Shown: positions 1 through 64,000 of the stretch, one piece after another
Layout of the letters: every line of letters starts with the position of its first letter
Numbering within the stretch: position 1 is the first letter of the stretch
NCBI RefSeq assembly: GCF_964204645.1
Contig: NC_134029.1
Location: 310,001 to 374,000 of the forward strand
Direction: 5' to 3'
Length of the DNA stretch: 64,000 nucleotides
Source of the DNA: Tubulanus polymorphus
Lineage: Eukaryota; Animalia; Nemertea
Notes under the pieces: generated by a model
What the model was told of the DNA's origin: nothing
Database searches by the model: none
The model's input: the letters and a program-made list of their open reading frames with translations, nothing else
Made by a program: the position numbers and the translations under genes

Positions 1-3000
1 GAATATGGTTGTTGACTCTGATGCGGCTGAGGTTACAGTTGTCGGTACGTTTTTTGTTCTCGTGAAGCCACAGTTTGGAACATCCCGAGCCAAACATCAC
101 AATATCCTAGAACATCTTTCTCCTTTATGAGGTCCAATTGTTAACAAGGTGCTTCTAGTTAACTGAATGGATTACTGAAATAGTGACAATTTATAGGTGC
201 ATTTTCATCAGGATCCAGTTCCACAGTTCCGAGTTAAGACTTGACTCTGAATTAAAACATTGAAAATGAACTGATTTTAACTTTTTGAGTTAACTCTTAC
301 TCACAACTGTGGAACTGGATCCTGATGGTTAACTTTGACCAACTGACCTGTGGGCCCAGTTTAATAGACTGGTATTAACTCAATTCATTATCAATTCACC
401 CTGGAGTTGAAGTTAAATAAATCCGGTTTATAAATCCATCCCAGGTATTTCAATTTCCTGATAAACAGGATGGATTTGTGTGAATTACGGAGATTGTTTG
501 TATTTTATTTTCTAAGGTGATGTAATGGGACCGGCATTATCGGGACTGGATAGATTAGTGAGGATGCCAACCGGTTGCGGTGAACAAAACATGATAACAT
601 TAGTACCTAGTATATACGTGTTGAATTATCTCACGGCCATCAACCAGTTAGAACCAAAATTACAACAAAAAGCATTGTCTTATATGAATATTGGTGAGTA
701 TAGTCGAGAGTTTGTTGACTATCAGACTCTAGTTTCACAGCTCTGGTTTTATGAGAAGCCAAGGTTTGGCCAATAAGGAAAAGATGACATTGATAATGAT
801 AATTGAATTGTGCCAGAATGTGATGTATATACCTGTATGTATCCATTGTTTTATTTAATTCATTGTTCAGGATATCAACGAGAATTGAATTATCGCCATG
901 ACGATGGGTCGTTTAGCGCGTTCGGTAAATCGGATGCGTCCGGGAGTATGTGGCTGTCGGCGTTTGTAGTGAAATCATTCGGGCAATCGATGAAATATAT
1001 TACTATCGATCAGGAGAAACTCAATGAAACAATTCAATGGATTATATCTAAACAGACGACGAGTGATGGCTGTTTCCTGAAGGTACGTGTAAAACCACAA
1101 CTATAACAATAGTATATTACAGCACTTCAACCTCATCAGGTATGAGAGAAATTCTGACTCCAGTCAAATTGAACTGGATCTGAGAGATTGAACTGACGAC
1201 TGTGGAGCTGGATCTGAGAGATTGAACTGACGACTGTGGAGCTGGATCTGAGAGATTGAACTGACGACTGTGGAGCTGGATCTGAGAGATTGAACTGACG
1301 ACTGTGGAGCTGGATCTGAGAGATTGAACTGACGACTGTGGAGCTGGATCTGAGAGATTGAACTGACGACTGTGGAGCTGGATCTGAGAGATTGAACTGA
1401 CGACTGTGGAGCTGGATCTGAGAGATTGAACTGACGACTGTGGAGCTGGATCTGAGAGATTGAACTGACGACTGTGGAGCTGGATCTGAGAGATTGAACT
1501 GACGACTGTGGAGCTGGATGTGGAAGATTGAACTGACGACTGTGGAGCTGGATCTGAGAGATTGAACTGACGACTGTGGAGCTGGATCTGAGAGATTGAA
1601 CTGACGACTGTGGAGCTGGATCTGAGAGATTGAACTGACGACTGTGGAGCTGGATCTGAGAGATTGAACTGACGACTGTGGAGCTGGATGTGGAAGATTG
1701 AACTGACGACTGTGGAGCTGGATCTGAGAGATTGAACTGACGACTGTGGAGCTGGATCTGAGAGATTGAACTGACGACTGTGGAGCTGGATGTGGAAGAT
1801 TGAACTGACGACTGTGGAGCTGGATCTGAGAGATTGAACTGACGACTGTGGAGCTGGATCTGAGAGATTGAACTGACGACTGTGGAGCTGGATCTGAGAG
1901 ATTGAACTGACGACTGTGGAGCTGGATCTGAGAGATTGAACTGACGACTGTGGAGCTGGATGTGGAAGAACGAATGATAAACTAATTTTGAGTCAAATCT
2001 GAGTCCAATCTTGGCTTTAGATCAGGCTGGGCTTAATTTGTATTCAGTTTCAAATCAGAGCGAGCCTTAGATCATATTGATGATAAATCCAGCCTATTCT
2101 AAAAGACTTACGTGTAATTTGGGTTGAAGGGGGGCTGGATCCATTGTCTATTAAAACCTTGCTATTGTTTCGTGCGTTTTCTATGTTTTAGGTTGGTAGA
2201 GTAAATCACAATGAGATGCAGGGAGGAGTTGGCAGCGTGCCATCAATCACTGCATACGTTTTAATTTCATTGTTGGAAGTGAATAAACAGATGAGCAACA
2301 TCCTACATCTGGTAAGACATTCGACTTTACCTCTGAATTCTTCTTTCATATGGACAATCAATGCAATATTTTATAAACGGGGTCCAGATCTACTGTCAAC
2401 TATTTCATTTGCATGTTGAGTGTTGAGTCCACAGTGGAACTGACTCCAAAACTGTGGGACTGTTTTCAATAGAATCAGATTCATGTTTCTATATTGAGAC
2501 TATTGTTATATTTCTAGTCAGAATCGGTTACAAAAGCTGTGAATTGTTTGACATCAGCGCAAATAGATGAGACTGATGCATACATTGTATCACTGATAAC
2601 TTACGCATTCTCCCTACATGATCCTAACGGTCTCGTTACAAAACAGTACTTAAATAAACTGAAGAAACTCGCCATTGTAGAAGGTAAGTGAGGCATTGTA
2701 ATCATACATTGTACGAGGTTGAGTTCTCTGAGTTAATGTAACGCAATCAATCCGTGAAAAATATAATCCAAGGTAATCGAATGATAAAACAGTTTATTTT
2801 TGGAGGACGTAATTAACATTTCACCATTGCGCCTTATGATTGCTATTAGGTGCCACTCAAAATGTTAATGCATTGAAAAAATCTTTATTATCTGTTCAAC
2901 ACGGACACAACGTGTTTCATTATGGTCTACTATTAATATTTGTGTTGTAGGTGGATTGACTCATTGGGAAAGAACCAAGACAGCGACGGATCCTAAACCT

Positions 3001-6000
3001 CCTACAGAAACATGGAGGCGCCACCGTCCAGCACCTTCACTAGAAGTAGAAATGACGGCCTACGCGATGATGGCTTTACTAAACATAAACTTGGATAATA
3101 AAGGGATAGAAGATTCGATTCCTGTTGTAAAATGGTTAACTAAACAGAGGAATTCTATCGGTGGATTCAGTTCAACGCAGGATACAGTAATCGCCTTACA
3201 AGCATTAGCCAAATACGGCATTAAAATCTCTACGGCTTCTTTATCCCTGATGATAACAGTTCAAGGTCAGAAATCTGCGAAACACGACTTTACGATTAGT
3301 ACGGGGAACCGATTGTTGCTACAGAAACAAGAAATATCCATCCCAGACGAATTAATGGTTTCAGCATCCGGCACTGGTTGCGCCCTCTTGCAGGTAATTC
3401 AGGATTACAATATATATATTTTTTGACGCCTTATAAAACGTTACCATTATGAAACCTAACAAATGTTAACCATTCAGCGTCATTTTACAAACGACAACCG
3501 TAAATCGATGTGCAAAACGTCACAGGTTTATGTGTACACATACAAGCCATTTGGCAAAATATTATTGATAAAGATGTAGAATGGCTCCCTGTGATTATAT
3601 AATGATCTCTATTTGAACGTCGGAATGTTATATTGCATTGAATATCATGAGAAGACGTATTGTAGTAGTAAAGGATGTATGATTATATCAGGGGCGGCAG
3701 GGATAAATAGAAATGATAAGTAAATCGGATTATTCGGTTAAATGGCGGATGTATACACGATTTGGAAGTCTGATATAAAAGTCAGACCCTGACATGGGGA
3801 TGCTAGTGGAATGACGAAGCTATCTGCGATCTGAGTTGGGCCGGCGTGAATTTCATCGGCGGCTACAAGCGGTCTATATAAAAACGTCAATATTCAAATG
3901 TTTTAGAAAATATGTTCGATATTAGACGCATGCAGGTTTCATGAGATTAGCAATTTATAATAGCATAGCTGTCATATACGGCTCCGCGTCCACTGATGGC
4001 ATGTGTATAAGGTGACAATTAAATTCAATACTTTATTGATCCTTATTACATTGAAATTCCGGGATAAAATTCCAAAAATCAATACATTTACAAATTTTAA
4101 AATAAGAAAATACAAGACACAAGACACATGGGTAATTCATACAGAATAACATGAATAAGTTAATTATATGACAATGCCCAGACTCATGTCTAGGATATCA
4201 AGTGACAGCCAGACCGGGCCCCAGGACTGGGCTGGCTGGCTACACGATATGCTCAAAGTCATGATGAAGCAGACATCAGAAGAGCTCTTTCTTCAACCAT
4301 GGAGGCAATGAAGTTGCAGACCAGCTTAGAGGCAAAAGTGAATCGAAGTCACAAGTTGACAATTTTTTTTAAAATTAGACCAGTCGAAGACTGTATCATC
4401 TACTCAATCGCCAAATCTCATAATTCCCGAAATTTCTTAAAACTTCGATTTCAAATTTGCAATTCCACATTAGCTTATACCAGAAATTCTACATTTTTTC
4501 GCAGGCGTCAAATAATTTATTAAAGTTAATTTTCTTGTTCATGTTTTCTGTGTTCATGTAGCTGAAAACTACTCGGTTTATTATGTATTTTAGGCGAATG
4601 CGAAATTGAATGTTGGTGAAATGTCAGAAACGGATCCTCCATTCACAGTTATAATCGCTCCTGATTCTGCTGTGAAAAATAGAAGAAGAAAAAGATCGAC
4701 GAATGACGAAATAACGAAATTTGGAAGAATTGCTGCTTGTGTTCGGTATTTAATCCTCAGTGAAACTATCGATGTTATATAACAATCTCACACTAGGAAT
4801 AAAAAGAATGAAATGTTTCCTTGAGCCAGTTTATTCAATGTTTCAACTATATCCTAATAGTCATGTTCATGAATACCTGGGGCCGGTTCCATAGACAGGG
4901 CTTAGACTTAAGACCGGTCTAAGACAAACTTAATTCTAAAGCCAATCTAAGAACTTAAGACCAGTCTTAAGGTTTAAGACCACTTTTGGTCCTAAATCCT
5001 GACTATGGAACCGGCCCCCTGAATTCTAGTATTCCTGAAGATTCAAAACGTTGTATGAATTCAGCTGAAGGAAAAATTCCAACATTCTTAAAGTGGGATT
5101 TTATATAATGTATGAAACTTTGATGTTTTATTGTAGCTACACCAAACCGGGATCGTCTAATATGGTTATCGTAGAGATTAAGATGGTATCGGGATGGCAA
5201 CCTGTGAAAGAAAGCTTACAGAAACTGGTTACCGGTACTAATGAGGAAAACGGAGTCAAACGAGTTGAGATCAAGAATAATTTAGTTTATCTGTATTACA
5301 ACCAAATGACTGGAGCAAAAACATGTTTTTCATTCAACATCGAACAAGTGGAAAAAGTTGAACTGACAAAACCTCAATATATTAAAGTTTATGATTACTA
5401 TGAAACTGGTAAGTTTTAATCGTCAATAGTTTACAAATATGGACACAGTGCCGGACCAAGTTCAACGATTCATGGTCCAGGTCAACAGTTTAGGACCCAG
5501 GTCATCTGTTTAGGACCCAGGACAATAATTCATGGCCCAGGTCAACAGTTTAGGACCCAGGTCCACTATTCATGGCCCAGGTCAACAGTTTAGGACCCAG
5601 GACAACAATTCATGGCCCAGGTCAACAGTTTAGGATCCAGGACAACAATTCATGGCCCAGGTCAACAGTTTAGGACCCAGGTCCACAATTCATGGCCCAG
5701 GTCAACAGTTTAGGACCCAGGTCCATAATTCATGTCCCATGTCAACAGTTTAGGATCCAGATCCACTATTCATGGCCCAGGTCAACAGTTTAGGACCCAG
5801 AGGCCAGTTGCACAGTCGTGACTTAAGTCCAAGAGTGGTCTTAAATCTTGAGACTGGTCTTATGTTGTTAGATTGGCTATAGAACTTAGTTGGTCTTAGA
5901 CTGGCCTTAAGTTTAAGCCATGACTATGCAACCGGCCCCAGGACAACAATTCATGGCCCAGGTCAACAGTTTAGGACCCAGGTCCATAATTCATGGCCCA

Positions 6001-6277
6001 GGTCAACAGTTTAGGATCCGGGTCAACTGTTTCCTATCAACTTTGTCAAGCTTGACTTCACGTCAAATCTTAACTGGATAACTGCTTTAACTACAATTTC
6101 ATTTCATGTGTTCAAATTGTTAAATTGTTGGTGTTATTTTCAGATTTGAACGTGGCTCAGAATTACACGATATTATCAGTAGCTGTAGTTGGAAGTTCAA
6201 CTAGTTTACACCAGACTTCAGTCTTCTCATTCATCATTATCTTCACTACTCTCTACTTTTATATTTTCACTAACTAA
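1..6277 (+). CDS. Thioester-containing protein (alpha-2-macroglobulin/CD109-like TEP), 3' part; gene starts left of the window
   Basis: GCGEQ thioester motif (MPTGCGEQNM), DGSFSAFG, GGFSSTQDT and the A2M receptor-binding-domain motifs SNMVIVEIKMVSG and VYDYYE. Approximate exons <1-44, 518-693, 871-1082, 2192-2311, 2517-2683, 2951-3393, 4594-4745, 5136-5408, 6144-6277, with GT-AG boundaries. The last exon encodes a hydrophobic tail. Confidence 0.93.
211..322. mobile_element. MITE, family A (TIR GGAYCCAGTTCCACAGTT)
   Basis: 18-bp terminal inverted repeats ggatccagttccacagtt / aactgtggaactggatcc. Related copies at about 7589-7695, 26393-26495 and 47210-47290. Confidence 0.75.
1172..1968. repeat. 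Intronic 34-bp minisatellite, about 23 copies
   Basis: Unit gagctggatctgagagattgaactgacgactgtg, nearly perfect. Confidence 0.97.
4879..5018. mobile_element. MITE, family B (PIF/Harbinger-like)
   Basis: TIRs ggggccggttccatag / ctatggaaccggcccc in a CTG context. The interior is shared in the opposite orientation with 5801-5938 and about 49316-49456. Confidence 0.75.
5465..6030. repeat. Intronic 40-bp (2x20) minisatellite interrupted by a MITE
   Basis: Unit catggcccaggtcaacagtttaggacccaggwcMaYaatt repeated about 10 times. Confidence 0.92.
5801..5938. mobile_element. MITE, family B, with 3-bp CAG target-site duplication
   Basis: aggccagttgca...tgcaaccggccc flanked by cag (5798-5800) and cag (5939-5941). 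Neighbouring repeat units show the empty site taggacccag|gacaac. Confidence 0.85.
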
Positions 6278-7704
6278 ACATTATAATGGCTCATGAACTC
6301 CGGGACCAATCGTACTTAACCTCAATATTAATTCATATATGTTAAATTATTTGTTTATACGTAACACCAATATATGTGAGATTGTTTTACAAAGTTCAGT
6401 GAAACGTCATCAGATAAATTAATACATCGCACTGTGAACTCATCCGTCCCTGATTCAATTGACTATAAGTGAATTAGACACTGACCTAATTAATGATCGT
6501 CACAATTATAAATTAATTAATGATGTAAAATCCCACACTTGCATAGTTTTAAATTATAGGTTTCAGTGTTTCACTATTATTTGTTGAGATCTGCTTTAAA
6601 CTTGTAACACATCGTATTATTCTCTTATAGATTGTTTTGATACATGTATAATTTATGCGTGTCTGTGATTATTACATTGCTTGTTGGCTGCATTTTCCAG
6701 AATTGGGGGAGAGTGGGAGATAAGCTGAAGAAAACGCGGAGGGGAGAGAGTGGAAAGGAATTGGTTTCACAGGGTCGGGGTGTAAAATCAATGTGAGATA
6801 TCTGCGAACAGCGGAAATTTTTAAATTCATTTGAGGCTGATGAAACTCCATGACAAAGTGTGTTGTATTACGGCCAGTGATTAACCTTTTTAATTGAGTT
6901 TTAAAGGAGTGAGGGAGTTGAAAGGGAGGGAAGGGGAGGGGGGAGTATGAAGTGTGTGTGACTCACATTTTCCGACGGCCTTTTATCTTATGTACACATT
7001 TCTTATATTAGACAAAGAAAATGCATCTGTGATAAACCTATATATGTTGTAATATTGTTGTGCCAAATAATCTGAGTAATGAACAATTCAGAATAAGAAC
7101 TTTACTTCAAATTTGTGATTGATGTGGGATTACATTCTGTTCAGCGGTTAACACCAGAAAGTTTTAGTGCGTCCATGTCTAGTATAGTTAGTACTCTCAC
7201 TATGCACCTTGTTGAATAATAAAATACCATCTTCTTAAAAACACCGCGTGTTGTCTGAATGTTGAACGCGTCTGATGAATATAATGATCAACCATCATTG
7301 ATGCAACATGATCGTGATCGGATCTCAGAAAAAAGGAAGCCTTTGATCCAGAAGGAAAGGAAAAGCCGAACGGTTAAAGCAGGTCATGTGAAGCCTGCAC
7401 GCGGAGTTTGCCTGATTGGTGTAACAGACGATCTGTACAAAACGATATAATTTTACGGGAGTCGAATTTACAGATTAACGATTTGCAGTCGTGATAACAC
7501 TGGCAACCATTCTCATAGGAGCTCGCGGGGTCCGAAACCTAAACTCAATTCACCCCCTCAATTCAGAGTTTATATCAGTCTAATACCTGGACCCAGTTCC
7601 ACAGTTGTGAGTTAAGATTTGACTCGGATTTAACTGCTAATTTAAAATGAACTAACTTTAACTCAGAGTTAACTCACATCTGTGGAACTGGGTCCAGATT
7701 CATA

Positions 7705-8542
7705 CATGACCCCGGCGCGGCGGGGGGTCATCAGCTTAATGTGACAAACAGGAAATATATTCATTTCCGTTTGAATTTAGACAAACTGAATTCGGACAAT
7801 ATTAAACTGTAGTTTCAGTGAATATAAACTATTTACTAAGGATAGTAAACAGTACCAGTGCGCCCTCATTGTACGACTCAATGTAATCATCAAATATTTA
7901 TAATCGAATTTAATTCCAAAACAAAAGCGATGTGAAAATGTCTGGTGGTGTTATCATATAAAAACTACTCGGTGATACACCGCGGGTCGAGACAACAACA
8001 TTAGTTACTTATCAACGGAATCTTACTGGCAGGTAAGCTTGGCAGACGATGTTTCAATTTATGACGAGCTAGATGTGCAATAAATCTGTACAGCTGTTTC
8101 TATAAATATCGCTTTCATTTTATTGTTTCTATTGAAATTTCTCTTCGGGTCGAATGAATTCTGTTGAATTTAACGTTTCGGCTTCATTCATTTTCGGCTT
8201 CATCTGAAAACCAGTCTTAACATCTGTCGTTTGAAGCCACATGATATTCAACTATATATAACTTAATCCTTGTCGTCGATTTGAAAATTAATTTCTTATC
8301 GCACGGGAGAAATTTACCTTCAGGTAAGAGACAATTCCCTGTTTACTGTTTGTGATGAATTCGAATTTTTGATTCGAGCGAATTACTCAATTTATCAACC
8401 ACGAAAAACCACGACTAAAACACGTGATTGATTATCATAAGTTTCAGTTATATCTATATAGTTTAAACCGAGAAAACTGGCAATATTTGAAAGATGAAAT
8501 AATTCAGAACAGATTATACCGGACTCTTTCATTATTCCACAT
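7705..8542 (+). repeat. Left arm of an 838-bp inverted duplication (promoter and 5' UTR exons of toxin-like gene 1)
   Basis: Near-identical reverse complement of 15315-16152. Contains donors GGCAG|GTAAGC (about 8032) and TTCAG|GTAAGA (about 8323). Confidence 0.93.
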
Positions 8543-8819
8543 ACTCCGGTCGAATATTCCAATTTGTTTTATAATTCCATGATACGTTTTTCTATTTAAA
8601 AGAAAAATCTTTTTTCATCGCTGATAAAATATCATCATCATTCAAATTTAGTTTACGATCCAAACATATGATATCTATTTGAATATCCGTTATTTGAGAT
8701 AAATACATTGGAACACGAAGAGTCGATCTAAACATTTGTAAGAAAATCACAAATCAATTAGTTTTGAATGCAATCTCAATTTAAAATCACATTTTACCTG
8801 GGTTTCTATATTGGTTAGA

Positions 8820-10711
8820 ATGTTGCTACTGAAGTTGTTGGTGTTGTACTGGTTAAACCAGACTGGAGCTGCTGTTAGAATTGTCGGTTGGAAGATGACG
8901 GTTTTAGACGATCAGGGAAAAAAAGTTAGAGAATTATGCAAGTATGGTGAAAGTCAAGACAATTTGAAAGTAGGCCAGCAATGGGTTATTTGGAGTAAGT
9001 ATTTCTCACAGAAACCAGGGTCTAAAACCATCGAAGTTCTAGTAAACCCTTATTTCATTAAAGTTAATTCATTGAAAATGAACTGAAATATAACTCAAAG
9101 TTAGTTGATTTATTCTGTGGAACTAGGTTCAGTCTGTGTAATCAATTATCTGATCTCTTCCAGGCAGCCATTACTGCAACATAATTGGCAAAGAGGACCT
9201 ATTTTACTGTTTCGTAAATTTCAAAGTCAGCTCTGTTGATGATGGACCACATTTGCAGGTTTTCGGTACAACTACAGAGATGTTTAATAAAGTTGACGGT
9301 AAAGTGTTCTGTGAACAGGACAGTAAGACTACTGGTGATACCAGTCGTGGAGTGAAGAAAGCCGTTTTTCGCGGAATCGCTTGGAATAGCTGTTCAAACA
9401 ATTGGGGGTATGCTAAGGTATTTTTTCACGTAGGATCGCATACAACCGTTCACCCATCTTTAGTCGAAGGATTTGGCAAAAGATATTTTAACTCAGAAAA
9501 TCCACTCGAAGGATACAAGTTTGAACTGGCTTCAGGAAACTCAGATAACTCAGAGTCGGTCGTGATAGCCGAAATGCGGGCTAGTAATCCCAAATATGGA
9601 AGTGATAAATGGATCAATAGAATGGTGATGTTTACTGGCAAGACTGAACTGATCGATGTAGAATTTCACTGGGGACAAAAACAAAGCGATGAAAGTCAAA
9701 ACACAGCTAAACATAGAATTATTGTTAATAATGGATGTGGGTCTAGTTATGTGGATGGAATGACGGGTAAGTTCTTTCTTTATCTTGAAGTGCAGATTCA
9801 TCCCTTTTATTCATTTGATTTTTGATTCGGTGCCTCTTAAAGCGAACCCATCACCAAACACTGCGAAATACCGGGGTTTAAACCACACGAGCGAGAAGAA
9901 CCTCAGGCAGTTTCAATTGGCGTTTTTCTCTTCTGGCGCGTTCGTTTCCACCAGAATACGTTCCAGCTACGTATTCGCAATTACAGTAAATCTCGCCTTA
10001 CTCGGACAAACTTGGACCGGCAAAATTCGGGTTCGAGGCAAGCGAAGTGCGAGTTGAGGATAGGGGAAAATACGTTAGGAAATCAGAAAAAGATTTTGTT
10101 TTTCTCCGTAAGTCCGAATTGGCAATGTGCGAGTAAGGGGAGTTTATTAGAGTACATGTAACCAGGACCTGGATCCATTCATTTTATTCTATTGTTCTTC
10201 ATTATGAATTTATGATAATCAATTCCTGCCATATAAAGATTACAGAACATTTTACATTTTGTTTGTAAACGCTATGATTTATTCATTTGTAGGAAAATTG
10301 GCGACGGAAGAATCGATTGAAACAACCACATCGACATCGCTTAGTGAGACGTTTGAAACTGGAATGGAAATTTCTGCTGAATTTGAAAAGAAATTTCTCG
10401 TGGCTACATTCGCTATGAGTCTAACGGCTTCTTTCTCGTACAGCAGAACCTCGGATATATCGGAATCGAAAACTGAAACTTCGTCTGTTTCCTACGAATG
10501 GCCTCACTATTGTCAGCCGGGGTTCACTTGTGAAGCATCGATTATAATGACAAACACGGAAGAGAAAGTTCCGGTTACATTCACTATGAAACGCGGGACT
10601 CATAATGTTACTAAGGAGGTTGTCTGGTCCGTGAAGAGACAGTCATGGACTGAGAGTCTAACAGCCGCTCAGATTACTGATGCAAATAGAAGTACTTGTA
10701 AAACAACATAA
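8820..10711 (+). CDS. Secreted aerolysin/ETX-MTX2-like beta-pore-forming protein, paralog 1 (about 398 aa)
   Basis: Coding exons 8820-8994, 9164-9766 and 10293-10711 splice in frame. N-terminal signal-like peptide MLLLKLLVLYWLNQTGA. The C-terminal domain has Ser/Thr-rich strands around an alternating amphipathic hairpin (ETFETGMEISAEFEKKFLVATFAMSLTASFSYS), followed by a QPG-x-T and VPVTFT pattern typical of aerolysin folds. Family assignment is by pattern only. Confidence 0.72.
9982..10150. mobile_element. Degenerate MITE in toxin gene 1 intron
   Basis: Imperfect TIRs cagtaaatctcgccttactcggaca / tgtgcgagtaaggggagtttatt. The TA-CAGT start resembles Tc1/mariner MITEs. Confidence 0.45.
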
Positions 10712-10882
10712 GAACTTCAAGAAAATAAAATTGATCATGAATAAAAATCATAGTTCTTCAATGTCGTCGTTACACAATCAGTCATATGCCAGTGGCCCTG
10801 AACCAGTAAAGGCGAAAATCTGAATAAGGAACAAGGAACAAGTTACTTGTTCCTTATGAAGAGAGCCCCGGGAGATGAATCG

Positions 10883-11206
10883 TGTGGCCCCTCTCTAAAC
10901 GGTCAGAACCATAGTGGCCCCGCTCTAAACGGTCAGAACCAGTGGCCCCGCTCTAAACGGTCAGAACCATAGTGGCCCCGCTCTAAACGGTCAGAACCAG
11001 TGGCCCCGCTATAAACGATCAGAACCAGTGGCCCCGCTCTAAACGGTTAGAACCAGTGGCCCCGCTCTAAACGGTCAGAACCAGTGGCCCCGCTATAAAC
11101 GATCAGAACCAGTGGCCCCGCTCTAAACGGTTAGAACCAGTGGCCCCGCTCTAAACGGTCAGAACCAGTGGCCCCGCTATAAACGATCAGAACCAGTGGC
11201 CCCGCT
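10883..11206. repeat. 28/31-bp minisatellite
   Basis: Unit agtggccccgctctaaacggtcagaacc, about 11 copies. Confidence 0.95.
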
Positions 11207-11627
11207 TCTTGGATGGACCTGCACCGGGATTTTGTAAGCTAGGCTGGTTTTCGCTAAGAACCATTGTCAATGTACCCGCAGTTTGGTATGACACAGGATC
11301 GTAGAATAACCACTATCAGGACCACTTGAAGAATTGCTGATGATGACCCGGCAAGATTTGCAGATCTGACTTAAAGGTGAATTAATAATGTAAAGGATCG
11401 GCCCACAAAATTATGTAAATGAGCTAAAATTAAAGCACTTGAAAAACCGCAACACTTTTTTCTTATGAAAATCCTAAATCCTATAGAATCGCCCATCGAA
11501 ATTCGTTATCAAATACAGGTTGTGACCAACCATGGAGAACTAGATTATTGGAAGGTTGTAACAAGCAGTCGGTAGCTACAGCGGCGGGTCTGAGTAGTAG
11601 TGTGATCTACTGACACACGTCCAGTCA

Positions 11628-11800
11628 TCACGCCTGACTGGTCACCACAGGTCACCACACTAACCAGACAAACTTACAAACTGATTCAACCACTACTGGT
11701 CGATGGTCTAGTGGTTCGCGTGCTCGGCTGGCATGCAAGACGTACCGGGTTCGAGCCTCGCTAGGGTTAGGGTTATGAGTAAGGCCAAGCTAGGATTAGG
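11628..11800 (+). mobile_element. tRNA-related dispersed repeat with TTAGGG tail
   Basis: A box TGGTCTAGTGG, B box GGTTCGAGCC, then gctagggttagggttatgagt. Homologous to 51945-52150 on the minus strand. Confidence 0.6.
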
Positions 11801-11884
11801 CTTTACCTCATCTACTATTATTATTATTTATTCTGACTTGTTCATCACTCATTAAAGATTATTTTTCAAATGCTTTTTTCCACT

Positions 11885-12742
11885 TTCAGCATCAGGACCA
11901 CTCTGAATCAGCATCAGTAAATACTGGGTTTGAACCCGGGACACCCCGGTACATCCTCTATTCAGCATCAGGATCTCTCTGAATCAGTATCAGTAATTAC
12001 TGGTTCTCGAACCCGGGACACCCTGTACATCCTCTATTCAGCATCAGGACCGCTCTGAATCAGTAACAGTAATTACTTTTGTTAAGATATCAACATTTTA
12101 CCGTACGGTGCTGCCACTATGCTCATCGTTAGTGGGATTTTCATACACTAACGTTAGTCAACTCTGGCAATCTAGGGTTACGGAGTATAACTGGACAGCA
12201 CGTCGATTGCCAGAGTTGACTTTAGTTAGTGTATGAAAACCCCGCTAACGATGAGCATAGCGGCAGCACCGTACGGTCGGGAGACCCCAGTACATCCTCT
12301 ATTCAGCATCAGGACCGCACTCGAATCAGTATCAGTAATAACTGGTTCTCGAACCCGGAACACCCCGGTACATCCTCTATTCAGCATCAGGACCACTCTG
12401 AATCAGTATCAGTAATTACTGGGTTCGCACCCGAGACACCCTGTACATCCTCTATTCAGCATCAGGACAACACTGATTCAGTGTCAGTAATTACTGGGTT
12501 CGAACCCGGGACACCCTGTACATCCTCTATTCAGCATCTGGACCACTCTGAATCAGTATCACTTTTTAGTGGGTCCGAACCCGGGACACCCCTATACATC
12601 CTCTATTCAGCATCAGAACTACAGTGATTCAGTATCAGTATACTACTGGGTTCGAACCCACGTCAGCCCTGTTCGTCCATTATTCAGCAACTGGACAACT
12701 CAGAGCCAGCGTCAGTGAATATTGGGTTCGAACTCGGGACAA
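11885..12742. repeat. Degenerate tandem repeat of about 72-75 bp with an embedded long hairpin
   Basis: Unit tacatcctctattcagcatcaggaccactctgaatcagtatcagtaattactgggttcgaacccgggacaccc. An inverted repeat is inserted at 12100-12277. Confidence 0.88.
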
Positions 12743-12962
12743 CCCCTTTGTTTCATAGTCATTTTATTCTTTATTTCGGTAGATGGCGCATGAGAAGTGT
12801 GGTCTATCGCTAAACGTCGCTTTTGTCAATTCTAGAAATTACATAGTTCATCGAAATTCCAATAGATGGCGAACGCGGCATACCTCTACTAATTTACTTC
12901 ATGACTAATGATTTTTATTGATGATTTAGCTTTATTTTCTGTTTTAAGTTTAAATCGTGTTT

Positions 12963-15104
12963 TTAACAGACGGATCTATTGGCGTCATTTATTGGAGCAG
13001 CTGTTAGACTCTCAGTCCATGACTGTCTCTTCACGGACCAGACAACATTCTTCTCAAAGTGTTGAGCCCCGCGTTTCATAGTGAATGTAACCGGAACTTT
13101 CTCTTCCGTGTTTGTCATTATAATCGATGCTTCACAAGTGAACCCCGGCTGACAATAGTGAGGCCATTCGTAGGAAACAGACGAACTTTCAGTTTTCGAT
13201 TCCGATATATCCGAGGTTCTGCTGTACGAGAAAGAAGCCGTTAGACTCATAGCGAATGTAGCTACGAGAAATTTCTTTTCAAATTCAGCAGAAATTTCCA
13301 TTCCAGTTTCAAACGTCTCACTAAGCGATGTCGATGTGGTTGTTTCAATCGATTCTTCCGTCGCCAATTTTCCTACAAATGAATAAATCATAGCGATTAC
13401 AAACAAAATGTAAAATGTTCTGTAATCTTTATATCTTTCTAATGGAAGAAGATTTTGTTTTATTGACGGTAAGGCAGGTATCGAAATCGATTTGAATAAA
13501 GCAGCTCCTGATAACAAACTCTCTATCAGGTTTACAGATTACAAACTCTCTACCGGCCGCTTCTATCAGGTTTACAGATTACAAACTCTCTTCCGGCCGC
13601 TTCTATCAGGTTTACAGATTACAAACTCTCTTCCGGCCGCTTCTATCGGGTTTACAGATTACAAACTCCACAATTTCACGATGAAGAAAAAACTTTAGAG
13701 AGTAAATGACGTTTTGACTCTATTCGATCTATGAGCTATTTTCTGAAATTGTTTTGAAAATCTTATAGAATTGAGTCGATCGTGTGTACTCCCTTAGTTT
13801 TAAAAATGGCTCATATTAGAATTGAGTCTAAACGTCGCTAATCTCTTTGTGTTTTTCATACATAATTGTGGTTTTTTCTTCATTCTCTTATCATAGTAGT
13901 CGTTTGTATATGGAAACCAATCACTGCCTCTCATCTAGCGGGTAAAACTTACCTGTCATTCCATCTTCGTACTCAGTACCGTTACCACATCCATTATTAA
14001 CAATAATTCTATGTTTAGCTGTGTTTTGACTTTCATCGCTTTGTTTTTGTCCCCAGTGAAATTCTACGTCGACCAGTTCAGTCTTAGCCGTGTACATCAC
14101 CATCCTACTGATCCACATAGCATTCAAGAAATCGTTATTGTACATGCGCATTTCAGCAAGGATAACGGGTTGCAGGTGTTGAGAAGATCCTGCGAGCATT
14201 TCAAATTTATAACCGTTTAAATCGTTGTTAAAGTTGTACAACTTGAGACCGAATCCTTCGACAAACGACGGCTCGACGACCATGTCTGGCGACGCGTGGA
14301 AATATACTTTAGCATAACCCCATTCATTCCTACAACGGTTCCAAGCGACTCCAGAGAAGAATAATTTTTTGACTCCTTTACTCGTATCTCCAGTAGTTTT
14401 ACTATCCTGATCGCAGTATAACTGACCATCGACAGCGTCGTACATTTCCAGAGTGGAGCCGTATATTTGTAAGTGTATCTTGAACTCTTTGACGTTCACT
14501 TTCACTTTAACGTGACAGTAATGCGACTTATCGGGAACCTCTTCTCGTCTACAATAATGTTTACCTGCAGACAGAGCGCATGATAATCAATCAATCAATC
14601 AAATCAATCAATCGATCAATTGAATAGAAGGACAATCATCCCTTTCAAGATCAAAAAGTCCCGCATTCGAAATTTACGAGATATGATTTTTTCGACCATT
14701 TCACTGAACCGACCATTTTAGCTTTTGATATAAATGAAAGGGAAATTGTTCCACAGTTGTTACTTTAAATTTGACTCGAACTGAAAACATCGGAAAACTA
14801 ATCAAACTTCGGTAATAATGTAATATTTTAGACGGTTTATATTTTATTTTATTATATGATTATGGTACCTTGGTCCTGAATTGAAAGTATGAACAATTTT
14901 AATTAAAAATTCGAATTAAAACTTACTCCATGTAATCCATTTTTCATTCGGTTCCAAACTGTCATCACTGTTGCCGTGATGATGGAAGTCTCCTATCACT
15001 TGAGTGCCTCCAGCAGTTGACATTCGCACTTTCCATCCAAGTATATTCAAAGCAGCTCCAGATTGGTTCAACCAGTAAAACACTAATAACTTCAATAAAA
15101 ACAT
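12963..15104 (-). CDS. Secreted aerolysin/ETX-MTX2-like beta-pore-forming protein, paralog 2 (about 399 aa)
   Basis: Coding exons 15104-14927, 14564-13953 and 13372-12963, with the same intron positions and phases as paralog 1. Signal-like MFLLKLLVFYWLNQSGA. The pore exon is almost identical to paralog 1. Confidence 0.72.
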
Positions 15105-15314
15105 CCTACCGGCGATAGAAATAGACACAATTAAATATAACTCTATCCAAGATGACATGGTATAATACTGATATCATTCTCAGTATATAAAATTAATAGC
15201 TATGAATGTTTGAAACTTTTGAATTATATCAAGTAAAATAATAATTTGTCAGCTATGAAAATCAGTTCTGTTTGAATTATAAAATAGCAAACAGTATATA
15301 TAATTTTTGACCAA

Positions 15315-16152
15315 ATGTGGAATAATGAAAGAGTCCGGTATAATCTGTTCTGAATTATTTCATCTTTCAAATATTGCCAGTTTTCTCGGTTTAAACTATA
15401 TAGATATAACTGAAACTTATAATAATCAATCACGTGTTTTAGTCGTGGTTTTTCGTGGTTGATATATTGAGTAATTTGCTCGAATCAAAAATTCGAATTC
15501 ATCACAAACAGTAAACAGGGAATTGCCTCTTACCTGAAGGTAAATTTCTCCCGTGCGATAAGAAATTAATTTTCAAATCTACGACAAGGATTAAGTTATA
15601 TATAGTTGAATATCATGTGGCTTCAAACGACAGATGTTAAGACTGGTTTTCAGATGAAGCCGAAAATGAATGAAGCCGAAACGTTAAATTCAACAGAATT
15701 CATTCGACCCGAAGAGAAATTTCAATAGAAACAATAAAATGAAAGCGATATTTATAGAAACAGCTGTACAGATTTATTGCACATCTAGCTCGTCATAAAT
15801 TGAAACATCGTCTGCCAAGCTTACCTGCCAGTAAGATTCCGTTGATAAGTAACTAATGTTGTTGTCTCGACCCGCGGTGTATCACCGATTAGTTTTTATA
15901 TGATAACACCACCAGACATTTTCACATCGCTTTTGTTTTGGAATTAAATTCGATTATAAATATTTGATGATTACATTGAGTCGTACAATGAGGGCGCACT
16001 GGTACTGTTTACTATCCTTAGTAAATAGTTTATATTCACTGAAACTACAGTTTAATATTGTTCGAATTCAGTTTGTCTAAATTCAAACGGAAATGAATAT
16101 ATTTCCTGTTTGTCACATTATACCGATGACCCCCCGCCGCGCCGGGGTCATG
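15315..16152 (-). repeat. Right arm of the 838-bp inverted duplication (promoter and 5' UTR exons of toxin-like gene 2)
   Basis: Reverse complement of 7705-8542 with only scattered substitutions. Confidence 0.93.
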
Positions 16153-16506
16153 CACGTGGTGCTCTTTTTCCCGAATTATGAAGTAGACATGATTTGATTC
16201 CAGGTAGGATTTATTCATTGTGTTTCGTTAATCATCGAATCGCAGCTGGGCAGACGATTCATTGGATGGGGTGTGAGCAGTCGCATGTCGTCGGGTTCCT
16301 CTCGATGCAGTTTCCATTTTCGGGTGATGTAGATATCAGGATCCAGTTCTACAGTAGTTTGGAAAGTGAATCTGTTCCAGTGATGCAAAAAATATAACAC
16401 ACTTCGTAATTTTCAATAAACAAAAATTTTATTTTCACAATAAATACTTATAACAATACATTATATCTTCCGGTATCACAGTCAATAGTTGCTATGGAAA
16501 CTTATT

Positions 16507-19191
16507 TTAATCGTCGCTATGGTAACGCTCAAAATGTTCTCCATAATAATTGATGACAGTTAATTGACGATTATTTAAACTGCGTAAAACGTTCACAATT
16601 AATTCATCTTGAATCTGAAAATGATTGAAAAAATTCATGATTCAACAAATAAATTTCTTGTTTCCGAGGAGGCAAGAATCAAGGTCAAGGCCAGTGGAAG
16701 CAAGTTGTCAACGGCCTGGCTTATATCTGAGCGCAGAATTCTATATATATCCATTTTTTAAAATTGGTGTACTGCGAAAGCTCTTGGGCTAATTGAGACC
16801 AAGAGCACAATTTTGGAATAAATAACCTTTTGGAAAATTATTGGCCCAACCAAACCTGTCCCCACTCGGCCGGCCCTGAAGCTGGTCAAACCCGTCCCCA
16901 CTCGGCCGGCCCTGAAGCTGGTCAAACCCGTCCCCACTCAGCCGGCCCTGAAGCTGGTCGGTTTAATATGTTAATTACCTGATTACAGTTCTGTAGATTG
17001 AGATACGAAAGATGAATCAATTCTTGTGGAATTCTTTGTAAACAAACACCGGTTATTAGATGTATTCCGAGTAGATCTAATCGCTGTATATTACTACAAA
17101 ATAGTACAAACAAACAACACTTCATAATCTACAGTTTAACAGATATAGGGGGCGCTGGAGTTAATGGTTTACCTGCAATGATCAACTATTGTTACTAAAC
17201 CAATATCGGTGATATTCCAACACCAGCATAAACACAGTTTCAATAACAACGCACCACAACTACACAGAGATAACGAGAGAAACAGTTAGATTTATATCAT
17301 CAGTCTAATTTAGTGAAACAGAACTTTGTGTGAACACGCGCTTACCATTTGACAATGCTGATCATTACATTATCATCCACTTGAGTACATTCCGATAAAT
17401 CTAATGCAGTTAAATATTTCCACGTTCCGCAATCAAACGCACGTTTTAAACCGGCAACCGTAAACTCAACACCTTTCCTCAACTGTAGCTCACGCAGATT
17501 CCTCAAATCCTGTCAACACAAACAGTAATAGATATTCAAATAGTATCTGTACATTTAGAACAATAAGCTTTGACAAAAATGTTACCTATCAATGCTTTGG
17601 TTATAATTTGAATTACAGTAAAAAACATTAGAAATGGACTTATTTCTACTTTATTAACCAAAAAGTATCAAAACTGGATTAAACTGGATTGTGCTGGATT
17701 GAGCTGGATTGTGCTGGATTGAACTGGATTGAACTGGATTATGCTGGATTGAACTGGATTGTGTTGGATTGAACTGGATTGTGTTGGAACTTACAGTGAG
17801 GTAAACTAGACTTTTATCCGTTAATAGTTCAGCAAAACAGACGCATAATTCAACCAGATTCAAACATTTCGATACAAATCTCATACAGTCGTCCGTTAGT
17901 TCAGCGCCATCTAGTGTTAAATGAGTGAGGTTATATCGATGTAAACAGACCACAGTCGTCACACAGCTGAAATATAAACATGAACTTCACGATGCAGTTC
18001 CATGGTGTTTGGAGTTTGAAAATTTCACTCAACCGCGCGAGGTGCCGATTGGATTCCAGTGTGAATCCCTACTCTCTGATTGGCTACTTACTCGTCAGTA
18101 ATCCAAGCGATGCCATCTATATTCAATCGAAGAAGCTTATCGCAATGTTCAGCTATTTGTAGGATATCAATATCCGATAGTCCGGTGCAATGAGATAGAT
18201 TTAAACTATTCAACTGCCTCATCATTGTTGTAATTATATGAACGCAATTTTCATTGACGGTTGAACACCCTTCGACGTTCAATGCGTTCAAATCTCGACA
18301 ATTCACAGCGATCAAACGCAACATATCGGCATCGAGTTGATCGCAGAATCCCAGATTTAAATCCGTTAATTCCGGTATCGCCGCGGTAACCATTTGAATA
18401 TCGTTTGAATTTAAATTGCGTCCGCGTAGATTTAAACGTTTGAGAAACGGAGCGCAGCGTGTGATTCTGATTAGAGTGTTTATAGACATACAGCGCACGA
18501 CGCGGTTTGAATTCAAACTCTTCCATAAACACGGAGAATACGCGAATTGATACCAGTATTTACAGACAGGGGCCACGTTTAAACACAGCTCGACTAACGT
18601 TAAATACATCAGAATCTTTAACATGATTTCTGTGGGAATTTGACTGATGTGTAAAATATCTGTATCGCAATCAACTTCATAGTTATATATACTGTTTAGA
18701 TCAATAACAGGTCGACAGTCATCGAACTGGTCGATTGAATTGAGTTGTTTCGACTGATCCCGCGATCTACTGGTAGCGCGGTGATCATTAAGTCTCTCAG
18801 TGTCGCTAGGTTTAGCATATTTAGTAGATGTAAATTGTATTGCGTTGCGTTCATGGATTAAATCAGATACTAAACATAAATCTCCAATATTTAGTTCATC
18901 TTCGCCAGGGGAAGATGTCCACTCATCTCCAGGGGAAGATGTCCACTCATCTCCAGGGGAAGATGTCCACTCATCTCCAGGGGAAGATGTCCACTCATCT
19001 CCAGGGGAAGATGTCCACTCATCTCCAGGGGAAGATGTCCACTCATCTCCAGGGGAAGATGCCCACTCATCTCGAGGGGAAGATGCCCACTCATCTCCTT
19101 CAGGCTCAGTTGGTTCTATGACAACATCCTCACTAGTGTTATCTTCAACTGCTGTTTCTGAATCTGATGGCGGTGGAGACGGAGAGTTCAT
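16507..19191 (-). CDS. F-box/leucine-rich-repeat protein (FBXL family)
   Basis: F-box (IPTEIMLKILMYL...VCKYW) followed by Cys-containing LRRs (LNLGFCDQL, LNVEGCSTV, LNLSHCTGL). A large first coding exon plus about five small exons ending VINYYGEHFERYHSDD*. Likely start is the ATG at 19191. Confidence 0.88.
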
Positions 19192-19542
19192 CTTCACACA
19201 TGGATGGATGGATGATCTTTCTTTCTCGCCAGGCGACGTCCTAGGCTAAGCTACCCCTCCTCGTCCACCTGCTCTTCTACTCGACTCTCGACTGAAATCT
19301 AATTGACAAACAGTTTTACATCGTGTAGAAAAAAAAGATGGGATATAATGACTTAGAAAATAAATGTCTACCTCTTCTCTATGACTATTTAACAATAAAG
19401 CGCAAATTGAATTGATTATGGGGAAAGCCCGAAGAGAGGAATCCCCAGCAATAATGGGTAGCTCCGAGAATATCTAAATCATGCGGCAGCGCTCTCATGT
19501 TTACTATTACCGTCTACTGGCGCCATCTATGTGGCGAGAAAC

Positions 19543-22500
19543 ATGGCTGCTGGCATGCTAGTACGGGTGAGTTTAAAGTCTTTATTGCGCTTCTTCACTA
19601 GTAACTTCACTTCTTTTGAAAATCTTATAGTTGCTATTAAGCCGTAGCTCAGGAGCCGGGGCTGTGAGGAGCTGGGGTGAAGAGGTTCTTTCAGAAATAT
19701 CAGATAAATCGTGTAAAAGAGTTTCTAGGCTGAGGTTAATTCTCATTCGGCAGATCCTATTTGTCTAACTAGTTCGAATCCCATTTAATTTAGAAATTAA
19801 AGACTTATTGTTTGTATGTATTTCAGCAAGGATATAGTTTCCTGAGATCGCTATCGGCACAAACTGTCAGTGTCAGATATCGCGCTAAGATTACTCCTGG
19901 TAAATATGATGTCCACAAACGCAAACAGAAAAACTATTTCCAAATCGAAACGGCAAAATTGGAAAATCTGGAAGCGTGGGCCGGTCCAATACTGGAGAGA
20001 CAGAGGCTGAAGAAACAACAACAAGAAACAGAAACAAAACAACCGCATAAACTTCACGCAGTTTGTCGAATAAAGAAATTAAAAGGGCGGCCGTGGTACG
20101 AGAAAAACATGATGCAACATTTAGGACTAAGTGAAGAGAAAAGAAGGGTGAGTACAGCCCGGTCCAGTAGAGTCCCAGTCCGGTTCAGTACAGCCCGGTC
20201 CAGTAGAGTCCCAGTCCGGTCCACTCCCAGTACAGCCCGGTCCAGTAGAGTCCCAGTCCGGTTCAGTACAGTCCGGTCCAGTAGAGTCCCAGTCCGGTCC
20301 ACTCCCAGTACAGCCCGGTCCAGTAGAGTCCCAGTCCGGTTCAGTACAGCCCGGTCCAGTAGAGTCCCAGTCCGGTTCAGTACAGTCCGGTCCAGTAGAG
20401 TCCCAGTCCGGTTCAGTACAGTCCGGTCCAGTAGAGTCCCAGTCCGGTTCAGTACAGCCCGGTCCAGTAGAGTCCCAGTCCGGTTCAGTACAGTCCGGTC
20501 CAGTAGAGTCCCAGTCCGGTTCAGTACAGTCCGGTCCAGTAGAGTCCCAGTCCGGTTCAGTACAGTCCGGTCCAGTAGAGTCCCAGTCCGGTTCAGTACA
20601 GCCCGGTCCAGTAGAGTCCCAGTCCGGTTCAGTACAGTCCGGTCCAGTAGAGTCCCAGTCCGGTTCAGTACAGTCCGGTCCAGTAGAGTCCCAGTCCGGT
20701 TCAGTACAGCCCGGTCCAGTAGAGTCCCAGTCCGGTTCAGTACAGTCCGGTCCAGTAGAGTCCCAGTCCGGTTCAGTACAGTCCGGTCCAGTAGAGTCCC
20801 AGTCCGGTTCAGTACAGCCCGGTCCAGTAGAGTCCCAGTCCGGTCCACTCCCAGTACAGCCCGGTCCAGTAGAGTCCCAGTCCGGTTCAGTACAGTCCGG
20901 TCCAGTAGAGTCCCAGTCCGGTTCAGTACAGTCCGGTCCAGTAGAGTCCCAGTCCGGTTCAGTACAGTCCGGTCCAGTAGAGTCCCAGTCCGGTTCAGTA
21001 CAGTCCGGTCCAGTAGAGTCCCAGTCCGGTTCAGTCCCAGTACAGCCCGGTCCAGTAGAGTCCCAGTCCGGTCCACTCCCAGTACAGCCCGGTCCAGTAG
21101 AGTCCCAGTCCGGTTCAGTACAGTCCGGTCCAGTAGAGTCCCAGTCCGGTTCAGTACAGTCCGGTCCAGTAGAGTCCCAGTCCGGTCCACTCCCAGTACA
21201 GTCCGGTCCAGTAGAGTCCCAGTCCGGTCCAGTACAGCCCGGTCCAGTAGAGTCCCAGCCCGGTCCACTCCCAGTACAGCCCTGTCTAGTAGAGTCCCAG
21301 TACAGCCCGGTCCAGTCCCAGTACAGCCCGGTCCAGTAGAGTCCCAGCCCGGTCCACTCCCAGTACAGTCCGGTCCAGTAGAGTCCCAGCCCGGTCCACT
21401 CCCAGTACAGCCCTGTCTAGTAGAGTCCCAGTCCGGTTCAGTACAGCCCGGTCCAGTCCCAGTACAGCCCTGTCTAGTAGAGTCCCAGTCCGGTTCAGTC
21501 CCAGTACAGCCCGGTCCAGTCCCAGTACAGTCCGGTCCAGTAGAGTCCCAGCCCGGTCCACTCCCAGTACAGCCCTGTCTAGTAGAGTCCCAGTCCGGTT
21601 CAGTACAGCCCGGTCCAGTCCCAGTACAGCCCTGTCTAGTAGAGTCCCAGTACAGCCCGGTCCAGTCCCAGTACAGCCCGGTCCAGTAGAGTCCCAGCCC
21701 GGTCCACTCCCAGTACAGCCCTGTCTAGTAGAGTCCCAGTACAGCCCGGTCCAGTCCCAGTACAGCCCGGTCCAGTAGAGTCCCAGCCCGGTCCACTCCC
21801 AGTACAGTCCGGTCCAGTAGAGTCCCAGCCCGGTCCACTCCCAGTACAGCCCTGTCTAGTAGAGTCCCAGTCCGGTTCAGTACAGCCCGGTCCAGTCCCA
21901 GTACAGCCCTGTCTAGTAGAGTCCCAGTCCGGTTCAGTCCCAGTACAGCCCGGTCCAGTCCCAGCCAGGTTTAGTACAGTCCGGTTCAGCCCCTCCAATA
22001 CAGCCCCAATTCAGTCCCAGTCCGATCCACTCCCGGGACAGCCCGGTCAAGTTCCAGCCCAGTTCAGTCCCAGTAATTCTGAGGTTATGTATCATCAATA
22101 AAGTAGTTGTTTTTGATTTTCAGACTGGTGAATTTATAATTCTGAAGAATACAAAATTAACAAATGATCGTTTGTTAAAAGTGAATCATTTAATCAAAGT
22201 GTTACCAGTAACGTTTCCTCACGGGATTCCCGAGAACGAAGACGATTTAAAACACTGCATGATTAAACCTAACGGTGAATTCATATTCGTGAAAAAACTC
22301 GACGATGTTACCGTGACGACTGAACCGGAGGAGAGCGAGGAGGAGAAGAAATGGTTGATGGACGGAGAGACGATCAAGAAACATTGCACGCGTAAAAAGG
22401 AATTGATGCAAATAAATGAGGAGTTTTTCCCAGCTCATTATACGTACAGATTCAACCAGGATGGAACGGAGTATCGTTACAATGTACAAAAACATCGCCA

Positions 22501-22543
22501 GTTTACGAGTAATAATCATAATACACCTGTAGGACATGATTAG
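19543..22543 (+). CDS. MRPL30: Mitochondrial ribosomal protein uL30m
   Basis: Exons 19543-19566, 19827-20147 and 22124-22543. Motifs KLHAVCRIKKLKGRPWYEK..LGL and KNT..N..LLKVNHLIKVLPVTFPHGIP match MRPL30. Confidence 0.9.
20150..22075. repeat. Intronic satellite of about 1.9 kb (36-bp unit built from 5-mer variants)
   Basis: Unit cagtacagYccggtccagtagagtcccagtccggtt and rearranged variants, filling MRPL30 intron 2. Confidence 0.97.
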
Positions 22544-23905
22544 TTTTACCTGAATACTGGGATTAGTTATACCTGAATACTGGGATTAGTTATACTGGGA
22601 TTAGTTATACCTGAATACTGGGATTAGTTATACCTGAATACTGGGATTAGTGACTGAAACTGGTAATTAGGGGTTGGGAGCAGTCATAACTTAGACTGGT
22701 TTAAGACTGTCTTATACCTAGTCCATCAACCGATGATTTATTACTTTTTTTGACTGTGCAACTTGGACTAGTTGAATCTATGCTGTAGTGTATAACTTAA
22801 CTAGTCCGCGTAGATGTAGCTGAGTGTATGATTGGTTTAAGTGAACTGTTACTGACTAACTGCTGGGTGCGGGTTGTTTAGTGGCGAGATACATGTTGTT
22901 TGTATTCCGAATATACGTCACTTGTCTAAACATGAATAGTAATTCACTGGTTTAATAAATACTGGAATTTGTGTAAAATAAAAACATTTCTTGAAGCTGT
23001 TCAAAGATGTTGTCTGCGTGTTCATTTTGAGTTCGACTGGAACATTATCCACATTTTGACATCGGCACCCCCCGAAATCAGACACCATAAAACATCACAA
23101 GTTGATAACACAATTGTTAGAGAGAGAGAGTACTCTCTCATCCATATCAGGAATCAGAATCAATCATCACAATTACTGTCAGTTTCAATTAACTTCAATA
23201 TTTATTGAAACAAATTAAAATTATACATTGCATGATTTTTTTACGAAGACAATTTTTATCACAAAATGAAAACTGAGGGATGAAACGAATGCACGTAATG
23301 CTTGTTACCACGGAAACTTTACGAGCTGAATTTGCATATTTGAACCACAACATTATTGCGTGAAAAAAGCACATAAAATAAGAACACAGCGACCAGTGTT
23401 CGGGGTTTGGGCCGTTTTTAATATTTCAAGCAACTCGATTGCCATTAACACAGACTCGGTATTAGAACTTACAGATCCCCAATACACATTACTTTGTTAA
23501 TGGTCCGGAACTTCGAGGTAATTTTTCCGAGGATTGAGGTTTGACCCGTCCACAGTATCGAGAAATCTACTATAAATATTTCAGGGAACTCTGTAGTGTT
23601 TGGACTCGACCAAACGGCGAACAGAGATTTATTATTTAAAGTTTAGTTGAGGTGTCACTCCGCGATCAAACATAAAACAATGAGGTTCAACAATTCAGCA
23701 CTAGATGGAGACACTGGAGTAAGATATTGATACATAGAGGGGAAGTAATTATACGGTAAATAAATATATTCAAGTAATCGATAGTAAAAAATAGTATTTA
23801 ACTTCTGTTTATTTAAGAGAGGAGGTAATATTGGCTGAATAAACGCCAGATAGCGATCACCGCGGCGATAATTCCAACAATCAAATGATTACGATATTTC
23901 GATAG

Positions 23906-28985
<5,080 letters not shown>

Positions 28986-30213
28986 TATCTACTTCCAAAC
29001 CTGTTATTCAACTCGTGGGCCTCGGATTTATCATAAAGTAGTTATAACACCGTCTTACGTGACCATTTTTACAGTTATATAAATTCACTGTACTCGCTGT
29101 CAATGTCGTCACACTCGTCTCTGATTGGTTGAGTAGTCGTGCTCGCTGGCTGTTCCATTATCTAATCCTCCCGCTGTTAGCTAGGGTTAGGGTTACTGGT
29201 CACCGCGGCTAACCCTAACCCTAGCGGCGGGGAGATGTACGAACTCGGAACCGATGTAAATATCAACAGTATTACGAAACACGTGGCGGTCAAGGTCGCT
29301 ATGTGGATAAACTACGGTAGCCTATGAGGGTTAGTGGTTATATAAAATGTAGACAGGTTATATAACTGGAACCCACACAGTCGATATCTAACGCCTCTCT
29401 TCTTAAAAATTATATTATTACGCAATTCAAAAAGAGTTATACGTGCCGCATTGCACATAACTAGGGCTAGGGTTAGGTAGGTGTACCGTAAGGATTTTAG
29501 ATGGAAGGACACTGCCTCACAACCTTGCTGCACCGCGACTCAGGATTGGCTCTCATCCCCTTAACCTTTGGGAACCAGACACTCGCTAAAGTGACTGTCA
29601 TCATGACCTCCATTAGTCAGTAACCTGTCTGTGGTTTAGTTTCACGATCGGATATTTTCACACAAGCCCATCCGATTATAAAAAGCTTACCACCAATGAT
29701 TAGGTAACTAACTAGACCTCCATGTACTTAGATTCAGGATTGACTGAGTCCTCTAGTCCACAATAAACTCAACTAAACTGTTTAAATAGCAATGGATTTA
29801 TAAACTGTCTTTTATTTACAGAACCTCAAAAAAAAATTAATTATATACAATACTTTTTTTTAATTAATACATTATTAATTACACCAACACTGACTCAATA
29901 CAATACAATTATAACTGTTATTTCACAATAGTGGCCACAAACACTTTTATATTCACTGTGTACAGTCACAGTTAAGTCCAGAAGAGGTATTTAATCTAAT
30001 TACAACTGACTGATGAAACTGGCTCCAGGATCCTGTAACTGCTAACAAAGTCTTTCTGGGGGGTAACAAGCTTAACCAGTCGACTCTAGTGACAATATTC
30101 TGATCCATTTATCACTTTTAATTAACACTCTTTTACTTATAAATTAACACCCATGATTCCAGAGTAGAGAGTAGTATACCTGGTACTGGTTATTGTAAGT
30201 TAAACGATGAAGT

Positions 30214-33200
30214 TTAATCCTGTATTTTTAAAATGCTGTGTTTTTCTAAATCTTCCATATCTTTCAATACGTGGGCGACGTTGTATCGTAATTCATGAAA
30301 CTTCGACATCGGCACCTGCAAAAAATATATACAAAATACATGAAAAAGTGCCGGTCAACAATATATAAATAATCAGCTAAAATACATCAATACAGTGACA
30401 CAGGTGGAAGTTGTCATAGTCGGGAGGATGGTTACACTGATAACTTATCCAAATGACTACTTGAACTTAACTAAGTAAATTGAATTAGAAATACAAATTA
30501 GGACTTAAAACTTCCAGATGATGCCGGTAATATGGATGATTTATCAGGTGTTTGACTTATATTGAAAATCGAATCGGAAACAAAAATTAGAACTTCAAAA
30601 TAGAATTGACTTCAGTAATGTGACAATTTACTGAATTCGACTGCAATACATTAAAATCAACCCTAAAATCAAATTTTAAAGAATCAACTCACATTAACAA
30701 GATTAATATTTTCTAACTCGTTGAAAAATTTAAGACTTTTTAGAATTTTTCTGGCGTAAACTTTCTTGTAAACTTTTAATACGTTGATCGATTTCGAAGA
30801 CGGACATCGAAGATTCTGATTGGCTGTCGCTCCTGTACGGTTCTATCGGTTGTTTTTTTAAATGACTTGCTCCGCGGTATTTCTTCAGAGGTTTCTCGTT
30901 GAAATACTCCGGCGACAAACTCTCTAAATAAAGCACGCGATCTTCCAAACCGCGAATCCTAGCGTAAACATCTTTAGAATTTTCTGGACCGATCGGAGGA
31001 GATATTTTCAGATGTTTTTCTAAATTATCCAATCGTTCGTTGAGAGCTGTCGATGTTATACTCGTATCGCGTTTGTTCGTATTGTTACCGGTTGCCGAGA
31101 TACGAGTTTGCGGACCCCATGGATTAACGACCCGCCACACTTTAACGTGGCTGTTACCAGTAGCAGACGGATGAAAACGGGCGTCCGTACGGGCGCAATT
31201 AGTCGTCGATTCACCGCTCATTTCACGCTCGATGAACTGACCACAGAATTCACGTCTGTTTAATTCATCGACCTCTAAACGCTTGCGTTGAATGAATGAA
31301 TTAATTCGTCTGTCTATTTCCTGTTTATTCGCTTGAACTTGAACTAAATTCCTGTCTAACTGTCTATCAGAGCCACCTGGTGGTGGTAAATCCTTCAACT
31401 GTTCATTAACAGTTACATCAACTAAATTTACAGTCATTCCTCCAACAGTGTCCACATCAGCTGCTCCAGATGTGTGGCCAGTCGACCCTCCAGCAACACC
31501 AGTCAGCCCTCCAGCAACACCAGTCAGCCCTCCAGCAACACCAGTCAGCTCTCCAGAACTCTGATCAGCGATCTCTTTTTCTTCTCCAGTTAGTCCTCTC
31601 TCTGCTCCATGTGTCGTGATATCCATAAGTCCTGCAGCTGGATTGATTTGTTGCTGCTGAAATTGAGTTCAGATAGAGATAGAGATTGAGGTATTTATTC
31701 CACAGGATCCATCGATTCATCGCTCCTCACATATTCCCATGATCACCTACAAACCAAACAGTCTTAACTTCAGGGGTTTCATCGAAATTTTCCTACCTCA
31801 AAATTATGAATATTGCCGTCGCTCAAAGTCATCTCCATAGCAACTGATGGTTCTAAAACTCGGTTTAACGAACTGTAAAGGAATAAAGTTTAATTCGAGT
31901 TTAACACGAGATTAGTTGTAGTAGGATATAGTGTCGGAGTAATAACAGACCTGGTTGATATAGCGACGTCAACTCTCCAGTTTAAACTGTCTAATCTAGG
32001 TAAACGTGGACGACTATCACAAACTTTCTCATCTAAAACGGCTCTCCTTGAAACAGCAAAACAAATCTCTGAGTCAACTCTTAACTTAACCCTTTCAGTG
32101 CGGTGTATGAATCGGTGATGTATTTTGCTAGTACATCGCATTGCGGTGTATTGAATTAGTATTTAGTTTTTATCTCTATTGAAAGATGGTAGCACCTGTC
32201 AAACATAGTGAAATATTAGTAACTAACGATACACCGCGCCGCGGTGTAGACGGTATTCCCATTATTCAACACACTAGGGTGGAATTTTTCAAAATTTTCA
32301 AATTATCTCCAGCACTATAGGGTATTAATTAGTCAGCACTGAAAGGGTTAAGACAAGCTTTGTATCTAGGCGTTGTTCCCAAACAGTTTATAGGCGGGGG
32401 CACGTGTTCATCGTACGGTATTCACACTAACTTAAGACATGTTTAGAGTTAAGTATTAAATCTGGATTGATGCCATGTCTGGGCAACTGGTACTACAGTT
32501 TAATCTTGCTAAACAACTGCGGAACTGGGGTTAGTAGGATTAGGGCTAATGATACTGAGGCTATAGTTGAACTAGGTCGAATTGGTTAGGATCTAATGGA
32601 ACTAGGTCGAATGAGTCCGATAACTTTCTGATTCACTCACTTTGATCCAAAAACAGCGCTTGAAATCAATGGAATGAACTCTTCAGGAATTCTGTGAATA
32701 AAAATATAAGTTGTTCAAAAACTCTTGTTCTTGGTTTCAATAAAGTCAACTTAAAATGTTAAAATGGAACTTACTTTAATTCTTGTAAATCTTCATTAAA
32801 TGTTTGTTGTTTAAGTGAAGTGATTGGAATGCGTAAAGCCAGCACTAACAGTGAATATAAACCTGAATATAAAATCCTCACTAATTCCTCATTTAAACTT
32901 TCAGTTAAAACTTCATGTTGAAAATCAGTTACACCGATTTCTTTTCCTTCTAAATCAGAAACAGCAACTGAAATAAAGAATAAAATAGATTTAATTACAA
33001 CGTATTTATCAGTCAATCTAATTCAACGAACCACCAGTCCCAACCAGCCCTGGAACTGGAAGGCCGAAGAAGTACCTTCTAACTTCTTCAGATCGAAACT
33101 GACTTATACATTATACAGTGGAGAATTAGGCCCGGTTTGGCAGACAAAGGGTTATTCTCGAGTAGGAATATGACATGCCAGGGCCCCACACAGTCAGTCA

Positions 33201-33428
33201 GGGGGGTGTATTTTAGGGACCTGTCAAAAGCTAGTGCCTGGTATTTTTTATTACATCTGTTACACAGTAATTTTACTCACTTTGCAATAGTTTTATAAAT
33301 GTCGGTTTTTTCACCGTTTTTAAACATTTCACCATTGATTTAATTTCAGTCGGGATTCTGGATCCTGTAAACAATGTGCGGTCGCTGATTGATTTACCGC
33401 CAGATCCTGTCACTTGTATTATCGACAT
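30214..33428 (-). CDS. COMMD5: COMM domain-containing protein 5 (221 aa)
   Basis: Exons 33428-33281, 32967-32775, 32691-32641, 32046-31951, 31872-31797 and 30315-30214 splice in frame. COMM domain LNWRVDVAISTSSLNRVLEPSVAMEMTLSDG..FEVPMSKFHELRYNVAHVLKDMEDLEK. Confidence 0.93.
30730..31626 (-). CDS. MBIP: MAP3K12-binding inhibitory protein (ATAC complex subunit), intronless, inside the last COMMD5 intron
   Basis: VQVQANKQEIDRRINSFIQRK, CARTDA, SHVKVWRVVNPWGPQTR, ERLDNLEKHL and RIRGLEDRVLYLESLSPEYF match conserved MBIP blocks. Confidence 0.92.
   Translation of the reverse strand: MDITTHGAERGLTGEEKEIADQSSGELTGVAGGLTGVAGGLTGVAGGSTGHTSGAADVDTVGGMTVNLVDVTVNEQLKDLPPPGGSDRQLDRNLVQVQANKQEIDRRINSFIQRKRLEVDELNRREFCGQFIEREMSGESTTNCARTDARFHPSATGNSHVKVWRVVNPWGPQTRISATGNNTNKRDTSITSTALNERLDNLEKHLKISPPIGPENSKDVYARIRGLEDRVLYLESLSPEYFNEKPLKKYRGASHLKKQPIEPYRSDSQSESSMSVFEIDQRIKSLQESLRQKNSKKS
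32090..32347. mobile_element. piggyBac-type MITE, second copy
   Basis: TTAA target-site duplication, CCCTTTCAGTGC TIRs, interior similar to 25547-25805. Confidence 0.88.
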
Positions 33429-33551
33429 GGTTTTTGAGGAGCAGCTAACAGAAACTACACCCTACTCAAAATCGGTACAGCTACACCTCAACAACTGCCT
33501 CACTTGCCGCAGTAACTGGTAGTCTGAGAATATCCGTATAAATCGAACAAA

Positions 33552-34112
33552 ATGAACCAACAAGGAATTCAAACGCGATCTATGTAAGTTCAATATTTAA
33601 ACAATATATATGTTCGATTTTTCCTTGGTCTAGGTCTATAATTCTGGCCTTATTTAACCCGTGATTCAGATATTAATCGAAGCCCATTGTCTCCTCGATT
33701 GCCACTACATAATTTAGAGGGCGCCACTAGCCGGCACTGAATTAAAATGTCTCGGGTTTTCTATTTTTTATAGGGATCAAAATGATGACGGAGGTGGAAG
33801 AGTTGCTAAAACGATTTTCACATTCAGTATGCTCGTATTAGTTGTACCTATAGCCGTATTTTTCTTATCTAAGTCATTTGTATTTGAAGGTAAGTGGTAG
33901 TCGTCTCTTTATCGTCCGGTCTCCTATGAATCAAGCCAGAAATCTGATGTTTGTATTACTGTTTTTTCTTTTCAGGAATGTTGAGTTATGACAGTAAAAC
34001 TAGCTACTACTACTCGGCTATAGTAGCAGTAGTTACTGTACAGATATTACTGGGAATGTTTGTATATGTCGCGTACAGTGAAGGAGATTCTAAACCAACA
34101 AAACAGGATTAG
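33552..34112 (+). CDS. VMA21: V-ATPase assembly factor VMA21 (absent from the ORF track)
   Basis: Exons 33552-33583, 33774-33889 and about 33976-34112. Two TM segments (TIFTFSMLVLVVPIAVFFLSKSFVFEG; YSAIVAVVTVQILLGMFVYVAY) and a C-terminal KQD as in animal VMA21. Confidence 0.88.
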
Positions 34113-34519
34113 ATTCCCTACATTCCACGTGCAACTGGCTTTAAACTACAATTTTTAATATCTGCAGTTTTATATTCAGTCTCTGAGAATTTGTAAATAA
34201 ATGAAAGCAATGAATATAAATTAATCAATTCACTTAAAAATGTATATACATGTCATAAATGTAAATAAATTAAATACATGTAGATTGTTGACAATTTCTT
34301 TTAATCTGCCGACATTCACAGATAAGAAGATGAGGATTGAAGATATGGGACTATGTTTATGGCCAAAAATTAGGAGAAAGGAGTCGTCAAAAGACCAAAC
34401 AAAATATCAGGAGACATTAAATTACAGTTTTATTTTTTAATAAATATGAACAATTATTATAAATGTAAGCCCTCTATTTGTATCTGCAGAGAAGTAAATT
34501 AATGAATATCGCGGATTAT

Positions 34520-35975
34520 TTAACTGTTGTTTGACGCCTCGTGAAAGAATCCTGGGAACCAAAATTGTCTTCCTTCTTTATCCTGATCATCGACCCACGA
34601 CAATCCTTCAGATACCATGTAATCCTGTGATGAAATATACAACAAAAATGGAATATTATTCCTCCTAGAGTTGCTTGCGCGAGGATATAGGGGGCGCAGG
34701 GGGGGAGGGAGTACTCACTAATGTGCGATGAGCTCTTTCATGTTCCCAATCAAGTTTCTCTTTCACTGTTGCTACGGAAACACGACCAGTTTCCTAAAAA
34801 AGAAAATTTTATATAATGAAATCAAACATAAATGGCTTGACCAAAATACCGGGACTGATTGAAAATTCAATGATTTCACTGAGTGAATGTTGAACTCGGT
34901 GGTGCCGACTGACCTGTGCTAGTTGTAAAACTTGTGTATGATCCATGCTGAGTTCACCCGGTACTGATTGTACAAACACTTTTGGTCCGATCGGTAAAAT
35001 TGTAAAGCCATTTCCGAGCACTTTCAGTTTACTGACAGCACGGGTTATATCATCGCTGAAATATACAAACACTAGTGGGAGGAGTCTAGAGAGATAGGGG
35101 CAGGGTTTACGAGACATTTGATTGACACGTACGAACTGATCTCCTGAGCTTTTTTGCCTCTAGATTTCATCAGAGTCATTTTAAGGTCATCGATATCCAT
35201 TAAACCTAGAAAATAGAATATCACGAATTAGAATTAATTACTTATTTACAGAGATGTATCTGTTAAAAGTGTACAAACCTCCGTGTCTGTGACTTGTAGC
35301 TAAACATACTTCAATTACTTGAACTCCTAATTCGTAATAGAAATCACCAACTCCCAACATTTCGGCCCAGAAACCTTTACCAGCTGAAAATAAATATAAT
35401 TCATTTCACTGAACTCTTCAGTAAAATTCAAACAGAATTGGTTTAAACTGAAATGTGTGTATGTCTTACAAGCTAATGGGTCGACCCCTATTGATGCACA
35501 CATCTCCTGAAATTGAACCCTAAAATCGGCATCTTTACGAATATCTTGTTTATGTTTGCTCGCAAATTCTTCAAGATTCTCTCGAAATGCATCCAGTTGT
35601 TTTGACATCTGAAAAAAGGAATTTAAGAAAGTTCCTGCTAGTTCACTCCTAAAAGAAAGGCCAGGTGTATTGGCTCAGTCTCAGACTAAAGTTGTGAGGC
35701 TTAATCAGAAAAAATTCTTATTTACCTGATTGACTTGATCTGCTGCTATTTCACTGCCTTTATCTTTAAATTTAGCCTGAAAATATCAATGCGAATTTTT
35801 GGGCTAAAAATTGAAAAAATTAAATTCCTAAAATTGCATTTTATAGTTCGACTCGAGTTCAGTTCGTTCCCCTCAACACGGCACGACTGTAGACACTTCA
35901 CTATGTATATTCTATACTCACCTGTGCTAAATGCTTATTTTTCACAGCACCAAGTCCAACACCTCGCCTGCGCAT
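34520..35975 (-). CDS. SNF8: ESCRT-II subunit VPS22
   Basis: [10 protein letters not shown] start, [40 protein letters not shown] and WVDDQ..FWFPG. About 8 exons. Confidence 0.95.
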
Positions 35976-36684
35976 TTTGATTTTTGAACGACACCCTAAA
36001 AAATAAAAATTTTACATGGGCGCAGCCATCTTGAAAATTGCTCCACACGAGCGCTCAATTTAAATTCGAAACTTTATTGCTCACAAGTTGTTCCTAGTGC
36101 GTATCTATCATCAGCTTGTACTACATGTACTGAATATGCGAACTTATTCAGATGAAATAGTCGATGTTTTAAAATTGGACTAGGTATAAGTGCGGAATGT
36201 GTGATTAATTTGGTCACTTTCTGCTGAATTTCTCTATATCACATGACGTTTAGAACTAAACACGGAAGTGAATCAATTTTTGTTGCAAAACTCTCAAAAT
36301 TGAACCACAAAAACAACTTGACAAGGAACAAAACTTCACTCTAACTAAAAAGGTCTGTAATATGATTATATACGAGTTGATAGAATCACTGTAGATTCGT
36401 CAAGAATGAAGAAATTCAGTCTGAAATGTCGAAAATTTACTCGCACTCACTTGCCACAGTAGGAATGAAGTGTCATTGTCTGAAATATAAATAACATCGA
36501 TTGTTTTTATTTTCAACCAATGAGTCAATGTTTGTGAATTGGTAGAAGTAGGTCTATTATCCAGGAATTCTGAAACTACTCGCGAGACTAAAAGAAAGAC
36601 TAAAAGAGACTAAAAAAAGTGAATTCAACTTTCAGATCCGTACTTGTTCTGTCTCGTCCCTGTGGGCAGCAAGATTTGGTGAAA

Positions 36685-38485
36685 ATGCCGATATTGTTTG
36701 GAGTAATCGCTCGAGGGCCGACTGTTTTAGCGAAGTACGCGAGTTGTGCTGGTAATTTTACGGAGGTCACTGAACAGATTTTAGCAAAGATTTCTCCGGA
36801 AAATGCAAAGTTAACGTATTCACACGGCAGGTAAAACTCATTTGTTAGAGCCTCACAATCTCACAACGATAGCAGCGGACATTTTCTCAAAATTTGTTTC
36901 AAGTTCACCCAAATAGCCCACTGATATCAGAGATAATCACAATAAAAACTGCATTACTCTGTCTCTATATTATCTATGTGAACTGAAGCTTATGGATTCC
37001 CTGATACCAGTGTTTAGAGCAAGATTCTTACAGGGGATTCTGCTCGTTGCATAGAAGGGAAAAGTTGGGTTAAATAATTGTAACTCTATTTGATTGTTTT
37101 CAGTTATCTGTTTCATTATATCAGTGAAGAGAGGATTATCTATCTATGCATATCAGACGATGTAAGCATTTCAACCCATCAAAATATTCTCAACATCTCA
37201 ACAACTTGATAATTTCAATAAAATCTCTGTTTTCTAGGATTTTGAACGCTCAAGGGCTTTCTTATTCTTAAATGACATCAAAAGAAGGTTGGTCAAAACT
37301 TTTGAAATCCTGAACAAGTTTGAATGGAGACCAGTATTAGTTATAAATAAGTATATATTTAGATTTCAGAGTCAGTTTGGAAGTCGAAGTCAAACAGCTC
37401 TTCCGTATGCGATGAATAGTGAATTCTCTCGAGTTTTAGCTTCACAAATGGTAAGTGAGAGACTCGAGGGTCACAAGAGGAAGTCAGGAATCTGATAAGG
37501 GAGTCAGGAATCAAATTAGGGAGTCGGGGATCTGATAAGGGAGTCAAGGATCAAATTAGGGAGTCAGGAATCTGATAAGGGAGTCAGGGATCAGATAAGG
37601 GAGTCGGGGGTTGAATGAGGGTTAAACTGGTATCGTGGGCTTGTGTTCATCTGGTAAAACAAATTTCTTTTTCAGAAACATTTTTCAGAAAACAGAAATG
37701 TAGATCAAATCAGTAAAGTTCAAGGTGAAGTGGACGAATTGAAGGGAATTATGGTGAAAAATATTGGTAAATAATGAAATATTTGAGAATCTTTGAAAGA
37801 TTCATAATTTGAGAATCTCAGATATATCGACCTGTTTATTGTAGATAATATCGCAAACCGAGGAGAGAAATTAGAATTGTTGGTCGATAAAACTGAGGAT
37901 TTATCTGCAAATGTAAGTAATTACATAACCGCTGTCTCATCCTACTGTCTATTCCTACTGTCTCATCCTACTGTCTCATCCTACTGTCTATTCAACTGTC
38001 TATTCCTACTGTCTCATCCTACTGTCTCATCCTACTGTCTCATCCTACTGTCTATTCAACTGTCTATTCCTACTGTCTATTCAACTGTCTATTCCTACTG
38101 TCTCATCCTACTGTCTCATCCTACTGTCTATTGAACTGTCTATTGAACTGTCTATTCCTACTGTCTATTCAACTGTCTATTCAACTGTCTTCTCTACTGT
38201 CTATTACCACTAAAGTTCTGAATATCCACTTGTTTTTATAGTCCGTTACATTCCGGAGAACCAGTCGTAATCTTGCTCGTTCGATGTGGTGGAAAAACGT
38301 TAAAATTACAATCATTATCGCCGTTGTGGTTATTGTGAGTATTCAACTGTAAAATTACATTTGTTACATCATCTTATTCAATATTTCACAAATTTTATGA
38401 CAGAAATGATTTCTATTTTTAGGTGATTTTATATTTCATTATTTCTGCGTCTTGCGGGGGATTAAATTGGCCGAATTGTGTGTGA
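36685..38485 (+). CDS. VAMP7: Vesicle-associated membrane protein 7 (longin R-SNARE)
   Basis: MPILFGVIARGPTVLAKYASCAGNFTEVTEQIL, TALPYAMNSEFSRVL, SNARE motif RGEKLELLVDKTEDL, a TM segment and CGGLNWPNCV*. Confidence 0.96.
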
Positions 38486-39417
38486 GATAAGACGCTCATC
38501 AGACGTGTTGAGGTGTATTTGTGACGCTTTGCTTATAGAGCGCCACCTGCTGGAGACTTGTCTCATTAGCAGAAAAACCCACAAACGAAATCAAAAGCTA
38601 CAAAAACATTGAGACTCGCCGAGTTGAAACGTCAGATATTTTGATTATGTTTTTCTGTTAATTAAGACACAGTGAGACTAAAACCAATACTAATAGTTTG
38701 AACCCTTTAAACATACAATCTGTTACACTGTATTTTATATGCATCACACTGAAAAGCTTTATAAATCTTGTAATACAGTTTAAATACATCGTATATTCGT
38801 GCAAATAGTTTAATTCATTGAGACAATCAATGATTATCATTACTTCATGTTTATGTTTGAGAAGTTTATTAAATTATTTGATAATTCTCGAGGGTCTGGA
38901 ATCAAATCTCTTTAAATAATTGTAAAATATTCTCAGATCTGGTGCTGATGAAAATTCATATGAAATGTGATAAAATGGAGAAATTCTGTTTTGATAATTT
39001 GTCTCCTCTTTGCATTAATCAAACTGTTTTGACAATAATTCAATATATTTCATCCATTAGTTCAGTTTGAATTTAAACTATCCTCAAATTGTCTTCATTA
39101 TTATTGTGTAAATAATGTAAACGTATTCGAATATTTTATGTATAATTTTGTAAATAAAACATGATAATATAAATCAATGATTGAAAAAGTTGATCTTAAT
39201 CTTAAGGTGACGTTCTAAGTTGACCGCAGCCTAAGAGGCACGTTGACTGGTTACCAAGCTCTGCAACCAGTCCATCAACACGGAAGATAGAAACTGGTAA
39301 CCAGTAGGGGTTGTGAATTCTGCTGGTCCTCGGGGGAAACGTATTCTACCCAATTCTATTGCTATAAAAAACTACAAGAAAAAATTTTTGATTCGATACA
39401 ACATTTAATCTTGTCTA

Positions 39418-42400
39418 TCACCGTTTTTTATAAAGACACGGAAGTAATGAAATATTGGGAGGCGTTTTGTTGATTCTACTTTTGGTTTTACCGGAAATTT
39501 CTGTTTTCTTGAATTCCAAAATTACAAACATTTTATTTGAAGTGTCCTAAAAAAAGTTGAGACAAAAATATATGAGAATCAAGGGAGAGGAGCAAGGTGG
39601 GGAGAGAAGCAAGGAGGGGACGGATAAGGGGAGCTAGGAGAGGAGGATGAGGGGAGGGATGAGGGGAGCAAGGGAGGCAGCAAGGAGGGGAGGGATGAGG
39701 GGAGCAAGGGAGGCAGCAAGGAGGGGAGGGATGAGTGAGAGGTTGATGAGGGTCAAACTCATTAATATAAAACTTTACCTGTGAAACAGTTGTGAATCCT
39801 AAACTTTCAACATTTATACAGAATTTGTGGACATTTTCAAATCTACTGATGACTTCAGCAATTCTCATAGAACCACTGAAAAATGATAATGTGATAAAAT
39901 CCATGAATATTGAACGATGAGAGGGACGATGAATGAGAGGGAGATATTTACCCAGGTTTAAGAACGCGACGAGCTTCAATCAGAAAATCGGCCAAATTTG
40001 TTCCCATCAACGATAAACAAAATATCACTACATCGACAGTTTCATCGTCTAGAGGAACCTGAATAATTAATCAGCCATTTACACAACATAGTCAACTGAA
40101 CAGGATGAACTGAATACTGAATGATCTGAACAGGATGAACTGAATACTGAGTGATCTGAACAGGATGAACTGAATACTGAATGATCTGAACAGGATGAAC
40201 TGAATACTGAATGATCTGAACAGGATGAACTGAATACTGAGTGATCTGAACAGGATGAACTGAATACTGAATGATCTGAACAGGATGAACTGAATACTGA
40301 ATGATCTGAACAGGATGAACTGAATACTGAATGATCTGAACAGGATGAACTGAATACTGAATGATCTGAACAGGATGAACTGAATACTGAATGAACTGAA
40401 CAGGATGAACTGAATACTGAATGATCTGAACAGGATGAACTGATACTGAGTGATCTGAACAGGATGAACTGATACTGAATGATCTGAACAGGATGAACTG
40501 AATACTGAATGATCTGAACAGGATGAACTGAATACTGAGTGATCTGAACAGGATGAACTGAATACTGAGTGATCTGAACAGGATGAACTGAATACTGAAT
40601 GATCTGAACAGGATGAACTGAATACTGAGTGATCTGAACAGGATGAACTGAATACTGAATGATCTGAACAGGATGAACTGAATACTGAATGATCTGAACA
40701 GGATGAACTGAATACTGAATGATCTGAACAGGATGAACTGAATACTGAATGATCTGAACAGGATGAACTGAATACTGAATGAACTGAACAGGATGAACTG
40801 AATACTGAATGATCTGAACAGGATGAACTGAATACTGAATGATCTGAACAGGATGAACTGAATACTGAATGATCTGAACAGGATGAACTGAATACTGAAT
40901 GAACTGAACAGGATGAACTGAATACTGAATGATCTGAACAGGATGAACTGAATACTGGATGAACTGAATACTGAATGAGCTACTGTAACAACTGCTACTG
41001 TAACCGAGAAAATACTAAAATACCTTTGACATATCACAAGGTGTAATGTGTTCATTGACTTTAACGAGATCAAATGAATGAACAGTGTTTTTGACTGATT
41101 GAGCGATTTGAGCTTCACCGCATCCGAAATCACCGATCACAAAACTAGACGGTCTGAAAATCATAAAAAACATCGATTAAAATCTAACGCTACCACTGGA
41201 CACAAACAGAGTGAAAATAATGATCCAGTTCCACAGTTCATGGTTCAAATTCGAGTCAAACTTACCCAGAAACTTATGAAACAAATACGATTAAAATACT
41301 CACTTTGATTTGATATATTTAATCATGTCGTCCTGTGGATTTTTTGGCCATTTTTCCACCTGTGTTTGATATCCTGTATGATAAACTTCGAACGATTGTG
41401 GATCATTTTTAAACATTTCGAACGCCTCACTTCCTGTGCACGTATATAACTGTTCATTTAAATAACGGAACCTGTAATTCATCAGAGAAATTATCATTAA
41501 TTCACACATGAAAAAACTTTATACCTAAATAAACTCCGCCCATTTCTCCCACCTGGCTGTCTGTAATCTGTCAATCATTCTCTCTCTCAACGGTAAAACT
41601 TTCTTCCCTCGTTTACCGGCTGTTACAGGAATATCATCTTCACTTTCATCTAAACCACTATCCTCCTCATTATCATCACTTTCTATAGGTTCAGGCTGTT
41701 TCACGAGTTTCAGAATTTTCTTTACCTGAGCTTGGTTTGTTTGCTGTTTTTTACTGTCTTCAGTTGAATCTTTAGCCTTTTTATCTTTTTGTTTTTCTTT
41801 CTTCTTTAAATCTTTCTTTGTAATTGAGACAGTTGTCGTTTTAGAAATATCACCCGTTTTAGAGTGAGTCTCCTGTTTTAGTTTTGATAGATTCTGGTTT
41901 TTAGGTTGGTTCTGTTTTGTTTTATTCTGTGTTATTTCATTCTGTTTTGGTAGATCTTGTTTAGCTTGGTCCTGTTTTGGTTGATCTTGTTTCCTATTTT
42001 TCTCTGAAATCTCTTCAACTGATTTAGTATTATTTTTTCTTTTCTTTGCTTTCTTTATAACGCCACCACCACTCTCCCCTGCTGCTACTGCTGCTGCTGC
42101 TGCTGCTGCTGTGTCTTGCTGCTTGTTTTTAGTTATGTTTATTTTCAGAGAAGGTACTATCTGACTAGGAAGCTCTCCGTGTAAAATCTTCTCACATTTC
42201 TCTTCTCTCGTTAAACCCGCTAAATGACTGTATTTATTTCTAGATCGAGTTTTCTTCTTTTTCTTTGTCTTCTTATCTTCCACAGAAACATCTTCCAACT
42301 CGGGTGATTTTGATTCTGTTTCTTGATTACGTTTCTTCTTTACTTTCCCTCGTACAGGTACAGTTTTCTCCTCATGATCAACTTTATCAACTTTTATTTT

Positions 42401-42741
42401 CAGTTTTTTAGAAGTTTTTTTGTTGGGAGAATCTTCATGTTTATGTTTCCTGTTTGTCTTTGAACCTTCCTGCGGCGTATTATCGACATTGTCATTGATG
42501 ATAAGTTTCTTGTTTGTTGGTTTCGGGAGTTTAGTTTCTTTAATTGCGCATTCATGGATCTTTGATGCCTTTTTCATTAATTTTTTGTCCGCCTTCTGAA
42601 AATACAAATAAATAGTATATGAAGAAGGAATCAGGAAACCACACACAACACAAGATAAGATAGTAGAGACTGTTAGTGTTAGTGTTGAATTTGTATTATT
42701 TTTTGTTTTTGTTTATCACGCACCTGTCGACTGTCAGTGTC

Positions 42742-42772
<31 letters not shown>

Positions 42773-42846
42773 GAATTACCAAATAAACTACTATTTAACT
42801 GATCTCCAACTGAACTAGAATTCCACGATGATTCAACCGCAAACAT
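39418..42846 (-). CDS. RRP8: Ribosomal RNA-processing protein 8 (nucleomethylin)
   Basis: Lys-rich N-terminus, [41 protein letters not shown] and PCLYKKR*. Confidence 0.95.
40075..40975. repeat. Intronic 30-bp minisatellite, about 29 copies
   Basis: Unit ctgaacaggatgaactgaatactgaatgat. Confidence 0.97.
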
Positions 42847-42877
42847 TCTGTCTCAATACTCAATTTAACGCGTGATC

Positions 42878-42992
42878 ATGGGCGCTGACATGTTTACGGT
42901 GCATTCTGGGCAAATAATGGGCGCTGACATGTTTACGGTGCATTCTGGGCAAATAATGGGCGCTGACATGTTTACGGTGCATTCTGGGTAAT
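42878..42992. promoter_or_regulatory. Triplicated 39-bp unit with ZNF143/Staf-like sites in the RRP8-ILK bidirectional promoter
   Basis: Three copies of atgggcgctgacatgtttacggtgcattctgggYaa. The reverse complement CCCAGAATGCA matches the Staf/ZNF143 core. Confidence 0.55.
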
Positions 42993-43376
42993 TACTCATC
43001 CTCTGAAACTTGGATGAAATTGCCTCAATTCAACAGGTAAATAACTGATTTAATGAAGTTTAGACGCGTTTAAAAGTGAGTTGATATCGTAAAGAATCGT
43101 TCAGTGTTTTATAAATATCGTTTTGATTTTTGAAATCTCTGTAATTTTAAACAACGATCACAGCTGTCAAAATATCAATCCAATCAAATTCAATTTTATT
43201 CCGACTATTTTTAGTACACAATCTCTTATTTCTACCTCTTGTTATAATTTCTATAGGTTGAATTCTAAAAGTTTCGGTGAGCCATTCTAGATTCTAAAGT
43301 GGTTTATAATTGGACAGATTTTCGATTTTTGCGTCTGTCTTGCTAATTAGCCAACGTTAGGAGAGAAGGAGGAAGA

Positions 43377-46300
43377 ATGGATGATATATTTGCGCAAGTG
43401 AAAGAAGGAAATGCGTTTAACGTGAGATTGTGGTTGGATAATACAGAGAATGATCTCAATCAGGGGTAAGATATCCCTACCCCAACCCAACACACAGTTT
43501 ACTGTGACCTGTTTTATATTGATGGTTGATGTATTGTATTTTGAAGAGATGATCACAGGTTTAGTTTGTTACATTGGGCCGCTCGTGAAGGACGCACTAA
43601 TATAGTCGATATGCTGATACAACGCGGTGCCAGAATAAACGCCACTAATATGGGTGACGATACTGCCTTGCATCTAGCCGCAGCTCATGGACATAGAGAT
43701 ATCATCATCATGGTGAGTGCCAGATCACAGTCCGCGGTGGTCCAGATCACAGTCCACGGTGGTCCAGATCACAGTCCGCGGTGAACGAGATCACAGTCCA
43801 CGGTGGTCCAGATCACAGTCCACGGTGGTCCAGATCACAGTCCGCTGTGGTCCAGATCACAGTCCACGGTGGTCTAGATCACAGTCCACAGAGATCCAGT
43901 TCATAGATTATGTTGTATTTTCAGTTATTACACAATAAAGCTAATATAAACGCAGTGAATGAACACGGAAATACTGCTCTTCATTACGCATGTTTCTGGG
44001 GACAAGATCAAATAGCTGAGGTCAGTAACTCTCCTTCCCCTCTCCCTCTCTCCCTCCCTCTCCCTCCCCTCTTTTCCCTCTCCCTCCTCCCTCTTTCTCT
44101 CCCTCTCCCTTATCCCCTCTCCCTCTGTCTCCCTACCTCCCTCTCTCCCTCTCCCTTATCCCCTCTCCCTCTGTCTCCCTCCCTCCCTCTCTCCCTCTCC
44201 CTTATCCCCTCTCCCTCTGTCTCCCTCCCTCCCTCTCTCCCTCTCCTCCCTCTCTCCCCTCTTTCCCTCCTCTCCCTCCCCTCTCCCTCTCTGTCTCCCT
44301 CCCCCTCTTTCTCTCCCTCTCCCTTATCCCCTTTCCCTCTGTCTCCCTCCCTCTCTCTCCCTCTCCTCCCTCTCCCTCTCTCTCTCCCTCTCCTCCCTCT
44401 CCCTCTCTCCCCCTCTTTCCCTCCTCTCCCTCTCCCTTCCTCTCTTATCTTCATTGAATTCTGGTGTTGATATTTTGTTGAATTATTTCAGGATTTAGTC
44501 AATAACGGAGCCGTTGTAGCTTTATGTAATAAATACGGTGAAACTGCTTTGGATAAATCGAAATCATATCTGGAAAAAATACTACGAGGTTTGTGAATAT
44601 TGTTAGAATCAATGAATCCTCGGAGAGACTCACTCGCTGCTAGTGTGGTGTTTATCTGAATCCTGAGGATATTTAAACCGGATTAGGCTAATCTTTTAAT
44701 CTGATTTCCAGAACGTGCTGCTTCATTGGGTCAAGATTTGAATAAGATACCGTTTCAGGATCGCAGTTGGTTGGGATATAAAACGAGAAGTCGTGAGTTT
44801 TAATTTCTTGCTCCTCGCTGAAAACTGATCGATATTCTGTGTAATGTATTGATTGATTTATTTATAGGAGATGCTACTCTCTCTCGTCACACTGGTATCG
44901 ACATCGCGCAGTTAAATCTTCACACTAAAATCAGTACTAGTCATTCTGGAGAGGTAAATTTCGCACTAGAATTTTTACCGCAGTAAGAGACAAGAGTCTA
45001 CTGTATTCCTAAAATTCTTACTCAGTATTTGACACCAATTCGGGGTAGAATTTTACCGGTCTTAACTTCACTGCAGTAAGAGACAGAGTCTACTGTATTT
45101 AACAAGTCTTACTCAGTATTTGACACCAACTCTGTCATGAAGCAAGACTGTCTAATATATTTGTGTTTCTACTATATAGTGATTAAGGCTCACTGATTCT
45201 ACGACACGCTGTTTAATTGAACTGATATTTGATACTGTGTTATAGGTTTGGAGAGGAACCTGGCAGAATAATGATATAGCAGCTAAAATACTAGCAGTAA
45301 GAAGAGTAACGATGAGAAACTCAAGAGATTTCGCTGAAGAATTTCCTAAACTCAGGTTCACTAATATTCCACTCAACTCCTGTCTATCTCTTATGATTGA
45401 TTCATCCTGTTATTGTGAGCTTCAATTATATATTTCAGGATTTTCAATCATCCTAATATTTTACCAGTTCTCGGTGCTTGTAATCAACCTCCGAATTTAG
45501 TGGTGATTTCACAGTTTATGCCGTATGGGTCGCTGTTTAATGTGTTACATCAGGAAACAGGTAACTATCTCCCCCCTCATCTCTCTCCTCTCTATCTCCC
45601 CTCATCTCTCTCCTCTCTATCTCCCCTCATCTCTCACCTCTCCTCTCTATCTCCCCTCATCTCTCACCTCTCCTCTCTATCTCCCCTCATCTCTCTCCTC
45701 TCTATCTCCCCTCATCTCTCACCTCTCCTCTCTATCTCCCCTCATCTCTCCCCTCTCCTCTCTTCCTTCTTTCACTTGTCTTTTCTCACTTCTTTTCCTC
45801 CCCCTCTCTAACCTCACTCTCTCCTCTGTCTCTTCTCATTCTCTCCTCCCTCTCTCACTCCCTCCTCTACTCCTCTCTCACCTCATCACTCTCTAATTTC
45901 CTCCCCTCTCTCTGTCTCTCCCCCTCTCTCTTCTCGTTGCACCTGACATTGTTAATATGGTAACACTGTGCTGTATTTCAGGATTAGTGATAGATCAAGC
46001 TCAGGCTTTGAGATTTGCGTTAGATATAGCGCGTGGAATGGAATTTCTACATTCAATGGAACCGATGATACCAAATATGCATTTAACCAGTAAACATGTT
46101 ATGGTAAGTTTATATTTCAATTTATAATGAAGCTTTTAATAAAAAATACAGCTAATGTTTAATTAAAACAGTCTAATGCCTTATTGAAATAATGGCTTTA
46201 ATGAATTTATGATAAAACTTTTTGATAATTGCTGTTTATTTAAAATGTGTTCTCACAACAATTCAAGCTTCGATGTAAAAAAACACAGACACCCGCCCGC

Positions 46301-48103
46301 TGGCCGTGCTTATTTCACCCCCCGGAGCAGACACCCGCCCGCTGGCCGTTGTTATTTCACCCCCCCGGAACAGACACCCACCCGCTGGCCATGCTTATTT
46401 CACCCCTCATGGATCTGATTCACTTGTTGTAGAATTGTGATAAAACTATTGAATTTACAGATCGATGAAGATTTAGCTAAAATAAACTTTGATGATCCAA
46501 AGTTTATATCACGTCGTCGAGATGGAGCTGTAACGCAGGGGGTAAGGGGTCGGTCACCTGCTATTACTGCTGTCAAAACACTGCTTACACTAACACTACA
46601 TCGTCAGTACTACTCACTCTGTTACTATGGAGTCTGTTACTATGGAGATCATTTCTGTTAATCTTTTAGGCTAGAAAAATATCTAATTTTGAAAACAAAA
46701 TAATCTTCATTTGGTTGTCACGGTGATGTGAGTGAATTGCTTGTCGCTACCTAGTTCTGCCTCTCATTGCCATGGTTACTAGCTGTTCTGGAGCTTACGA
46801 TGCGTGCGCAGTAACTTTTAGATGATAACACTTTAGGGGATGGGGAACTAACAATGTGTGTGTTGTCATGGTGACGCCGGATTACCGATTGATTGATTGC
46901 CTGTCTGTCGCCTGTCACTCAATGTCTGTCCTCAGATTCTGTATTCATGAATAACATCTGTTACTTACTTCAGAGTTTTATTTCAGCTTAAATTCTGTAA
47001 TTTTACTGTTTTCATACTAATTGAGATGCGTTCACAGTTCACCTCGTGTTTATTAACCCTTTACCCTTTTAAGTCCCCCACCCCCCAAATTCAAAGAGCA
47101 ACTGTTTTATTTACTAAATACTCGGCATAAACCCCTCAATTCCATTCATCCTGTATTCGATGGATCTTGCTTGTCTATTTCTAAATCTTGTCACTTTCAA
47201 TCAACTGAACTCCAGTTCCACATTTGAGTTAAAATTGATTCTGGAGTATATAATCAACTCTAAATGGAGACCCACTGTGGACCTGGCTCCTCATATCAAT
47301 CTTACGCCTTTTGATAATCTCATTAAACTCAACCTCGATAGTTTTATAGTGAACACTATTCAAATCAACATTTCATCAGAAAGTTTTATCGATCTGTTTT
47401 TTTAGGTCGACGAAGATCTGACGGCCAGAATCAATATGGCCGACTATAAGTTCACATTTCATGAGAGGGGTAAATTTTACGCGCCGGCTTGGCTCGCTCC
47501 TGAAGGTTGGTATGAATTGAGTAGTACAGCTCCGCCGGTGTTTCTGTTCTGATATGATGATTGTTTTGTTTATTTCTGCAGCATTACAGAGAGACCCCGT
47601 TGATTTAAACATACGAGCTGCTAATATGTGGAGTTACGCTATTCTACTGTGGGAACTAGCTACGAGAGAGGTTCCGTTCGCTGATCTCGCTCCGTTAGAA
47701 ATAGGCATGAAGGTAAAGAAACTGTGTTCTGGACCCTGCAGCTGTGGAACCGGGCCCTACGGCCGTGGAACCGGGCCCTGCGGCCGTGGAACCGGGCCCT
47801 GCAGCTGTGGAACCGGGCCCTGCAGCTGTGGAACCGGGCCCTGCAGCTGTGGAACCGGGCCTTGCAGCTGTGGAACCTGGCCCTGCAGCTGATCCTGTGT
47901 CTGTGTGAAAACGTCCGTCAGTTAATTATCTGTTGTATTTATAGGTGGCGCTAGAAGGATTACGGATTACGATCCCGCCAGGAATCTCACATCACATGTC
48001 GAAACTAGTGAAAATCTGTATGAATGAAGATGCAGGAAAACGACCTCGATTCGATATGATTATTCCTATACTGGAACGCATGAAACAATCAGCTAATAAT
48101 TAA
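43377..48103 (+). CDS. ILK: Integrin-linked (pseudo)kinase
   Basis: [13 protein letters not shown], ankyrin repeats ([38 protein letters not shown]) and a pseudokinase domain ([51 protein letters not shown]). Confidence 0.97.
46461..46541 (+). CDS. Candidate alternative 81-nt ILK cassette exon
   Basis: TTACAG|[27 protein letters not shown]|GTAAGG, phase 0-0. Paralogous to the canonical exon 47406-47505 ([16 protein letters not shown]). Confidence 0.6.
47732..47891. repeat. Intronic 21-bp minisatellite
   Basis: Unit tgcagctgtggaaccgggccc, about 7.5 copies. Confidence 0.95.
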
Positions 48104-49965
48104 ACAGGGATCCTAGAGTGGTAGGAGTGAGGAAGAGTGGGGAGTGGGGGAGTCAAGAAGTCATGGAGTGGAAGGGGAGTGGGAGAGAGAGGGGGAGTGG
48201 GGGAGTCAAGTATTCATGGAGTGGAAGGGGAGTGGGATAGAGAGGGGAGTGGGAGAGTGAGGGGGAGTGGGGGAGTCAAGTATTCATGGAGTGGAGGGGG
48301 CAGGAGACAGTGGGGGAGTCAATAGTCAGAGTGGGGGGGGGGGGAGGGGAGAAGAAAGGTTTTTAAATAAAAGTGAAATCATATTTGGAAAAGTACTTCG
48401 ACGTTTGTTATGTGAACAGTGTCAGAATCAATGAACCCTCAGTACAGATTAAGACTCACTTCGATTGTGTGGTTTTTATCAGGTTTGAATCTCTTTTAGT
48501 GGATGGGTGGAAGAGTGGGAGGGGGGTCAGTGAAATAAAGGGGTGGCGAGTCAGTAGGAGAATCCACGGTGGAATATGAAACGTCAGTAGAATAATGAGG
48601 TGTTTTAGAAACAGTTTAATGAGACAGAATTTTGAGATTGAGAAATAAAACATTGAATCCTGTATTGAATGAAAGTATTAAAACTATTATAAAATCTCAG
48701 TTGTTTCTGTGAGATATAAATAGAAATGTAGTAAATTTTAGTAATTAATTTATATATGAAATTATAACATCTATAACTCTAATTCTATTAAACACTTCTA
48801 TTGTTGTGTGTTGAATTTCATACGTCATTGTATTCAAATCAATACTAAAGTAGCCTAGGCAACGTCCAAATGAATTGATTTATTCTTGCTGAGACAGGAA
48901 AGCATGTAAAAAAAAACTGCTGTACTATGAAATATACTGATGCAAAACATTTAGTTCGTTTTTTAAAAGGCATTTATAGTAACAATATATAAACCTGTTT
49001 GCTACCTGTGACTTGTATCTACTTGAAATCGTTTTTTTTGTCCTTTGTTCATGTTTTTTTTTACCTTATTGCTGATAAAATTATTATAATGAAATATTTC
49101 ACTTTGGTGCTAGATTTTATAGAATATAAGACTGAAGTTGAGCCTCGGGAATCATGTCACACTAATTCTGGATCATGCAGACAACTAGAGGGTTTAAACC
49201 AGAAGGCTTAGATTTAAGACCTGTGCTAAGCCCATTCTGGAACTCAATCTATATACTTTTTAAGGTCAAGTCTTAATAAACAATGTTAGACATGAGGCTA
49301 GTTGTACAAACGACTGGGTCCAGTTGCAAAATCGAGACTTAAGTCCAAAAGTAGTAAATCTTAAGACTGGTCTTAAGTTGTTAGATTGGCTATATACTAA
49401 GTTGGTCTACTCTTAGACTGGTCTTAAGTCTAAGCCATGACTATGCAACTGCACCTTGGCTTGCCCTAATTTACGTCTTAAATTCTATTGTCATCATATA
49501 TAACTATATAAAAACATAGTGTATTGTATATCATTGATAACATTATGATTAGAGGTCGTAGCTTTGAATATAGATATATTATTACTAATAAACTATTGAT
49601 ACTCTGAAATTAATAAACAAATAAACTACAGTTAATTCGATGAGTCGTTATTGCTGTATTATTTATTTCTGCACGTCCAGTCTATTGCTACGTGAGGCGA
49701 AGGAGTTACAGCAGTTTTAAATCGAAGTGTCTGTATAGGAGTTTCCACCCTTTTCTTTTTATATATATATAGTACCAGCGATACTGGATGATCTAAGCTA
49801 CAGTTCACCCCAAACTTCAAACACGAGCCCCTGTGGATTTATAGAAAGGAGAATTGATTGCCGACAAAGGTAGACTGTGACCTAGGGGAACGCGCACCTG
49901 CTGAGCTACTAGCAAGTGCGCGTTCTTTGTATTATGAGTAACTATTCGCGCTGCCGTTTCAACGT

Positions 49966-50037
49966 GCCGTGATCGTCTAGAGGTTAGGACATTGCGTTGT
50001 GGCCGCAATAACCCAGGTTCGAATCCTGGTCACGGCA
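49966..50037 (+). tRNA. tRNA-His (GTG)
   Basis: GCCGTGA/TCACGGC acceptor stem, TTGCG-TTGTGGC-CGCAA anticodon arm, CCAGG-TTCGAAT-CCTGG T arm, and a T6 Pol III terminator at 50041. Confidence 0.96.
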
Positions 50038-50222
50038 TCATTTTTTATCGCTCAATCAAAGTATTTTCGATTCATTTTTGAATTAATTCTTATGTTTTCG
50101 TGCATTTTATTTTTTCATTGACGTTGGTTATACTGATTTTTAGTAAAATCACAATATATTCGTTCGTTGGCGCGCACACTGCGTCGGTCGTTGTCGCTCC
50201 AACTCCGATTTCCTATTTCATC

Positions 50223-51197
50223 CTAACGCTGGTTGCAGACTTTTTCGATGAAATATGCTCGAATTTCTTTTCCGAGTAAAAGATATATGTAAAAATTAAT
50301 GGCGTAGTTACAAACGTGCAACTGTGTGAAAACATCTAAATAGAATTCCTTCAGCTCCCCGGTTAGTGGTATGAAAGCGCTGACTGACGTCGGGAGGGTG
50401 AACATTGCAAATGCGAGTGAAACTGTTACAAGCATTATTGTCGTACGTTTGGATTTTGCAGTTTTCTGATCGGACGAAACCATTTTTAAACCTCTGAATA
50501 ACTGAATTATTATAGCAGAATTTGATGTGAAAATCAAAACCAGCGGCAGGAAATAAACGTAGACGATGATTGAAATATTGAACACGAATTGGTTAAATAA
50601 TACATAATTGAAACCAAATATTGGGAGAGAGAAATATAAAATCGTCGGTAGAACGCATATAACTAACGTATTAACTGCAGAAATTGAAACGATGACGCTT
50701 CGAGCGAATTTCGGTGTACATATCAAACGAGATGTGAACGGGAAGAGAACAACTGCCGCTCGTTCTAGAGATATCGCTACTATCAACCACGAACTGGTAG
50801 CTCCCATAAATGACATTATAAATTCGTAGATTTGACAACTGATCAGTGAATTCATGATGAATATAGGACCGGTGTTTAGATGCAAGAGAACAAACTGTAA
50901 AACAGGCATCAGTGTGAAACTGATACAGACGAGAAAATCGCATAAAGATAAAACGATCAGATAGTTAGCGTAAGATAAACTGCGGAATCTGCGACTTATC
51001 ATTATCACGAAAACGGCTGAATTTCCGAAGGCGCTCAGTAGGAATATGATTGGTAGAGTACATAGTGATATTGTACGGTATCCATCGGACTTGTTCTCCA
51101 CAGACATGAGGACGATATAACTGAGATAAGGTCTGCCAAACTGCATTTCAGTTGAATTCATAATTTCTGGAAGTTCTCCTCCTGAGCTCTGAAACAT
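50223..51197 (-). CDS. Class A GPCR, orphan peptide-receptor/chemoreceptor-like, paralog 1
   Basis: 7 TM pattern, GN in TM1, LSLCD in TM2, SLER at the DRY position and NYAINFYIY in TM7. Single coding exon. Confidence 0.88.
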   Translation of the reverse strand: MFQSSGGELPEIMNSTEMQFGRPYLSYIVLMSVENKSDGYRTISLCTLPIIFLLSAFGNSAVFVIMISRRFRSLSYANYLIVLSLCDFLVCISFTLMPVLQFVLLHLNTGPIFIMNSLISCQIYEFIMSFMGATSSWLIVAISLERAAVVLFPFTSRLICTPKFARSVIVSISAVNTLVICVLPTILYFSLPIFGFNYVLFNQFVFNISIIVYVYFLPLVLIFTSNSAIIIQLFRGLKMVSSDQKTAKSKRTTIMLVTVSLAFAMFTLPTSVSAFIPLTGELKEFYLDVFTQLHVCNYAINFYIYLLLGKEIRAYFIEKVCNQR

Positions 51198-51638
51198 CGA
51201 TAGGATGTAAGCACACAGAGAACGGTATATTATAACTAATTGGATGAATACATCTTTTGCTGATATCTAATTAGTCCTTAATGAAATAAAGATCGCTGGA
51301 AATTCTACATTAATTAAGTTCCGTGGTCTGGAGAAATGTCATCGATTTAAAAACGACCTTCGCAGAGCAAAAACCGATTTAGATTTAAAATGCAAAAAAA
51401 CGATAATACTATAAAACCCGTATAGCCTGTTATTTAAATAATAATCATTTCGTTATCGAAACTTTTTTCTTAGTCTAGTCCAAATATCTACCCGCTTAAA
51501 TACATGAACTTTTAAACGAATCGTTTCAGAGTCCATGTGGAATATACAGAATAGTAGACGATTCAGTTTTATTTGAAACATTGGGGCACGTAACAATAAA
51601 ATTCTAAATGAATTTTTCAGGGGGCGAATTTTTCACCA

Positions 51639-51675
<37 letters not shown>

Positions 51676-51944
51676 AAGGGCGTTTGGTCAGAAAGGGGGA
51701 GGTGGTGTTGATTGAGTTGGGTGTATTGTTCATGTCAATCAAAATTGCATTAAAAAGCCACTGAAATTTCCAATTTTTCCAGATCCCGTCTTTTGCTTGC
51801 ATGGATAACTGCGGGTTTTCAGGCAAGTACTGGATAAATAAACGACACATGTTCAAAACAAATAAGTTAGCAAAATCTATTGATCAAAAAATGACACAAG
51901 CCAAGAAGATGGTTATCATACCTCGCCGGCCCAAAATATAGCCT

Positions 51945-52150
51945 CAACCTCAACCCTAATCGCTAGGGCCCGAGCTCACTCATAACCCTAACCCTAGCTC
52001 CAGCACGCTCGTAACCCTAACCCTAGCAGGGTTCGAACTCGCGTCCTCCTAGACGCCAGCTGTGCACGTTAACCACTAGGCCACCGAGCTGTAGTGATTG
52101 ATCGAGTTTGTTAATATGTCCGGTCAGTGTGGTGACCAGTCACGCGTGGT
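51945..52150 (-). mobile_element. tRNA-related dispersed repeat with TTAGGG tail, second copy
   Basis: Minus strand reads tgactggtcaccacact...cactac...tggcctagtggtt...gagttcgaaccct-gctagggttagggtta (twice). Confidence 0.6.
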
Positions 52151-52745
52151 CGACACTATTTACCAAATGGAACCCTCTCATTATGTTGTATAAAGAAATA
52201 TAGATATCGTAGATTCCACACTAACTCGGTATTTTTAAACTTGTGCGAAGTTTTACTAACAAATTCGACAAAAGTTTAATTTCCCTGGAAAAGCTTAATT
52301 AAACTTAGGAGGTCATTTATTTACAGCTGTGATGACTGCCCACCCCTAGAACTGCTCTGAAACTACAGATGAAATTGCTCTAATTCTCTCACCGCGAAAT
52401 AAATCTCGATGAGCTGGTAGGGTCTGTAGTGGTGGATAGAATGCAACTCCGGGCTCATTATCTATAGTAAGGATGGAAGCTTATGGATTTTTCTTAGGCC
52501 GGCGGCGGGACTGTTGGACATTGGAAATCTGAGATTGCAAATTATGCTCAATAGAAAACTGTGCGTCAAATTTCAGAGAATTGATTTACACTCATGTCTC
52601 TTACGGCTGTCAACCGAATATAATTATGTAGAGATCTAAAATTTAGTGAAATTGTTTTCTATTCAGAGTTATTGGATGTGCGCTCCGTCAGTTAAACTCT
52701 GACACTGAGACGGATTAGTGTTACATTCAGCAAGACCGAACGCGA

Positions 52746-53699
52746 ATGATGAATTTTACTCAGACACGAGTTGCGAGATCTTACAGTAATTACATAGTAC
52801 TGATGTCTGTTGAGAACAGGTCTGGAAGCTCTCGTACTGTATCATTGGTCATTCTGCCTATCTTTTTCCTGTTAGGAGCCTTCGGAAATTTGGCTACTTT
52901 CCTGATAATGATAAGTCGCAGATTCCGCAGTTTATCTTACTCTTACTATCTGGTCGTTTTGTCAGTCAGTGATTTGATGGTTTGTTTCGATTTTACACTG
53001 ATGCCTGTTTTACAGTTTGTTCTCTTGCGTCTAAACACCGGTCCGATATACTTGATGAATTCACTGATCAGTTGTCAATTGTATGAATCTCTGATGGATT
53101 GTATGGGCGCGAGCAGTGCTTGGTTAATCGTGGCGATATCTCTAGAACGTGCGGCAGTTGTTCTCTTCCCGTTCACATCTCGTTTGATATGTACACCCAG
53201 ATTTGCCCGCTGCACCATTGCGATTATTTTTGTAATGAATGCATTAATAATTGGTATTTACCCATCAGTAATTATGAAGTTCTCGTCGCACTTTCTCGGA
53301 TGTTACTATGAAATATTTCAACAATTCATATTTTTTATGTCATATGTAATACACGTTTATATTCTACCCTTGTCTTTTATTATTACATCAAATTCTTTTA
53401 TAATAATTCAGTTATTCAGAGGTTCAAAAATAGTTTCGTCCGATCAGAAAACTGCAAAATCCAAACGTACAACAATAATGCTCGTAACAGTTTCACTCGC
53501 ATTTGCAATGTTTACACTACCAAATACTATTGCTATATTTTTACCAATCCCCCCTAAACAATACGCATTTATCTTAGACATATCCACTCAATTCCTAATG
53601 TGTAATTACTCGATAAATTTTTACATATATCTTCTGCTTGGACGAGAAATTCGTGAATATTTTTTCGCAAAATTTTACTGTAGAAATTCAGGAAAATAA
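52746..53699 (+). CDS. Class A GPCR, paralog 2
   Basis: Intact 317-aa 7TM ORF, clearly paralogous to the ORF at 50223-51197. Confidence 0.9.
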   Translation: MMNFTQTRVARSYSNYIVLMSVENRSGSSRTVSLVILPIFFLLGAFGNLATFLIMISRRFRSLSYSYYLVVLSVSDLMVCFDFTLMPVLQFVLLRLNTGPIYLMNSLISCQLYESLMDCMGASSAWLIVAISLERAAVVLFPFTSRLICTPRFARCTIAIIFVMNALIIGIYPSVIMKFSSHFLGCYYEIFQQFIFFMSYVIHVYILPLSFIITSNSFIIIQLFRGSKIVSSDQKTAKSKRTTIMLVTVSLAFAMFTLPNTIAIFLPIPPKQYAFILDISTQFLMCNYSINFYIYLLLGREIREYFFAKFYCRNSGK

Positions 53700-54239
53700 C
53701 CGTTGATTTCTAGTTTCATTGAATCACGACTTGTGAACTGAGGAACCGCCAGATAATTCTATAACTAATCGTTTTTGTATCTTTTTGTACTTGAATGTTT
53801 GAGAGCCTCCAATTCGAGGAAACCCTCGAATTTACTGAATGGCTCACTTGTAATTTATAATTCAAAAAAACTGTTAGTTTTATTAAAGGAGATAAATTAA
53901 GAAATATTATACTAACTATTACATTCTACGTCCAGTGTATATATCTAGTTTTTCAAAACAATCAAATCTGATTTAATACAAACCGAAGGGTCCATTATGA
54001 TTAGAATTTAATGACCGCAACAAAACAACCGCATTAGCTTAATAGGTCACAATGACGTCATGGATATGATGACCATGGCTTGAGTCCTAGAGTTAAAAAA
54101 TTGCTATATCAGAAAATTGCAAAAGTTTATTTTTGATGTGACCAGCATTTAATATTTTGTATGAATTACACAATTTATAAAGAACGTTTTAATTTCCTGT
54201 ATTTTTGCGGATTTCAGAAAATAAAATAAAACATACGAA

Positions 54240-54395
54240 CTCAGTATTAATGCACAATACAGAGTACTCTGTGTTAATGCACAATACAGAGTACTCTGTA
54301 TTAATGCACAATACAGAGTACTCTGTATTAATGCACAATACAGAGTACTCTGTGTTAACGCACAATACAGAGTACTCTGTATAAATGCACATTAC
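54240..54395. repeat. 27-bp minisatellite with palindromic core
   Basis: Unit cacaatacagagtactctgtRttaatg, about 5.5 copies. Confidence 0.92.
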
Positions 54396-54825
54396 AGATT
54401 TAGTACCTTAGTTTTTATTTTCTGAAATCCTCAACAAGCAAAAATACAGGAAATTACACGAGGCTCATATAGTTGAAGTTTTGTGGAAGCTTAGATCCTA
54501 CAGCAACTATACTTTGAAAATGCAGTTATGTTTCTATCAAAGGGTGGATTCATCGTCATGTTTCGCACATCAATTTGCAAACTATATATAAAACTCTTAT
54601 AGTCAGGTGGAACGATCTGCTTAATGAATGTATGATACACAGTGTTACAAATTTTACAGAATGGATTTTCAATTTCGACTCTCATTTCTGAAAACCTTAG
54701 AAATATCTAAATCGAATTAAATTATTTCTGTACCATACAGATTAATTGGAGGCACGCGCGTCTCCAGATTAACCTCGACAGTGAGACATTCGTGACCAAA
54801 TTCGAGGATCGTTTCTCCTGGAATT

Positions 54826-55769
54826 ATGAATCGTTCTACTCGGATACAAATTGCGAGATCTTACGCCAATTACATCGTTCTATTATCAGTGGCAAACAGG
54901 TCTGGAATCTACCGTACTGTGTCACTGATCATTCTACCAGTCGCATTTCTGTTAGGAACCTTTGGAAACGCGGCTACAACCATGATAATGATAAGTCGTA
55001 GATTCCGCAGTTTATCTTACGCTTACTATCTGATCGTTTTGTCAGTCAGTGATTTTATGGTTTGTTTCGCTTTATCACTGACGCCTGTTTTACAGTTTGT
55101 TCTCTTGAATCTAAATACTGGAGCGATATATCTGATGACTTCACTGTCAGGTTGTAAACTCTATGAATCTCTAATGAATTCTATGGCTGCTAACAGTTCG
55201 TGGTTAATAGTAGCGATATCTCTAGAACGAGCGGCAGTTGTTCTCTTCCCGTTCACATCTCGTTTGATATGTACACCGAAATTCGCCCGATGTGAATGAA
55301 CTCACTGGTTGTCGGTATTTATCCAGCTATAATTATGAAGTTTTCTGACGTTGTTTTCGGATGTTACTATGCCCTCTTTCACCAACTCATATTTTTCATG
55401 TCGTATATATATATATGTATATACATATATATCATACCACTATCGTTAATAATTTCATCAAATATTGTTATAATAATTCAATTATTCAGAAGTTCAAAAA
55501 TAGTTTCGTCCGATCAGAAAACTACAAAAGCAAAACGTACAACAATAATGCTTGTAACAGTTTCACTCGTATTTGCGATGTTTACACTACCAAACGTTAT
55601 TACAGCACTGATCCCTCTACCCGCCGACAAAAATGAATTTATATTAGCTATATCCGCCATCTTTCTAATGTTTAATTACACAATAAATTTTTACATATAT
55701 CTTCTGCTCGGACGAGAAATTCGTGAATATTTTTTTGCGAAGTTTTATTGTAGAAATTCACTGAAATAA
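54826..55769 (+). pseudogene. Class A GPCR, paralog 3, frameshifted
   Basis: Two abutting ORFs (54826-55299 and 55296-55769). About 19 nt are missing at the start of TM4 relative to paralog 2. Confidence 0.75.
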
Positions 55770-58700
55770 CCGTTGATTTCTAGTTTCATTAAATCATACG
55801 AGTTTCAAACTGGTTTTACACAAAAACCCTCAGATTTTACGTCCAGTTGTCGTCGAATGAAAAACTCCAATCCGTGTATAATTGTAGTTTAATTAAAGAA
55901 ATCCCACAATTCAAACTTTATATGAGATAAGTTATTAGAATGAAAACACGTTTCGGCTGAGGTGGGTTTACGTCAACTTTTAAAGGAAAAGTTAACTATT
56001 CAGGACTCTGTTACTGTATATAAAAATCAAACCGATCATCAGTGGAAATATCAAATTAGCGGGAGGTGAAATATATATGCCGTCACAAAATATTGCCGAA
56101 GGGCACTTAAATTTTAGACCGTACAATGTATTGGGCAATACGGTCTGGATCCGCCCCTGAGTGCTTTAGTGACAATCAAAAAGATTGCTAATTTCGTAAT
56201 TACTCTTCGGCAGCTCAACACTCGCTTCTAACTGGTCAACAAGTGTTAGTGTGCCCGGTTTGAAGTGGTAAGCTGTATTGCCAATTTTCGATTATCATGT
56301 TTTCCGAACATACTCGTCTCCGCACAATGTTGGTGGGAATATTGGGTTGAAAAAAGAGGTGGATTGTAAGATAACAAAAAACCACTGACTGGTGAACTAA
56401 CAAAGTTCACAGCAGCTAAACAGATAAAGAATTTCAATCATATTTATTCTCATACAACAATTATACAAAATGCCAGGTTTGTGCTCGAGGAATTATAACG
56501 TAAGCTCCTCAAACACGTGGACTGTATTTCAAAAACAGTCCAACCATGGACGTATAAACTATAAACTAGAGTTTATACATCCATGGTCCATACATAGACT
56601 CAAAACAGAAACGTCTATGGCCTACAACCATGGACTCTAAACTGTTGGAGTCCATGGCTCCCCGCACTAAAACCAGAGTTAAACCTGGCCAAATACCCTG
56701 GAAAGCGTAAGATTTAATGAATCGATCTGATTTACATTTTTACTCTTTAAAATTTGACTCGGCCGGCCACCTATCTACTAAGGTATTACTTTAAAATCAT
56801 GATCAAGCTAACCATAACAGACCCGGCAGATAGAAATTAACTGATTACAAATTTCATTGATTTATGAAATGACCCGACCGATCAGGAAAAACAAGGTATC
56901 ATTTTTAGCCTTATAATAATGACTTATTAATATAAAATTACTAGCTTTTAATATCACATATCATGCAAGGTATTTCAAGGTTTTTATTCAAATTTCCACT
57001 GCAACTGATTCATACAATTTGAATCAATAGGAAAATAACAAAATTACACAAAGAATTGTAAACTTTGATCCATAAAACACCGACAATTGGGACTAGTCTG
57101 AATGTCTAAGACTATTAATTTGACAATTCAGGATGTAAAATTAATAGTCTTAGGCGTGTGACACTTTGCTAGAATTTCATGAAATATGAAGCATTCAATC
57201 ATATATCAACTATTCACCAAATGAAAATGTTAGAAAGATTTCTGTTTATACAAAAAACTGCAAAACATATCTCCAGCATATAAACATTAAAGCTGGACAT
57301 AAAACCACAAATTCATTCAAATAATCTCTAATTTCATTTCATTAACATTATTTTTACAAGAAAACTGAAATCTTACAAACTTTGCTTTGTATTCGAGGAA
57401 TTATCAGTTCTTCGTTAACCAATGGGTGAACTGTATTTGAAAAAAACAGTTCAACATAAAAGCATTAAAATAAGAGATAAAACCTGAAGATTCACTCTGG
57501 AAGGCTTGAGATAAGCTAATCGATCTTTAATTTCATTTTCATTAAAATTATTTTACAATATAACTAGAGTTTTACAAGATAATTAGAGTTTTACAAGATA
57601 ACTAGAGTTTTACAAGATAACTAGAGTTTTTCCAACTTTGCCTGAGATTTTCAAACATTATCAGTTCGTTCATTTAATACAACGTTATTTCAGGGAAAAC
57701 ATGACAATAACATCGATAACTAATCACGTTTAAAGCTGTTTAACATTCTTTCTAAAAAAGTAAAATGTATCTCCCAGATATTATCCCTAAAACAATTAAC
57801 AGATACAGCAGTGATAGGGTGTGATATATAGGTAAAAGGACGCGTGATCTTTCATCAGCTATTTGAAGCATTCTATCGAAACAGTTATTTTTTAGTGTGT
57901 TTGATTTAGTTAAGGTTTATGGTTATTTGTTTTGTTTATTACTGAGCCGATAGAATGCTTAAAACAACAACAGAAAGGATCTCAAGAGGTTGGGAAACAC
58001 AGAGAAGGTTGTTCTATGAAAGAAGAACCTTTAATAATTATATTAAGTTGATTAGAAAAAATGCCTGATGATGAAGGCCCTATATAGAGTTTTACTTGTT
58101 TGTTTATTTTTATTACTTATAATTTAATTTGTTTTTTTTTGTTATGTATTTTCTTATTAATTGTTTTTTTATGTATTTTTCTTAATTATGTTCTATGTAT
58201 TTTGTACTATTTATTACAATCTACATCATCAGGAATTTTTTATCTGTGAAATTATGGGCTCACTTAAAAAAAGTGCTACAAATTCACTGCTGCACCTAAA
58301 TAATAGTTTATTATAAAACAACCCGATTAGTATGAAAGCCACTCAACCTTATGATATGGATGACAATGAAAGAAGTTAAAACAGCTATAAACAAAATTAA
58401 AACGATCAAAATCATTGCTGGCCATTATCTATCATTCCTTTATATCACATTACTCCTAGCTATACCTCTCTTATACCTCTGTGGATACAATGTACTAAGA
58501 TATAAGTTTTCATATACCAAGCTATACTTATCTACACGGAAGCTCAATGCTAAAACTCTGTGAAAATCAAGATATTAGACTCACAAGTCAAATCGGTTTT
58601 ATGGGCCTTAAATTAATGCCATCAAAAAACACATCAACAGTTTGGTATATATACTTATTATTTGTACGAGGGAAGTGCAATGAGTGTTCCATCTCATTAC

Positions 58701-59552
58701 ACTTCCCTGTTTGTACATAGAACACTGCTTAGTCTAAACTACGTGATGATATTCGGGGGGCGTAGCCAGTCTATACTGATTGTACTAAAGGCCCGGCCCT
58801 TCACTTTTCGGCCAAGGAGTCATTTTCAATATATCTTTATTCAAAGTCCATAAACTTGCTGGGCGAGTTCAGGAGTTCAAACTAATAACGTTCCAGCATC
58901 TTTTATTGCGTTTAAAAGTTGCAACTGTTTAACTGACTACGTTCTCCCTTTTGAATATTTAAGCTATGCAAATCATTTTCACTCACAGGAAATATAAAAT
59001 GAATCACTATTTCTAATATTAATAATCGAATAAAGACTAAGAGAGTAATTCATCCTATGAACTATGTCATTATTACAAATTAAGGAAAGCTATGTTTAAC
59101 TAAAGTATGAAGATTATCTGAACGATCCTGTCGATATTATATCTCAATTTACGTGTATTTCAACCGACCTACGAGTCAAACTGAGTCGCTGAACGCGATC
59201 AATACCATGAATTAATGGAGCGTTAATTTTATGAGACTCCAAGAAGGAACTTTAAGGACTTAAATGACTCATCTGCTTAACAAATCTAAACACTTTGCCT
59301 AATCAATATAAAGAATCAGGAGGATGCCATTTTATTGAAATATTCAAATATGAATAGTTCCTTCTCAGGTCTAGAGCCCAAATTACCTAATTTTCATTAA
59401 TCAACATTTCAACTACTAATCAACTATTTCTTTAGTTTATTCCGCCCCTTCAAATTGACAGTGAATTTTGTAAACCCATGTTACACATCAGACTGATTTG
59501 TAAACAGGTAATACGTAAAATAAATCAATACTTCACATATTCTACTGACGTT

Positions 59553-59842
59553 GCTGCTCCTGAATAAGTGTTTATAAGACACGCATTGTCTGTGCTGCTC
59601 CTGAAAAAGTGTTTATAAGATACGCATTGTCTGTGCTGCTCCTGAATAAGTGTTTATAAGATACGCATTGTCTGTGCTGCTCCTGAATAAGTGTTTATAA
59701 GATATGCACTGTCTCTGCTGCTCCTGAATAAGTGTTTATAAGATACGCAATGTCTCTGCTGCTCCTGAATAATTGTAATAAGACACGCATTATCTCTGCT
59801 GCTCCTGAATAATTGTAATAAGACACGCATTATCTCTGCTCC
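59553..59842. repeat. 41-bp minisatellite
   Basis: Unit gctgctcctgaataagtgtttataagatacgcattgtctgt, about 7 copies. Confidence 0.93.
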
Positions 59843-60304
59843 ACCAATTGTAGAAGAACTCCATCATTGAGCGATAAATCGATGCTGGCTGAATTTCTCA
59901 TCTGGACTTCAGCAGTTAAATTCAAGTTGGATTCATTCTGCTGACTGTTTTAATCAGTAGATTCTAGATGGTTAGTTGATCTTAGTATGGGCTTTTTCTC
60001 ATAGATGTGATTCAGCTGAAAAGAGTTAAAGAAAATATCCTGTATTCACACAATATTTCATATAACATTAATCATAAGAATTTCCATGTGAATCAACTTA
60101 CCTTTCAAGATTGCCGAGTATCGGCTAAGGTTTGTTGATCTTAGTATGGGCTTTTTCTCATAGATGTGATTCAGCTGAAAGCAGTTAAAGAAAATATCCT
60201 GTATTCACACATTATTTCATATAACATCAATCATAATAATTTCCATGTAAATCAACTTACCTTTTTTTCGGCTAGGATTGTCTTGGTTGGTTCATGAGTT
60301 AAAT

Positions 60305-61885
60305 TCTATATTACAAGGTTAATTTTTTTTCTGCCTATTTTAATACATCAAGATTTTGGATATCTACATTACAAGGTTAACTTTTTTTTCTGCCTAATTT
60401 ATTACATCTAGATTTTGGATATCTACATTACAAGGTTAACTTTTTTTTCTGCCTAATCTATTACATCTAGATTTTGGATATCTATATTACAAGGTTTCTG
60501 CCTATTTGAATACATCAAGATTTTGGATATCTATATTACAAGGTTAGCTTTTTTTCTGCCTATTTTAATAGATCTAGATTTTGGATATCTATATTACAAG
60601 GTTAACTTTTTTCTGCCTATTTCAAAAATTCGAGATTTTGGATATCTATATTACAAGGTTAACTTTTTTTCTGCCTATTTCAAAAATTCGAGATTTTGGA
60701 TATCTATATTACAAGGTTAACTTTTTTTTCTGCCTATTACAATACATCTAGATTTTGGATATCTATATTACAAGGTTAACTTTTTTCTGCCTATTTCAAA
60801 ACATATAGATTTTGGATATCTATATTACAAGGTTAACTTTTTTCTGCCTATTTTAATACATCTAGATTTTGGATATCTATATTACAAGGTTAACTTTTTT
60901 CTGCCTATTTTAATACATCTAGATTTTGGATATCTATATTACAAGGTTAATTTTTTTCCTGCCTATTTCAAAGCATCTAGATTCTGGATATCTATATTAC
61001 AAGGTTAACTTCTATTTTTCTGCCTATTTTACAAGGTTAACTTTTTTCTGCCTATTTCAGAACATCTAGATTTTGGATATCTATATTACAAGGTTAACTT
61101 TTTTTTCTGCCTAATTTATTACATCGAGATTTTGGATATCTATATTACAAGGTTAACTTTTTTTCTGCCTTTTACAATATATCGAGATTTTGGATATCTA
61201 TATTACAAGGTTAATTTTTTTTTCTGCCTAATTTATTACATCGAGATTTTGGTTATCTATATTACAAGGTTAACTTTTATTTTTCTGCCTATTTCAAAAC
61301 ATCTAGATTTTGGATATCTATATTACAAGGTTAACTTTTTTCTGCCTATTTTAATACATCTAGATTTTGGATATCTATATTACAAGGTTAACTTTTTTTT
61401 GCCTATTTCAGAACATCTAGATTTGGATATCTATATTACAAGGCTAACTTTTTTTCTGCCTATTTGAATAAATCGAGATTTTGGATATCTATATTACAAG
61501 GTTAACTTTTTTTTTGCCAATTTCAGAACATCTAGATTTGGATATCTATATTACAAGGTTAACTTTTTTTTTCTGCCTATTTGAATACATCGAGATTTTG
61601 GATATCTATATTACAAGGTTAACTTTTTTTCTGCCTATTTTAATAGATCTAGATTTTGGATATCTATATTACAAGGTTAATTTTTTTTGCCTATTTAAAA
61701 AATTCGAGATTTTGGATATCTATATTACAAGGTTAACTTTTTTCTGCCTATTTGAATACATCGAGATTTTGGATATCTATATTACAAGGTTAACTTTTTT
61801 TTTCTGCCTATTACAAAACATCTAGATTTTGGATATCTATATTACAAGGTTAACTTTTTTCTGCCTATTTCAATTCATCGAGATT
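60305..61885. repeat. AT-rich satellite of about 59 bp, about 26 copies
   Basis: Unit agattttggatatctatattacaaggttaacttttttttctgcctatttYaaWacatct. Confidence 0.97.
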
Positions 61886-61899
61886 TAGAAATAAGAAAC

Positions 61900-62345
61900 T
61901 TTGAATCATTCCCACACCTTGATAAATCCAGAATTCAGCAAAGTCTTTTTAAAGATTCAATAAATCCTTCGCACAAGAGCCAGAGTTACACTTCCTGTAT
62001 TCTTTTGATAGCAACCAATATTAAATTATACAATTGTCTTATCAACCCCTATGGTTTGGATTTGAGCACTTTTGAGATGAAGATACTGAATTAATCATCA
62101 TCGTAGATACCTATAATCAGTCAACTAATGTCCTCTATAATTTAAATTATTGAATTTTCTACACTAGAAGAATTTAAGATCCGGTACAAATTTGGATTGA
62201 TCACTATTTAAACAGCTAATTTTGCATCAGAGCTTTTGATACCTAGTTTGATCCAGAATTCCCCAAAACCTAACTGATTCAACAGATCCCACACACATGT
62301 GGCCCAGTTAGACGCAGACGACATTGCACGATACAGTCGTCTCAT
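61900..62345 (-). mobile_element. Possible degenerate LINE ORF2 C-terminal fragment
   Basis: Minus strand encodes NWATCVWDLLNQLGFGEFW, resembling motifs downstream of RT in invertebrate LINEs. Related sequence recurs near 63130. No intact ORF. Confidence 0.35.
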
Positions 62346-64000
62346 CCACTGCGCTATTTTTGAAATAATTTTCACTTACATGCATTATATTGAATTGATT
62401 TTGATTAATCTTCTAGATATCTAAAGCAATCCGTTAATTAGTAATCATACTAGCTATATTTTAATTGTCAGTTGAATTCATCACTATTTGAATTCATCAG
62501 AAATAAAGATAAAAGCACATTTTTAGTGGTAAATTAGAAATTCCCTTAGCCGAATGCTATATAATCTTCCCTTTTACAGTACACTGTGTATAAGGACCGA
62601 AAGACCTTGTTATGACTGGACCTCCCTGGTGCGGTGCGAGTCATGATGCTGGAATATAGATTGAAGGAGAGGGGTTAGTAAAAGAGAGCTATTAGCAAGA
62701 GGAATAAGACCTAAGTTTAGGATATCCTGTCAAAATAAGGCTCTCAATCTGACATACACAGTGAAATTGAAATATTCCCCCTTCCAAATTCAGGAATGTA
62801 TTTGTGCACGTACAGATTTGTTTTATCTCCCTTCGATCGGAAGTAAATCTGCGTTAAATGATTTTGGCAATTCGTATCAAAACTAATACAGCTGTATGAA
62901 GACACAATAGGTTCACTTTAGATACAGATAAATAAATGTGCTCAGATACACATGTATCAGCTTTAAATGTCCATGGACCTGAATTAAAAATATTTTCACA
63001 TAACATATTGAATTTACCTTAATTGTAGATATCTTAGTAATACGTTAATGAGTAAATCATCTAAGATTCTAATTGTCAGTTAAACAATATCTATTACGCG
63101 TCACTTGACACACAGTATGGTTTTAGATATTATTTGAATCAGTTAGGTTTTGGTAAATTTTGGCAATATTGACCATGAGCATGCCCAGTCGCTGTAAGTA
63201 CGGCAGTTGGAGATATAAATACTGATCAGTCGATGAGACTGAATCATATGTACTCATACATATATCAGCTATATCTAAATTTTCAGTTTAACGAAATTTA
63301 TATTATGGACCTGTATTATGTATAAATAGTTTTTGATCATAGAAATATTGAATTCATCTTAATTGTGGATATCTAAGCCATTTGTTAATGAGCAATTTGT
63401 CCTAGCTATATATATACATGATAATTGTCAGTTAAACAATAATCATAACGCAAAACAAGGCACAGAGTATGGCTCTGGGGAATGATTTGAATCAATTTAA
63501 GCTTTGTTTCATTCTAGATTTGTCAAAGCGCTTGAGACCTAAGTACGGTTTCTAAAAGACCCGCAGTCCATAGATTTCCCCATATTACACCAGATCTCGA
63601 TAGAGCCCTAGACACTATTTTATACATCTTTCCCCCAGAAATTCATTAATGCAATGGGTAAAGCAGCATATAATATATACTGTAAAGTGCCTGAATGTTT
63701 ATAAATGTATCAATATACTATTTGTAAAAAAATCTATTAACTGACGATAAAGTTTAATTGATATATATCTTTACAAGTAAAGCCAACCTAAATGTATACG
63801 GGGCCCTAAAATATCTACACTAGAAGATTTTCTCATCAAATATTATATGATATTGAATGATTGCTAATTTCTAAGCGATTGGTTAATTAGTAAATTGTCC
63901 TATCTATGGAGTGGGACCTGTATTACATACCGTATAAATAGTTTTTGATCATAGAAATATTGAATTCATCTACGATTCGTTTCAAATTTTTCAAATTGGT

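Follow-up and report, generated by a model that had tools for sequence, protein, structure and literature searches.

An intronless MBIP cassette exon in the last COMMD5 intron of the nemertean Tubulanus polymorphus

Retrogene chimeras and the partners of the MBIP domain

TRIM5-CypA (TRIMCyp), found in owl monkeys and Asian macaques, and jingwei are chimeras of a retrogene and a host gene (PMC2279257, PMC5408686). In chimeras of the TRIMCyp type an intronless, cDNA-derived copy lies, in sense orientation, in or beside the host gene and is added in frame to the upstream host exons by alternative splicing, replacing the C-terminus of the host protein; the normal host isoform can still be produced. 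The COMMD5 gene of Tubulanus polymorphus (Nemertea) shares this arrangement: an intronless copy of MBIP lies in sense orientation within a pre-existing intron, and in one public sequencing run it is spliced in frame to the host exons beside the normal form. The Tubulanus insert differs in being an internal cassette with its own donor site, and uses the last exon of the host as its 3' UTR. The parental MBIP gene is gone, and the chimera, instead of being an addition to the gene set, appears to be all that supplies a conserved housekeeping domain; the typical traces of retroposition have been erased, and the chimera has no known adaptive function.

Membership of MBIP in the ATAC acetyltransferase complex is known for human MBIP and for Drosophila MoaE-MBIP; in the latter the C-terminal MBIP domain is both needed and sufficient for entry into ATAC (PMC9228816). 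The insect protein (Mocs2B/dMoaE, CG10238) resembles the Tubulanus fusion in carrying this domain behind an unrelated, otherwise independent protein (PMC9228816). The front partner in Tubulanus is COMMD5(1-188) rather than MoaE, the dimerisation domain of the partner is truncated, and the fusion is optional through cassette splicing, whereas that of insects is constitutive. Standalone MBIP, as found in vertebrates, molluscs, brachiopods and the nemertean Lineus, has the same C-terminal domain with its 37 invariant columns; it differs in its location away from COMMD5, in being divided into approximately 7-9 exons, and in a conserved N-terminal region that Tubulanus lacks.

COMMD5 is a subunit of Commander, the endosomal recycling complex. 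The Tubulanus isoform that skips the cassette encodes all parts of the canonical COMMD5 of Commander (PDB 8P0W, 8F2R), and the six-exon structure of the gene is common to Tubulanus, oyster and the hemichordate Ptychodera; the isoform that includes the cassette differs in being without the segment that aligns to human residues 193-224.

Anatomy of the locus and its spliced transcripts

The window is a 64,000-nucleotide stretch of T. polymorphus DNA (contig NC_134029.1, positions 310,001 to 374,000), in which COMMD5 lies on the minus strand in six exons from 33428 to 30214. The MBIP ORF (31626-30730, minus strand) is an intronless, uninterrupted run of 298 codons inside the last COMMD5 intron. 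The features, in the direction of transcription, are:

33281..33428, minus strand: COMMD5 exon 1, coding part only, without the 5' UTR (ATG at 33428-33426; placed by sequence and frame, with joint 32967|33281 in RNA contigs)
32775..32967, minus strand: COMMD5 exon 2, HN domain (PDB match to human COMMD5 alone, E 9e-6; joints in RNA contigs)
32641..32691, minus strand: COMMD5 exon 3 (joints 32691|32775 and 32046|32641 in RNA contigs; frame)
31951..32046, minus strand: COMMD5 exon 4, start of the COMM domain (Pfam COMM_domain positions 1-19, E 3e-4; joints in RNA contigs)
31797..31872, minus strand: COMMD5 exon 5 (Pfam COMM_domain positions 20-48, E 6e-3; phase 0 end after residue 188, NFE)
31657..31796, minus strand: intron of 140 nt from exon 5 to the cassette (RNA contig joint that skips 140, depth 59)
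30693..31656, minus strand: cassette exon of 964 nt (ORF, MBIP homology, both joints in RNA contigs, RefSeq isoform X1 identical)
31478..31556, minus strand: tandem repeat with a 21-nt unit in 3.8 copies, encoding LTGVAGG units (found by TRF; within a non-conserved linker predicted to be disordered)
30316..30692, minus strand: intron of 377 nt from the cassette to exon 6 (RNA contig joint that skips 377, depth 68)
30214..30315, minus strand: COMMD5 exon 6, coding part (33 aa and stop, C-terminal COMM segment; RNA contig 29984-30315)

Exons 1 to 5 of COMMD5 total 564 nt, or 188 codons, and end with NFE followed by the donor GTAGGA; it is here that the two splice forms diverge, with two different joints leaving 31797 in the RNA contigs. 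The 140-nt intron contains an unused candidate acceptor at 31747, a minus-strand AATAAA at 31699-31694 (38 nt upstream of the acceptor AG at 31658-31657), and the acceptor TTTCAG at 31662-31657, with an in-frame TGA (31671-31669) just upstream of the latter. The cassette itself consists of a 30-nt in-frame leader, the MBIP ORF and a 37-nt tail; from 31656 it reads QQQINPAAGL-MDITT in frame with MBIP, and the stop codon TAA (30732-30730) is followed after 37 nt by the donor GTGAGT (30692-30687). All coordinates given in the initial annotation for the ORF, the phase 0 end of exon 5, the acceptor, the in-frame stop, the donor and the cassette size hold. Its statement that no AATAAA was seen in the rest of the intron stands for the minus strand from 30729 to 30316, where only weak variants occur (e.g., AGTAAA at 30632); the copy upstream of the acceptor had been missed.

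RNA support is drawn from the assembled contigs of one public run from one sample, the RNA nature of which is deduced from splicing. The joint from exon 5 to the cassette (31797|31656) has a rough contig depth of 59, the joint from the cassette to exon 6 (30693|30315) a depth of 68, on an 809-nt contig covering 30690-31471, and the skip joint (31797|30315) a rough depth of 467; all three show CT..AC on the plus strand, which is GT..AG on the strand of the gene. The proposal of the initial annotation that MBIP is an in-frame cassette exon of COMMD5 is thereby supported at the transcript level, as each of the three junctions that it named is present in the spliced contigs. Judged by rough contig depth, inclusion would account for approximately 12% of transcripts, or about 1 in 8. 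The remaining four COMMD5 introns are also spliced out, on a 534-nt contig that stops at the end of exon 5. Three further public runs were considered as RNA and set aside as DNA-like; two are unspliced and of low depth, and one is even at approximately 33x.

The contig at the 5' end of the cassette continues straight into exon 5 and that at the 3' end into exon 6; none of the loose ends listed lies at 31656, in an assembly of a kind that loses rare forms and cannot link the cassette with the COMMD5 start codon on a single molecule. The cassette body has an RNA depth of 68, which matches that of its two junctions (59 and 68). Arithmetic on depth bins gives essentially zero RNA cover for the 140-nt intron, and nothing in the cover from this run points to a separate start site, to the use of acceptor 31747 or to intronic polyadenylation. 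An MBIP transcript with its own start and poly(A) site and no COMMD5 joints, considered as a contrary outcome in the initial annotation, is not borne out in this run, in which both cassette ends join COMMD5 exons; exclusive use of acceptor 31747, considered alongside it, leaves no sign in the contigs, where the joint 31797>31656 is found.

Predicted protein products, orthology and copy number

Skipping of the 964-nt cassette would join exon 5 to exon 6 and give the canonical 221-aa COMMD5, while inclusion would give a 496-aa protein composed of COMMD5 residues 1-188, a disordered linker of approximately 80-95 residues and the conserved C-terminal MBIP domain. The COMMD5(1-188) part holds the whole HN domain and three COMM β-strands, without the last 33 residues. 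In the inclusion form exon 6 is 3' UTR and would supply the poly(A) site; the stop codon lies 37 nt before the last exon junction, under the 50-55 nt of the usual rule for nonsense-mediated decay, so the transcript should escape this pathway. An AlphaFold model of the fusion shows a confident HN domain, strands at 152-189, pLDDT below 50 for residues 197-277, and a helical MBIP part.

The host is assigned to COMMD5 by its match to the human structure (fusion residues 11-189 against human COMMD5 15-192) with an E value of 4e-36, compared with 5e-6 for COMMD2 and 1.6e-3 for COMMD4 in the PDB. Exons 2 and 6 searched alone have significant matches to COMMD5 only, and 96 relatives are found, up to 57% identical, most of the named ones being called COMMD5 by their sources. 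The COMM domain (Pfam PF07258) is present, with exons 4 and 5 each matching separately and a precomputed match on the joined protein; the exons were searched singly, and the joined protein is the database's own entry. Exon 6 matches residues 193-224 of human COMMD5 (E 2e-5), and in the fusion the COMMD5 part ends at the position corresponding to human 192, which agrees with the earlier claim that the fusion loses the C-terminal COMM segment; without this segment the fusion may be unstable.

Residues 86-296 of the MBIP ORF match 349 relatives in an exhaustive search of representative proteins, with E values down to 4e-40 for proteins named MAP3K12-binding inhibitory protein 1 by their sources, the name that NCBI gives to eight of ten relatives looked up. 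The ORF is 45-52% identical to its top matches in other phyla and keeps all 37 invariant columns of the MBIP domain, which is conserved from ants to amphioxus. Residues 1-85 are of low complexity and align to nothing, and the conserved N-terminal part of native MBIP is missing; a MoaE front occurs in approximately 20 of the best 150 of the 349 relatives, and a search for MoaE similarity in the Tubulanus ORF gives none, COMMD5(1-188) standing in front instead. The exhaustive search was needed; a word-index protein search with the ORF returns only its self cluster and one ant protein, a MoaE-fronted MBIP relative named by its source as molybdopterin synthase catalytic subunit. Pfam, which holds no MBIP model, assigns the ORF to no family, and the PDB search finds no solved relative.

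The RefSeq locus LOC141905166 already models the fusion as isoforms X1 (496 aa) and X2 (482 aa), both named "uncharacterized protein". The chimera of approximately 496 aa, COMMD5(1-188)-MBIP, put forward in the initial annotation is the very product modelled by NCBI, identical to XP_074650042.1 in length and junction, with the provision that the NCBI models may draw on the same reads as the RNA contigs. Isoform X2 is without 42 nt, equal to two units of the 21-nt repeat in the linker; it was rejected as a splice form, as GT..AG fits at no allowed offset. The protein database that was searched has no entry for a canonical 221-aa Tubulanus COMMD5, and the annotation therefore disagrees with the contig depths over which form is dominant.

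MBIP and COMMD5 each have one locus in the 268-Mb assembly. A real MBIP gene elsewhere, which the initial annotation had allowed for, is not found; the sole MBIP locus is the cassette, and because MBIP is single-copy the cassette is the only source of it. Since there is no other MBIP and the cassette shows neither a start nor an end of its own in the RNA contigs, the MBIP domain is most likely available in Tubulanus through the fusion isoform only. A splice choice would in that case decide between two complexes, Commander and ATAC. The fusion has no counterpart among the proteins searched: local phmmer with COMMD5(1-188) finds no further fusion in the best 150 of the 349 MBIP relatives, and Pfam finds no COMM domain in ten long MBIP relatives. 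The only long proteins with a COMMD5-like front are that of Tubulanus and a 385-aa model from Batillaria; the latter was rejected as an MBIP fusion, being COMMD5 with an internal insert. No literature linking MBIP and COMMD5 was found beyond a gene list.

Origin of the cassette and its significance

MBIP is a standalone gene of approximately 7-9 exons in Lineus, scallop and Lingula, which share intron positions at approximately 104, 138-142, 161-167, 205-213, 245 and 272 (numbered by Tubulanus ORF residues); Tubulanus has none of these approximately six introns. The last COMMD5 intron, following the equivalent of residue 188, is also present in oyster (14 kb) and Ptychodera (27 kb), where no MBIP is found within it, and no COMMD5 is found within 10 kb of MBIP in Lineus, scallop and Lingula. 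As MBIP is multi-exon in relatives and intronless in Tubulanus, where it lies within a host intron of ancient date, its origin is best explained by exonisation of a retrocopy that took the place of the parent gene. The comparison of introns supports the exonised retrocopy that the initial annotation had thought plausible, while neither a poly(A) remnant nor a target-site duplication is seen (no A-run of at least 5 and no shared word of at least 8 nt flank the insert). The anatomy, splice junctions, single-copy state, orthology and derived intronless state are established, and retroposition is the mechanism proposed to account for the last of these; its missing hallmarks are compatible with an old event. 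Most likely, an MBIP mRNA was reverse-transcribed, probably in a 5'-truncated form, and inserted in sense into the ancient phase 0 last intron of COMMD5; the insert would later have gained a splice site at each end, acceptor and donor, and the multi-exon parent MBIP would have been lost. The reading favoured here, which we consider probable, is a single transcription unit with two protein outputs by alternative splicing, a retrocopy origin, and the fusion as the source of MBIP.

The spliced RNA may be real and functional MBIP nevertheless translated alone from the ATG at 31626, through transcripts beginning downstream of the COMMD5 start codon, reinitiation or leaky scanning, with the 496-aa fusion as a by-product. 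The ORF retains this ATG 30 nt past the acceptor, MBIP normally stands alone in other phyla, and an internal or alternative start is compatible with contigs that do not tie the cassette to exon 1. Against separate translation, 594 nt of open in-frame coding sequence precede 31626 in the spliced form, so that scanning ribosomes would start upstream; in the one run the intron before the cassette has neither RNA cover nor a loose branch, and the ATG need not be ancestral given that the conserved native N-terminal part is missing. On balance separate translation is unlikely. That MBIP is a nested gene in its own right, with a separate promoter and poly(A) site, and that the fusion junctions reflect a low level of read-through splicing, is more unlikely still. 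Same-strand nesting is common, and the AATAAA at 31699-31694 before the acceptor is reminiscent of a layout in which the 3' end of one transcript precedes the acceptor of the next; however, the cassette contigs enter COMMD5 exons at both ends without branching, the stretch from the stop codon to exon 6 lacks a canonical poly(A) signal, and the depth of the cassette body equals that of the junctions. Spliced-leader trans-splicing has to our knowledge not been described in nemerteans. A decaying retropseudogene included through functionless splicing noise would fit an intronless insert within an intron and its minor inclusion; it is scarcely credible for the only MBIP in the genome, which has 298 open codons, 37 of 37 invariant residues, its 45-52% identity across phyla, consensus-like splice sites, and a stop placed to avoid nonsense-mediated decay.

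The favoured single transcription unit places two conserved housekeeping genes of unrelated machineries, Commander and ATAC, under a common promoter, with a shared poly(A) site and a single splice choice. A further step, in which the fusion is a working MBIP, the COMMD5 HN domain takes over from the lost MoaE-like N-terminus, and the splice choice at exon 5 balances the dose of an ATAC subunit against that of a Commander subunit, is a bolder and rather unlikely reading. If the fusion is the working form, part of COMMD5 might be physically tied to a chromatin acetyltransferase complex; the locus would then be a natural experiment showing that an MBIP domain tolerates different, unrelated proteins ahead of it, MoaE in insects and COMMD5 in Tubulanus. 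The annotation could be improved by giving LOC141905166 a name and by including the canonical COMMD5 isoform.

The claim is a modest one: a single species is involved, and chimeras of this general type have been described before. Within these bounds the locus is a clear case, open to dating, in which a retrocopy probably replaced its parent by turning into an exon of its host. If the fusion functions as proposed, it would also join insect MoaE-MBIP as a second, independent example of an MBIP domain placed behind a foreign N-terminal partner, and would bear on which part of MBIP the ATAC complex really needs.

The COMMD5 host gene and its inserted reading frame

On homology the host gene is COMMD5, which runs on the minus strand as six exons from an ATG at 33428 to a stop at 30214.

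COMMD5 exons in Tubulanus polymorphus
33428-33281, minus strand, exon 1 (coding)
32967-32775, minus strand, exon 2
32691-32641, minus strand, exon 3
32046-31951, minus strand, exon 4
31872-31797, minus strand, exon 5
30315-30214, minus strand, exon 6 (coding)

Exons 1-5 sum to 564 nt, which puts the end of exon 5 in phase 0, behind residue 188 (NFE), with GTAGGA directly following. When the spliced model is searched one exon at a time, exons 4 and 5 match positions 1-19 and 20-48 of the Pfam COMM domain, and human COMMD5 is the sole significant match among solved structures for exon 2 and likewise for exon 6. Against solved structures, residues 11-189 of the 496-aa RefSeq fusion entry align with human COMMD5 15-192 (E 4e-36), versus E 5e-6 for COMMD2 and 1.6e-3 for COMMD4. 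A protein database search returns 96 relatives with identity up to 57%, those with names mostly called COMMD5; a canonical 221-aa Tubulanus entry is not among them.

The last COMMD5 intron contains, in the same orientation, a 298-codon ORF without interruption (31626-30730), which by its relatives is MBIP. Residues 86-296 are matched by 349 relatives in an exhaustive profile search, and 8 of the 10 best relatives looked up carry the name MAP3K12-binding inhibitory protein 1; the MBIP-named best relatives come from scallop, Lineus, chiton, acorn worm, Lingula, abalone, starfish, amphioxus, and newt. An alignment of ten finds all 37 invariant columns kept in Tubulanus, and nothing aligns to residues 1-85. 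The acceptor TTTCAG (31662-31657) opens a 964-nt cassette at 31656, 30 nt ahead of the ORF ATG; translation from 31656 gives QQQINPAAGL followed by MDITT, in a frame common to exon 5 and the MBIP ORF, and a TGA at 31671-31669 shuts this frame just 5' of the acceptor. After the TAA of the ORF come 37 nt and then the donor GTGAGT (30692-30687); on the minus strand no AATAAA lies between this stop and exon 6. The coordinates, frames, and splice sites of the initial annotation proved correct on re-check of the sequence, as did the lack of this signal. It had overlooked an AATAAA at 31699-31694 (minus strand), located 38 nt 5' of the acceptor AG (31658-31657) in the 140-nt intron.

RNA evidence for inclusion and skipping of the cassette

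Four public sequencing runs from one study, library type not recorded, were compared as contigs over 29300-34300 (5,001 bases); they are termed X1-X4, labels distinct from those of the RefSeq isoforms. Run X1 has even, unspliced cover of ~33x and is DNA-like, and cover in X3 and X4 is thin and likewise unspliced. The X2 contigs are spliced, with all five COMMD5 introns removed at CT..AC ends on the plus strand, and X2 is therefore taken as cDNA; RNA support consists of this one RNA-like run, as contigs. All three junctions predicted by the initial annotation are present in it.

Splice joints in the X2 contigs (minus strand)
31656/31797, exon 5 to cassette, skips 140, depth 59, 136-nt contig reaching 30 nt into exon 5
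30693/30315, cassette to exon 6, skips 377, depth 68, 809-nt contig over the cassette body
30315/31797, exon 5 to exon 6 (skip form), skips 1481, depth 467

The X2 contig of exons 1-5 (534 nt, depth 285) stops precisely where exon 5 does; graph assemblers end contigs at a branch, as at this position. Depth in bins 31638-31804 and 30302-30468 is accounted for by exon parts alone, so both cassette-flanking introns hold essentially no RNA k-mers; as far as contigs can tell, the cassette thus has neither its own start nor its own end. By contig depth, a poor measure and indicative only, the inclusion form amounts to ~1/8 of the skip form. X2 may be the run behind the NCBI model, and so is not independent of it.

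On the most probable reading, a single promoter and a single poly(A) site would serve both products; skipping of the cassette would yield COMMD5, and inclusion would yield COMMD5(1-188)-linker-MBIP. In the inclusion form 37 nt separate the stop from the last junction, so under the usual 50-55 nt rule this form should escape nonsense-mediated decay, as had been argued initially. Translation of MBIP separately, from the same or a shorter RNA, is considered unlikely, and an independent nested MBIP gene more improbable still; the X2 contigs bear no sign of MBIP transcript ends or of exclusive use of the alternative acceptor at 31747, either of which the initial annotation had set against a fusion, no use of 31747 is visible in them, and no RNA cover suggests use of the AATAAA at 31699-31694. 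That the insert is a dead retrocopy included only as noise is highly improbable, and is hard to hold when MBIP is single-copy and its domain fully conserved: searched in six frames, the complete 268-Mb assembly yields a single MBIP locus, inside COMMD5, and a single COMMD5 locus, in the window, leaving no true MBIP gene elsewhere of the kind that had been raised against the fusion.

In run X2, the exon 6 contig stops at 29984, a few bases past an ATTAAA at 29995-29990, and positions 29967-29801 show no RNA cover; the poly(A) signal in use may thus be another than the AATAAA at 29816-29811. Two very high-copy repeats, at 32139-32472 (intron 3) and 29467-29800 (just past the COMMD5 3' end), are probably short transposable elements; summed contig depth in run X1 is 1e5-2e5 at both versus ~33 for unique DNA, and many contigs break at 32252/32351 and 29614/29662. 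A milder repeat occupies 30479-30637, in the intron 3' of the cassette. Head to head with COMMD5 is a spliced plus strand gene at 33780-34189 (intron 33888-33973, GT..AG ends, depth 315 in X2 contigs); its distance from the COMMD5 ATG is only ~350 nt, and a bidirectional promoter may therefore serve both genes.

RefSeq models and the predicted fusion protein

The first protein search with the ORF returned a 95%-identical full-cover match, isoform X2 (482 aa) of LOC141905166, whose cluster mate is isoform X1 (496 aa). The stored sequence reads NFEQQQINPAAGLMD at the junction, exactly as foretold; RefSeq thus already models the fusion, under the bare title "uncharacterized protein". Isoform X2 has 42 nt fewer than X1, exactly two units of a 21-nt tandem repeat (3.8 copies, 31478-31556) that lies within the first 85 ORF residues, the linker, and codes for LTGVAGG units. 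Isoform X2 is rejected as a splice form, as no GT..AG fits at any repeat-allowed offset; we read the difference as a change in repeat length or a gap in the alignment. All four runs carry a G>C variant at 31472, with contig breaks at 31471/31551; the repeat may vary in length between alleles.

With COMMD5 and MBIP relatives mixed in the input alignment, AlphaFold models the 496-aa entry at a mean pLDDT of 68.6. The model features a confident helical HN domain (residues ~20-145), three strands of middling confidence (152-189), a region with pLDDT < 50 (197-277), and helices at 286-325, 387-404, 418-435, and 474-495. The 33 residues encoded by exon 6, equivalent by alignment to human COMMD5 193-224, are absent from the fusion, bearing out the predicted loss of the C-terminal COMM segment; this segment we take, from published COMMD structures, to be the C-terminal helix packing in the COMM dimer. 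It is therefore doubtful that the fusion enters the COMMD ring.

Origin of the insert and comparison with known fusions

The MBIP gene of the nemertean Lineus longissimus encodes 311 aa over 4 kb in at least 7 coding exons, flanked by an HSD3-family gene and a P450 gene, with no COMMD5 within 10 kb; scallop and Lingula MBIP genes are also standalone and multi-exon. Exon borders common to these three map by alignment to Tubulanus ORF residues ~104, 138-142, 161-167, 205-213, 245, and 272, and none of these introns is present in the Tubulanus ORF. Oyster and Ptychodera COMMD5 have the same six exons with the last intron in the same place, and in Saccostrea echinata and Ptychodera flava it holds neither MBIP nor any called gene; this makes the host intron old and the insert new. 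In these two species the intron spans 14 kb (L005, the oyster stretch, 36229-50439) and 27 kb (L006, the Ptychodera stretch, 18165-45046), very long for a ~220-codon gene. The comparison points to a retrocopy of MBIP, as suggested initially, and to a 5'-truncated one, because all introns are absent together and the conserved N-terminal region is missing. No A-run or direct repeat flanking the insert survives, so retroposition is a mechanism that we infer.

Among the best 150 of the 349 MBIP relatives, none outside Tubulanus has a COMMD5 front, and ~20 have MoaE as their N-terminal part. A search for long proteins that open with a COMMD5-like part returned only Tubulanus and one Batillaria attramentaria model (P0252, 385 aa), a COMMD5 with a ~155-residue insert between its HN and COMM parts; it is not an MBIP fusion, and the insert is probably an intron retained in annotation.

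The literature search found no paper linking MBIP with COMMD5, a gene list apart. Retrocopies turned into alternative exons or host chimeras are a known kind, including jingwei and TRIM5-CypA among others (PMC5408686, PMC2279257), and the COMMD5-MBIP case belongs there; particular to Tubulanus are the placement of the insert as an internal cassette, with the last host exon used as 3' UTR, the loss of the parent MBIP gene, and the status of both partners as conserved housekeeping genes present in single copy. In Drosophila, Mocs2B/dMoaE joins MoaE to MBIP within ATAC, and its incorporation needs the MBIP sequence and not the MoaE domain (PMC9228816), a precedent for an MBIP half carried behind another protein; in Tubulanus, the COMMD5 fusion is probably the only supply of the MBIP domain that the worm has.
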